Part shown: positions 1-6,473 of the stretch, one piece after another
Layout: every line of letters starts with the position of its first letter
How positions within the stretch are numbered: the first letter of the stretch is position 1
Source: a virus
Taxonomy: Duplodnaviria; Heunggongvirae; Uroviricota; Caudoviricetes
Virus record (IMG/VR): IMGVR_UViG_3300029841_000297
Length of the DNA: 6,473 nt
Reading direction: 5' to 3' (one strand)
Program-made: the position numbers and the translations under genes
The notes under the pieces: model-generated
Told to the model about the DNA's origin: nothing
Databases searched by the model: none
The model's input: the letters and a program-made list of their open reading frames with translations, nothing else

Positions 1-93
1 GCTGAAAATCTGTCCGCTCTGGAGCAGGATATCACCAGGCTGGAAAAAGCAGCGGCATTAAGCATTGCCAGAATGATTACATACCCGCGTTAA
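1..93 (+). CDS. 3' end of a gene of unknown function (5' part lies outside the window)
   Basis: Open frame 1 from the window edge (...AENLSALEQDITRLEKAAALSIARMITYPR*) ending in tandem stops TAA TAG at 91..96. The next gene starts 22 bp downstream on the same strand. Confidence 0.4.
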   Translation, partial: AENLSALEQDITRLEKAAALSIARMITYPR

Positions 94-115
94 TAGCTAA
101 CCAACGAGGCTAATA

Positions 116-454
116 ATGGAATTTAAAGATTTACCTCCTTCAATCCAGGAGATTGCAGCACACACACTTCGTCATCGTCTGAACGAACTTGAATTGGAAT
201 CGGTAACAAAAAAAGACACTGATAATATGGCTCGCAATGTGCGCGATGCGTTTACTGGGCTGTTTTCAGATACAGCTTTAAATATCCATGGCACAGAGGA
301 TACAGCAAAACAATTTGCAGAAAAAGAAGTGGAAGATCCCAGTTCAAAGAGCCAGAAACAGCCAAACAACCATGAAATTAACGAACTGCTTCTGGCAACA
401 GGCTTCATAAATATTAACGAATATGAACGCCGTAAAAAAATGTTATCTGATTAA
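116..454 (+). CDS. Hypothetical phage protein, 112 aa, charged and hydrophilic; function unknown
   Basis: ATG at 116 preceded by GAGG at 106..109 (6-nt spacing); uninterrupted 112-codon frame; no motif I can recognise. Confidence 0.6.
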   Translation: MEFKDLPPSIQEIAAHTLRHRLNELELESVTKKDTDNMARNVRDAFTGLFSDTALNIHGTEDTAKQFAEKEVEDPSSKSQKQPNNHEINELLLATGFININEYERRKKMLSD

Positions 455-637
455 TCCATCAAGATATCTTTTTAGCATCAGCGTTTCTACGTTATTAAAA
501 CCATCAGATTTTAACATAGCTTCGATTCGCTGATTTAAATTGCCAACTAACTGTTGATACTGAGTAGATGGAAGCATGTGTACCAGCTCCTTGAGAACAC
601 AATAACATGCACCAAGTTTTAACTCCTGCTCTGACAT
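443..637 (-). CDS. Hypothetical small protein, 64 aa (MSEQELKLGACYCVLKELVHMLPSTQYQQLVGNLNQRIEAMLKSDGFNNVETLMLKRYLDGLIR), likely helical; opposite orientation to the rest of the operon
   Basis: ATG at 637..635 preceded on the minus strand by GGAGG at 7-nt spacing. The longer 443..709 frame in the ORF track begins at a GTG with no ribosome-binding site. Its 3' end overlaps the 116..454 gene by 12 bp. Confidence 0.55.
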   Translation of the reverse strand: MSEQELKLGACYCVLKELVHMLPSTQYQQLVGNLNQRIEAMLKSDGFNNVETLMLKRYLDGLIR

Positions 638-1212
638 TTTATCCTCCATTGAGGTTACTGGTTGAGAATGGAGACCTCTCGTGACAGCGTGTGGTCGTGC
701 GCCGGACACGGATAAGAATCCGGCACTGACAGTTTACTGAAAGGATATTTCCCTGAAAAGTCAGACCATAACGCGAAAGCGTACGGCGAGGTAGCTGGTT
801 CATAGATAGCCTGTCGTTAAATTTTCGTCGACCGTGCGCTTCCGGTTGTGGCAATCCGCGAAATGGCGCGGCGGTAAGTATGGCGGGGTTATTCCTTCCC
901 CCGTTGAGGACACCGGGTTGTCAGGTTGACCATACGCTTAAGTGACAACCCCGCTGCAACGCCCTCTGTTATCAATTTTCTGGTGACGTTTGGCGGTATC
1001 AGTTTTACTCCGTGACTGCTCTGCCGCCCTTTTTAAAGTGAATTTTGTGATGCGGTGAATGCGGCTGAGCGCACGCGGAACAGTTAAAGCAGTAAGGCGG
1101 TCTTTTACTGGCGTAACGAGCATCAACTAACCCGGCGTTAATTGTTAACTGGTTAACGTCACCTGGAGGCACCAGGCACTGCATCACAAAATTCATTGTT
1201 GAGGACGCGATA
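638..1212. promoter_or_regulatory. ~575-bp ORF-poor region with multiple perfect hairpins: candidate structured ncRNA and/or promoter-operator region for the flanking divergent genes
   Basis: No + strand ORF longer than ~23 codons. Perfect inverted repeats at 701..724 (6 bp), 771..782 (ACGC-GAAA-GCGT, GNRA-type tetraloop), 915..951 (9 bp stem, 19-nt loop) and 1162..1176; imperfect palindrome with two GTTAAC hexamers at 1136..1158. GC is about 52% against about 40% in neighbouring phage genes. Confidence 0.3.
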
Positions 1213-1401
1213 ATGGAAACGTTATTACCAAACGTTAATACGTCTGAAGGTTGTTTTGAAATTGGTGTCACTATCAGTAACCCTGTATTTACTGAAGATG
1301 CCATTAACAAGAGAAAACACGAACGGGAGTTATTAAATAAAATATGCATTCTTTCAATGCTGGCCCGTTTACGTCCGATACAAAAAGGATGTGCACAATG
1401 A
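1213..1401 (+). CDS. Hypothetical small protein, 62 aa
   Basis: ATG at 1213 preceded by GAGGA at 1201..1205 (7-nt spacing); its stop overlaps the next start in an ATGA junction (1398..1401). Confidence 0.45.
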   Translation: METLLPNVNTSEGCFEIGVTISNPVFTEDAINKRKHERELLNKICILSMLARLRPIQKGCAQ

Positions 1402-1589
1402 ATACAGCATTTGCACTTGTTCTGACAGTTTTTCTTGTTTCCGGAGAGCCAGTTGATATTGCAGTCAGTGTTCACAGGACAATGCAGGAGTGTGTGACTG
1501 CAGCAACCGAACAGAAAATTCCCGGTAACTGTTACCCGGTCGATAAAGTTATTCACCAGGATAATAACGAAATCCCGGCAGGTCTTTAA
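1398..1589 (+). CDS. Small protein, 63 aa, with an N-terminal hydrophobic segment (MNTAFALVLTVFLVSG: signal peptide or membrane anchor) and two Cys residues; probably exported or membrane-associated
   Basis: ATG at 1398 with AAAGGA at 1384..1389 (8-nt spacing). The ORF-track frame 1344..1589 shares this frame but its upstream start has no ribosome-binding site. Translationally coupled to the preceding ORF. Confidence 0.55.
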   Translation: MNTAFALVLTVFLVSGEPVDIAVSVHRTMQECVTAATEQKIPGNCYPVDKVIHQDNNEIPAGL

Positions 1590-1681
1590 AACAGTTCCGT
1601 AATAAATATCCGGTTTCATTCTTATATGCCAGCAATGGCAGGGATTTGTTCACCCTTAAATCTGTAATGAGGTAAAACAAA

Positions 1682-4153
1682 ATGAGTAAAGTCTTTATTT
1701 GCGCCGCCATTCCGGACGAACAGGCAATAAAGGAAGAAGGTGCCGTCGCTGTAGCCACTGCCATTGAAGCCGGTGATGAACGTCGCGCCCGCGCAAAATT
1801 TCACTGGCAATTCCTGGAACATTATCCGGCTGCTCAGGACTGCGCTTATAAATTTCTTGTCTGCGAGGATAAACCCGGTATACCCCGCCCTGCCCTCGAT
1901 TCCTGGGATGCTGAATATATGCAGGAAAACCGCTGGGATGAGGCGTCTGCTTCCTTTGTCCCGGTTGAGACTGAATCAGATCCGATGAACGTCACTTTTG
2001 ACAAGCTGGCCCCTGAAGTACAGAACGCTGTCATGGTTAAGTTCGACACATGTGAAAACATCACCGTTGATATGGTGATTAGCGCGCAGGAACTGTTGCA
2101 GGAAGACATGGCAACATTCGACGGACATATCGTTGAAGCGTTGATGAAAATGCCAGAAGTTAACGCCATGTATCCGGAGCTTAAGCTGCATGCCATCGGG
2201 TGGGTTAAGCATAAATGTAAGCCTGGTGCCAAATGGCCCGAAATTCAGGCAGAGATGCGCATCTGGAAAAAACGTCGCGAAGGTGAACGCAAGGAAGCCG
2301 GAAAATACACGTCTGTTGTTGATCTCGCCCGCGCCAGAGCCAATCAACAGCACACTGAAAATTCAACAGGAAAAATCAACCCGGTCATTGCTGCCATTCA
2401 TCGCGAATACAAGCAGACATGGAAAACACTGGATGACGAACTGGCCTACGCTCTCTGGCCTGGTGATGTGGATGCCGGAAACATTGACGGCAGCATCCAT
2501 CGCTGGGCAAAAAATGAAGTTATCGACAACGACCGCGAAGACTGGAAGCGTATCTCGGCATCAATGCGCAAACAGCCTGATGCCCTTCGCTACGACCGCC
2601 AGACTATTTTTGGCCTTGTCCGTGAACGTCCGATCGACATTCACAAAGACCCTGTGGCACTGAACAAATACATTACTGAATACCTGACTACAAAGGGCGT
2701 GTTTGAAGATGAAGGAACAAATCAGAGCGCAACTGATACTCTCTCGTCGCCAGTACCAGAAACTGATGCAGTGGAAACGGCAATTCCGGACAACGAAAAA
2801 ACCGAATGCAAAGTGGAAGTCGAACCATCTGTAGAACGTGAGGGGCCGTTCTACTTCCTCTTCACCGACAAGGATGGCGAAAAATACGGTCGCGCAAACA
2901 AACTTTCTGGTCTGGATAAGGCGCTGTCTGCTGGGGCTACTGAAATCACGAAAGAAGAATATTTCGCCCGCAAAAACGGTACATACTCAGGTTCACAACA
3001 AAATACTGGTGCATCTGACACGACCGCACAACCAGGGTCAGTAAAAGTTACCGCTGACGAAGTAAACAAAATTATGCAGGCAGCCAATATCAGCCAGCCT
3101 GACGCCGATGAACTGCTTGCAGTATCACGTGGTGAATTTGTTGAAGGGATTAGCGACCCGAATGATCCGAAATGGGTTAAGGGGAACCAGACCCGCGATT
3201 CTGTGAACCAGAACCAGCAAGAAACGGAACAGAACGACCAGAAAGCGGAACAAAACAGCCCAAATGCGTTACAAAACGAGCCAGAAACGAAACAGCCTGA
3301 ATCAGTGGCGCAACAGGAAGTGGAAAAAGTCTGCACCGCCTGCGGTCAGACCGGCGGCGGCAACTGCCCTGATTGTGGCGCGGTAATGGGCGACGCAACA
3401 TACCAGGAAACATTCGATGAAGAGTATCAGCCTGAAGTTCAGGAAGATGATCCGGAGGAAATGGAAGGCGCTGAACATCCACACAAGGAGAACACTGGCG
3501 GCAATCAGCATCACGATAGCGATAATGAAACTGGCGAGACGGCAGATCACTCAATTAAGGTGAACGGTCATCAAGAAATCACATCCACCAGCAGGACGTG
3601 TGACCATCTAATGATCGACCTTGAAACCATGGGAAAAAATCCTGATGCCCCGATCATCTCAATAGGTGCAATATTTTTCGATCCGCAAACCGGAGATATG
3701 GGACCGGAATTTAGTAAGACTATCGATCTGGAAACTGCTGGCGGGGTCATTGATCGGGACACCATTAAATGGTGGCTTAAGCAATCACGCGAAGCGCAAT
3801 CTGCCATTATGACCGATGAAATCCCGTTAGATGATGCACTGTTACAATTGCGGGAATTTATCGACGAAAACTCCGGTGAATTTTTTGTTCAGGTTTGGGG
3901 AAATGGAGCCAACTTCGACAACACGATTTTGCGCCGTTCATACGAACGGCAGGGGATCCCCTGCCCGTGGCGTTACTACAACGATCGCGATGTACGCACA
4001 ATCGTTGAGCTGGGGAAAGCCATAGACTTCGATGCCAGAACGGCTATTCCATTCGAAGGTGAGCGCCATAATGCACTTGATGACGCTCGTTACCAGGCAA
4101 AATACGTTTCAGCTATCTGGCAAAAACTGATCCCGAGTCAGGCTGATTTTTAA
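1682..4153 (+). CDS. Large phage exonuclease, 823 aa: RecE (exodeoxyribonuclease VIII)-like N-terminal and middle region, acidic/Q-rich linkers, a CxxC-x10-CxxC zinc-ribbon-like motif, and a C-terminal DEDDh (DnaQ/RNase T-like) 3'-5' exonuclease domain
   Basis: GAGG at 1669..1672 about 9 nt before ATG 1682; 823-codon frame. C-terminal domain (about nt 3599..4150) carries exo motif I MIDLETMG (D at 3617..3619, E at 3623..3625), motif II WGNGANFDN and motif III HNALDDARY (H at 4067..4069), the DEDDh pattern. The segment LLAVSRGEFVEGISDPNDPKWVKGNQTRD matches what I recall of Rac RecE (from memory, unverified). Cys cluster CTACGQTGGGNCPDCG at 3332..3376. Confidence 0.8.
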   Translation: MSKVFICAAIPDEQAIKEEGAVAVATAIEAGDERRARAKFHWQFLEHYPAAQDCAYKFLVCEDKPGIPRPALDSWDAEYMQENRWDEASASFVPVETESDPMNVTFDKLAPEVQNAVMVKFDTCENITVDMVISAQELLQEDMATFDGHIVEALMKMPEVNAMYPELKLHAIGWVKHKCKPGAKWPEIQAEMRIWKKRREGERKEAGKYTSVVDLARARANQQHTENSTGKINPVIAAIHREYKQTWKTLDDELAYALWPGDVDAGNIDGSIHRWAKNEVIDNDREDWKRISASMRKQPDALRYDRQTIFGLVRERPIDIHKDPVALNKYITEYLTTKGVFEDEGTNQSATDTLSSPVPETDAVETAIPDNEKTECKVEVEPSVEREGPFYFLFTDKDGEKYGRANKLSGLDKALSAGATEITKEEYFARKNGTYSGSQQNTGASDTTAQPGSVKVTADEVNKIMQAANISQPDADELLAVSRGEFVEGISDPNDPKWVKGNQTRDSVNQNQQETEQNDQKAEQNSPNALQNEPETKQPESVAQQEVEKVCTACGQTGGGNCPDCGAVMGDATYQETFDEEYQPEVQEDDPEEMEGAEHPHKENTGGNQHHDSDNETGETADHSIKVNGHQEITSTSRTCDHLMIDLETMGKNPDAPIISIGAIFFDPQTGDMGPEFSKTIDLETAGGVIDRDTIKWWLKQSREAQSAIMTDEIPLDDALLQLREFIDENSGEFFVQVWGNGANFDNTILRRSYERQGIPCPWRYYNDRDVRTIVELGKAIDFDARTAIPFEGERHNALDDARYQAKYVSAIWQKLIPSQADF
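3599..4150 (+). other. DEDDh 3'-5' exonuclease domain within the 823-aa protein
   Basis: Motifs D-x-E, D and H-x4-D in the canonical order and spacing of DnaQ-like/RNase T-like exonucleases. Confidence 0.7.
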
Positions 4154-4211
4154 TGTTCAACCCTAATTGCCGCTAACCGTATATAGTTAGCGGCGGTTAT
4201 GAGATATAGCT

Positions 4212-4415
4212 ATGAGCAGCTTATTTTTAACCGAAGATGAATTGCTAATATTAACGGGCTGCAAATATGCAAGCCACCAGCGAAAATGGTTAATGGAAAA
4301 CGGGCTTCCGTTCTATACCAATCGTAGTGGCAAACCGATTGTCAGCCGGGATCTATTTACCTGCAATAAAACTTTACCACCACGCGAGGTAGAGCCGAAT
4401 TTTGGTGCGATCTGA
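4212..4415 (+). CDS. xis: Excisionase-like small DNA-binding protein, 67 aa (DUF4224-type, found immediately upstream of prophage integrases)
   Basis: Position directly upstream of int, with its stop overlapping the int start (ATGA-type junction at 4413..4417). The pattern LTxxELxxLTGxKxxxxQxxWLxxNGLPF is typical of this family (recalled). Confidence 0.7.
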   Translation: MSSLFLTEDELLILTGCKYASHQRKWLMENGLPFYTNRSGKPIVSRDLFTCNKTLPPREVEPNFGAI

Positions 4416-5440
4416 TGGGAAGACGAAGGAAAAATCCTGAACACGAAAAATTACCTCCAAATGTATACCCAAATAAATATAGTTATGTATGGAAACCAAC
4501 ATCCAGAGAATCTGTCACACTAACCGCCATCAAGGATGGTTTAGCTGCTTTATGGAAAAAGTATGAGGAAACTGTAAATAATCGCGATCGTGCAATGACA
4601 TTCGGTCGCTTGTGGGAAAAATTCCTCGCCAGCGCCTGTTACAGTGACCTTAGTCCAAGAACACAAAAAGATTATCTGCAACATCAAAAAAAGTTGCTTG
4701 CCGTATTCGGTAAGGTACCAGCGGATTCCATAAAACCAGAACACATCCGTCGATACATGGACAAAAGAGGGGAGCAGAGTAAAACGCAAGCCAACCATGA
4801 AAAAAGCAGTATGTCCCGTGTTTACAGTTGGGGGTATGAGCGAGGGTACGTCAAGGCTAACCCATGTGCAGGTGTAAGTAAATTCAAGGCCAAAAACCGC
4901 GAACGATATGTAACCGACAAAGAATACCAGGCAGTATTAAGCGTTGCACCTCTTCCTGTTTTTATCGCAATGGAAATTGCCTATCTGTGTGCAGCGAGGG
5001 TTTCCGATGTGTTATCGCTGAAATGGGAACAGATTGGAAACGACGGGATATTCATCCAGCAAGGGAAAACCGGAAAAAAACAGATAAAAGCATGGAGTCC
5101 ACGATTACAGGCAGCGATCGAAAAAGCAAAACAGTTACCAAAATCTGCCTATGTGATCAGCAATCAATACGGCAACCGATATATGTACAAAGGCTTTAAC
5201 GAAATGTGGGTAGAAGCAAGAAATCGTGCTGGAAAAATTTCAGGTATTTTAACCGACTTCACCTTTCATGATCTGAAGGCGAAAGGAATTTCAGACTATG
5301 AAGGAAGCAGCCGGGATAAGCAACTTTTCTCTGGTCACAAAACCGAAGGGCAAGTGCTAATCTATGACAGGAAGGTTAAAGTTTCACCAACACTTGATGT
5401 CCCGTTACCTGAAAATATTCCAAGAAAATATTCCAAGTAA
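4415..5440 (+). CDS. int: Lambda-family tyrosine integrase, 341 aa, with N-terminal arm-binding domain
   Basis: N-terminus MGRRRKNPEHEKLPPNVY resembles lambda Int MGRRRSHERRDLPPNLY. Catalytic-region matches: AARVSDVLSLKWEQI (Arg I), QQGKTG (Lys), FHDLK (box II), GHKTEGQVLIYDR (His and Tyr nucleophile) versus lambda RVGDLCEMKWSDI / SKTG / FHELR / GHKSDTMASQYRDD. Lies next to a tRNA gene. Confidence 0.93.
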   Translation: MGRRRKNPEHEKLPPNVYPNKYSYVWKPTSRESVTLTAIKDGLAALWKKYEETVNNRDRAMTFGRLWEKFLASACYSDLSPRTQKDYLQHQKKLLAVFGKVPADSIKPEHIRRYMDKRGEQSKTQANHEKSSMSRVYSWGYERGYVKANPCAGVSKFKAKNRERYVTDKEYQAVLSVAPLPVFIAMEIAYLCAARVSDVLSLKWEQIGNDGIFIQQGKTGKKQIKAWSPRLQAAIEKAKQLPKSAYVISNQYGNRYMYKGFNEMWVEARNRAGKISGILTDFTFHDLKAKGISDYEGSSRDKQLFSGHKTEGQVLIYDRKVKVSPTLDVPLPENIPRKYSK

Positions 5441-5447
5441 TTCCAAG
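5414..5447. repeat. Direct repeats AAATATTCCAAG x2 (5413..5424, 5426..5437) plus a third TTCCAAG (5441..5447) spanning the int stop codon; candidate arm-type integrase binding sites
   Basis: Perfect 12-bp direct repeat at 13-bp period and a third heptamer copy 10 bp on, about 45 bp from the tRNA 3' end. Confidence 0.35.
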
Positions 5448-5492
5448 TGTGATTTTTGTCACTGACTTAATGATGTGTAAGTGATTGAATTT

Positions 5493-5540
5493 TGGCGGAG
5501 AGAGGGGGATTTGAACCCCCGGTGGAGTTGCCCCCACTCC
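5493..5540. other. Probable att core / prophage-host junction overlapping the 3' portion of tRNA-Ser (attL in lambda convention); extent approximate
   Basis: The integrase is transcribed toward the tRNA and ends 52 bp from its 3' end. Tyrosine-integrase prophages at tRNA genes carry a core identical to the tRNA 3' segment. The second copy needed to delimit it is outside the window. Confidence 0.45.
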
Positions 5541-5582
5541 GGTTTTCGAGACCGGTCCGTTCAGCCGCTCCGGCATCTCTCC
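5493..5582 (-). tRNA. serU: tRNA-Ser (anticodon CGA), 90 nt, class II tRNA with long variable arm
   Basis: Reverse complement reads GGAGAGATGCCGGAGCGGCTGAACGGACCGGTCTCGAAAACCGGAGTGGGGGCAACTCCACCGGGGGTTCAAATCCCCCTCTCTCCGCCA: 7-bp acceptor stem, anticodon loop CU-CGA-AA, T-loop GGTTCAAAT, 3' GCCA. Adjacent to mtfA as in E. coli (recalled gene order). Confidence 0.95.
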
Positions 5583-5675
5583 GTTCAGATGGTTGCCATG
5601 ATGCCAGGAAATTTGGCATTTTAACAGTCCCTGTCCGTGCAATTTTGTTCAAGTGACGAGTTTGCGAGCAAAACG
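5583..5675. promoter_or_regulatory. Divergent intergenic region expected to carry the tRNA-Ser and mtfA promoters
   Basis: Lies between the 5' ends of the two divergent genes. On the minus strand a TAAAAT -10-like hexamer (5619..5624) sits upstream of the tRNA; hairpin ATGCCA-GGAAATT-TGGCAT at 5601..5619. No clear -35. Confidence 0.3.
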
Positions 5676-6473
5676 ATGATTAAGTGGCCCTGGAAAGTAC
5701 AAGAATCAGCACATCAAACTGCCCTTCCCTGGCAGGAAGCACTATCGATCCCCCTTTTAACGTGTCTGACAGAACAGGAACAAAGCAAATTGGTCGCTCT
5801 TGCCGAACGTTTTTTACAGCAAAAACGGCTTGTTCCTTTACAGGGCTTTGAGCTGAATTCATTAAGAAGCTGCCGGATAGCACTTCTATTTTGCCTGCCC
5901 GTTCTGGAGTTAGGACTGGAATGGCTGGATGGTTTTCATGAAGTCTTAATTTATCCTGCGCCATTTGTGGTCGATGATGAATGGGAAGACGATATCGGTC
6001 TGGTGCATAACCAACGTATTGTTCAGTCAGGTCAGAGCTGGCAGCAAGGGCCTATCGTTTTGAACTGGTTGGATATACAAGATTCTTTTGATGCTTCTGG
6101 TTTTAACCTGATTATTCATGAAGTCGCTCATAAGCTGGACACCCGTAACGGCGATCGCGCCAGCGGAGTTCCCTTTATTTCGTTGCGTGAGGTTGCTGGC
6201 TGGGAACACGATCTTCATGCTGCAATGAACAACATTCAGGAAGAAATCGAATTAGTTGGTGAGAATGCGGCGAGCATTGATGCTTATGCTGCCAGTGATC
6301 CTGCTGAATGTTTTGCCGTACTTTCTGAATATTTCTTTAGCGCCCCAGAACTTTTTGCTCCTCGTTTCCCTTCATTGTGGCAACGTTTCTGTCAATTTTA
6401 TCAACAAGATCCTTTGCAGAGACTGCATCACGCTAATGATACAGACTCGTTTTCGGCGACGAATGTTCATTAA
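5676..6473 (+). CDS. mtfA: MtfA, Mlc titration factor A / zinc-dependent peptidase, 265 aa
   Basis: Protein [23 protein letters not shown]... with HEVAH metallopeptidase motif; length and sequence match E. coli MtfA as I recall it. The ORF-track frame 5637..6473 begins at an upstream in-frame GTG; ATG 5676 is preferred. Confidence 0.9.

What the first reader, a model, noticed from the sequence alone, without database searches (positions are those of the whole stretch)
443..637. Lone opposite-strand 64-aa gene, convergently overlapping its neighbour and fronted by the structured region
It is the only well-supported minus-strand gene in the prophage part, has a strong GGAGG ribosome-binding site, and its last 12 bp overlap the 3' end of the 116..454 gene, so each transcript would be antisense to the other's 3' end. 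Independently oriented small genes in lambdoid early regions are often morons (superinfection exclusion, toxin/antitoxin, host-modulating functions). The protein is predicted helical with no motif I recognise.
Basis: seen in the sequence. Interest (0 to 1): 0.45.

Follow-up and report, generated by a model that had tools for sequence, protein, structure and literature searches.

The report
Prophage cargo gene resembling short IraP
The opposite-strand 64-codon gene is a real, selected accessory gene sitting in a swappable slot of a Qin/dicBF-type E. coli prophage, and it encodes a small three-helix protein that looks like a distant, shortened relative of IraP, the host protein that protects the stress sigma factor RpoS from degradation; its function has never been tested.

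Summary
The ORF at 443-637 (-) has ATG at 637, GGAGG at 647-643 and a 12-bp tail-to-tail overlap with the 116-454 (+) gene. It is a real gene: RefSeq annotates it (WP_001295058.1, hypothetical), it belongs to phrog_4987, and 64-67-aa homologues occur in E. coli, Salmonella, Citrobacter and Edwardsiella with dN/dS of 0.11-0.31.

The window is the dicBF (Qin-like) early-left operon of a prophage at tRNA-Ser/mtfA. The "structured region" is the known untranslated dicF leader.

The gene is cargo. K-12 Qin lacks about 111-649, 152 of 5426 E. coli genomes carry this allele, and two other unrelated small minus-strand genes occupy the same slot behind the same leader.

The upstream ~95 nt form a conserved 5' hairpin, a co-varying second hairpin and a stem that pairs with the ribosome-binding site.

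The protein is a weak but consistent relative of IraP (PF10796) that lacks IraP's first ~18 residues. One member passes Pfam's threshold, and predicted helix breaks coincide.

An RssB/RpoS-directed function is inferred, not shown. No promoter was identified. Interest is moderate.

The parts
443..637 (-). 64-aa CDS: cargo gene encoding a predicted three-helix protein, a distant short IraP-like family (phrog_4987; WP_001295058.1)
   Evidence: ORF listing, PGAP annotation in a near-identical prophage and PHROG match. dN/dS is 0.11-0.31. The AF2 model has pLDDT 80 with helices at 3-20, 24-44 and 49-62.
643..647 (-). Shine-Dalgarno GGAGG, 5 nt upstream of the ATG
   Evidence: Read directly from the sequence. 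ATGGAG(G/A) is conserved in front of the ATG in all homologous loci.
667..674 (-). Anti-SD segment TCTCCATT, complementary to AATGGAGG; it forms the SD-occluding stem (HP3)
   Evidence: The RNAalifold consensus pairs CUCCAU with AUGGAG in 9 loci, with one compensatory change (phage Evi) and one G-U pair. The predicted unpaired probability of the GGAG is 0.01-0.43 across 10 loci. In the window itself an alternative local CCUC/GAGG stem is predicted.
673..696 (-). HP2: hairpin with conserved structure but variable sequence
   Evidence: At least five different stem sequences fold into the same position across loci. It is also present in K-12 Qin and phage Evi.
701..724 (-). HP1: invariant hairpin GCCGGA-N12-TCCGGC, the likely 5' end of the cargo mRNA. 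It is equally the first conserved block of the plus-strand dicF leader.
   Evidence: It is conserved in every locus that carries the gene, even at 36% protein identity, and in K-12. Which strand uses it is not resolved.
731..736 (-). Candidate -10 hexamer TAAACT, 6 nt upstream of HP1 (weak, by eye only)
   Evidence: -10-like hexamers lie 6-9 nt upstream of HP1 in several loci (sequences). The consensus scans found no promoter there.
116..454 (+). Convergent partner CDS, 112 aa (N-terminal ~100 aa match phrog_2151). Its C-terminal part co-varies with the minus-strand cargo gene.
   Evidence: ORF listing and PHROG matches. The N-terminal ~50 aa are shared with the partners in phage Evi and O157, whose C-terminal parts differ.
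371..451 (+). Partner C-terminal tail (HEINELLLATGFININEYERRKKMLSD), which is co-inherited with the 64-aa gene
   Evidence: The motif [ED]xL[LR][LV]xxGhhxhxE[YF] occurs at the partner's C-terminus in 7 loci with three unrelated N-terminal types. It is absent in Citrobacter L003.
428..476 (.). A-run/AT-rich hairpin/T-run spanning the overlap; resembles a bidirectional terminator
   Evidence: The minus strand folds at -11.9 kcal/mol (z = -2.3). The equivalent in L044 folds at -13.7 and -15.4 kcal/mol (z about -4). It is not present in the distant loci L004 and L008.
650..1029 (+). Context: the long untranslated leader of the dicBF operon, ending in the DicF sRNA (978-1029)
   Evidence: Rfam DicF at 76.7 bits. 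The leader is shared with K-12 Qin. Positions 856-953 match the region of phage P1 annotated 'dicF-like region'. Operon description from PMC5069750.

Best explanation
Shown:
- 443-637(-) is a genuine protein-coding accessory gene.
- It sits in a swappable slot of a Qin/dicBF-type prophage early-left operon, between ydfC and the untranslated dicF leader.
- It is read from the opposite strand.
- A conserved ~95-nt upstream region precedes it: an invariant 5' hairpin, a co-varying second hairpin, and a segment complementary to the ribosome-binding site.

Inferred from weak homology:
- The 64-aa three-helix protein is a distant relative of the RssB anti-adaptor IraP, lacking IraP's first ~18 residues.

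Inferred mechanism:
- It is made from its own transcript in the lysogen.
- Its translation is damped by the SD-occluding stem.
- It acts as a small stoichiometric protein binder. By descent the most likely target is the ClpXP adaptor RssB or its regulation, which would shift sigma-S (RpoS) stability in the host's or prophage's favour.

The target and the promoter are not demonstrated.
For: Real gene:
- PGAP CDS in a near-identical prophage and a phrog_4987 match with E = 3e-49.
- Homologues of 64-67 aa in four genera, with dN/dS of 0.11-0.31.

Cargo in a slot:
- K-12 Qin lacks about 111-649 but keeps ydfC and the leader.
- 152 of 5426 E. coli genomes carry this allele.
- A different 77-aa gene (650 of 5426 genomes) and a different 69-aa gene follow the same leader and SD in phage Evi and in O157:H7.
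- In every homologous locus the gene opposes its neighbours and abuts the same leader.

5' region:
-.

IraP link:
- PF10796 is the top Pfam hit for the window protein (E = 0.062, 14.4 bits).
- The Edwardsiella member P0008 (45% identical; profile E = 2.6e-11) scores 24.5 bits, above the gathering score of 23.2, with E = 4.6e-5 over residues 3-65 against model positions 20-83.
- 7 of 13 members hit PF10796, and no other family is hit by more than 2.
- hhalign of the family against IraP gives P = 5.6e-4 in the same register.
- Shuffle controls give empirical P of <2e-4 to 0.02.
- The AF2 helix breaks of the protein (21-23 and 45-48) map with the +18 offset onto IraP's breaks (39-41 and the end of the 59-66 loop).
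- NCBI already labels two members 'IraP'.
Against: - The homology is weak. The window protein is below Pfam's threshold, and there is no NCBIfam hit.
- hhalign probability is only 30%. A pairwise BLASTP against IraP finds nothing.
- The six Salmonella-type members give no Pfam hit.
- A whole-library HMMER search with the family profile did not retrieve IraP at E <= 0.001.
- The protein lacks IraP's N-terminal segment, which includes L9. The L9S change lowers IraP activity, and that region was proposed as the RssB contact (PMC4428439). An identical mode of action is therefore doubtful.
- No sigma-70 consensus promoter was found upstream.
- The leader hairpins persist in K-12 without any cargo gene, so they may serve the plus-strand dicF precursor instead.
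- Fold searches were uninformative.
- There are no expression data.
Confidence: 0.35

Rival explanations
1. The gene forms a cognate pair with its convergent partner. The slot holds a polymorphic two-gene cassette in which the variable C-terminal part of the plus-strand protein and the small minus-strand protein work together, for example a short C-terminal helix docking onto the three-helix protein as an effector/inhibitor or regulator pair. On this view the IraP resemblance is secondary or irrelevant.
For: - Three E. coli alleles pair a shared partner N-terminus (MEFKDLP...) with different C-terminal parts and different minus-strand genes.
- Within the 64-aa family, the last ~22 residues of the partner are conserved across three unrelated partner N-termini. 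The tail-only BLASTP E-value is about 1e-6 between the Edwardsiella and Salmonella types.
- The tail-to-tail overlap of 4-33 nt is kept in 7 loci.
Against: - Simple physical linkage, with the recombination joint falling inside the partner gene, explains the co-inheritance without any functional tie.
- Citrobacter L003 carries the gene without that tail.
- Some E. coli copies have a truncated partner.
- The window-type tail resembles the others only at motif level.
- No complex prediction could be run.
Confidence: 0.2
2. It is an unrelated small helical moron of another class, such as superinfection exclusion, anti-defence, or a regulator of the adjacent DicF/C4-type immunity leader. The IraP similarity is a chance match between short helical proteins.
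For: - All IraP statistics are marginal for the window protein itself.
- The gene always lies next to the sRNA leader of antirepressor or division-inhibitor operons: DicF here, a C4 antisense RNA in Salmonella loci L008/L009.
- Early-left opposite-strand genes in lambdoid phages are often exclusion functions (general knowledge).
Against: - PF10796 is the only family hit repeatedly (7 of 13 members), always in one register, and one member is above threshold.
- Predicted helix boundaries coincide with IraP's.
- There are no PADLOC hits, and nothing else was found in Pfam or NCBIfam.
Confidence: 0.3
3. It is not a functional protein gene. The ORF would be a by-product of the sequence, with the real function lying in antisense or convergent transcription that damps read-through of the early-left operon into the toxic dicF-dicB genes.
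For: - The arrangement is convergent with the operon.
- The overlap region contains a terminator-like hairpin that could act on both strands.
- Unrelated ORFs occupy the same slot, so any transcribed insert might serve this purpose.
Against: - dN/dS is 0.11-0.31, and ORF length and start are conserved down to 36% identity.
- There is a strong SD at ideal spacing.
- K-12 Qin tolerates an empty slot.
Confidence: 0.05

Closest known systems
IraP (YaiB), RssB anti-adaptor that stabilises sigma-S; Pfam PF10796, NCBIfam NF007598
   Same: - Both are small, all-helical cytoplasmic proteins of Enterobacterales.
- They align without gaps: residues 1-64 here against IraP 19-82.
- Family-invariant residues coincide: E3/E21, A10/A28, L30/L48, Y58/Y76 and L62/L80.
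- Predicted helix breaks fall at the same aligned positions.
- One family member passes the Pfam gathering score.
   Different: - It is 64 aa rather than 86 aa. It lacks the first ~18 residues of IraP's long N-terminal helix, including L9.
- Identity is only about 11-14%.
- It is prophage-borne, in an early-left operon slot, rather than a chromosomal gene.
- Its 5' region is different and occludes the SD.
- RssB binding has not been tested.
Phage morons (independently expressed accessory genes in temperate phages)
   Same: - It shows presence/absence polymorphism between otherwise homologous prophages.
- It has opposite orientation and its own ribosome-binding site and leader.
- It has lower GC than its flank.
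- Alternative genes occupy the same position.
   Different: - A classic moron carries its own promoter and terminator. Here no consensus promoter was found.
- The expression platform (leader, SD) is shared among different cargo genes and lies inside the conserved dicF leader.
dicBF operon of the Qin prophage (ydfABC-dicF-dicB-ydfD)
   Same: The window holds the ydfC 3' end, the untranslated leader, DicF, dicB, a DUF1482/ydfD-like gene and an exonuclease, in the K-12 order (PMC5069750).
   Different: K-12 has nothing between ydfC and the leader. The window has a two-gene convergent insert of about 540 bp.
Other horizontally acquired modulators of RpoS turnover (IraM, IraD, IraL; prophage-encoded AppY)
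   Same: There is precedent for accessory or prophage genes acting on the RssB pathway (PMC10057817; PMC4045071 listed).
   Different: There is no sequence relationship to any of these, and no functional data exist for this gene.

Membership tests
IraP / PF10796 (Anti-adapt_IraP) | Scores at or above the Pfam gathering score (23.2 bits) | tested here: not met
   The window protein scores 14.4 bits, E = 0.062. Its relative P0008 (45% identical) scores 24.5 bits. 7 of 13 family members hit at E <= 1.
IraP / NF007598 equivalog | Scores at or above the NCBIfam equivalog cut-off (78 bits) | tested here: not met
   The window protein has no hit. The best family member reaches 26.8 bits, and only with a spurious N-terminal extension. 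E. coli IraP scores 137 bits.
IraP | About 86 aa, with a long N-terminal (coiled-coil) helix covering residues 1-35, including L9 | tested here: not met
   The protein is 64 aa and aligns to IraP residues 19-82 only. IraP's helix 2-38 corresponds to helix 3-20 here. The importance of L9S and the coiled coil comes from PMC4428439.
IraP | Three-helix layout with breaks at equivalent positions | tested here: met
   AF2 predicts helices 3-20, 24-44 and 49-62 here, against 2-38, 42-58 and 67-82 in IraP. With the +18 offset the first break (21-23 against 39-41) and the start of the last helix (49 against 67) coincide. Both are predictions with pLDDT of about 80.
IraP | Binds RssB and stabilises RpoS | not testable with these tools
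   This needs pull-down or two-hybrid assays and RpoS half-life measurements. No multimer prediction was available.
Phage moron | Present or absent between otherwise collinear prophages, and not needed for the flanking operon | tested here: met
   K-12 Qin lacks about 111-649. 152 of 5426 genomes carry this allele. Other alleles occupy the same slot.
Phage moron | Own promoter and terminator, expressed in the lysogen | tested here: inconclusive
   No consensus sigma-70 promoter was found. A terminator-like A/T-flanked hairpin is present in this allele only. There are no expression data.
Known anti-phage defence proteins (PADLOC) | Match to a PADLOC-DB model | tested here: not met
   Neither the 64-aa protein, its relatives nor the window partner gave a hit.
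Type I toxin-antitoxin (small toxin with an SD-occluding 5' UTR) | Small hydrophobic membrane peptide plus a cis-antisense sRNA | tested here: not met
   The protein is amphipathic and soluble-looking, with three helices and no hydrophobic span. No Rfam family other than DicF was found in 380-1100.

The most novel reading that the evidence does not exclude
The slot between ydfC and the dicF/C4-type leader is a polymorphic two-component cassette. A shared expression platform on the minus strand drives interchangeable small proteins, and each of them is matched to the variable C-terminal module of the convergent plus-strand protein. In the allele studied here, a shortened IraP-like protein recognises the conserved ~22-residue C-terminal tail and/or RssB. 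That would tie a prophage early operon to ClpXP-adaptor control of sigma-S.
Probability: 0.1. Interest if true: 0.7.

Novelty: new variant of a known kind. Interest (0 to 1): 0.4.

Why it matters
If the protein acts on RssB, it would be a prophage-carried, minimal form of an anti-adaptor. Lysogens carrying it, including the reference strain ATCC 25922 and O104:H4 isolates, could have altered RpoS stability and stress tolerance.

A natural IraP lacking the N-terminal helix would also help define which part of IraP contacts RssB, for which no solved structure was found.

Separately, the shared leader with interchangeable cargo genes is a compact example of how accessory genes are swapped in lambdoid and P4-like prophages.

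If none of this holds, it is one more small hypothetical prophage gene.

Tried and rejected
- **tblastn of the protein against 50,697 phage records:** no match. The gene is seen only in prophages and IMG/VR contigs.
- **Scan of one genome per species:** no relative found.
- **phmmer and profile searches against PDB sequences:** nothing relevant.
- **Pairwise BLASTP against E. coli IraP:** nothing.
- **NCBIfam and PADLOC:** no hits.
- **The Citrobacter 'IraP' annotation (P0006, 103 aa)** owes part of its score to an N-terminal extension. That extension is translated from DNA homologous to the untranslated leader and is not conserved as protein. I rejected it as evidence for a full-length IraP.
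- **Consensus promoter scans upstream of the gene:** nothing in four loci.
- **Rfam at a permissive threshold over 380-1100:** only DicF.
- **Literature search for the accession:** no hits. A search for IraP together with prophage and anti-adaptor returned 14 papers, but none describes prophage IraP-like genes.
- **Two older papers** (Faubladier and Bouche 1994; Bougdour 2006) are not held in the library.
- **Considered and rejected by lack of any profile hit:** Hha/Cnu-like, Ral, Kil and DinI-type small proteins.

Full report
**What the window is**

The window is the left end of a Qin/dicBF-type lambdoid prophage, joined to the host chromosome.
- Rfam finds the DicF sRNA at 978-1029 (+) with 76.7 bits, and tRNA-Ser(CGA) at 5493-5582 (-).
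- Pfam identifies DicB (1213-1401), a DUF1482/YdfD-like protein, an 823-aa protein with an Rv2179c-like 3'-5' exonuclease domain, a DUF4224 protein and a tyrosine integrase.
- Comparison with annotated E. coli genomes shows that 1-93 is the 3' end of ydfC. The order ydfC, leader, dicF, dicB, ydfD-like, exonuclease matches K-12 Qin.
- The 'structured region' next to the finding is therefore the long untranslated region of the dicBF operon that contains dicF (PMC5069750). Part of it (856-953) matches the segment of phage P1 annotated 'dicF-like region'.

**The observation**

- The 64-codon ORF runs from ATG at 637 to TAA at 445-443 on the minus strand.
- GGAGG lies at 647-643, five bases before the ATG.
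- The plus-strand ORF 116-454 ends with TAA at 452-454, which gives a 12-bp tail-to-tail overlap.
- RefSeq annotates exactly this CDS (WP_001295058.1, hypothetical protein) as the only minus-strand gene between ydfA and the integrase in a 97%-identical prophage.

**Is it a gene?**

Yes.
- The protein matches phrog_4987 end to end, E = 3e-49.
- Searches of 5.8 and 1.8 billion proteins find a small family of about 14 clusters. All members are 64-67 aa when correctly started. They come from E. coli, Salmonella, Citrobacter and Edwardsiella, at 36-98% identity.
- Nei-Gojobori dN/dS on the fetched DNA is 0.11-0.31 for all unsaturated close pairs.
- The longer database versions (68, 88, 91 and 103 aa) are start-codon miscalls. 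The upstream ATGGAG is the Shine-Dalgarno sequence. It is out of frame in L045, and the 'extension' is not conserved as protein.

**It is cargo in a swappable slot**
- K-12 Qin goes directly from ydfC into the leader and lacks about 111-649. That stretch is both convergent genes plus the SD.
- Only 152 of 5426 complete E. coli genomes have the gene, among them ATCC 25922 and O104:H4 strains.
- None of 50,697 deposited phage genomes has it.
- In phage Evi and the PPompW prophages, the same leader and SD are followed by an unrelated 77-aa gene (phrog_10348, 650 of 5426 genomes).
- In O157:H7 JEONG-1266 the same leader and SD are followed by an unrelated 69-aa gene.
- The plus-strand partners of all three alleles share their first ~50 residues (MEFKDLP...) and differ after that.
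- The gene region is 32-36% GC, next to a leader of 49-59% GC.

**Conserved context of the family**

In every locus recovered, the gene opposes its neighbours. These loci are lambdoid prophages of E. coli, Citrobacter and one further genome (L044); an Edwardsiella tarda prophage; and Salmonella elements with Cox, Int_N, ASH and Derepression genes that look P4/P2-like.

In all of them its 5' side abuts the same leader. In Salmonella L008/L009 the sRNA that follows the leader is a C4 antisense RNA instead of DicF.

In seven of the eight distinct loci examined, the gene's 3' end overlaps a convergent ORF by 4-33 nt; Citrobacter L003 is the exception. The last ~22 residues of that ORF carry a shared motif ([ED]xL[LR][LV]xxGhhxhxE[YF]), although the N-terminal parts fall into three unrelated types. 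This similarity is statistically clear between the Edwardsiella and Salmonella types, with a tail-only BLASTP E-value of about 1e-6. For the window type it holds only at motif level. Citrobacter carries the gene without this tail. Whether this reflects function or mere linkage is open.

**The 5' region**

The ~95 nt before the ATG have three elements.
- HP1 (701-724): an invariant hairpin, GCCGGA-N12-TCCGGC.
- HP2 (673-696): a second hairpin whose stem sequence differs between loci while the hairpin is kept. At least five stem versions were seen.
- Anti-SD (674-667): a CUCCAU(U) segment complementary to the (A)AUGGAG(G) ribosome-binding site.

RNAalifold recovers HP1 and the SD stem in nine loci, with one compensatory change and one G-U pair. 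The predicted unpaired probability of the GGAG is 0.01-0.43. In the window itself a local CCUC/GAGG stem competes with it, and the overall fold is not more stable than shuffles (z = -0.85).

Two cautions apply. K-12 keeps HP1 and HP2 with no cargo gene, so these hairpins may belong to the plus-strand dicF precursor. Also, no consensus sigma-70 promoter is found upstream of HP1 in four loci. Only weak -10-like hexamers lie 6-9 nt upstream.

**The 3' end**

In this allele and in its close relative L044, the overlap lies within an A-run/AT-rich hairpin/T-run.
- The window's minus strand folds at -11.9 kcal/mol, z = -2.3.
- L044 folds at about -14 to -15 kcal/mol, z about -4.
- The structure resembles a bidirectional terminator.
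- It is absent from the distant loci, so it is not a family feature.

**What the protein is**

AlphaFold2 predicts three helices (3-20, 24-44, 49-62) with mean pLDDT of 80. The only recurrent profile hit is IraP (PF10796).
- The window protein scores 14.4 bits, E = 0.062.
- The Edwardsiella member P0008 scores 24.5 bits, E = 4.6e-5, above the gathering score, over residues 3-65 against model positions 20-83.
- 7 of 13 members hit it, and no other family is hit by more than 2.
- hhalign of the family against 15 IraP sequences gives P = 5.6e-4 (probability 30%) in the same ungapped register.
- Composition-preserving shuffles give empirical P of <2e-4 to 0.02.
- An AF2 model of IraP has helices 2-38, 42-58 and 67-82. 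With the +18 offset from the sequence alignment, the first break and the start of the last helix coincide.
- Family-invariant E3, A10, L30, Y58 and L62 align with the invariant or nearly invariant IraP residues E21, A28, L48, Y76 and L80.

I judge true homology more likely than not, at roughly two in three.

The protein lacks IraP's first ~18 residues. That segment includes L9, whose change to serine lowers IraP activity, and it was proposed as the RssB contact (PMC4428439). It also fails the NCBIfam equivalog model. It should therefore not be filed as IraP.

**Mechanism**

The best-supported reading is a lysogen-expressed small protein binder, descended from or sharing ancestry with IraP. Its translation is damped by the SD-occluding stem, and it may act on RssB and hence on RpoS turnover.

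There is precedent for accessory and prophage genes acting on this pathway (PMC10057817).

The gene's reality, the cargo slot, the context and the conserved 5' elements are shown. The homology is weakly supported. The target, the promoter and any phenotype are inferred.

The rivals are:
- a functional pair with the partner's C-terminal tail;
- an unrelated moron function, with the IraP match arising by chance;
- a purely transcriptional role, which the selection on the coding sequence makes unlikely.

**Verdict**

The gene is real but ordinary in kind: a small prophage accessory gene. Two modestly interesting points emerge. One is a shortened IraP-like protein on prophages. The other is a shared leader with interchangeable cargo genes whose convergent partners co-vary. 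Interest is 0.4.

Noticed in passing
window 111-649; L011 1329-1947; L048 1501-2349; L002 about 3093-3110: The slot between ydfC and the dicF leader has at least four states in E. coli. They are: empty (K-12); 112-aa (+) with 64-aa (-); 135-aa (+) with 77-aa (-) (phrog_10348, 650 of 5426 genomes); and 212-aa (+) with 69-aa (-) (O157:H7). The plus-strand partners share about 50 N-terminal residues, and their C-terminal parts change together with the minus-strand gene.
   Followed up: partly
window 371-451; L004 5204-5275; L008 5191-5260; L045 3191-3260; L047 3187-3255: A motif of about 22 residues at the partner's C-terminus ([ED]xL[LR][LV]xxGhhxhxE[YF]) travels with the 64-aa gene, although the partner N-termini are of three unrelated types. 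One of these types (L008) contains an HTH domain.
   Followed up: partly
window 673-724 (both strands); K-12 L002; L011; L048: Two hairpins open the conserved dicF leader. HP1 is invariant. HP2 keeps its structure with at least five different stem sequences. Both persist in K-12, where no minus-strand gene follows, so the strand on which they act is unresolved.
   Followed up: partly
L008 and L009 4181-4268 (-): In Salmonella P4/P2-like elements that carry a 65-aa homologue, the same leader is followed by a C4 antisense RNA (Rfam 72.6 bits) rather than DicF. After that come ASH and Derepression-family genes.
   Followed up: no
window 856-953; P1 AF234173 68420-68514: Part of the leader matches (77-82% identity) the region of phages P1 and P7 annotated 'dicF-like region'. 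In P1 this region lies downstream of the C1-controlled ban promoters and upstream of two tRNA genes.
   Followed up: no
L003 520-636 and 290-499: The Citrobacter homologue is annotated as 103-aa 'IraP'. Its miscalled N-terminal extension (translated leader DNA) happens to resemble IraP's N-terminus. Just upstream lies an uncalled ORF homologous to the O157 69-aa cargo gene, so two cargo genes sit in tandem there.
   Followed up: partly
L001 4203-5057: In strain GN02050 a Rha-family regulator gene lies between the leader and dicB, in an otherwise 97%-identical prophage. There the partner of the 64-aa gene is annotated as a truncated pseudogene.
   Followed up: no
window 4415-6473: This is the prophage-host junction. 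The integrase (4415-5440) ends 52 bp before tRNA-Ser(CGA) (5493-5582, minus strand). A host ORF that I recognise as mtfA, from memory and not checked with any tool, starts at 5637 and runs off the end of the window.
   Followed up: no
window 1682-4153: The 823-aa 'exonuclease' has its Rv2179c-like/RNase T-like domain only in the last ~180 residues. The preceding ~640 residues include long acidic, Q/E/T-rich stretches with no Pfam match.
   Followed up: no
window 53-70 (-): The only terminator-like site the scan found on the minus strand lies inside the ydfC 3' end. It is a 5-bp stem followed by a T-run, about 375 nt downstream of the 64-aa gene's stop, and is no better than chance expectation.
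   Followed up: no

Follow-up and report, generated by a model that had tools for sequence, protein, structure and literature searches.

The segment at 638..1212 can be identified with high confidence as the dicF locus of a lambdoid, Qin-like prophage, in which it makes up an untranslated spacer within the dicBF (dicB) operon. The window, i.e. the whole stretch of DNA that was analysed (6,473 nt), is the left arm of such a prophage from E. coli, integrated at a tRNA-Ser gene adjoining mtfA. The Rfam scan that the first-pass annotation had suggested as a check recovers DicF (RF00039) on the plus strand at 978..1029 with 76.7 bits against a gathering threshold of 48 (E = 3.7e-16) and covers positions 1-52 of the 52 in the model, and the sequence at 977..1029 is identical to dicF of K-12 (b1574, NC_000913.3 1649382..1649434). 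A record of phage Tritos under the BLAST match reads 'DicF antisense sRNA, inhibits ftsZ'. As in a DicF operon, dicF lies upstream of dicB and ydfD in a prophage early operon. The earlier suggestion of a structured non-coding RNA, either an sRNA or a long leader, is hereby borne out in both its forms: the segment holds the DicF gene inside a long processed precursor, and the leader of the dicBF operon. The dicF locus of this operon has been known since about 1990 and DicF was among the first bacterial sRNAs to be described; this ncRNA core, DicF and its processed precursor, is already known and not new, and the lack of ORFs in this gap belongs to the textbook picture of the dicB operon. The sRNA and its terminator are located as follows.

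977..1029, plus strand: DicF sRNA, 53 nt (Rfam RF00039, identity with b1574)
992..1034, plus strand: DicF terminator, in which 992..998 and 1000..1003 pair with 1015..1018 and 1022..1028, followed by the U-tract 1030..1034

The terminator was delimited from the Rfam consensus structure line, the fold and the sequence. Its stem at 992..1028 has a folding energy of -15.9 kcal/mol and is directed into UUUUU at 1030..1034; a generic terminator scan missed it because the stem is long and interrupted. This is the strongest known hairpin of the segment, and it was overlooked in the first-pass annotation.

The genes around the segment are those of a lambdoid early region, and the features that matter for its interpretation are the following.

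443..637, minus strand: gene matching phrog_4987 (E = 3e-49), annotated as hypothetical protein WP_001295058.1
642..647, minus strand: ribosome-binding site of gene 443..637 (GGAGGA as the complement of these positions), read from the sequence
638..695, minus strand: 5' flank of gene 443..637 with its ribosome-binding site; homology to K-12 begins only at ~696/697
1201..1205, plus strand: dicB ribosome-binding site GAGGA, a Shine-Dalgarno sequence four bases past the end of a 21-bp helix
1213..1401, plus strand: dicB coding sequence (Pfam DicB PF05358, E = 4e-38; RefSeq annotation of homologues)
1398..1589, plus strand: DUF1482/YdfD homologue (DUF1482 match)
1682..4153, plus strand: exonuclease of 823 aa, an early gene
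5493..5582, minus strand: tRNA-Ser(CGA), with mtfA next to it

The opposite-strand gene at 443..637, on which the description of the segment had relied, is real, given its GGAGGA ribosome-binding site and its PHROG match. An excisionase-like gene and then an integrase follow downstream of the exonuclease, and near-identical prophages carry a DicA-like repressor and a DUF1391/ydfA-like gene upstream. In these near-identical prophages RefSeq has nothing annotated between the genes that flank 638..1212.

The closest described relative is the dicBF operon of Qin in K-12. There, as here, DicF lies between an early-operon gene and dicB-ydfD, and the ORF-free ydfC-dicB gap measures 567 nt compared to 575 nt in our segment. 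Positions 697..1092 and 1136..1215 are near-identical to that spacer, while the block 1093..1135 is divergent. The left neighbour differs, being ydfB/ydfC in K-12 and the minus-strand phrog_4987 gene here, and K-12 Qin lacks 638..695 as well as gene 443..637. Furthermore, the Qin locus is degraded, in contrast to the tRNA-Ser/mtfA site described here with its intact-looking integrase and exonuclease. The cassette (query 400..1450) is found in 4736 of 5426 complete E. coli genomes, with a median of 2 copies, but only 148 genomes cover at least 80% of that query and thereby include the minus-strand gene. The replacement of ydfB/ydfC by a minus-strand gene could have consequences of its own, as convergent transcription might alter the read-through into dicF.

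It is confirmed that 638..1212 is a real ORF-free and structured spacer, with no credible ORF. The first-pass annotation had described the plus strand as free of any ORF above ~23 codons; its ORF-free nature stands, but the length limit does not, as a single plus-strand ORF of 31 aa with a GTG start lies at 834..929. The longest stop-free run on the plus strand extends over 57 codons, and the minus strand contains four ORFs that overlap the segment.

639..854, minus strand: ORF of 71 aa, TTG start
800..913, minus strand: ORF of 37 aa
938..1126, minus strand: ORF of 62 aa, TTG start
1005..1619, minus strand: ORF of 204 aa, antisense to dicB/ydfD

These ORFs bear on the possibility that the segment is the decayed remnant of a protein gene with incidental hairpins, which had been offered as one of the explanations and which we regard as extremely improbable. 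In its favour one may note that the gap takes the place of coding density in a compact operon, that the minus strand offers ORFs of 62 and 71 aa, the former intact in 39 of 43 distinct homologues, and that some phage records annotate a 'hypothetical protein' over the homologous region of 638..1212. However, a search of Pfam and PHROGs with every ORF and stop-free stretch of 638..1212 on both strands returned zero matches. Frameshifts interrupt the 71-aa ORF in 57 of 73 distinct homologues and the 31-aa plus-strand ORF in 27 of 52. Intactness of the 62-aa ORF is uninformative, because its sequence is ~99% conserved, and the ORF is lost in sibling cassettes in which seed and terminator are swapped. 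Substitutions lack a 3-base periodicity, their rates by codon position being 0.060, 0.049 and 0.053. The alignment of homologues, likewise proposed earlier as a check, displays compensatory changes in a scaffold domain upstream of DicF and in helices P1, P2 and P5 downstream of it (see below); such compensatory pair changes, together with G-U pairs that are consistent with the plus strand, point to selection at the RNA level.

The dicF locus is also set apart by composition and folding. As had been noted, it is richer in GC than its neighbours, with 0.52-0.54 over 701..1100 compared to 0.345-0.43 on the left and 0.38-0.415 on the right. The plus strand of 638..1212 folds at -209.3 kcal/mol compared to -186.5 +/- 6.2 kcal/mol for dinucleotide shuffles (z = -3.70; none of 100 shuffles equals it), and the minus strand of the same segment has z = -3.09. 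For sub-segments the z values are -2.12 (755..860), -2.27 (840..1034) and -4.09 (1035..1215). All four hairpins listed in the first-pass annotation are present as described:

701..724, plus strand: hairpin, 6-bp stem, -9.8 kcal/mol
771..782, plus strand: hairpin, 4 bp and GAAA loop, -4.2 kcal/mol
915..951, plus strand: hairpin, 9 bp, -13.8 kcal/mol
1162..1176, plus strand: hairpin, 5 bp, -6.2 kcal/mol

Their functional standing is less uniform than their presence: the hairpins at 915..951 and 1162..1176 have compensatory support, whereas the other two do not. The precise architecture is best followed from left to right, beginning with the region upstream of the precursor.

696..765, plus strand: variable upstream spacer with the hairpin 701..724 and a nested hairpin at ~726..764
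766..791 with 826..851, plus strand: long imperfect helix of 23 bp with a variable (hypervariable) apical part

The spacer at 696..765 is common to our prophage and K-12, but other dicF cassettes carry unrelated sequence in its place, and among those the conserved cassette begins only at ~757-766. Its stems are conserved, and no compensatory changes were seen in them. The long helix that follows appears in both the MFE and the centroid fold. Across 56 distinct homologues 93.8% of the alignment cells are paired, compared to 31-40% when the helix is slid; nine pairs display one-sided, pairing-compatible variation, and double-sided compensatory change is absent among these 56 sequences. The GNRA hairpin at 771..782, which lies within the left arm, was considered as a functional unit in its own right and rejected: it is probably not the functional fold, as the natural variants G773A and U782C break it. 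Both variants are compatible with the long helix, in which they give a bulge and a C-G pair, respectively. Conservation, thermodynamics and the agreement with gel size estimates suggest that the 766..851 helix is the RNase III site that makes the 5' end (~839/840) of the 190-nt DicF species known from K-12.

The 5' part of this precursor forms a multi-branched domain, which is separated from DicF by a short linker.

845..960, plus strand: scaffold domain, 116 nt, 5' part of the 190-nt precursor
845..851/954..960, plus strand: scaffold closing stem
856..860/867..871 and 884..888/899..903, plus strand: scaffold hairpins
872..875/912..915, plus strand: scaffold long-range helix
916..923/943..950, plus strand: scaffold hairpin, the same as the hairpin 915..951 above
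961..976, plus strand: AU-rich linker, single-stranded; RNase E cut at 976/977 (AAU/UUU, the slash marking the cut), placed from the 5' end of K-12 dicF

The scaffold covaries. In an alignment of 87 distinct sequences 95.6% of the cells are paired, compared to 36-64% when the structure is slid; seven pairs have changed on both sides, a number matched by 2 of 500 shuffles, and the 30 double-change cells are reached by none of the 500. No family in the Rfam scan covers 845..960. In the linker, AAU/UUU at 976/977 matches the RNase E motif RN/WUU. When 840..1034 is folded alone, the MFE structure pairs GGCGGUA at 871..877 with the 3' arm of the terminator at 1022..1028. This potential anti-terminator was rejected because sibling cassettes with different terminators keep GGCGGUA, and comparative data favour the long-range helix 872..875/912..915.

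The closing stem of the scaffold is also informative about the strand: its G-U pairs (UG in 55 of 87 sequences, GU in 63 of 87) imply that the plus strand is the folded one, since on the minus strand they would become A-C mismatches. This weighs against the view that the functional transcript runs on the minus strand, as a 5' UTR, promoter region or antisense RNA for gene 443..637, with DicF as a mere passenger. The ribosome-binding site at 642..647 implies that the promoter of that gene must lie to the right of 650, and the minus strand does fold better than its shuffles (z = -3.09 as given above). Nevertheless, K-12 and most dicF cassettes lack both gene 443..637 and 638..695 (148 compared to 4736 genomes), from which it follows that the conserved cassette is independent of the minus-strand gene. 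Within 638..1212 the promoter scan returned no site on the minus strand, and a minus-strand function would explain at most the left ~60-150 nt. We therefore consider a minus-strand transcript very unlikely as the explanation of the segment, and retain the plus-strand dicF locus.

The scaffold is not restricted to DicF. Pattern scans of IMG/VR and BLAST searches of phage genomes revealed that it precedes about 12 different seed-plus-terminator modules, and its carriers comprise lambdoid prophages, Stx2c-converting phages, phage cdtI, in which it lies ~350 nt downstream of cI, and P1/P7. The clearest compensatory changes come from P1 and P7. The Pban leader of these phages contains a 'dicF-like region' (68791..68892 in P1), which is 77-82% identical to 856..953, with compensatory changes in three helices, and is likewise followed by an intrinsic terminator, but it has another seed and terminator and the Rfam DicF match is absent. 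This region comes directly after Pban, a C1-controlled promoter, and lies upstream of tRNA genes, and a domain resembling the one in the dicB leader (see below) follows ~1.2-1.4 kb further on, before tciA/terB. Another structured RNA near an early promoter, the put antiterminator RNA of HK022, differs in architecture: it consists of ~70 nt with two stem-loops, compared to the 116-nt multi-branch domain of the scaffold, and HK022 is absent among the 40 listed of the 61 phage records with a scaffold BLAST match.

Downstream of the DicF terminator the leader of dicB folds into a second multi-branched domain.

1037..1197, plus strand: STnc100-like domain, multi-branched, dicB leader (z = -4.09 for 1035..1215)
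1037..1057/1177..1197, plus strand: helix P1, 21 uninterrupted bp
1060..1065/1071..1077, plus strand: P2, preceded by a GGUGAAU junction
1090..1095/1105..1110, plus strand: P3, variable
1136..1141/1153..1158, plus strand: P4
1081..1087 with 1145..1151, plus strand: pseudoknot
1162..1166/1172..1176, plus strand: P5, the same as the hairpin 1162..1176 above, terminal hairpin of the domain

The Rfam family STnc100 (RF02076) matches 1027..1245 with 30.8 bits (E = 7e-4), which is below its gathering threshold of 47, and the homologues in K-12 (34.4 bits), P7 (43 bits), P1 (33.4 bits) and Shigella phage 75/02 are likewise sub-threshold; besides this match no riboswitch or ribozyme family in Rfam was found. 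With STnc100/PasD the domain at 1037..1197 has in common the GGUGAAU junction, the P2 hairpin, a hairpin that immediately precedes CACC, and a CCNGG-AGGCA-CCNGG hairpin stacked on the closing helix. The family to which it belongs is large and highly diverse: a motif search yielded 229 hits, whose 150 distinct 240-nt sequences fall into 54 clusters at 85% identity, and the motifs GGUGAAU and CACC-NGG-AGGCA-CCN-GGCAC are invariant among elements that are otherwise ~40% identical; collection by motif pattern biases such sequence sets toward conserved cores. The bases at the two N positions complement each other without exception, 87 of the 150 distinct sequences having G/C and the other 63 T/A. 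Five pairs of P1 show 2-16 double-sided changes, three pairs of P2 have C-G/G-C flips, and the central P5 pair occurs as GC in 30 sequences and as UA in 9. For the pseudoknot, in which the stretch behind P2 pairs with the loop of P4, the median run is 7.5 compared to 5.0 in shuffles, and the 39 members have 28 distinct arm sequences. The covariance model R1, for which only STnc100-like elements from other contexts were used, gives 67.4 bits at 1046..1187, to which the collection motif contributes a part.

Two types of copies can be distinguished. Those with a long closing helix have dicB, TerB/tciA or a gene of 73 aa directly behind them. This 73-aa gene matched no Pfam family; by its length and position it is probably the Kil gene annotated in Shigella phage 75/02. 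Copies in which the closing helix is short, STnc100 proper, have their own tail and terminator and are found ~100 nt before holin genes. The closing helix of STnc100 measures 8-10 bp, in contrast to the 21 bp at 1037..1197, and STnc100 is a free-standing sRNA with its own seed and terminator, whereas our domain has neither. It is followed by no U-run or terminator, and the Shine-Dalgarno sequence of dicB comes within 4 nt, then the ATG. Given that a seed-plus-terminator tail of its own is missing and the dicB ribosome-binding site is next to it, the domain is to be seen as a leader or processing domain and not as a free-standing sRNA. STnc100 and PasD have been described as prophage sRNAs of unknown function, and DicF is never mentioned in a 2026 preprint on them; a connection of the STnc100/PasD family with the spacer between dicF and dicB would, if true, be new.

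The positions of the two longest predicted helices agree with what is known about the processing of DicF. In K-12, DicF is cut from the polycistronic dicBp transcript, for which no internal promoter was found; a 190-nt species owes its 5' end to RNase III, whereas that of the 53-nt RNA is made by RNase E (Ragunathan et al. 2023). In read-through transcripts an RNase III cut at the 3' end leads to a 72-nt DicF (Balasubramanian et al. 2016). Counting 190 nt back from 1029 leads to ~839/840, in the middle of the 23-bp helix 766..791/826..851, and 72 nt from 977 lead to ~1048, in the middle of the 21-bp helix P1; cut sites that are placed in this way from published K-12 RNA lengths are accurate to +/- a few nt. 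Both helices have the length of an RNase III substrate, a near-continuous duplex of ~20 bp or more, and we infer that the two RNase III cuts take place in the 23-bp and the 21-bp helix, an assignment that fits both sizes. With two helices of 21-23 bp on either side of the mature RNA and the published cut positions in mid-helix, the locus resembles polycistronic phage and sRNA precursors processed by RNase III in general, but the likeness is one in mechanism only. Our base-level map of the precursor places each of the two published RNase III products, 190 nt and 72 nt, at the centre of a particular helix. No internal plus-strand promoter for dicB was found by the promoter scan.

The following course of events can be proposed for this prophage. 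The plus strand would be transcribed within a polycistronic RNA from a DicA-repressed early promoter located upstream of the window. RNase III would cut in 766..791/826..851 and give rise to a species of ~190 nt extending from near 840 to the DicF terminator. Out of this species RNase E, cutting the AU-rich linker at 976/977, would release the 53-nt DicF (977..1029), whose end is its own intrinsic terminator. In RNA that reads through, RNase III would cut in 1037..1057/1177..1197, producing the 72-nt DicF and separating the dicB-ydfD mRNA. DicF is known to repress ftsZ, xylR and pykA together with Hfq, and DicB likewise inhibits division. The same activity as in K-12 is to be expected here, the RNA being identical in sequence: DicF with Hfq would pair with the ftsZ, xylR and pykA mRNAs, so that division is blocked and metabolism altered, and DicB translated from the downstream message would also inhibit division. 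The scaffold at 845..960 or the STnc100-like domain may have a role in stability, in processing or in dicB translation.

The wide distribution of both domains raises the question whether they act beyond the processing of DicF. A reusable covarying scaffold and a pseudoknotted leader around interchangeable seeds are well supported as structures, and their function is putative. It is conceivable, at somewhat less than an even chance, that the scaffold 845..960 and the domain 1037..1197 are autonomous functional RNAs, which would add to the identification as dicF locus and not replace it. The covariation of the scaffold and its position before about 12 different seed-plus-terminator modules argue for autonomy, as do the invariant motifs, the covarying P1, P2 and P5 and the pseudoknot, and the occurrence of leader-type copies before toxic genes and of sRNA-type copies before holins. 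On the other hand, neither domain matched a riboswitch or ribozyme family in Rfam, the conservation could be due to nothing more than signals for processing or stability, and the motif-based collection favours conserved cores, as mentioned above. With the same reserve, we tentatively suggest that DicF is one case of a modular phage RNA cassette in which scaffold and STnc100-like domain fold autonomously. Such a cassette would possibly be laid out as an RNase III helix, the 116-nt scaffold, an interchangeable seed and terminator of about 12 classes, the STnc100-like domain and a toxic gene, for which dicB, the 73-aa probable Kil and TerB are the candidates. The two domains might serve as a platform for stability or for the binding of proteins or ligands, or as a translation or processing switch for the toxic genes.

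The novelty of these findings is modest and lies in the recognition of the scaffold, which has no Rfam family, and of the leader domain as reusable phage RNA modules. In addition, dicF is now annotated in a prophage in which the RefSeq annotation leaves the spacer empty. If the modules set the levels of DicF and DicB in the lysogen, this would bear on the way in which prophages silence toxic division inhibitors, and also on the DicF-dependent control of virulence and morphology in pathogenic E. coli.

Around the structured region, the window also carries these features:

443..637, minus strand: the sole minus-strand gene (64 aa; phrog_4987), annotated as hypothetical protein WP_001295058.1
1682..4153, plus strand: 'exonuclease' gene (823 aa)
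4212..5440, plus strand: region at the prophage end
5493..5582, minus strand: tRNA-Ser(CGA), which together with mtfA adjoins the prophage end

The minus-strand gene has a strong GGAGGA ribosome-binding site and is convergent with the plus-strand ORF 116..454, the two overlapping by 12 nt, and early-operon transcription must run antisense across it. Whereas the window carries this gene, K-12 possesses ydfB/ydfC at the same place, and a coverage of at least 80% of the query containing the gene was reached in only 148 of the 5426 complete E. coli genomes searched. In the exonuclease, the family match is limited to the C-terminal 170 aa, which correspond to an Rv2179c-like 3'-5' exoribonuclease (PF16473). 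No Pfam family matches the N-terminal 640 aa, part of which is acidic, rich in Q/N and of low complexity; this portion also contains a CxxC...CxxC motif around residues 550-565.

Many clinical E. coli genomes match the end of the window (4100..6473) at 100% identity. A closely related prophage in E. coli LC-1302-2020 (locus L269) occupies the same tRNA-Ser/mtfA integration site; its integrase is annotated as frameshifted, and a neighbouring tRNA-Asn is followed by a second integrase and a yersiniabactin island. In this prophage a gene for a Rha-family regulator (region 5246..6100 of L269) is inserted directly after the STnc100-like domain (5074..5212), which is therefore separated from dicB.

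Within the STnc100-like domain of the window, the segment following P2 (1081..1087) pairs with the P4 loop (1145..1151) in a conserved pseudoknot, which is found family-wide in the STnc100-like elements (loci L005-L223) but is absent from the consensus structure line of Rfam STnc100. Together with invariant junction motifs, this predicted pairing suggests a compact tertiary fold of the domain. Single phage contigs can bear two or three tandem, mutually divergent STnc100-like copies spaced by ~250-670 nt (IMG/VR loci L135, at 2331..3272, L145, L146, L147, L159 and L168). In phage P7 (L004), where an STnc100-like element precedes terB, a tRNA-Sec-like Rfam match just below threshold (46.6 versus 47 bits) is located at 2304..2388, ~110 nt upstream of that element.

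The DicF 5' scaffold is common to about 12 classes of sRNA-like genes that differ in seed and terminator sequences, and none of which is detected by the Rfam DicF model. Such genes occur at these loci:

L225/L226, 1495..1700: sRNA-like gene with DicF scaffold
L228, L233, L236, L237, L241, L255 and L268: likewise
phage P1 (L003), 2482..2680: likewise

These genes look like siblings of DicF with targets that presumably differ.

Follow-up and report, generated by a model that had tools for sequence, protein, structure and literature searches.

Two small open reading frames (ORFs) on the plus strand of the viral DNA analysed in this study (6,473 nucleotides, hereafter the window) overlap by a single stop/start motif and lie directly upstream of an exonuclease gene. 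This arrangement raises the question of what the two proteins are and what their close joining means. The pair was identified as dicB-ydfD, which forms the distal portion of the dicBF operon in a Qin-like prophage, and the overall explanation given below, which combines mechanisms derived from Escherichia coli K-12 with an inferred coupling, very probably holds. Gene identity and anatomy come from the window itself, the mechanisms would apply by way of published work on the K-12 proteins, to which DicB and YdfD are 90% and 94% identical, and the purpose of the coupling is one that we infer.

Identity of the two proteins

The first ORF (1213..1401, plus strand, ATG start) encodes a 62-aa cell-division inhibitor. 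It matched the Pfam family PF05358 (DicB) over positions 1-62 of 62 (E 4.3e-38; 129.2 bits, cut-off 27) and the NCBIfam family NF049927, 'cell division inhibition protein DicB' (130.6 bits, cut-off 100). The protein was identical to the RefSeq-annotated DicB of strain ML35 (WP_000449191.1) and shared 90% identity with K-12 DicB, from which it is separated by six substitutions, three of them clustered at residues 55-57. No match to a Kil family was obtained in a Pfam scan at E values up to 0.1, which returned DicB and one sub-threshold chance match (PF23511, E 0.073, 13.6 bits against a cut-off of 31.3). The gene is located 3' of DicF in a dicBF-type operon, and annotated lambdoid prophage loci are syntenic with it. 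ORF1 is DicB, of which MinC binding and ZipA-dependent inhibition of division would be expected, as known for the 90% identical K-12 protein.

The second ORF (1398..1589, plus strand, ATG at 1398) encodes a 63-aa protein of the DUF1482 family, the lysis protein of Qin-type prophages. It matched Pfam PF07358 (DUF1482) over model positions 1-57 of 57 (E 3.7e-25; 88 bits, cut-off 25) and phrog_1092 (E 2e-37). Identity was 94% to the K-12 'lysis protein YdfD' (WP_001083297.1), which amounts to four substitutions, and 100% to WP_001090200.1 of strain ML35. The conserved N-terminal F-A-L-V-L-T-V motif of DUF1482 is present in the window protein, as are C32 and C45, which were invariant in an alignment of 37 family members, and A6, L7 and G16, which were at least 90% conserved. 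The family is narrow: among 1.84 billion representative proteins, a profile search gave no more than 72 hits at E <= 1e-3. A full-text literature search for 'DUF1482' returned no papers, and a sequence search of the PDB with DicB and YdfD returned no relatives, its sole hit (E 0.11) being due to chance. ORF2 is YdfD, and lysis and IspG binding would be expected to carry over from the 94% identical K-12 protein.

No evidence against the identity of either gene was found. The original prediction, which had been made from the letters of the DNA, held that neither protein was recognisable. In fact, each belongs to a curated family and corresponds to a named gene that has been studied experimentally, and the profile searches essentially place both among known phage proteins.

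Layout and start sites of the cassette

The two genes share an ATGA motif at 1398..1401 (plus strand), in which the dicB stop codon TGA (1399-1401) overlaps the ydfD start codon ATG (1398-1400). Each gene has its own Shine-Dalgarno sequence: GAGGA at 1201..1205 (plus strand), 7 nt before the ATG of dicB, and AAGGA at 1385..1389 (plus strand), which precedes the ATG of ydfD by 8 nt and is buried within the 3' end of dicB. The AAGGA motif was kept in related loci whose junction strings were compared. The ATGA junction was retained in 86 of 88 fetched related loci, most of them near-identical, and it was also kept in the PPompW phages, though their DicB is 70% and their DUF1482 protein 50% identical. 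A two-gene cassette with an ATGA overlap at these coordinates, placed upstream of an exonuclease gene that starts at 1682, had been proposed from the letters of the DNA, and the sequence, the ORF list and the conserved junction bear it out.

A longer version of ORF2 starting at ATG 1344 (81 aa) was present in a mechanically produced ORF list and was rejected. The Pfam match begins at residue 22 of this version, the first residue of distant DUF1482 homologues corresponds to the methionine of 1398, and no Shine-Dalgarno sequence was found at 1344; the start of ydfD is therefore placed at 1398.

A 204-aa ORF on the minus strand (1005..1619) stays open over the entire cassette, and it could be asked whether it is the true gene or whether the two plus-strand frames are open by chance. 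Such a reading has practically no likelihood left. The antisense frame is broken in relatives, where the longest open stretch is 129 aa in K-12, 103 aa in PPompW and 93 aa in E. albertii, and it is thus regarded as spurious. In contrast, ORF1 and ORF2 both match curated families over their full length (E 4e-38 and 4e-25), which is far beyond chance. The cassette is confirmed to be real, non-random and correctly delimited by the original prediction.

The cassette lies in the early-left arm of a Qin-like prophage

Upstream of the cassette, a DicF small RNA followed by a T-run was identified at 978..1029 (plus strand) by Rfam RF00039 (76.7 bits, gathering threshold 48; E 3.7e-16; model positions 1-52 of 52). 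DicF is an antisense regulator of the ftsZ and manX mRNAs, and its distance from dicB, 183 nt, is exactly that in the K-12 dicBF operon. This RNA, which defines the operon, was absent from the original prediction. Between the ydfC-type genes and DicF lie two convergent small ORFs, at 116..454 (plus strand; 112 aa, phrog_2151) and 443..709 (minus strand; 88 aa, phrog_4987). Both are 'hypothetical' in ML35, and neither product matched a Pfam or NCBIfam family.

Downstream, the exonuclease gene (1682..4153, plus strand; 823 aa; Pfam and PHROG) encodes a DEDDh-type (Rv2179c-like) C-terminal domain (PF16473, residues 642-813, E 1.4e-67) and matches phrog_2082 over its full length. The protein is of mosaic build. 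Its residues 246-625 show a likeness to the central part of RecE (exodeoxyribonuclease VIII), though at 273.7 bits, far below the cut-off of 1269 bits, and the catalytic domain at 642-813 is of the DEDDh Rv2179c-like 3'-5' exoribonuclease type, not the RecE nuclease domain. The K-12 counterpart 3' of ydfD is a pseudogene cut by IS2 (ydfE in the literature), whereas the window copy is intact. It is followed by genes for an excisionase (DUF4224; 4212..4415, plus strand) and a tyrosine integrase (4415..5440, plus strand), both recognised by Pfam and PHROG, which together form the end of the prophage. Beyond the integrase gene lie a tRNA-Ser(CGA) gene (5493..5582, minus strand; ARAGORN and Rfam tRNA), the likely attachment site, and the host gene mtfA (5676..6473, plus strand), named from the annotation under its match in E. 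coli genomes. The 3' end of the tRNA faces the integrase gene, and the prophage stops there, beside mtfA.

The order ydfA-ydfB-ydfC, then dicB, ydfD, exonuclease, xis and int, was the same in annotated genomes. Because DicF lies upstream, and the exonuclease, xis, int and tRNA-Ser downstream, the window is assigned to a Qin-like lambdoid prophage, of which it covers the early-left (pL-like) arm and the attachment end. In ML35, the closest match for the dicB-ydfD segment, the prophage is located at ompW and carries a different integrase; the combination of early-left arm and integration module is therefore mosaic.

Distribution of the pair and of DUF1482 genes

A megablast search with positions 900-1700 of the window (801 bases) matched 4664 of 5426 complete E. 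coli genomes (approximately 86%), at a median of two places per genome. Matches spanning the cassette were annotated in the order dicB ('cell division inhibition protein DicB'), ydfD ('lysis protein YdfD' or 'DUF1482 family protein') and exonuclease. The pair is thus already known and common; the finding is genuine, but with most E. coli genomes carrying these genes there is nothing unusual about it. The fresh points are confined to the fold and topology of DUF1482 and its coupling to varied upstream small genes. The value of the analysis lies in the correct annotation, namely a Qin-like early-left arm with three host-toxic regulators, DicF, DicB and YdfD.

Co-occurrence across phage records agreed with the proposed pairing: a DUF1482 gene adjoined dicB in all 20 of the phage records that carry DicB. 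Eight further records, from Klebsiella, Salmonella and Citrobacter, contained a DUF1482 gene without dicB. In the loci inspected from these three genera (2254..2692 in locus L090; 2301..2698 in L091 and L092), the DUF1482 gene still overlaps an upstream small ORF by 4 nt or 1 nt. The upstream partner is a 37-aa protein (phrog_22279) in Klebsiella and a 66-aa protein (phrog_3722) in Salmonella and Citrobacter, and comparison revealed no similarity to DicB among the Klebsiella and Salmonella partners. Tight coupling seems to be general to the DUF1482 gene and not special to its pairing with DicB. Since DUF1482 pairs with unrelated ORFs beyond Escherichia, a rationale for the coupling that is specific to DicB cannot be general.

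A contig scan with narrow back-translated patterns yielded six loci. The 22.9-kb contig JAGZPX010000007.1, from a metagenome-assembled genome labelled Veillonella parvula, carries a dicB-ydfD locus with 87% identity to the window; mis-binning of an Escherichia prophage contig is the most likely explanation.

Functions of the orthologues and a proposed working of the operon

Both genes have been studied in K-12; the sequence of dicB dates from 1988, and the characterisation of ydfD from 2016 and 2022. Transcription of the dicBF operon starts upstream of ydfA, at a promoter under DicA repression, and a ydfABC-dicFB-ydfD transcript of 1,608 nt has been detected (PMC10448788). DicB binds MinC directly and ZipA brings the complex to the septal ring, with depolymerisation of FtsZ rings and filamentation as the outcome (PMC6832061). 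DicB-MinC also inhibits ManYZ, whereby the DNA entry of lambda and other ManYZ-dependent phages is blocked, as is the uptake of mannose and glucosamine (PMC6832061). The suggestion that the cassette encodes a Kil-like or exclusion factor therefore fits DicB, on account of both its FtsZ-ring inhibition and its ManYZ-dependent phage exclusion, but it had been pinned on the second protein rather than the first.

Ectopic expression of YdfD lysed nearly all cells, and co-expressed DicB or SulA stopped this lysis, according to the account of Masuda 2016 given in PMC8835842; lysis is therefore division-dependent. Binding of YdfD to IspG, a cytoplasmic protein of the MEP isoprenoid pathway that YdfD is reported to inhibit, was described by Lu et al. 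on the basis of pull-down, SEC of MBP-YdfD with IspG, ITC (Kd 18 µM) and CFP/YFP FRET, and the lysis was rescued by ispG overexpression or by HMBPP (PMC8835842). YdfD activity was lost or weakened on removal of even one terminal residue, and the overlap of dicB with ydfD was already remarked upon in the same work (PMC8835842). The YdfD-IspG link comes from this one paper, which used tagged, overexpressed proteins and found a weak affinity.

Taken over to the window, these functions suggest the following course. In the prophage state, a DicA-type repressor would keep the operon off, as in K-12. Upon derepression, a polycistronic transcript would give rise to the DicF small RNA, then DicB, then YdfD. 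DicB with MinC would be carried via ZipA to the septal ring, where FtsZ rings would be dismantled and filaments would form, and ManYZ-dependent entry of phage DNA would be barred. YdfD on its own would bring about rapid lysis, dependent on ongoing division, through inhibition of IspG. Because of the ATGA overlap and the Shine-Dalgarno sequence inside the 3' end of dicB, ribosomes ending dicB may reinitiate on ydfD, which would tie the translation of YdfD to that of DicB. Synthesis of YdfD would then always coincide with the DicB division block that restrains its lytic effect, and this may be the purpose of the coupling.

The same 4-nt overlap, and the abolition of YdfD lysis by co-expressed DicB (PMC8835842, citing Masuda 2016), could also be read as signs of a toxin-antitoxin module, with YdfD as the toxin and DicB as the antitoxin that counteracts it, and the discussion of Balasubramanian 2016 likens the dicBF operon to toxin-antitoxin systems. 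It is very improbable that the pair works in this way. The unrelated division inhibitor SulA gives the same degree of protection, according to the same account of Masuda 2016 in PMC8835842, so that the protection is indirect, by division arrest rather than by toxin binding. DicB is itself toxic, as it causes filamentation; searches of Pfam, NCBIfam and PADLOC linked neither protein to a toxin-antitoxin or defence family; and the operon is controlled by a phage repressor rather than by antitoxin autoregulation. What is left of the analogy, which had been raised in the original prediction, is the blocking of YdfD lysis by DicB; the protection by SulA and the toxicity of DicB make it a loose one.

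Topology and fold of YdfD

A hydrophobic segment and two cysteines had been taken to indicate that the second protein is exported or anchored in the membrane. In such a case, YdfD would carry a Sec signal peptide or signal anchor, form a periplasmic disulfide and act on the envelope from outside the cytoplasm. Several features are in line with this. Residues 3-15 form a 13-residue apolar run, the Kyte-Doolittle maximum over 19 residues is 1.87, C32 and C45 occur in every aligned family member, and a second pair of cysteines in DUF1482 is either present or absent as a whole, as would be expected of disulfide partners. Membrane association of YdfD was reportedly proposed by Masuda in 2016. When YdfD was compared with Sec signals, the h-region of 13 residues was within the fitting range (7-15) and V-S-G before E17 was a possible cleavage site; a basic n-region and a lipobox were both lacking.

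The wider family speaks against export. Run length, charge and cysteine counts were derived from an alignment of 37 DUF1482 members. No Lys or Arg precedes the apolar run in 33 of these 37, the run itself measures merely 8-15 residues, and the 19-residue hydropathy is below 1.6, the usual threshold for a membrane helix, in most members from outside Escherichia. The four-cysteine members carry one cysteine inside the apolar run, which cleavage would remove. The second cysteine pair, equivalent to F12 and P18, was present in ten and absent in 27 of the 37 members and never occurred singly (Fisher p 3e-9, phylogeny not corrected for), and four-cysteine members resemble each other no more than they resemble two-cysteine members. 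These data suggest that the second pair and the invariant C32/C45 are paired cysteines, either disulfides or packing partners.

Prediction with AlphaFold2 from a diverse alignment (pLDDT 80.6, pTM 0.58) gave YdfD a β-β-α-β fold, with strands at 4-12, 18-26 and 44-48 and a helix at 29-38. In this model, residues 4-12 of the apolar run make up the first strand of a β-hairpin, whose turn is flanked by the optional cysteine pair. A run with a shallow alignment of close homologues was discarded as unreliable (pLDDT 58.8). No structure in the PDB matched the YdfD model at E <= 0.001 with Foldseek. Against BFVD, the matches were weak (best E 0.009) and led to small phage proteins that are themselves uncharacterised and silent on function; a DUF1482 protein was among them.

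Published experiments with K-12 YdfD point away from export as well. N-terminal GST, MBP and His fusions bind the cytoplasmic IspG, YdfD-CFP is fluorescent and shows FRET with IspG-YFP in vivo, and removal of one N-terminal residue weakens the activity (PMC8835842). The hydrophobic segment is predicted to be strand 1 of the hairpin, and this modelled position fits the soluble N-terminal fusions, the fluorescent CFP fusion, the cytoplasmic partner and the sensitivity of the N-terminus. Export or membrane anchoring is thus judged unlikely. Of the original observation, the apolar run at 3-15 and C32/C45 stand; the reading as a signal peptide is weak, given the missing basic n-region, the β-strand in the AlphaFold2 model and the cytoplasmic location of IspG. 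The family-wide data against a signal peptide also bear on the weight to be given to the published IspG mechanism.

A more far-reaching proposal may be offered tentatively, as one that stands somewhat below even chances. YdfD could be a compact cytoplasmic β-β-α-β mini-domain with its hydrophobic N-terminus as the central strand, held together by the invariant cysteine pair and the optional, co-varying one. The DUF1482 gene would also be a conserved second cistron whose translation is in every case coupled to that of a small gene in front of it; this partner is DicB in Escherichia and an unrelated protein in the phages of Klebsiella, Salmonella and Citrobacter, and the two might form a general two-gene module of lambdoid early operons. 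Taken together, the interpretation in the original prediction is partly supported.

Comparison with known systems

The closest counterpart is the K-12 dicBF locus, with which the window shares the order DicF, dicB, ydfD and exonuclease, the lengths of 62 and 63 aa and the ATGA overlap. The cassette belongs to the dicB-ydfD pair of Qin-type prophages and is not merely similar to it. Nevertheless, the K-12 locus differs in that IS2 disrupts its exonuclease and int genes (ydfE and intQ in the literature), whereas exonuclease, xis and int are intact in the window. The K-12 locus is also flanked by the host genes rspA and rspB, whereas the prophage in the window is located at tRNA-Ser(CGA)/mtfA.

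Lambda Kil, like DicB, is a small protein of the pL (early-left) operon that blocks Z-ring formation, and its position 5' of the recombination and exonuclease genes is analogous. The action of Kil is also dependent on ZipA. However, the two have no sequence relationship, and DicB works via MinC, whereas Kil does not.

Compared with type II toxin-antitoxin pairs, the cassette likewise consists of two small overlapping genes, and the lethal effect of one disappears when the other is co-expressed. The likeness ends there: the protection by DicB is indirect, the 'antitoxin' is toxic, neither protein has homology to toxin-antitoxin families, and there is no evidence of autoregulation.

YdfD finally resembles the single-gene lysis proteins E of phiX174, A2 of Qβ and LysM of phage M, which are small as well, cause lysis by blocking the supply of cell-wall precursors and need growing and dividing cells (PMC8835842). 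In contrast to these, whose targets are MurA, MraY or MurJ, the reported target of YdfD is IspG in the MEP pathway. Its gene belongs to an early operon, and the prophage, being that of a tailed lambdoid phage, would carry a holin-endolysin cassette as well; YdfD is therefore probably not the mechanism by which this phage is released.

Follow-up and report, generated by a model that had tools for sequence, protein, structure and literature searches.

A YdfE-type prophage protein joining a RecE-like body to a predicted DEDDh 3'-5' exonuclease head

The exonuclease RecE (ExoVIII) of the Rac prophage combines a long N-terminal part with a C-terminal PD-(D/E)XK nuclease of 5'-3' polarity that works with RecT. 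The function of this long N-terminal part is described as unknown in a 2023 review, although it boosts linear-linear recombination in full-length RecE (PMC11611040). Exonucleases of the DEDDh type are described from quite different contexts. T4 DexA is a DNA exonuclease that reportedly participates in intron homing, while its E. coli homologue EcD, termed 'HREX' (NAR 2025, PMC12153337), is reported to digest 5hmC DNA and, if supplied on a plasmid, to shield E. coli against T4; residues W152 and D169 of DexA were proposed to recognise 5hmC (PMC12153337). Rv2179c from M. tuberculosis, the founder of Pfam family PF16473, is a chromosomally encoded standalone RNA exonuclease. Our literature search found no functional study of YdfE or of RecE-like DEDDh proteins. 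Here we describe a gene that joins both worlds, found in a prophage-derived stretch of 6,473 nucleotides, hereafter called the window.

An intact ydfE gene at the end of the dicB-ydfD operon

The gene encodes a protein of 823 aa and is surrounded by the following features.

978-1029, + strand: DicF sRNA, same early-left operon (Rfam RF00039, 76.7 bits)
1213-1401, + strand: dicB, cell-division inhibitor, upstream in the operon
1398-1589, + strand: ydfD (DUF1482), directly 5' of the 823-aa gene
1682-4153, + strand: coding sequence of 823 aa, intact YdfE-type exonuclease, matched by phrog_2082 over residues 1-823 of 823
4212-4415, + strand: DUF4224 excisionase-like gene, starting 58 nt past the stop codon of the 823-aa gene
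4415-5440, + strand: tyrosine integrase
5493-5582, - strand: tRNA-Ser(CGA), the prophage end, adjoining mtfA

The open reading frame starts with ATG, with a GAGG motif 9-12 nt 5' of the start codon, and PGAP names its product exonuclease or 3'-5' exonuclease. Upstream, the order is the 3' end of ydfC, a variable cassette, DicF, dicB and ydfD, making the 823-aa gene the final one of the dicB-ydfD operon, ahead of xis-int. Rac recE occupies the same slot of the early-left operon, after kil/dicB-type genes and before xis-int. A promoter and terminator scan around the gene gave no signal above chance. Pfam, NCBIfam and PHROG profile matches revealed no annealase gene within the window, in line with the first-pass annotation, which had reported no RecT- or Bet-like neighbour and an excisionase gene following directly.

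Residues 1-256 are 96 % identical to YdfE of E. coli K-12, and the neighbouring genes ydfA-B-C, dicF, dicB and ydfD match as well. The K-12 copy, located in the Qin prophage, is a pseudogene cut by IS2 after residue 256 with the rest missing, whereas the gene of the window is intact. Judged by sequence, the window protein is thus the full-length counterpart of what the pseudogene ydfE encodes in K-12. The families PF27430 (YdfE_N) and PF27432 (YdfE_C) are annotated on cluster representatives that share 96-100 % identity with the window protein, an assignment we took from the precomputed annotation of these representatives. The architecture is already catalogued in PGAP, Pfam and PHROG.

The DEDDh head described below is encoded in 4,048 of 5,426 complete E. 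coli genomes (75 %), compared to 1,730 for the Rac-type head, and often in multiple copies per genome. Isolated phages carrying the gene include mEp460, Tritos, HannyBb and Evi. Among 67 evaluable IMG/VR copies, 61 are intact and six truncated, and a dN/dS of about 0.1 (head 0.09, folded body 0.12) shows that the gene is under purifying selection. It could be read as a decaying, functionless recE remnant of defective prophages, as the IS2-truncated K-12 ydfE and the six truncated IMG/VR copies might suggest. We rejected this pseudogene reading on the basis of the intact-copy counts and the dN/dS of 0.09-0.12 in the folded parts; together with the conserved catalytic residues and the presence of the gene in viable isolated phages, they render it very improbable.

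A DEDDh-type head on a RecE-like body

Within the 823 residues, the following parts were distinguished.

1682-1981, + strand: residues 1-100, N-terminal alpha/beta module, part of YdfE_N (PF27430), AF2 pLDDT 94-97
1994-2296, + strand: residues 105-205, helical module of YdfE_N, AF2 pLDDT 94-98
2387-2716, + strand: residues 236-345, central five-helix module
2843-2977, + strand: residues 388-432, small beta-hairpin plus helix module, AF2 pLDDT 95-97
2996-3601, + strand: residues 439-640, acidic, Q/N-rich and predicted disordered (YdfE_C, PF27432), pLDDT mostly below 50
3332-3376, + strand: residues 551-565, Cys4 motif CxxC-x7-CxxC, also in RecE
3545-3556, + strand: codons ~622-625, head-swap junction, where similarity to a PD-(D/E)XK paralogue ends
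3605-4120, + strand: residues 642-813, DEDDh 3'-5' exonuclease domain (PF16473), Rv2179c-like/DexA family
3617-3619, + strand: catalytic codon D646
3623-3625, + strand: catalytic codon E648
3917-3919, + strand: catalytic codon D746
4067-4069, + strand: catalytic codon H796
4082-4084, + strand: catalytic codon D801

The C-terminal domain matches PF16473, the Rv2179c-like 3'-5' exoribonuclease family, over profile positions 2-177 of 177 with E=1.4e-67 and 227.2 bits, the gathering score being 27 bits. All five catalytic residues could be assigned, D746 sitting in an NGANFD motif, and 61-62 of 62 intact copies retain them. PF12684, the PD-(D/E)XK nuclease family matched by true RecE proteins scanned in parallel, gave no match in the window protein. 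The head is thus a member of the DEDDh 3'-5' exonuclease family, as the first-pass annotation had recognised, with predicted activity of a polarity opposite to that of the RecE nuclease. Salmonella phage 118970_sal3 has a standalone version of the head in this same slot ahead of the integrase.

T4 DexA (PDB 8KEL) is the closest solved relative of the head and its sole sequence relative in the PDB (E=1.5e-6, 28 % identity). D646, E648, D746, H796 and D801 align in register with D7, E9, D119, H186 and D191 of DexA, which differs in that it comes from a virulent phage, stands alone at 227 aa and has additional loops. No PDB chain named Rv2179c appeared in the sequence searches with the window protein or the head profile, the likeness to Rv2179c being Pfam family membership. 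Since PF16473 is named after an RNA exonuclease, only the closer similarity of the head to DexA and EcD points to DNA as its probable substrate.

For comparison with EcD, we located an EcD-like gene via the published forward primer, the reverse primer having no exact match; the recovered 189-aa protein fits published EcD in its MIDTET start and A78. This gene is likewise prophage-borne, in a P2/186-like early operon, and its product belongs to PF16473, with 37 % identity to the window head over 183 aa. EcD is, however, a 189-aa standalone protein, whereas the head studied here is fused to a 640-aa body. The positions proposed for 5hmC recognition also differ: W152 and D169 of DexA correspond to Y766 and K779 in the window protein, the alignment of the D169 loop being uncertain, and to W and E in EcD. 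The Asp of the DexA tetramer, D90, is retained as D718 in the window protein and replaced by Ala (A78) in the EcD-like protein.

The body is predicted to consist of four small folded modules (residues 1-432) followed by an acidic disordered tether of about 200 aa carrying a Cys4 knuckle. The tether contains 18 Q/N and 10 D/E in residues 500-550, and 20 D/E versus 3 K/R in residues 570-640. The spacing of the Cys4 motif is C551-x2-C554-x7-C562-x2-C565, and its four cysteines are retained in 60-62 of 62 intact copies. Structure and profile searches detected no fold or sequence relatives of the N-terminal body; for the central module, the profile search against PDB sequences yielded solely designed repeat proteins, which we dismissed as spurious matches.

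Relationship to RecE and exchange of the head

The resemblance to RecE that the first-pass annotation had seen in the middle region is real and partial at the same time. Residues 439-621 share 63 % identity with RecE of Rac-SA53 (BLASTP), while residues 262-336 are weakly similar, and the central helical module (residues ~236-345), the acidic linker and the Cys4 motif occur in both proteins; nearly all of the RecE-like and YdfE-like proteins in our comparison have the central module. The NCBIfam ExoVIII model NF007259, on the other hand, matches residues 246-625 only (model positions 271-602) with 273.7 bits, leaving the protein below equivalog level at a cut-off of 1269 bits. The Exonuc_VIII domain PF06630, found in RecE of Rac-SA53, Gifsy-2 and mEp237, was not matched in the window protein by the same Pfam scan, the N-terminus being PF06630 in RecE versus YdfE_N here. 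The Cys4 motif and the acidic linkers had been listed among the peculiarities of the protein. They are indeed present, but given the 63 % identity to Rac RecE they are RecE features that do not set it apart.

The clearest view of the relationship comes from a paralogue of 900 aa, which is 92.8 % identical over residues 1-625, shows no identity beyond and continues into a PF12684 PD-(D/E)XK nuclease. At the DNA level, similarity stops at nt 3548 of the window. In the PD-(D/E)XK form, recT follows directly and overlaps the stop codon. Across the IMG/VR prophage loci, RecT adjoins 80 of 80 PD-(D/E)XK heads versus 0 of 77 DEDDh heads, counts that do not represent independent events because the loci are closely related. 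The architecture hence differs from the standard RecE form with its RecT partner; recT was lost together with the PD-(D/E)XK head. Annealases other than RecT were sought in two genomes: none was found in the PGAP-annotated TUM1880 prophage, and none was recognisable in the complete phage Tritos, where no annealase Pfam family occurs among the candidate proteins. Carrying a different nuclease and lacking an annealase partner, the protein does not qualify for the RecE label.

Among 59 diverse, long representatives, 10 have the DEDDh head, and it is joined to N-termini of both kinds. A third conserved head of ~275 aa (alignment A5) was also found on RecE/YdfE-type bodies. We considered it as a Rad52/Erf-like annealase and found no support for this idea, as it gave no PDB sequence match and hhalign against P22 Erf returned a probability of 0.2 %. 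A homologue search with a 'Stenotrophomonas phage' protein returned near-identical Klebsiella proteins only.

Possible functions of the YdfE-type exonuclease

From the head type and the RecT counts (0/77 versus 80/80) we infer, with good support, a role outside classical RecET recombination, as the first-pass annotation had suggested. Our favoured explanation, to which we give about an even chance, is an early-lytic 3'-5' DNA exonuclease carried by a RecE-type body, without a dedicated annealase and not a RecET-type recombinase. During lytic growth, the body would take the tethered head to a target shared with the body of RecE, and the head, probably dimeric with bound metal ions, would trim DNA 3' ends, be it ssDNA or 3' tails. 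Working without a dedicated annealase, it would not be a two-component recombinase of the RecET or Red type. This explanation builds on the domain architecture, a complete set of catalytic residues, the clean swap at codon ~622 and the presence in viable phages. As the searches gave no fold or sequence relative of the body, its putative delivery role is deduced from architecture alone. One objection to the explanation is that recombination makes use of 3' tails, which an exonuclease of 3'-5' polarity would be expected to destroy.

A host-takeover or anti-defence role, which had been put forward speculatively, finds no direct support in the present analysis. With regard to defence by the prophage itself, the head could act in superinfection exclusion by degrading modified DNA when T-even phages enter the cell. 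The reported activity of EcD on 5hmC DNA and its reported protection from T4 (PMC12153337), its membership of the same Pfam family with 37 % identity, and the frequency of the head, which 75 % of the complete E. coli genomes encode, fit this idea. The proposed 5hmC-recognition residues are, however, not kept (W152 to Y766, D169 to K779), and the tetramer Asp that is Ala in EcD is kept as D718. The gene moreover stands last in a repressor-controlled early-left operon with no promoter of its own detected, which makes its expression in lysogens doubtful. With PADLOC yielding a generic DEDDh match only, and the 640-aa RecE-type body left without explanation, we consider such a nuclease unlikely. 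Use of the head as a recombination exonuclease, working with the host RecA/RecFOR pathway or with an annealase that lies elsewhere and escaped recognition, would account for the RecE-like genomic slot and body, and would agree with the enhancement of linear-linear recombination by the N-terminal part of full-length RecE (PMC11611040) and with the intron-homing role reported for DexA (PMC12153337). Its polarity, though, is opposite to that of every SynExo nuclease, RecT stands beside none of the 77 closely related DEDDh loci, and the Tritos candidates include no annealase family, so that we regard this role as quite unlikely.

An RNA exonuclease that, during lytic growth, trims or degrades RNA of the host or the phage is suggested by the naming of PF16473 for the 3'-5' exoribonuclease Rv2179c and by the many NCBI records labelling the protein a 3'-5' exoribonuclease, and the same operon encodes the processed sRNA DicF. 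The PDB sequence searches nevertheless led to the DNA exonuclease DexA and to no chain named Rv2179c, and the head stands in for a DNA exonuclease on a body that otherwise serves DNA recombination, rendering an RNA substrate distinctly improbable in our view.

Beyond the favoured early-lytic DNA exonuclease, the RecE/YdfE body might be a general delivery platform for swappable heads acting on DNA ends, namely PD-(D/E)XK with RecT, DEDDh and the third head of ~275 aa, a generalisation we regard as doubtful. If it were true, the DEDDh form, which is the most common one in E. coli, would have an unrecognised job at DNA ends, such as converting phage or host ends to 5'-tailed forms that escape RecBCD in Gam-less phages, or clearing away 3'-ended DNA by which host defences are triggered or guided.

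Roughly three in four complete E. coli genomes contain the gene, which is still widely tagged 'exodeoxyribonuclease VIII' or 'RecE' in phage records. Correcting the label bears on prophage annotation and on searches for recombineering enzymes. Together with its 93 % identical paralogue carrying the RecE head, it forms a natural swap experiment, which opens a direct route to the role of the long N-terminal part of RecE and to the contribution of a 3'-5' exonuclease to lambdoid phage growth.

Prophage context of the 823-aa gene

The window represents the left end of a lambdoid prophage at tRNA-Ser(CGA), adjoining mtfA, and its gene order matches the dicBF operon of the K-12 Qin prophage.

Features of the window
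1-93: 3' end of ydfC
116-454 (+): cassette ORF, 112 aa, phrog_2151
160-695: low-GC variable cassette between ydfC and DicF, GC about 0.40
443-709 (-): cassette ORF, 88 aa, phrog_4987
978-1029: DicF sRNA, intact
1213-1401: dicB, intact
1398-1589: ydfD, intact, directly before the 823-aa gene
1682-4153 (+): long ORF, 823 aa, ATG start, GAGG upstream
4212-4415: DUF4224 excisionase-like gene, after the 823-aa gene
4415-5440: integrase, intact

As the K-12 pseudogene ydfE, which is interrupted by IS2 in the same operon, shares 96% identity with aa 1-256 of the 823-aa protein, the latter represents an intact YdfE. A scan of the window for promoters and terminators gave no signal above chance, which fits a single long early-left transcript. 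In the TUM1880 prophage, which is otherwise 98% identical, the integrase counterpart (L002:18454-19504) is annotated as frameshifted, and the sequence at the place equivalent to 160-695 differs from the cassette. The two cassette ORFs are convergent and overlap slightly; PADLOC gave no match for either.

A DEDDh head on a RecE-type body

The C-terminal nuclease domain (head) matches PF16473, the Rv2179c-like 3'-5' exoribonuclease family, at aa 642-813 with E=1.4e-67 (227 bits, cut-off 27), besides a second, weak Pfam match to RNase_T, and carries the DEDDh set D646, E648, D746, H796 and D801. The Cys4 motif consists of C551/C554/C562/C565, the NCBIfam ExoVIII model covers aa 246-625 only (274 bits vs a cut-off of 1269), and the profile of PHROG 2082 ('exonuclease', length 823) is matched in full. 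The first-pass annotation, which had described a DEDDh C-terminus, a Cys4 motif and a RecE-like middle region, was therefore correct, the RecE resemblance being partial. Its placement of the C-terminus outside PD-(D/E)XK also holds, with neither PF06630 nor PF12684 found in a Pfam scan of the protein, whereas canonical RecE (Rac-SA53, Gifsy-2, mEp237) combines an N-terminal Exonuc_VIII (PF06630) with a C-terminal PD-(D/E)XK domain (PF12684). The zinc-ribbon-like Cys4 motif and the acidic linkers are present as noted there, but are common to RecE and not peculiar to this protein, because they lie inside a stretch (aa 439-621) that is 63% identical to Rac-SA53 RecE in BLASTP; aa 262-336 show weak similarity to the same protein.

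An AF2 model of aa 1-640, built from a 45-sequence alignment, shows with confidence an alpha/beta module (aa 1-100), two helical ones (aa 105-205 and 245-340) and a hairpin with a helix (aa 388-432); confidence is low at aa 346-382 and for nearly all of aa 439-640, Cys4 motif included. Relatives of the first 440 aa are few: a set of 1.84 billion 50%-identity representatives contains just 190. Of 59 long representatives, the Rv2179c-like head is seen in 10, a PD-(D/E)XK head in 12 and an Exonuc_VIII N-terminus in 19. Each head is found with each N-terminal type, and a central module (aa ~236-345) is common to most. One 50%-identity cluster representative, P0351, shows DxK for DxE and FA for FD in its head (aa 567-752), two catalytic residues thus being lost, and judging from its sequence may be an inactive DEDDh head kept on a RecE-like body.

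In 20 of the 59, including 710-aa Klebsiella proteins (L089:5279-6103; motif KKSLTDAxKKALSxLGFSADV; alignment A5), the C-terminus is a third type of conserved domain, ~275 aa long. Neither Pfam nor PDB sequences gave a match to it, and the label 'exonuclease' comes from PHROG alone; a suspected Rad52/Erf-like annealase found no support when tested. The next gene belongs to the Sipho_Gp157 family at L089, the sole locus examined. That locus is OM816834.1, 'Stenotrophomonas phage vB_SmeS_BUCT708', whose host assignment may be worth checking, as the N-terminal 410 aa of its 710-aa protein, used as query, match chromosomal proteins of Klebsiella pneumoniae, likewise of 710 aa, at 100% identity.

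Head exchange and the annealase

The homologue search returned 900-aa E. coli proteins that, according to precomputed Pfam annotation, carry YdfE_N, YdfE_C and PF12684 in place of PF16473. One such paralogue aligns with the window protein at 92.8% identity over aa 1-625, beyond which the two are unrelated, and DNA similarity between the two loci runs from dicF to nt 3548 of the window and then ends. In both genomes examined, the 900-aa gene overlaps recT, and downstream of recT come lar, a DUF1187 gene, exc and int. From the end of similarity and the gene orders, the exchange therefore sets the PD-(D/E)XK head, recT and two small genes against the DEDDh head alone. We found no publication on a head swap in which recT is lost as well. 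Across loci L009-L088, median dS is 0.034 in the head (3590-4153) vs 0.11-0.13 in the body (1682-3556), i.e. 3-4 times lower, which suggests a more recent spread or exchange for the head than for the body. Salmonella phage 118970_sal3 has a standalone DEDDh gene, 57% identical, in the slot directly before the integrase.

A DEDDh head was present in 77 of 80 IMG/VR loci retrieved via the shared linker, all 77 with a YdfE_N-type N-terminus. RecT relatives were found in 0/77 of these (tblastn, up to 10 kb upstream and downstream to the contig end), whereas RecT is present in 80/80 loci retrieved via the PD-(D/E)XK head, overlapping the stop codon in 79; the loci of both sets are closely related, so that these counts do not represent independent events. 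Non-RecT annealases were looked for in two genomes: the PGAP-annotated TUM1880 prophage has no annealase between terminase and integrase, and the complete 46 kb phage Tritos has none annotated, nor an annealase Pfam family among its ten unassigned early proteins. The lack of an annealase partner proposed earlier is thus borne out, and the architecture is not the standard RecE form always paired with RecT.

Putative function and occurrence

The picture supported here is that of a nuclease tethered by a long acidic linker to a RecE-type body, the DEDDh head having taken the place of the 5'-3' nuclease and its annealase. With middling confidence, the sequence points to an early-lytic 3'-5' DNA exonuclease not acting as a RecET-type recombinase as the most likely function. 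The only solved sequence relative of the head in a PDB sequence search is T4 DexA (8KEL, E=1.5e-6), a 3'-5' DNA exonuclease preferring ssDNA (PMC12153337); RNA as the substrate, as the family name of PF16473 would have it, seems quite unlikely. Plasmid-borne expression of EcD, a standalone E. coli DexA homologue, is reported to confer protection against T4 (PMC12153337), and an EcD-like defence role is unlikely, though the least so of the alternatives. A candidate recovered via the published forward primer (189 aa, MIDTET start) fits the description of EcD and shares 37% identity with the window head, compared to 28% for DexA. DexA W152 and D169, to which 5hmC recognition is tied (PMC12153337), correspond to Y766 and K779 (D169 lies in a loop whose alignment is uncertain), and the DexA tetramer Asp D90 is retained as D718, whereas the EcD-like protein has A78. 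Within that uncertainty of the D169 loop, the head as read from its sequence is not an EcD-type enzyme by the criteria of PMC12153337; PADLOC yields only a generic, cas-associated DEDDh match. The EcD-like gene itself (L115:6404-6970 (-)) is flanked by a DUF4761 gene and a Dam-type methyltransferase within a P2/186-like prophage, as part of its early operon, and the 'bacterial' defence gene of PMC12153337 therefore appears phage-borne.

Recombination via host proteins is rather unlikely. Gene decay, with truncation in 6/67 evaluable IMG/VR copies, is very improbable and is contradicted by 61/67 intact copies (800-840 aa), catalytic residues kept in 61-62/62, and median dN/dS values vs the window copy of 0.12 (aa 1-345) and 0.09 (head); the linker reaches 0.34, and the four Cys are kept in 60-62/62.

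The whole gene occurs at >=80% coverage in 3,533/5,426 complete E. coli genomes and the DEDDh head alone in 4,048, whereas the Rac-type PD-(D/E)XK head is found in 1,730; isolated phages with the gene comprise mEp460, Tritos, HannyBb and Evi. The architecture is not new, being already catalogued in PGAP, Pfam and PHROG. PGAP labels the product 'exonuclease' or '3'-5' exonuclease', several phage records label it exodeoxyribonuclease VIII, and the ExoVIII mislabel of the 823-aa gene product persists in records.

Follow-up and report, generated by a model that had tools for sequence, protein, structure and literature searches.

Gene content of the locus

The window considered here, that is, the whole analysed stretch of 6,473 nucleotides, is the int-proximal (right-hand) end of a lambdoid prophage together with the adjoining host DNA. 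The prophage is of the Sakai Sp14 type (Sp14 is named CP-933U in strain EDL933) and is inserted in serU, a tRNA-Ser gene, at its 3' end. The features of the window are listed in Table 1.

Table 1. Genes, catalytic motifs and candidate recombination sites of the window
Feature	Position	Strand	Basis and remarks
Exonuclease gene, 823 aa	1682..4153	+	Pfam PF16473, 1.4e-67; C-terminal Rv2179c-like 3'-5' exonuclease domain; prophage early region
DUF4224 protein gene, 67 aa	4212..4415	+	Pfam PF13986, 1.9e-15
Integrase gene (int), 341 aa	4415..5440	+	Lambda-type tyrosine recombinase; open reading frame, Pfam, best match lambda Int
Box I, C192-A-A-R195	4988..4999	+	R195 = Arg I (AGG, 4997..4999); C192, TGT, 4988..4990
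K218, catalytic beta-hairpin lysine	5066..5068	+	Equivalent to lambda K235; invariant in both alignments (close and distant)
Box II, H285-D-L-K288	5267..5278	+	CAT GAT CTG AAG; K288 (AAG, 5276..5278) in the Arg II column
H308 (His III) and nucleophile Y317	5336..5365	+	CAC, 5336..5338, and TAT, 5363..5365; alignments
Three tandem AATATTCCAAG / TAATTCCAAG copies, candidate arm-type Int sites	5414..5447	+	Span the int stop codon, beside the att core
att repeat (62 bp, from the 3' part of tRNA-Ser)	5493..5554		blastn within NZ_CP029420.1; distal copy about 40 kb away
tRNA-Ser(CGA), serU, integration target	5493..5582	-	ARAGORN; name serU from the Sakai annotation; 3' end faces int
mtfA, host flank	5676..6473	+	Pfam Peptidase_M90; RefSeq annotation of identical sequence

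The gene order, the tRNA gene (serU) and the host flank are all the same at Sp14 in E. coli O157:H7 Sakai. The two prophages share the order dicB, exonuclease, DUF4224, int, the position in serU beside mtfA, and an att repeat of 61 or 62 bp, and the Sakai gene in the exonuclease position has the same length as the one in the window. However, the shared early region is only about 90% identical in DNA, and the prophage bodies differ: HK97-type head genes are present in the prophage of the window type (NZ_CP029420.1), whereas Sp14 has lambda-like genes.

The stop codon of the DUF4224 gene overlaps the start codon of int (ATGA). In phages ST64B and ZF40 the gene in this position, immediately upstream of int, is annotated as an excisionase. 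By analogy, the DUF4224 protein is likely to be a recombination directionality factor. Asadulghani et al. noted that the Sp14 counterpart has no DNA-binding motif and doubted its function (PMC2669165).

An identical int gene is called a "frameshifted" pseudogene by PGAP/RefSeq in NZ_CP029420.1 (1137337-1138387, corresponding to positions 48338-49388 of locus L086, our extract from this genome, and to 4415..5465 of the window). The reading frame is intact at 341 codons' worth of protein (341 aa), and both termini agree with those of the homologues. The pseudogene call is probably an annotation artefact.

Integration site and candidate arm-type sites

The genome of E. coli 3385 (NZ_CP029420.1) is identical to the window over positions 4200-5700, and its 40-kb lambdoid prophage is complete and lies between att repeats. 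The tRNA-Ser(cga) gene begins 53 nt past the int stop codon and contains one att copy; the distal copy lies at positions 9385-9446 of L086. The copies agree at 60 of 62 positions. The two mismatches between the tRNA-embedded and the distal copy are G/A and C/T, and the 61-bp repeat of Sakai Sp14 shows the same two differences. A reading of these mismatches as a compensatory pair in a tRNA stem was dropped, as the pairing register was not confirmed by hand.

Candidate arm-type Int binding sites were found beside the att core as three tandem copies of the AATATTCCAAG / TAATTCCAAG motif. More copies of the AATATTCCAAG type occur just inside the other att repeat, at L086 9482-9494 (minus strand) and 9548-9558 (plus strand). 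Judged on the window alone, the statistics of the AATATTCCAAG repeat are weak: two matches are seen where 0.38 are expected, and two are reached in 14 of 200 shuffled sequences. The conserved C-terminal "YSK" of the homologous integrases lies in a low-confidence tail of the structural model. It may be conserved owing to the repeat motif in the DNA rather than to protein function.

Of the 60 related loci that were scanned, 41 have a tRNA gene approximately 50-450 nt downstream of int, its 3' end turned towards int; in 40 of them the distance is at most about 160 nt. In each of these loci the arrangement is convergent, int pointing at the tRNA gene's 3' end. The targets are Ser(cga), Ser(tga), Leu(taa) of the leuZ-cysT-glyW cluster, Leu(caa) and Cys, and among the hosts are Enterobacterales, Aeromonas, Idiomarina and Pseudomonas. 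Several tRNA targets are thus used across dozens of species, and therefore this group of integrases has gone through many separate successful integrations and changes of target. In phage lambda, the attB target lies between gal and bio and is not a tRNA gene.

The integrase and its catalytic residues

The integrase matches the phage integrase family PF00589 (E-value 1.6e-11, 44.7 bits with a cut-off of 27.1, residues 183-317), as well as PF22022 and PF14659. A search against NCBIfam produced sub-threshold Xer matches only and no specific family name. A phmmer comparison with full-length lambda Int (1z1b) has an E-value of 6e-13, and the alignment starts from residue 1 and includes the MGRRR and LPPN.Y motifs. 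The AlphaFold2 model (mean pLDDT 87.1) has three beta-strands at residues 17-38 followed by a helix at 43-59, and a helix at 285-294. Its best match among solved structures is lambda Int in full-length chains (Foldseek E-value 1e-16, TM-score 0.67). Nearly all of the 50 best listed structure matches are tyrosine recombinases (lambda Int, Tn1549 Int, XerA/D/H, IntI, Cre), the exceptions among these 50 being two chains of SroF of phage phi3T. By alignment and by model, the integrase is a protein with predicted N-terminal arm-binding-like, core-binding and catalytic domains.

Five of the six canonical catalytic residues are present (R195, K218, H285, H308 and Y317), and the Arg II position is occupied by K288. 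An earlier note on this DNA had reported a lysine in box II in place of the second catalytic arginine. The codons and the alignment with lambda Int bear this out: phmmer places tfHdLKak opposite tfHeLRsl of lambda, so that K288 falls in the column of R311. The same alignment pairs R195 with R212, K218 with K235 and H308 with H333. The pairing of Y317 with Y342 follows from the spacing, each tyrosine lying nine residues past its histidine, and the MAFFT alignment with lambda gives it too. The residue numbers, codon positions and other five catalytic residues given earlier were all correct.

The similarity to lambda Int (PDB 1z1b, 1z1g, 5j0n) thus covers the three-domain architecture, the fold, the N-terminus and the positions of Arg I, the catalytic lysine, His II, His III and the tyrosine. 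The proteins differ in overall sequence (about 20% identity) and at two sites, lambda having R311 where this integrase has K288, and T209 where it has C192.

Arg II is approximately 99.1% conserved across tyrosine recombinases, and natural lysine substitutions at this position have been noted before (PMC2943603). A survey by Smyshlyaev et al. (2021) described the catalytic pentad as "otherwise strictly preserved" and discussed only deviations at Arg I. The presence of K288 does not exclude the protein from the tyrosine recombinases, since lysine in this column is known as a rare variant in nature and arginine-to-lysine mutants keep activity (PMC2943603).

The rarity of lysine in this column is the one point, and nothing more, that could suggest a sequencing or assembly error, an option that the earlier note had left standing. 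However, at least six independent complete E. coli genomes match the 1,501-nt segment from int to the tRNA gene (window positions 4200-5700) with 100% identity, and at least 80% of the segment is found in 1,092 of the 5,426 complete genomes of this species. The clusters at 90% identity of the two closest proteins contain 1,013 and 2,068 member sequences. Because of the identity in at least six genomes and the large protein clusters, the lysine codon is not a read error, and the probability that we leave to this explanation is practically negligible.

Conservation and descent of the lysine

Close homologues were collected as the 120 best matches of a word-indexed protein search and aligned with the query. 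Lysine occupies column 288 in all 121 sequences (55-99% identity), within the motif FHD[LI]KAK. Their hosts include Escherichia, Salmonella, Klebsiella, Citrobacter, Dickeya, Pectobacterium, Sodalis, Hamiltonella and Gilliamella. Down to 55% identity, none of these 120 homologues has arginine in the column. A comparison with the closest homologues had been proposed beforehand as a check on the earlier reading; it returned the same lysine throughout. Homologues with proven activity, which are considered below, have this lysine too.

An exhaustive phmmer search against 1.84 billion representatives of 50%-identity clusters produced 7,197 matches. The distant set was formed by the 119 long matches (at least 280 aa) among the best 150, with identity of 32-61%. 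Column 288 contains lysine in 80 of these 119 sequences and arginine in 38. The box II consensus of the clade with lysine is FHD[LI]KAKG[IV]SD. A crude neighbour-joining tree was constructed without the box II columns, and the states of column 288 were reconstructed by parsimony. Two changes are required: one replacement of arginine by lysine at the base of a clade of 79 tips (78 representatives and the query), and one reversal from lysine to arginine in a subclade of six members. The pattern is clear, albeit on a crude tree, and points to the lysine being an old, inherited state and not a recent mutation.

The use of the lysine codon was considered in a scan of one genome per species, in which 80 loci were kept from 331 relatives; one of the scan patterns contained the lysine, and thus this set of loci bears on codon turnover and tRNA context, not on invariance. 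The codon is AAA in 44 of the 80 loci, all from different species, and AAG in 36, and the neighbouring codons vary synonymously too. As both AAA and AAG are in use, the residue has been kept through synonymous turnover.

These observations also bear on the possibility that K288 is a recent loss-of-function or hypomorphic mutation (AGG to AAG) that has locked the prophage in the chromosome. In its favour, AAG is one transition away from AGG, the arginine is highly conserved elsewhere, and arginine-to-lysine mutants are ligation-defective (PMC2943603). On the other hand, arginine is absent from the column in the close set, the lysine of the 80 distant representatives has a single deep origin on the tree, both lysine codons are used, and lysine-bearing relatives excise. 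We consider a recent mutation very improbable. The earlier note had also named a lineage-specific variant as a fallback, and this was right, as K288 is fixed across a large clade.

Co-variation with the box I residue

The residue three positions before Arg I (residue 192) varies together with residue 288. It is cysteine in 69 of the 79 lysine-bearing distant representatives and in all 121 close sequences. In 36 of the 38 arginine-bearing distant sequences it is threonine, giving the widespread TGxR motif that is also present in lambda. The counts of residue pairs (192, 288) in the distant representatives are 69 for C,K, 36 for T,R, none for C,R and two for T,K. The subclade of six members that reverted to arginine also regained TGxR; thus residues 192 and 288 switch together at both inferred transitions.

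This is suggestive of a functional coupling between C192 and K288, although two joint switches are not statistically robust. The cysteine could then be a part of the adaptation to lysine. One tentative possibility is that the clade has an undescribed, naturally re-tuned active site, in which the C192/K288 pair would restore or modulate tyrosine activation and religation. We found no literature on coupling of these two residues, nor any literature describing the clade with lysine. The integrase itself is of a known type (Sp14/CP-933U, related to that of ST64B), and the natural occurrence of lysine at this position has been noted previously. What is mildly novel is how large and how deep the clade is, and that Cys192 varies with the lysine.

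Activity of lysine-bearing relatives

The integrase of Sakai Sp14 (ECs_2773) is 97.1% identical to the one in the window, contains the HDLKAK motif and belongs to the same serU site. Circular attP products of Sp14 were detected by PCR and qPCR after treatment with mitomycin C (Asadulghani et al., PMC2669165). The integrase of Salmonella phage ST64B (sb28) is 57.5% identical and also contains HDLKAK. Excision of this phage was measured by qPCR of attP, and it takes place readily in dam mutants and under stress (PMC12455584). The integrase of Pectobacterium phage ZF40 (gp02) is 49.9% identical. Excision or induction is documented for both of these temperate phages, ST64B and ZF40, and their integrases belong to the same clade, with the motif FHDLKAKG[IV]SD; they differ from the window prophage in hosts, partly in att specificity, and in the C-terminal tails of the integrases. 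Among the phages with the HDLKAK-type motif, an induced lysogen was the source of ZF40, and wastewater that of Klebsiella phage KpF5.

The reading of the lysine as a sign of impaired excision, given in the earlier note, is unsupported, as close homologues with the same lysine (Sp14, ST64B) excise. By analogy with these relatives, we infer that this particular copy of the integrase would be active as well.

A deletion of Y24 was observed in the integrase of Sp14 (positions 4398-5420 of locus L005), where YSYVWKP is replaced by YSVWKP in the N-terminal arm-binding region. The window integrase and all other close homologues keep Y24.

The record of Escherichia phage vB_EcoM-606R7 (ON470580.1), which is 99.7% identical, was considered as a possible free excised phage and rejected: the record is partial and holds host genes. 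It runs past the att site into mtfA, tRNA-Asn and genes of the yersiniabactin island. Since host genes extend beyond the att site, it is a prediction of a prophage region and not a packaged genome.

Possible role of K288 in catalysis

The same substitution at the same catalytic position has been studied in Cre (R292K), vaccinia TopIB (R223K) and XerC/D. Cre R292K shows activity in vivo as well as in vitro, but is impaired in ligation (Gibb et al., PMC2943603), as indicated by a build-up of covalent intermediate greater than in every other single mutant of the active site (PMC2943603). Vaccinia TopIB R223K keeps approximately 10% of activity, and ligation defects are seen in the mutants of Cre, vaccinia TopIB and XerCD alike (PMC2943603). 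Hence the earlier statement that a change from arginine to lysine strongly reduces activity stands in part: it agrees with the ligation defects of enzymes adapted to arginine, but not with the activity of Cre R292K and the residual 10% of TopIB R223K (PMC2943603). The engineered mutants have a single change in a site adapted to arginine, and partial activity, whereas here the lysine has evolved, together with a co-varying residue of box I. In this clade, lysine is compatible with the normal lifestyle of temperate phages.

We put at about 0.9 the probability that lysine is native to the Arg II position, with K288 as its catalytic residue, throughout a large and old clade of phage integrases of the lambda type (arm-binding, heterobivalent). 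Judging from the relatives, the enzyme's mode of action is most likely that of an ordinary tyrosine recombinase. In this scheme, Y317 would attack the scissile phosphate, with R195, K218, H285 and H308 in their usual roles. On homology and on the mutant literature, the ammonium group of K288 would stand in for the guanidinium contact to a non-bridging phosphate oxygen.

A variant of this explanation, differing from it in degree only, is that the whole clade is attenuated by design: religation or tyrosine activation would be slow, and the enzymes would be competent for excision yet sluggish. This would agree with the covalent intermediate that Cre R292K accumulates (PMC2943603). It would also agree with the behaviour of Sakai prophages, as circular forms of Sp14 and Sp4 appear only after mitomycin C, being undetectable for Sp14 without it, and the level of circular Sp14 is "significantly lower" than that of other Sakai prophages (PMC2669165). 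From the low level of circular Sp14, a modest intrinsic handicap of the lysine enzyme is possible. However, the authors put the low excision of Sp14 down to a probably non-functional Xis (PMC2669165), and the loss of Y24 from Sp14 Int, not found in the window integrase, could contribute to it. Further, the ready excision of ST64B (PMC12455584), the abundance of the clade and the many tRNA sites that it has colonised speak against a sluggish enzyme, and the co-varying C192 suggests an active site that has been re-tuned. On balance, attenuation of the whole clade seems rather unlikely.

Another possibility is that the missing guanidinium is supplied by a different arginine, the candidate being R319, two residues past the nucleophile. 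There is a precedent in IntDOT, the integrase of CTnDOT, where a downstream arginine replaces Arg I (PMC8138268), and R319 is invariant among the close homologues. On the other hand, many arginine-bearing sisters have arginine or lysine at the R319 position or the next one, as read by eye, and thus R319 is not specific to the clade with lysine. Moreover, the invariance of K288 argues that K288 itself is functional. A substitute arginine is therefore a distinctly improbable explanation.

A lysine in the box II arginine column must not, by itself, be used in annotation to mark an integrase or a prophage as defective. This type of integrase sits at serU in approximately one fifth of complete E. 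coli genomes, the effector-carrying O157 prophage Sp14/CP-933U being one example. For enzymology, the clade is a natural experiment on the role of Arg II, complementing the work on mutants of Cre, Flp and TopIB. The point is a modest one and no surprise, as natural lysine variants and the partial activity of arginine-to-lysine mutants were already reported in 2010.

Lysine at Arg II in a phage of Pseudomonas

A lysine at Arg II was also observed in Pseudomonas phage vB_PaeM-D14A (locus L090; a Citexvirus, phiCTX-like), where box II reads HDLKRRGITD. D14A was considered as a link to the integrase of phiCTX, and this was dropped, as phiCTX is absent among the records listed for the D14A protein (25 of 39). 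The integrases of Dobby, Sirocco and Smp131, which together with D14A are P2-like phages of Pseudomonas and Stenotrophomonas, are 40-73% identical to that of D14A and form one related family with it. After these P2-like relatives, the next-best matches of the D14A integrase are the enteric integrases of the clade with lysine, at approximately 25% identity.

Follow-up and report, generated by a model that had tools for sequence, protein, structure and literature searches.

In bacteriophage lambda, the phage attachment site (attP) works with a heterobivalent integrase (Int) and carries arm-type sites in both arms, P1 and P2 in the P arm and P'1–P'3 in the P' arm, along with sites for IHF. The lambda target is the intergenic region between gal and bio, and the identity block is 15 bp. 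Other phages and islands use a tRNA gene: their crossover falls in the anticodon loop, and they supply the 3' half of the tRNA. P22, HP1, and many mycobacteriophages belong to this group. With integrases of this kind, the loop is usually the overlap and the two halves of the anticodon stem are inverted core-type sites. In the mycobacteriophages, the common core lies over the tRNA 3' half with tolerated differences, and putative arm-type sites flank it (PMC10865867).

The serU gene is a recognized prophage site in STEC, and the prophages found there include some that encode Stx and some with type III secretion effectors (PMC7067040, PMC13188871). The DNA analyzed here, a viral stretch of 6,473 nucleotides (IMGVR_UViG_3300029841_000297) that is called the window throughout, has at its 3' end a lambdoid recombination module and then host DNA. 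We read positions 5413–5582 as the integrase-proximal, attL-type junction of a lambdoid prophage in serU, a host half-core joined to the phage P' arm, and the repeats in which the integrase gene (int) ends as arm-type sites for Int, a reading to which we give a probability of roughly 0.85. The junction is an example of the well-known lambda-style design in an integrase family for which we found no published arm-site map; a search for arm-site mapping of this family, Salmonella phage ST64B, Klebsiella phage P7641, or Citrobacter phage Chris1 returned nothing in the searchable literature.

The Prophage Junction at serU

The features that define the junction and its surroundings are as follows.

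1682–4153: 823-aa exonuclease
4212–4415, plus strand: DUF4224 gene, 67 aa, probable excisionase/directionality factor (Pfam PF13986, E=1.9e-15)
4415–5440, plus strand: int, lambda-family tyrosine integrase, 341 aa (Pfam Phage_integrase PF00589, E=1.6e-11; SAM-like/central domains PF22022 and PF14659)
5449–5462: imperfect palindrome GTGATTTTTGTCAC, read from the sequence
5493–5554: 62-bp block of identity at att, the common core in the wide sense (from a three-way alignment of the window with the unoccupied locus and the far prophage end)
5493–5582, minus strand: serU, tRNA-Ser(CGA), intact, 90 nt (ARAGORN; matches K-12 serU except for one compensatory pair)
5676–6473, plus strand: mtfA, host flank that reaches the window end (Pfam Peptidase_M90, E=3.8e-60; RefSeq annotation of the identical locus)

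The region corresponds to zinT-yodB-serU-mtfA-asnT of E. coli. Positions 5300–5900 of the window are 100% identical to strain 4/0, in which a prophage of about 41 kb lies between zinT and serU. By megablast, the int-serU-mtfA junction is present in 1152 of 5426 complete E. coli genomes. The junction boundaries suggested by megablast, 5478 and 5485, were rejected; they overshoot the true junction at 5493 because the host flank there happens to resemble a phage box. The integrase ends 52 nt from the tRNA 3' end, just as the earlier note on this DNA had said (5441–5492, between the stop codon at 5438–5440 and the serU 3' end at 5493). Between int and serU, the search for terminator-like and promoter-like sites found none, and the palindrome at 5449–5462 likewise gave no terminator-like hit. 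ST64B has a similar sequence, GTGATTTTCATCAC, at the position that matches this palindrome.

Alignment with an unoccupied locus, a check that the earlier note had named, places the start of identity at the tRNA and gives a block shared by phage and host at 5493–5554. The points of divergence between phage and host are 5492/5493 on the left and 5554/5555 on the right, and three-way alignments in three further genomes return the same block. The block spans the CCA end of the tRNA, the acceptor and T arms, the variable arm, the 3' strand of the anticodon stem, and the anticodon loop, and it also takes in four of the five nucleotides of the 5' strand of the anticodon stem. A second att copy at the other prophage end, whose absence the note had named as a refutation, is present as a direct 62-bp copy of the tRNA 3' segment beside zinT in four genomes, strain 4/0 and, beside zinT/yodB, three others (7936–7997 in L001, and also in L011, L013, and L014).

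The P arm and the second att copy sit outside the window and were read from other genomes with an identical junction. The attP of the E. coli phage was rebuilt from its two junctions, and true attPs were taken from ST64B, Chris1, and P7641. Two near-identical sequences, ON470583 and ON470580, were considered as free-phage attP and rejected; they are predicted prophages that contain host flank (mtfA, asnT) and therefore yield no attP.

Putative Arm-Type Sites

The repeats at the end of int are listed here with the neighboring box, with distances taken from the center of the serU anticodon loop.

5412–5424, plus strand: putative P' arm site a, AAAATATTCCAAG; 8-mer ATTCCAAG at 5417–5424, 130 bp from the loop center
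5425–5437, plus strand: putative P' arm site b, AAAATATTCCAAG; ATTCCAAG at 5430–5437, 117 bp from the loop center
5438–5447, plus strand: putative P' arm site c, TAATTCCAAG; ATTCCAAG at 5440–5447, 107 bp from the loop center
5478–5490, minus strand: box TAAGTGATTGAAT (read on that strand as ATTCAATCACTTA), which departs from the IHF consensus WATCAANNNNTTR at one position and is a candidate H'-like bending site

The putative arm-type repeats encode the final nine codons of int and its stop, the TAA at 5438–5440 that falls inside site c. The earlier note had described three TTCCAAG repeats at the end of int, two of them as a perfect 12-mer. The three repeats hold up, with exactly three occurrences of TTCCAAG in the window (5418, 5431, and 5441), but the perfect tandem unit is 13 nt rather than 12 (AAAATATTCCAAG, 5412–5437). 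Tandem Repeats Finder (TRF) reports a period of 13 with 2.1 copies and a 100% match, and also a 10-nt period across 5430–5448. The count alone is unremarkable, as 22 of 200 shuffles also reach three TTCCAAG in 6.5 kb; it is the clustering of the repeats, not their number, that is striking.

The distribution of the 8-mer is informative over a longer stretch of DNA. Both strands of 49.9 kb of strain 4/0 were searched, which covers the whole prophage and its flanks and includes a junction identical to that of the window. There are five copies of ATTCCAAG, and all of them lie in the att arms: three direct copies beside int, and one inverted and one direct copy past the core. From the center of the anticodon loop, their positions are −130, −117, −107, +47 (inverted), and +112. 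They thus stand well away from the core, to which their sequence is unrelated.

The sites are also conserved among prophages. The presence of the repeats in related prophages was a test set beforehand, and they are found in all seven inspected prophages that carry this integrase. Among the seven, site a is conserved apart from a single G>C change in the Stx2b phage of strain 2012EL-2448, which keeps all five site positions. Immediately before the repeats, about 20% of the positions at the 3' end of int in this phage are changed, and the flanking sequence of its arms also has many differences; its homology to the other phage stops just beyond the distal site.

More distant relatives keep the positions of the sites and change their sequence. 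Chris1 (with TATACCAA) and P7641 and ST64B (both with TTTTCTCA) each carry their own motif at −131±1, −118±1, −108, +47 (inverted), and +110–111. The five-site geometry recurs with different motifs in four attP-containing relatives, to within 2 bp in these three phages, and arm-site positions are conserved across five attPs that use three different motifs. Prophages of Siccibacter and Dickeya have the int-side triple with a spacing of 13 and 10/11, beside a different serine tRNA, with the anticodon TGA. Sodalis and Gilliamella were left out of the site comparison, as their tRNA fragments are decayed or rearranged. Sites that co-evolve with a DNA-binding domain would be expected to behave in this way, holding their positions while their sequence changes.

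Candidate sites for IHF complete the layout. There are four perfect matches to the consensus WATCAANNNNTTR in the 49.9 kb, three of them at the att region. Two are in the P arm, at +25 between the core and the inverted site and at +80 between the two arm sites, and the third is on the host side, immediately 3' of serU. Both P-arm consensus sites are kept in the Stx2b phage with different N4/central bases. Perfect consensus sites were not found in the attPs of Chris1, P7641, and ST64B. Beside the tRNA 3' end, GTAAGTGNTTGAAT is conserved in ST64B, P7641, and Chris1, with a close variant, GTAAGTTATTGAAA, in Dickeya. Judged by sequence, IHF may be the protein that binds the consensus sites and the 5478–5490 box.

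These features support the arm-type arrangement that the earlier note had proposed; further support comes from a motif present in both arms, a conserved geometry, and an integrase with a lambda-like N terminus. The repeats at the end of int are very probably docking sites for the integrase in a recombination complex. In the proposed mechanism, the N-terminal domain of the lambda-like Int would bind the three direct (A/T)ATTCCAAG repeats, the P arm would add two sites (inverted at +47 and direct at +112) and two perfect IHF consensus sites, and Int would link the arms to the core within a bent intasome, in the manner of lambda Int.

The Integrase and the DUF4224 Protein as Candidate Binders

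The integrase has both a C-terminal tyrosine-recombinase catalytic domain and a central core-binding domain, and its closest clusters (P0001–P0006) have a length of 341 aa. It is homologous to lambda Int over its length. With phmmer, residues 1–313 align to residues 1–338 of lambda Int (1z1b) with E=6e-13, and the alignment begins at Met1 (MGRRR..LPPN.Y), with MGRRRKNPEHEKLPPNVY against MGRRRSHERRDLPPNLY. An AlphaFold2 (AF2) model of the integrase has a mean pLDDT of 84.8, and its best structural matches in Foldseek are full-length lambda Int (E=1e-15, and E=1.2e-15 for 1z1b), with alignments that span 334–361 columns. Residues 17–58 of the model form three strands (17–19, 23–26, and 34–38) and a helix (43–58); block-mean pLDDT in the N-terminal domain is about 87–89, with 77 for residues 51–60. 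The last residues of Int are a translation of the arm sites (..YSK and stop here, ..YTK and stop in Chris1) and are modeled as disordered. From these comparisons, the N-terminal domain of Int is the likely protein to bind the repeats.

A different possibility is that the repeats are sites for another protein, either the DUF4224 product or a host factor, and not for the Int N-terminal domain. The DUF4224 gene lies directly upstream of int, its stop overlaps the int start codon, and a DUF4224 gene is likewise directly upstream of int in Siccibacter, Dickeya, and Sodalis. Judged from gene position, its product is probably an excisionase or directionality factor. The ST64B gene at the same position, which is annotated as an excisionase, encodes a protein 34% identical to the DUF4224 protein, and the DUF4224 protein has no match to any characterized Xis family. 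Part of the case for a different binder is that the Pfam model of the lambda arm-binding domain (PF09003) matches the integrase below threshold, over residues 1–20 only (E=0.016; 15.7 bits, with the cut-off at 22). The DUF4224 proteins also diverge in step with the motif classes: the E. coli protein is 52% identical to that of Siccibacter and 34–35% identical to those of ST64B and P7641. Because this divergence runs in parallel with the motifs, covariation alone cannot assign the repeats to Int.

Several observations nonetheless favor Int over another binder. The layout, with five sites distributed between the two arms and a tandem triple beside int, is that of the lambda Int arm sites; sites for lambda Xis are known in one arm only. 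The N-terminal domain of Int is lambda-like by alignment and by model. In addition, from one motif class to another, this domain has changed more rapidly than the remainder of Int. The integrases of Chris1, P7641, and ST64B are about 57–59% identical to the E. coli integrase. Between the E. coli and Siccibacter integrases, which go with the same motif, the N-terminal 58 residues are 78% identical and the rest 67%, whereas between the E. coli and ST64B integrases, which go with different motifs, the figures are 36% and 63%. Counting against this pattern, Chris1 and Dickeya share a motif, yet the N-terminal domains of their integrases are only 47% identical. On balance, it seems distinctly unlikely that the repeats serve a protein other than Int.

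Slippage and Copy Number of the 13-mer

The view that the repeats arose by functionless replication slippage at the 3' end of int, with their position next to att a coincidence, gains something from the two 13-mers being perfect tandem copies and from variation in their number. When a query with one 13-mer was used, at least 43 E. coli genomes match at ≥99% identity, with the site b unit missing, and about 1087 genomes match with a 13-nt gap that indicates two copies, so slippage does act here. As an account of the repeats themselves, however, it is very improbable. Relatives with other, nonidentical repeats have three sites with the same 13 and 10/11 spacing at the same distance from the core, the other arm has two more copies with none elsewhere in about 50 kb, and the repeats have been kept even where the int codons around them have changed.

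If the repeats are arm-type sites for Int, the variation in copy number bears on the sites and on the protein together. Deletion of one 13-mer shifts the open reading frame to a frame ending in ..PENIPSNSKCDFCH at 5463–5465. The integrase tail is therefore ..PENIPRKYSK with two copies and ..PENIPSNSKCDFCH with one. Genomes with one copy include O157:H7 strains, and the annotation of one of them, O157:H7 MB9-1, gives the one-copy form as an intact integrase of 344 aa. As read from the sequences, the one-copy state is a slippage deletion that would remove one putative arm site and change the C-terminal residues of Int. Because all outgroups have three sites, the state with two copies and three sites is taken as ancestral.

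The annotation of this gene can give a different impression. The Prokaryotic Genome Annotation Pipeline (PGAP) labels the integrase as "frameshifted" in four of the five inspected RefSeq genomes with two 13-mers, and it does so because its reference protein is the 344-aa form from the minority one-copy variant. An explanation of the tandem 13-mer as a recent, inactivating frameshift duplication was considered and rejected; the 341-aa form is dominant (clusters P0001 and P0002), and the outgroups all carry three sites at the same spacing.

The 13-bp tandem could in principle be a slippage-prone switch that tunes or locks the competence of the prophage for excision and integration across E. coli lineages, in which loss or gain of a unit would leave one P' arm site fewer or more and an altered Int tail. 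We regard this idea as unlikely.

The tRNA Allele and the Strand-Exchange Interval

Three features within the identity block bear on where the strands were exchanged.

5524: G on the plus strand, the phage-type base, where unoccupied serU has A; third pair of the variable arm, 3' side
5535: C on the plus strand, the phage-type base, where unoccupied serU has T; third pair of the variable arm, 5' side
5536–5554: strand-exchange interval, 19 bp (phage alleles on the int side against host alleles at the far end)

The earlier note had suggested that the variable arm of K-12 serU differs from the copy in the window, and this is correct: MG1655 serU reads AGTAGGGG...CTCTAC and the window AGTGGGGG...CTCCAC. 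Positions 5524 and 5535 are the only two differences between the window and MG1655 serU. They pair with each other as the third of 6 bp in the variable-arm stem predicted by ARAGORN, G-C here and A-U in K-12, and ARAGORN gives an identical cloverleaf for both alleles.

The distribution of the two alleles reveals the origin of the pair. G and C are found at these positions in seven of the seven int-side copies inspected, and A and T in all four far-end copies, in the unoccupied locus, and in K-12. The G-C pair therefore came with the phage. This bears out the proposal that an intact tRNA, which folds as a cloverleaf in ARAGORN, has a 3' portion supplied by the phage, with the far-end copies retaining the host A/T alleles. 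The serU gene in the window is a hybrid, with its 5' part (5555–5582) from the host and its 3' part, up to the point of exchange, from the phage.

The note had also suggested that the compensatory change could mark the crossover boundary. Its derivation from the phage stands, but it does not mark the point of exchange, which lies further on. The tRNA is phage-derived from its 3' end through the variable arm, and the exchange is therefore within 5536–5554. This interval holds the anticodon loop (5544–5550), with the stem strands at 5539–5543 and 5551–5555. By analogy with other anticodon-loop integrases, the 7-nt loop is presumably the overlap, and the stem halves would be the inverted core-type sites.

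That the G-C pair is an ordinary host polymorphism of serU, uninformative on the crossover, is scarcely tenable: 31 more genomes have the G/C allele than have the megablast junction (1183 against 1152, of 5426), but the two counts are nearly equal, single genomes hold G/C in the int-side copy and A/T in the far-end copy, and K-12 and the unoccupied locus are A/T. The excess of 31 genomes could be divergent or decayed prophages.

With a phage origin for the pair, a series of steps can be proposed for integration. The phage attP carries a 62-bp copy of the 3' portion of serU, and exchange of strands by the integrase would take place within the anticodon stem-loop. Integration would thus leave at serU a tRNA gene with a host 5' part joined to a phage 3' part, and the host 3' part that it displaced would persist as a fragment at the far end of the prophage.

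Significance and Comparison with Known Systems

The general concepts of integration are unchanged by this finding. Its value lies in the locus and the family: serU is a common prophage insertion site in E. coli, with this junction in about a fifth of complete genomes. The attP map, which consists of five putative arm sites, two IHF consensus sites, the 62-bp block, and the interval of exchange within the anticodon stem-loop, gives exact att sites with which occupancy, excision, and phage-derived tRNA alleles can be scored in genomes. It also offers defined targets for work on why serU prophages differ in mobility. The family as a whole is a clean natural case of arm-site specificity that shifts while the geometry stays fixed, which should be useful in the engineering of orthogonal lambda-type integrases.

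Compared with lambda, the integrase is homologous over its full length, N terminus included. As in lambda, one arm has two of the five putative arm-type repeats and the int-side arm has the other three in tandem, IHF consensus matches lie between the arm sites and the core, and int ends in or right beside the P' arm. Unlike lambda, the target here is a tRNA gene, the identity block is 62 bp, and one P-arm site is inverted. The (A/T)ATTCCAAG motif is unrelated to the lambda arm consensus, and the candidate excisionase is a DUF4224 protein, which by Pfam is no homologue of lambda Xis. The P' triple also lies about 107–130 bp from the center of exchange, unlike in lambda, because the 3' half of the tRNA sits between them.

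The locus resembles those of phages that integrate at the anticodon loop of tRNA genes in that the identity block reaches from the anticodon stem as far as the 3' end of the tRNA, the regenerated tRNA still folds with its phage-derived differences, and the core is flanked by putative arm-type sites. It differs in that here one compensated base pair marks the phage part, and the exchange is bounded to 19 bp.

The closest likeness is to ST64B, P7641, and Chris1, which share a tRNA-Ser-type core, the five-site geometry to within 2 bp, and the GTAAGTGNTTGAAT box. Their arm motifs are different, TTTTCTCA and TATACCAA, and the int genes of ST64B and P7641 end well short of the repeats, whereas here int ends within them.

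Copy Number of the Putative Arm Sites and the Integrase C Terminus

The tandem 13-mer at the 3' end of int (window 5412-5437), which forms two of the three putative P' arm sites, is polymorphic in copy number among E. coli genomes. Two copies are found in ~1087 genomes and give an integrase of 341 aa, while a single copy, in at least 43 genomes, gives one of 344 aa with the C-terminal end PENIPSNSKCDFCH. An example of the one-copy form is as follows:

L022 (E. coli O157:H7 MB9-1), 179-1213: one-copy int gene

This difference in copy number explains why PGAP labels the 341-aa protein, the commoner form, as "frameshifted." The C-terminal tail of the integrase is the arm sites translated (window 5411-5440), ending in YSK and the stop codon, and the same is true in Citrobacter phage Chris1, where the tail ends in YTK (L016 1588-1599). 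The tail has pLDDT below 50 in the AF2 model. Since the int reading frames of the related phages ST64B and P7641 stop ~40-50 bp ahead of the repeats, the tail looks dispensable. At the other end of the gene, the Chris1 int coding sequence as deposited has 84 extra N-terminal codons (L016 304-555) that overlap a DUF4224-like ORF read in a different frame, and translation probably begins instead at the methionine of MGRPRK.

The Attachment Region and Flanking Host DNA

An imperfect palindrome, GTGATTTTTGTCAC (window 5449-5462), separates the arm sites from the core and is conserved in ST64B as GTGATTTTCATCAC. Directly 3' of serU, the host DNA holds a perfect match to the IHF consensus, TATCAATGACTTA (L001, the strain 4/0 locus, 7920-7932; also K-12), that agrees at 10 of 13 positions with the phage P' arm box at the equivalent position (window 5478-5490). 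This resemblance is why megablast places the boundary beyond the real junction. The likeness may be fortuitous, or it may be an old remnant of phage DNA at the "unoccupied" site.

Related Prophages and Integrases

The junction region of the window is identical to that of strain 4/0, but window 1-~1000 gave no match to that locus when compared at a fixed offset, a sign that the early regions differ by an indel or by mosaicism. The source of the window is therefore a prophage related to that of strain 4/0 but distinct from it. Among serU prophages, the one whose integrase and attP have diverged most is that of strain 2012EL-2448, which is >50 kb long and carries stx2b (L010 30699-31934) and two toxin-antitoxin pairs.

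In Siccibacter (L018 2181-2384) and Dickeya (L019 2230-2407), an arm motif identical or similar to this one (ATTCCARG, TATACCAA) adjoins another serine tRNA, whose anticodon is TGA. From these sequences, core and arm specificity appear to have reassorted within the integrase family.
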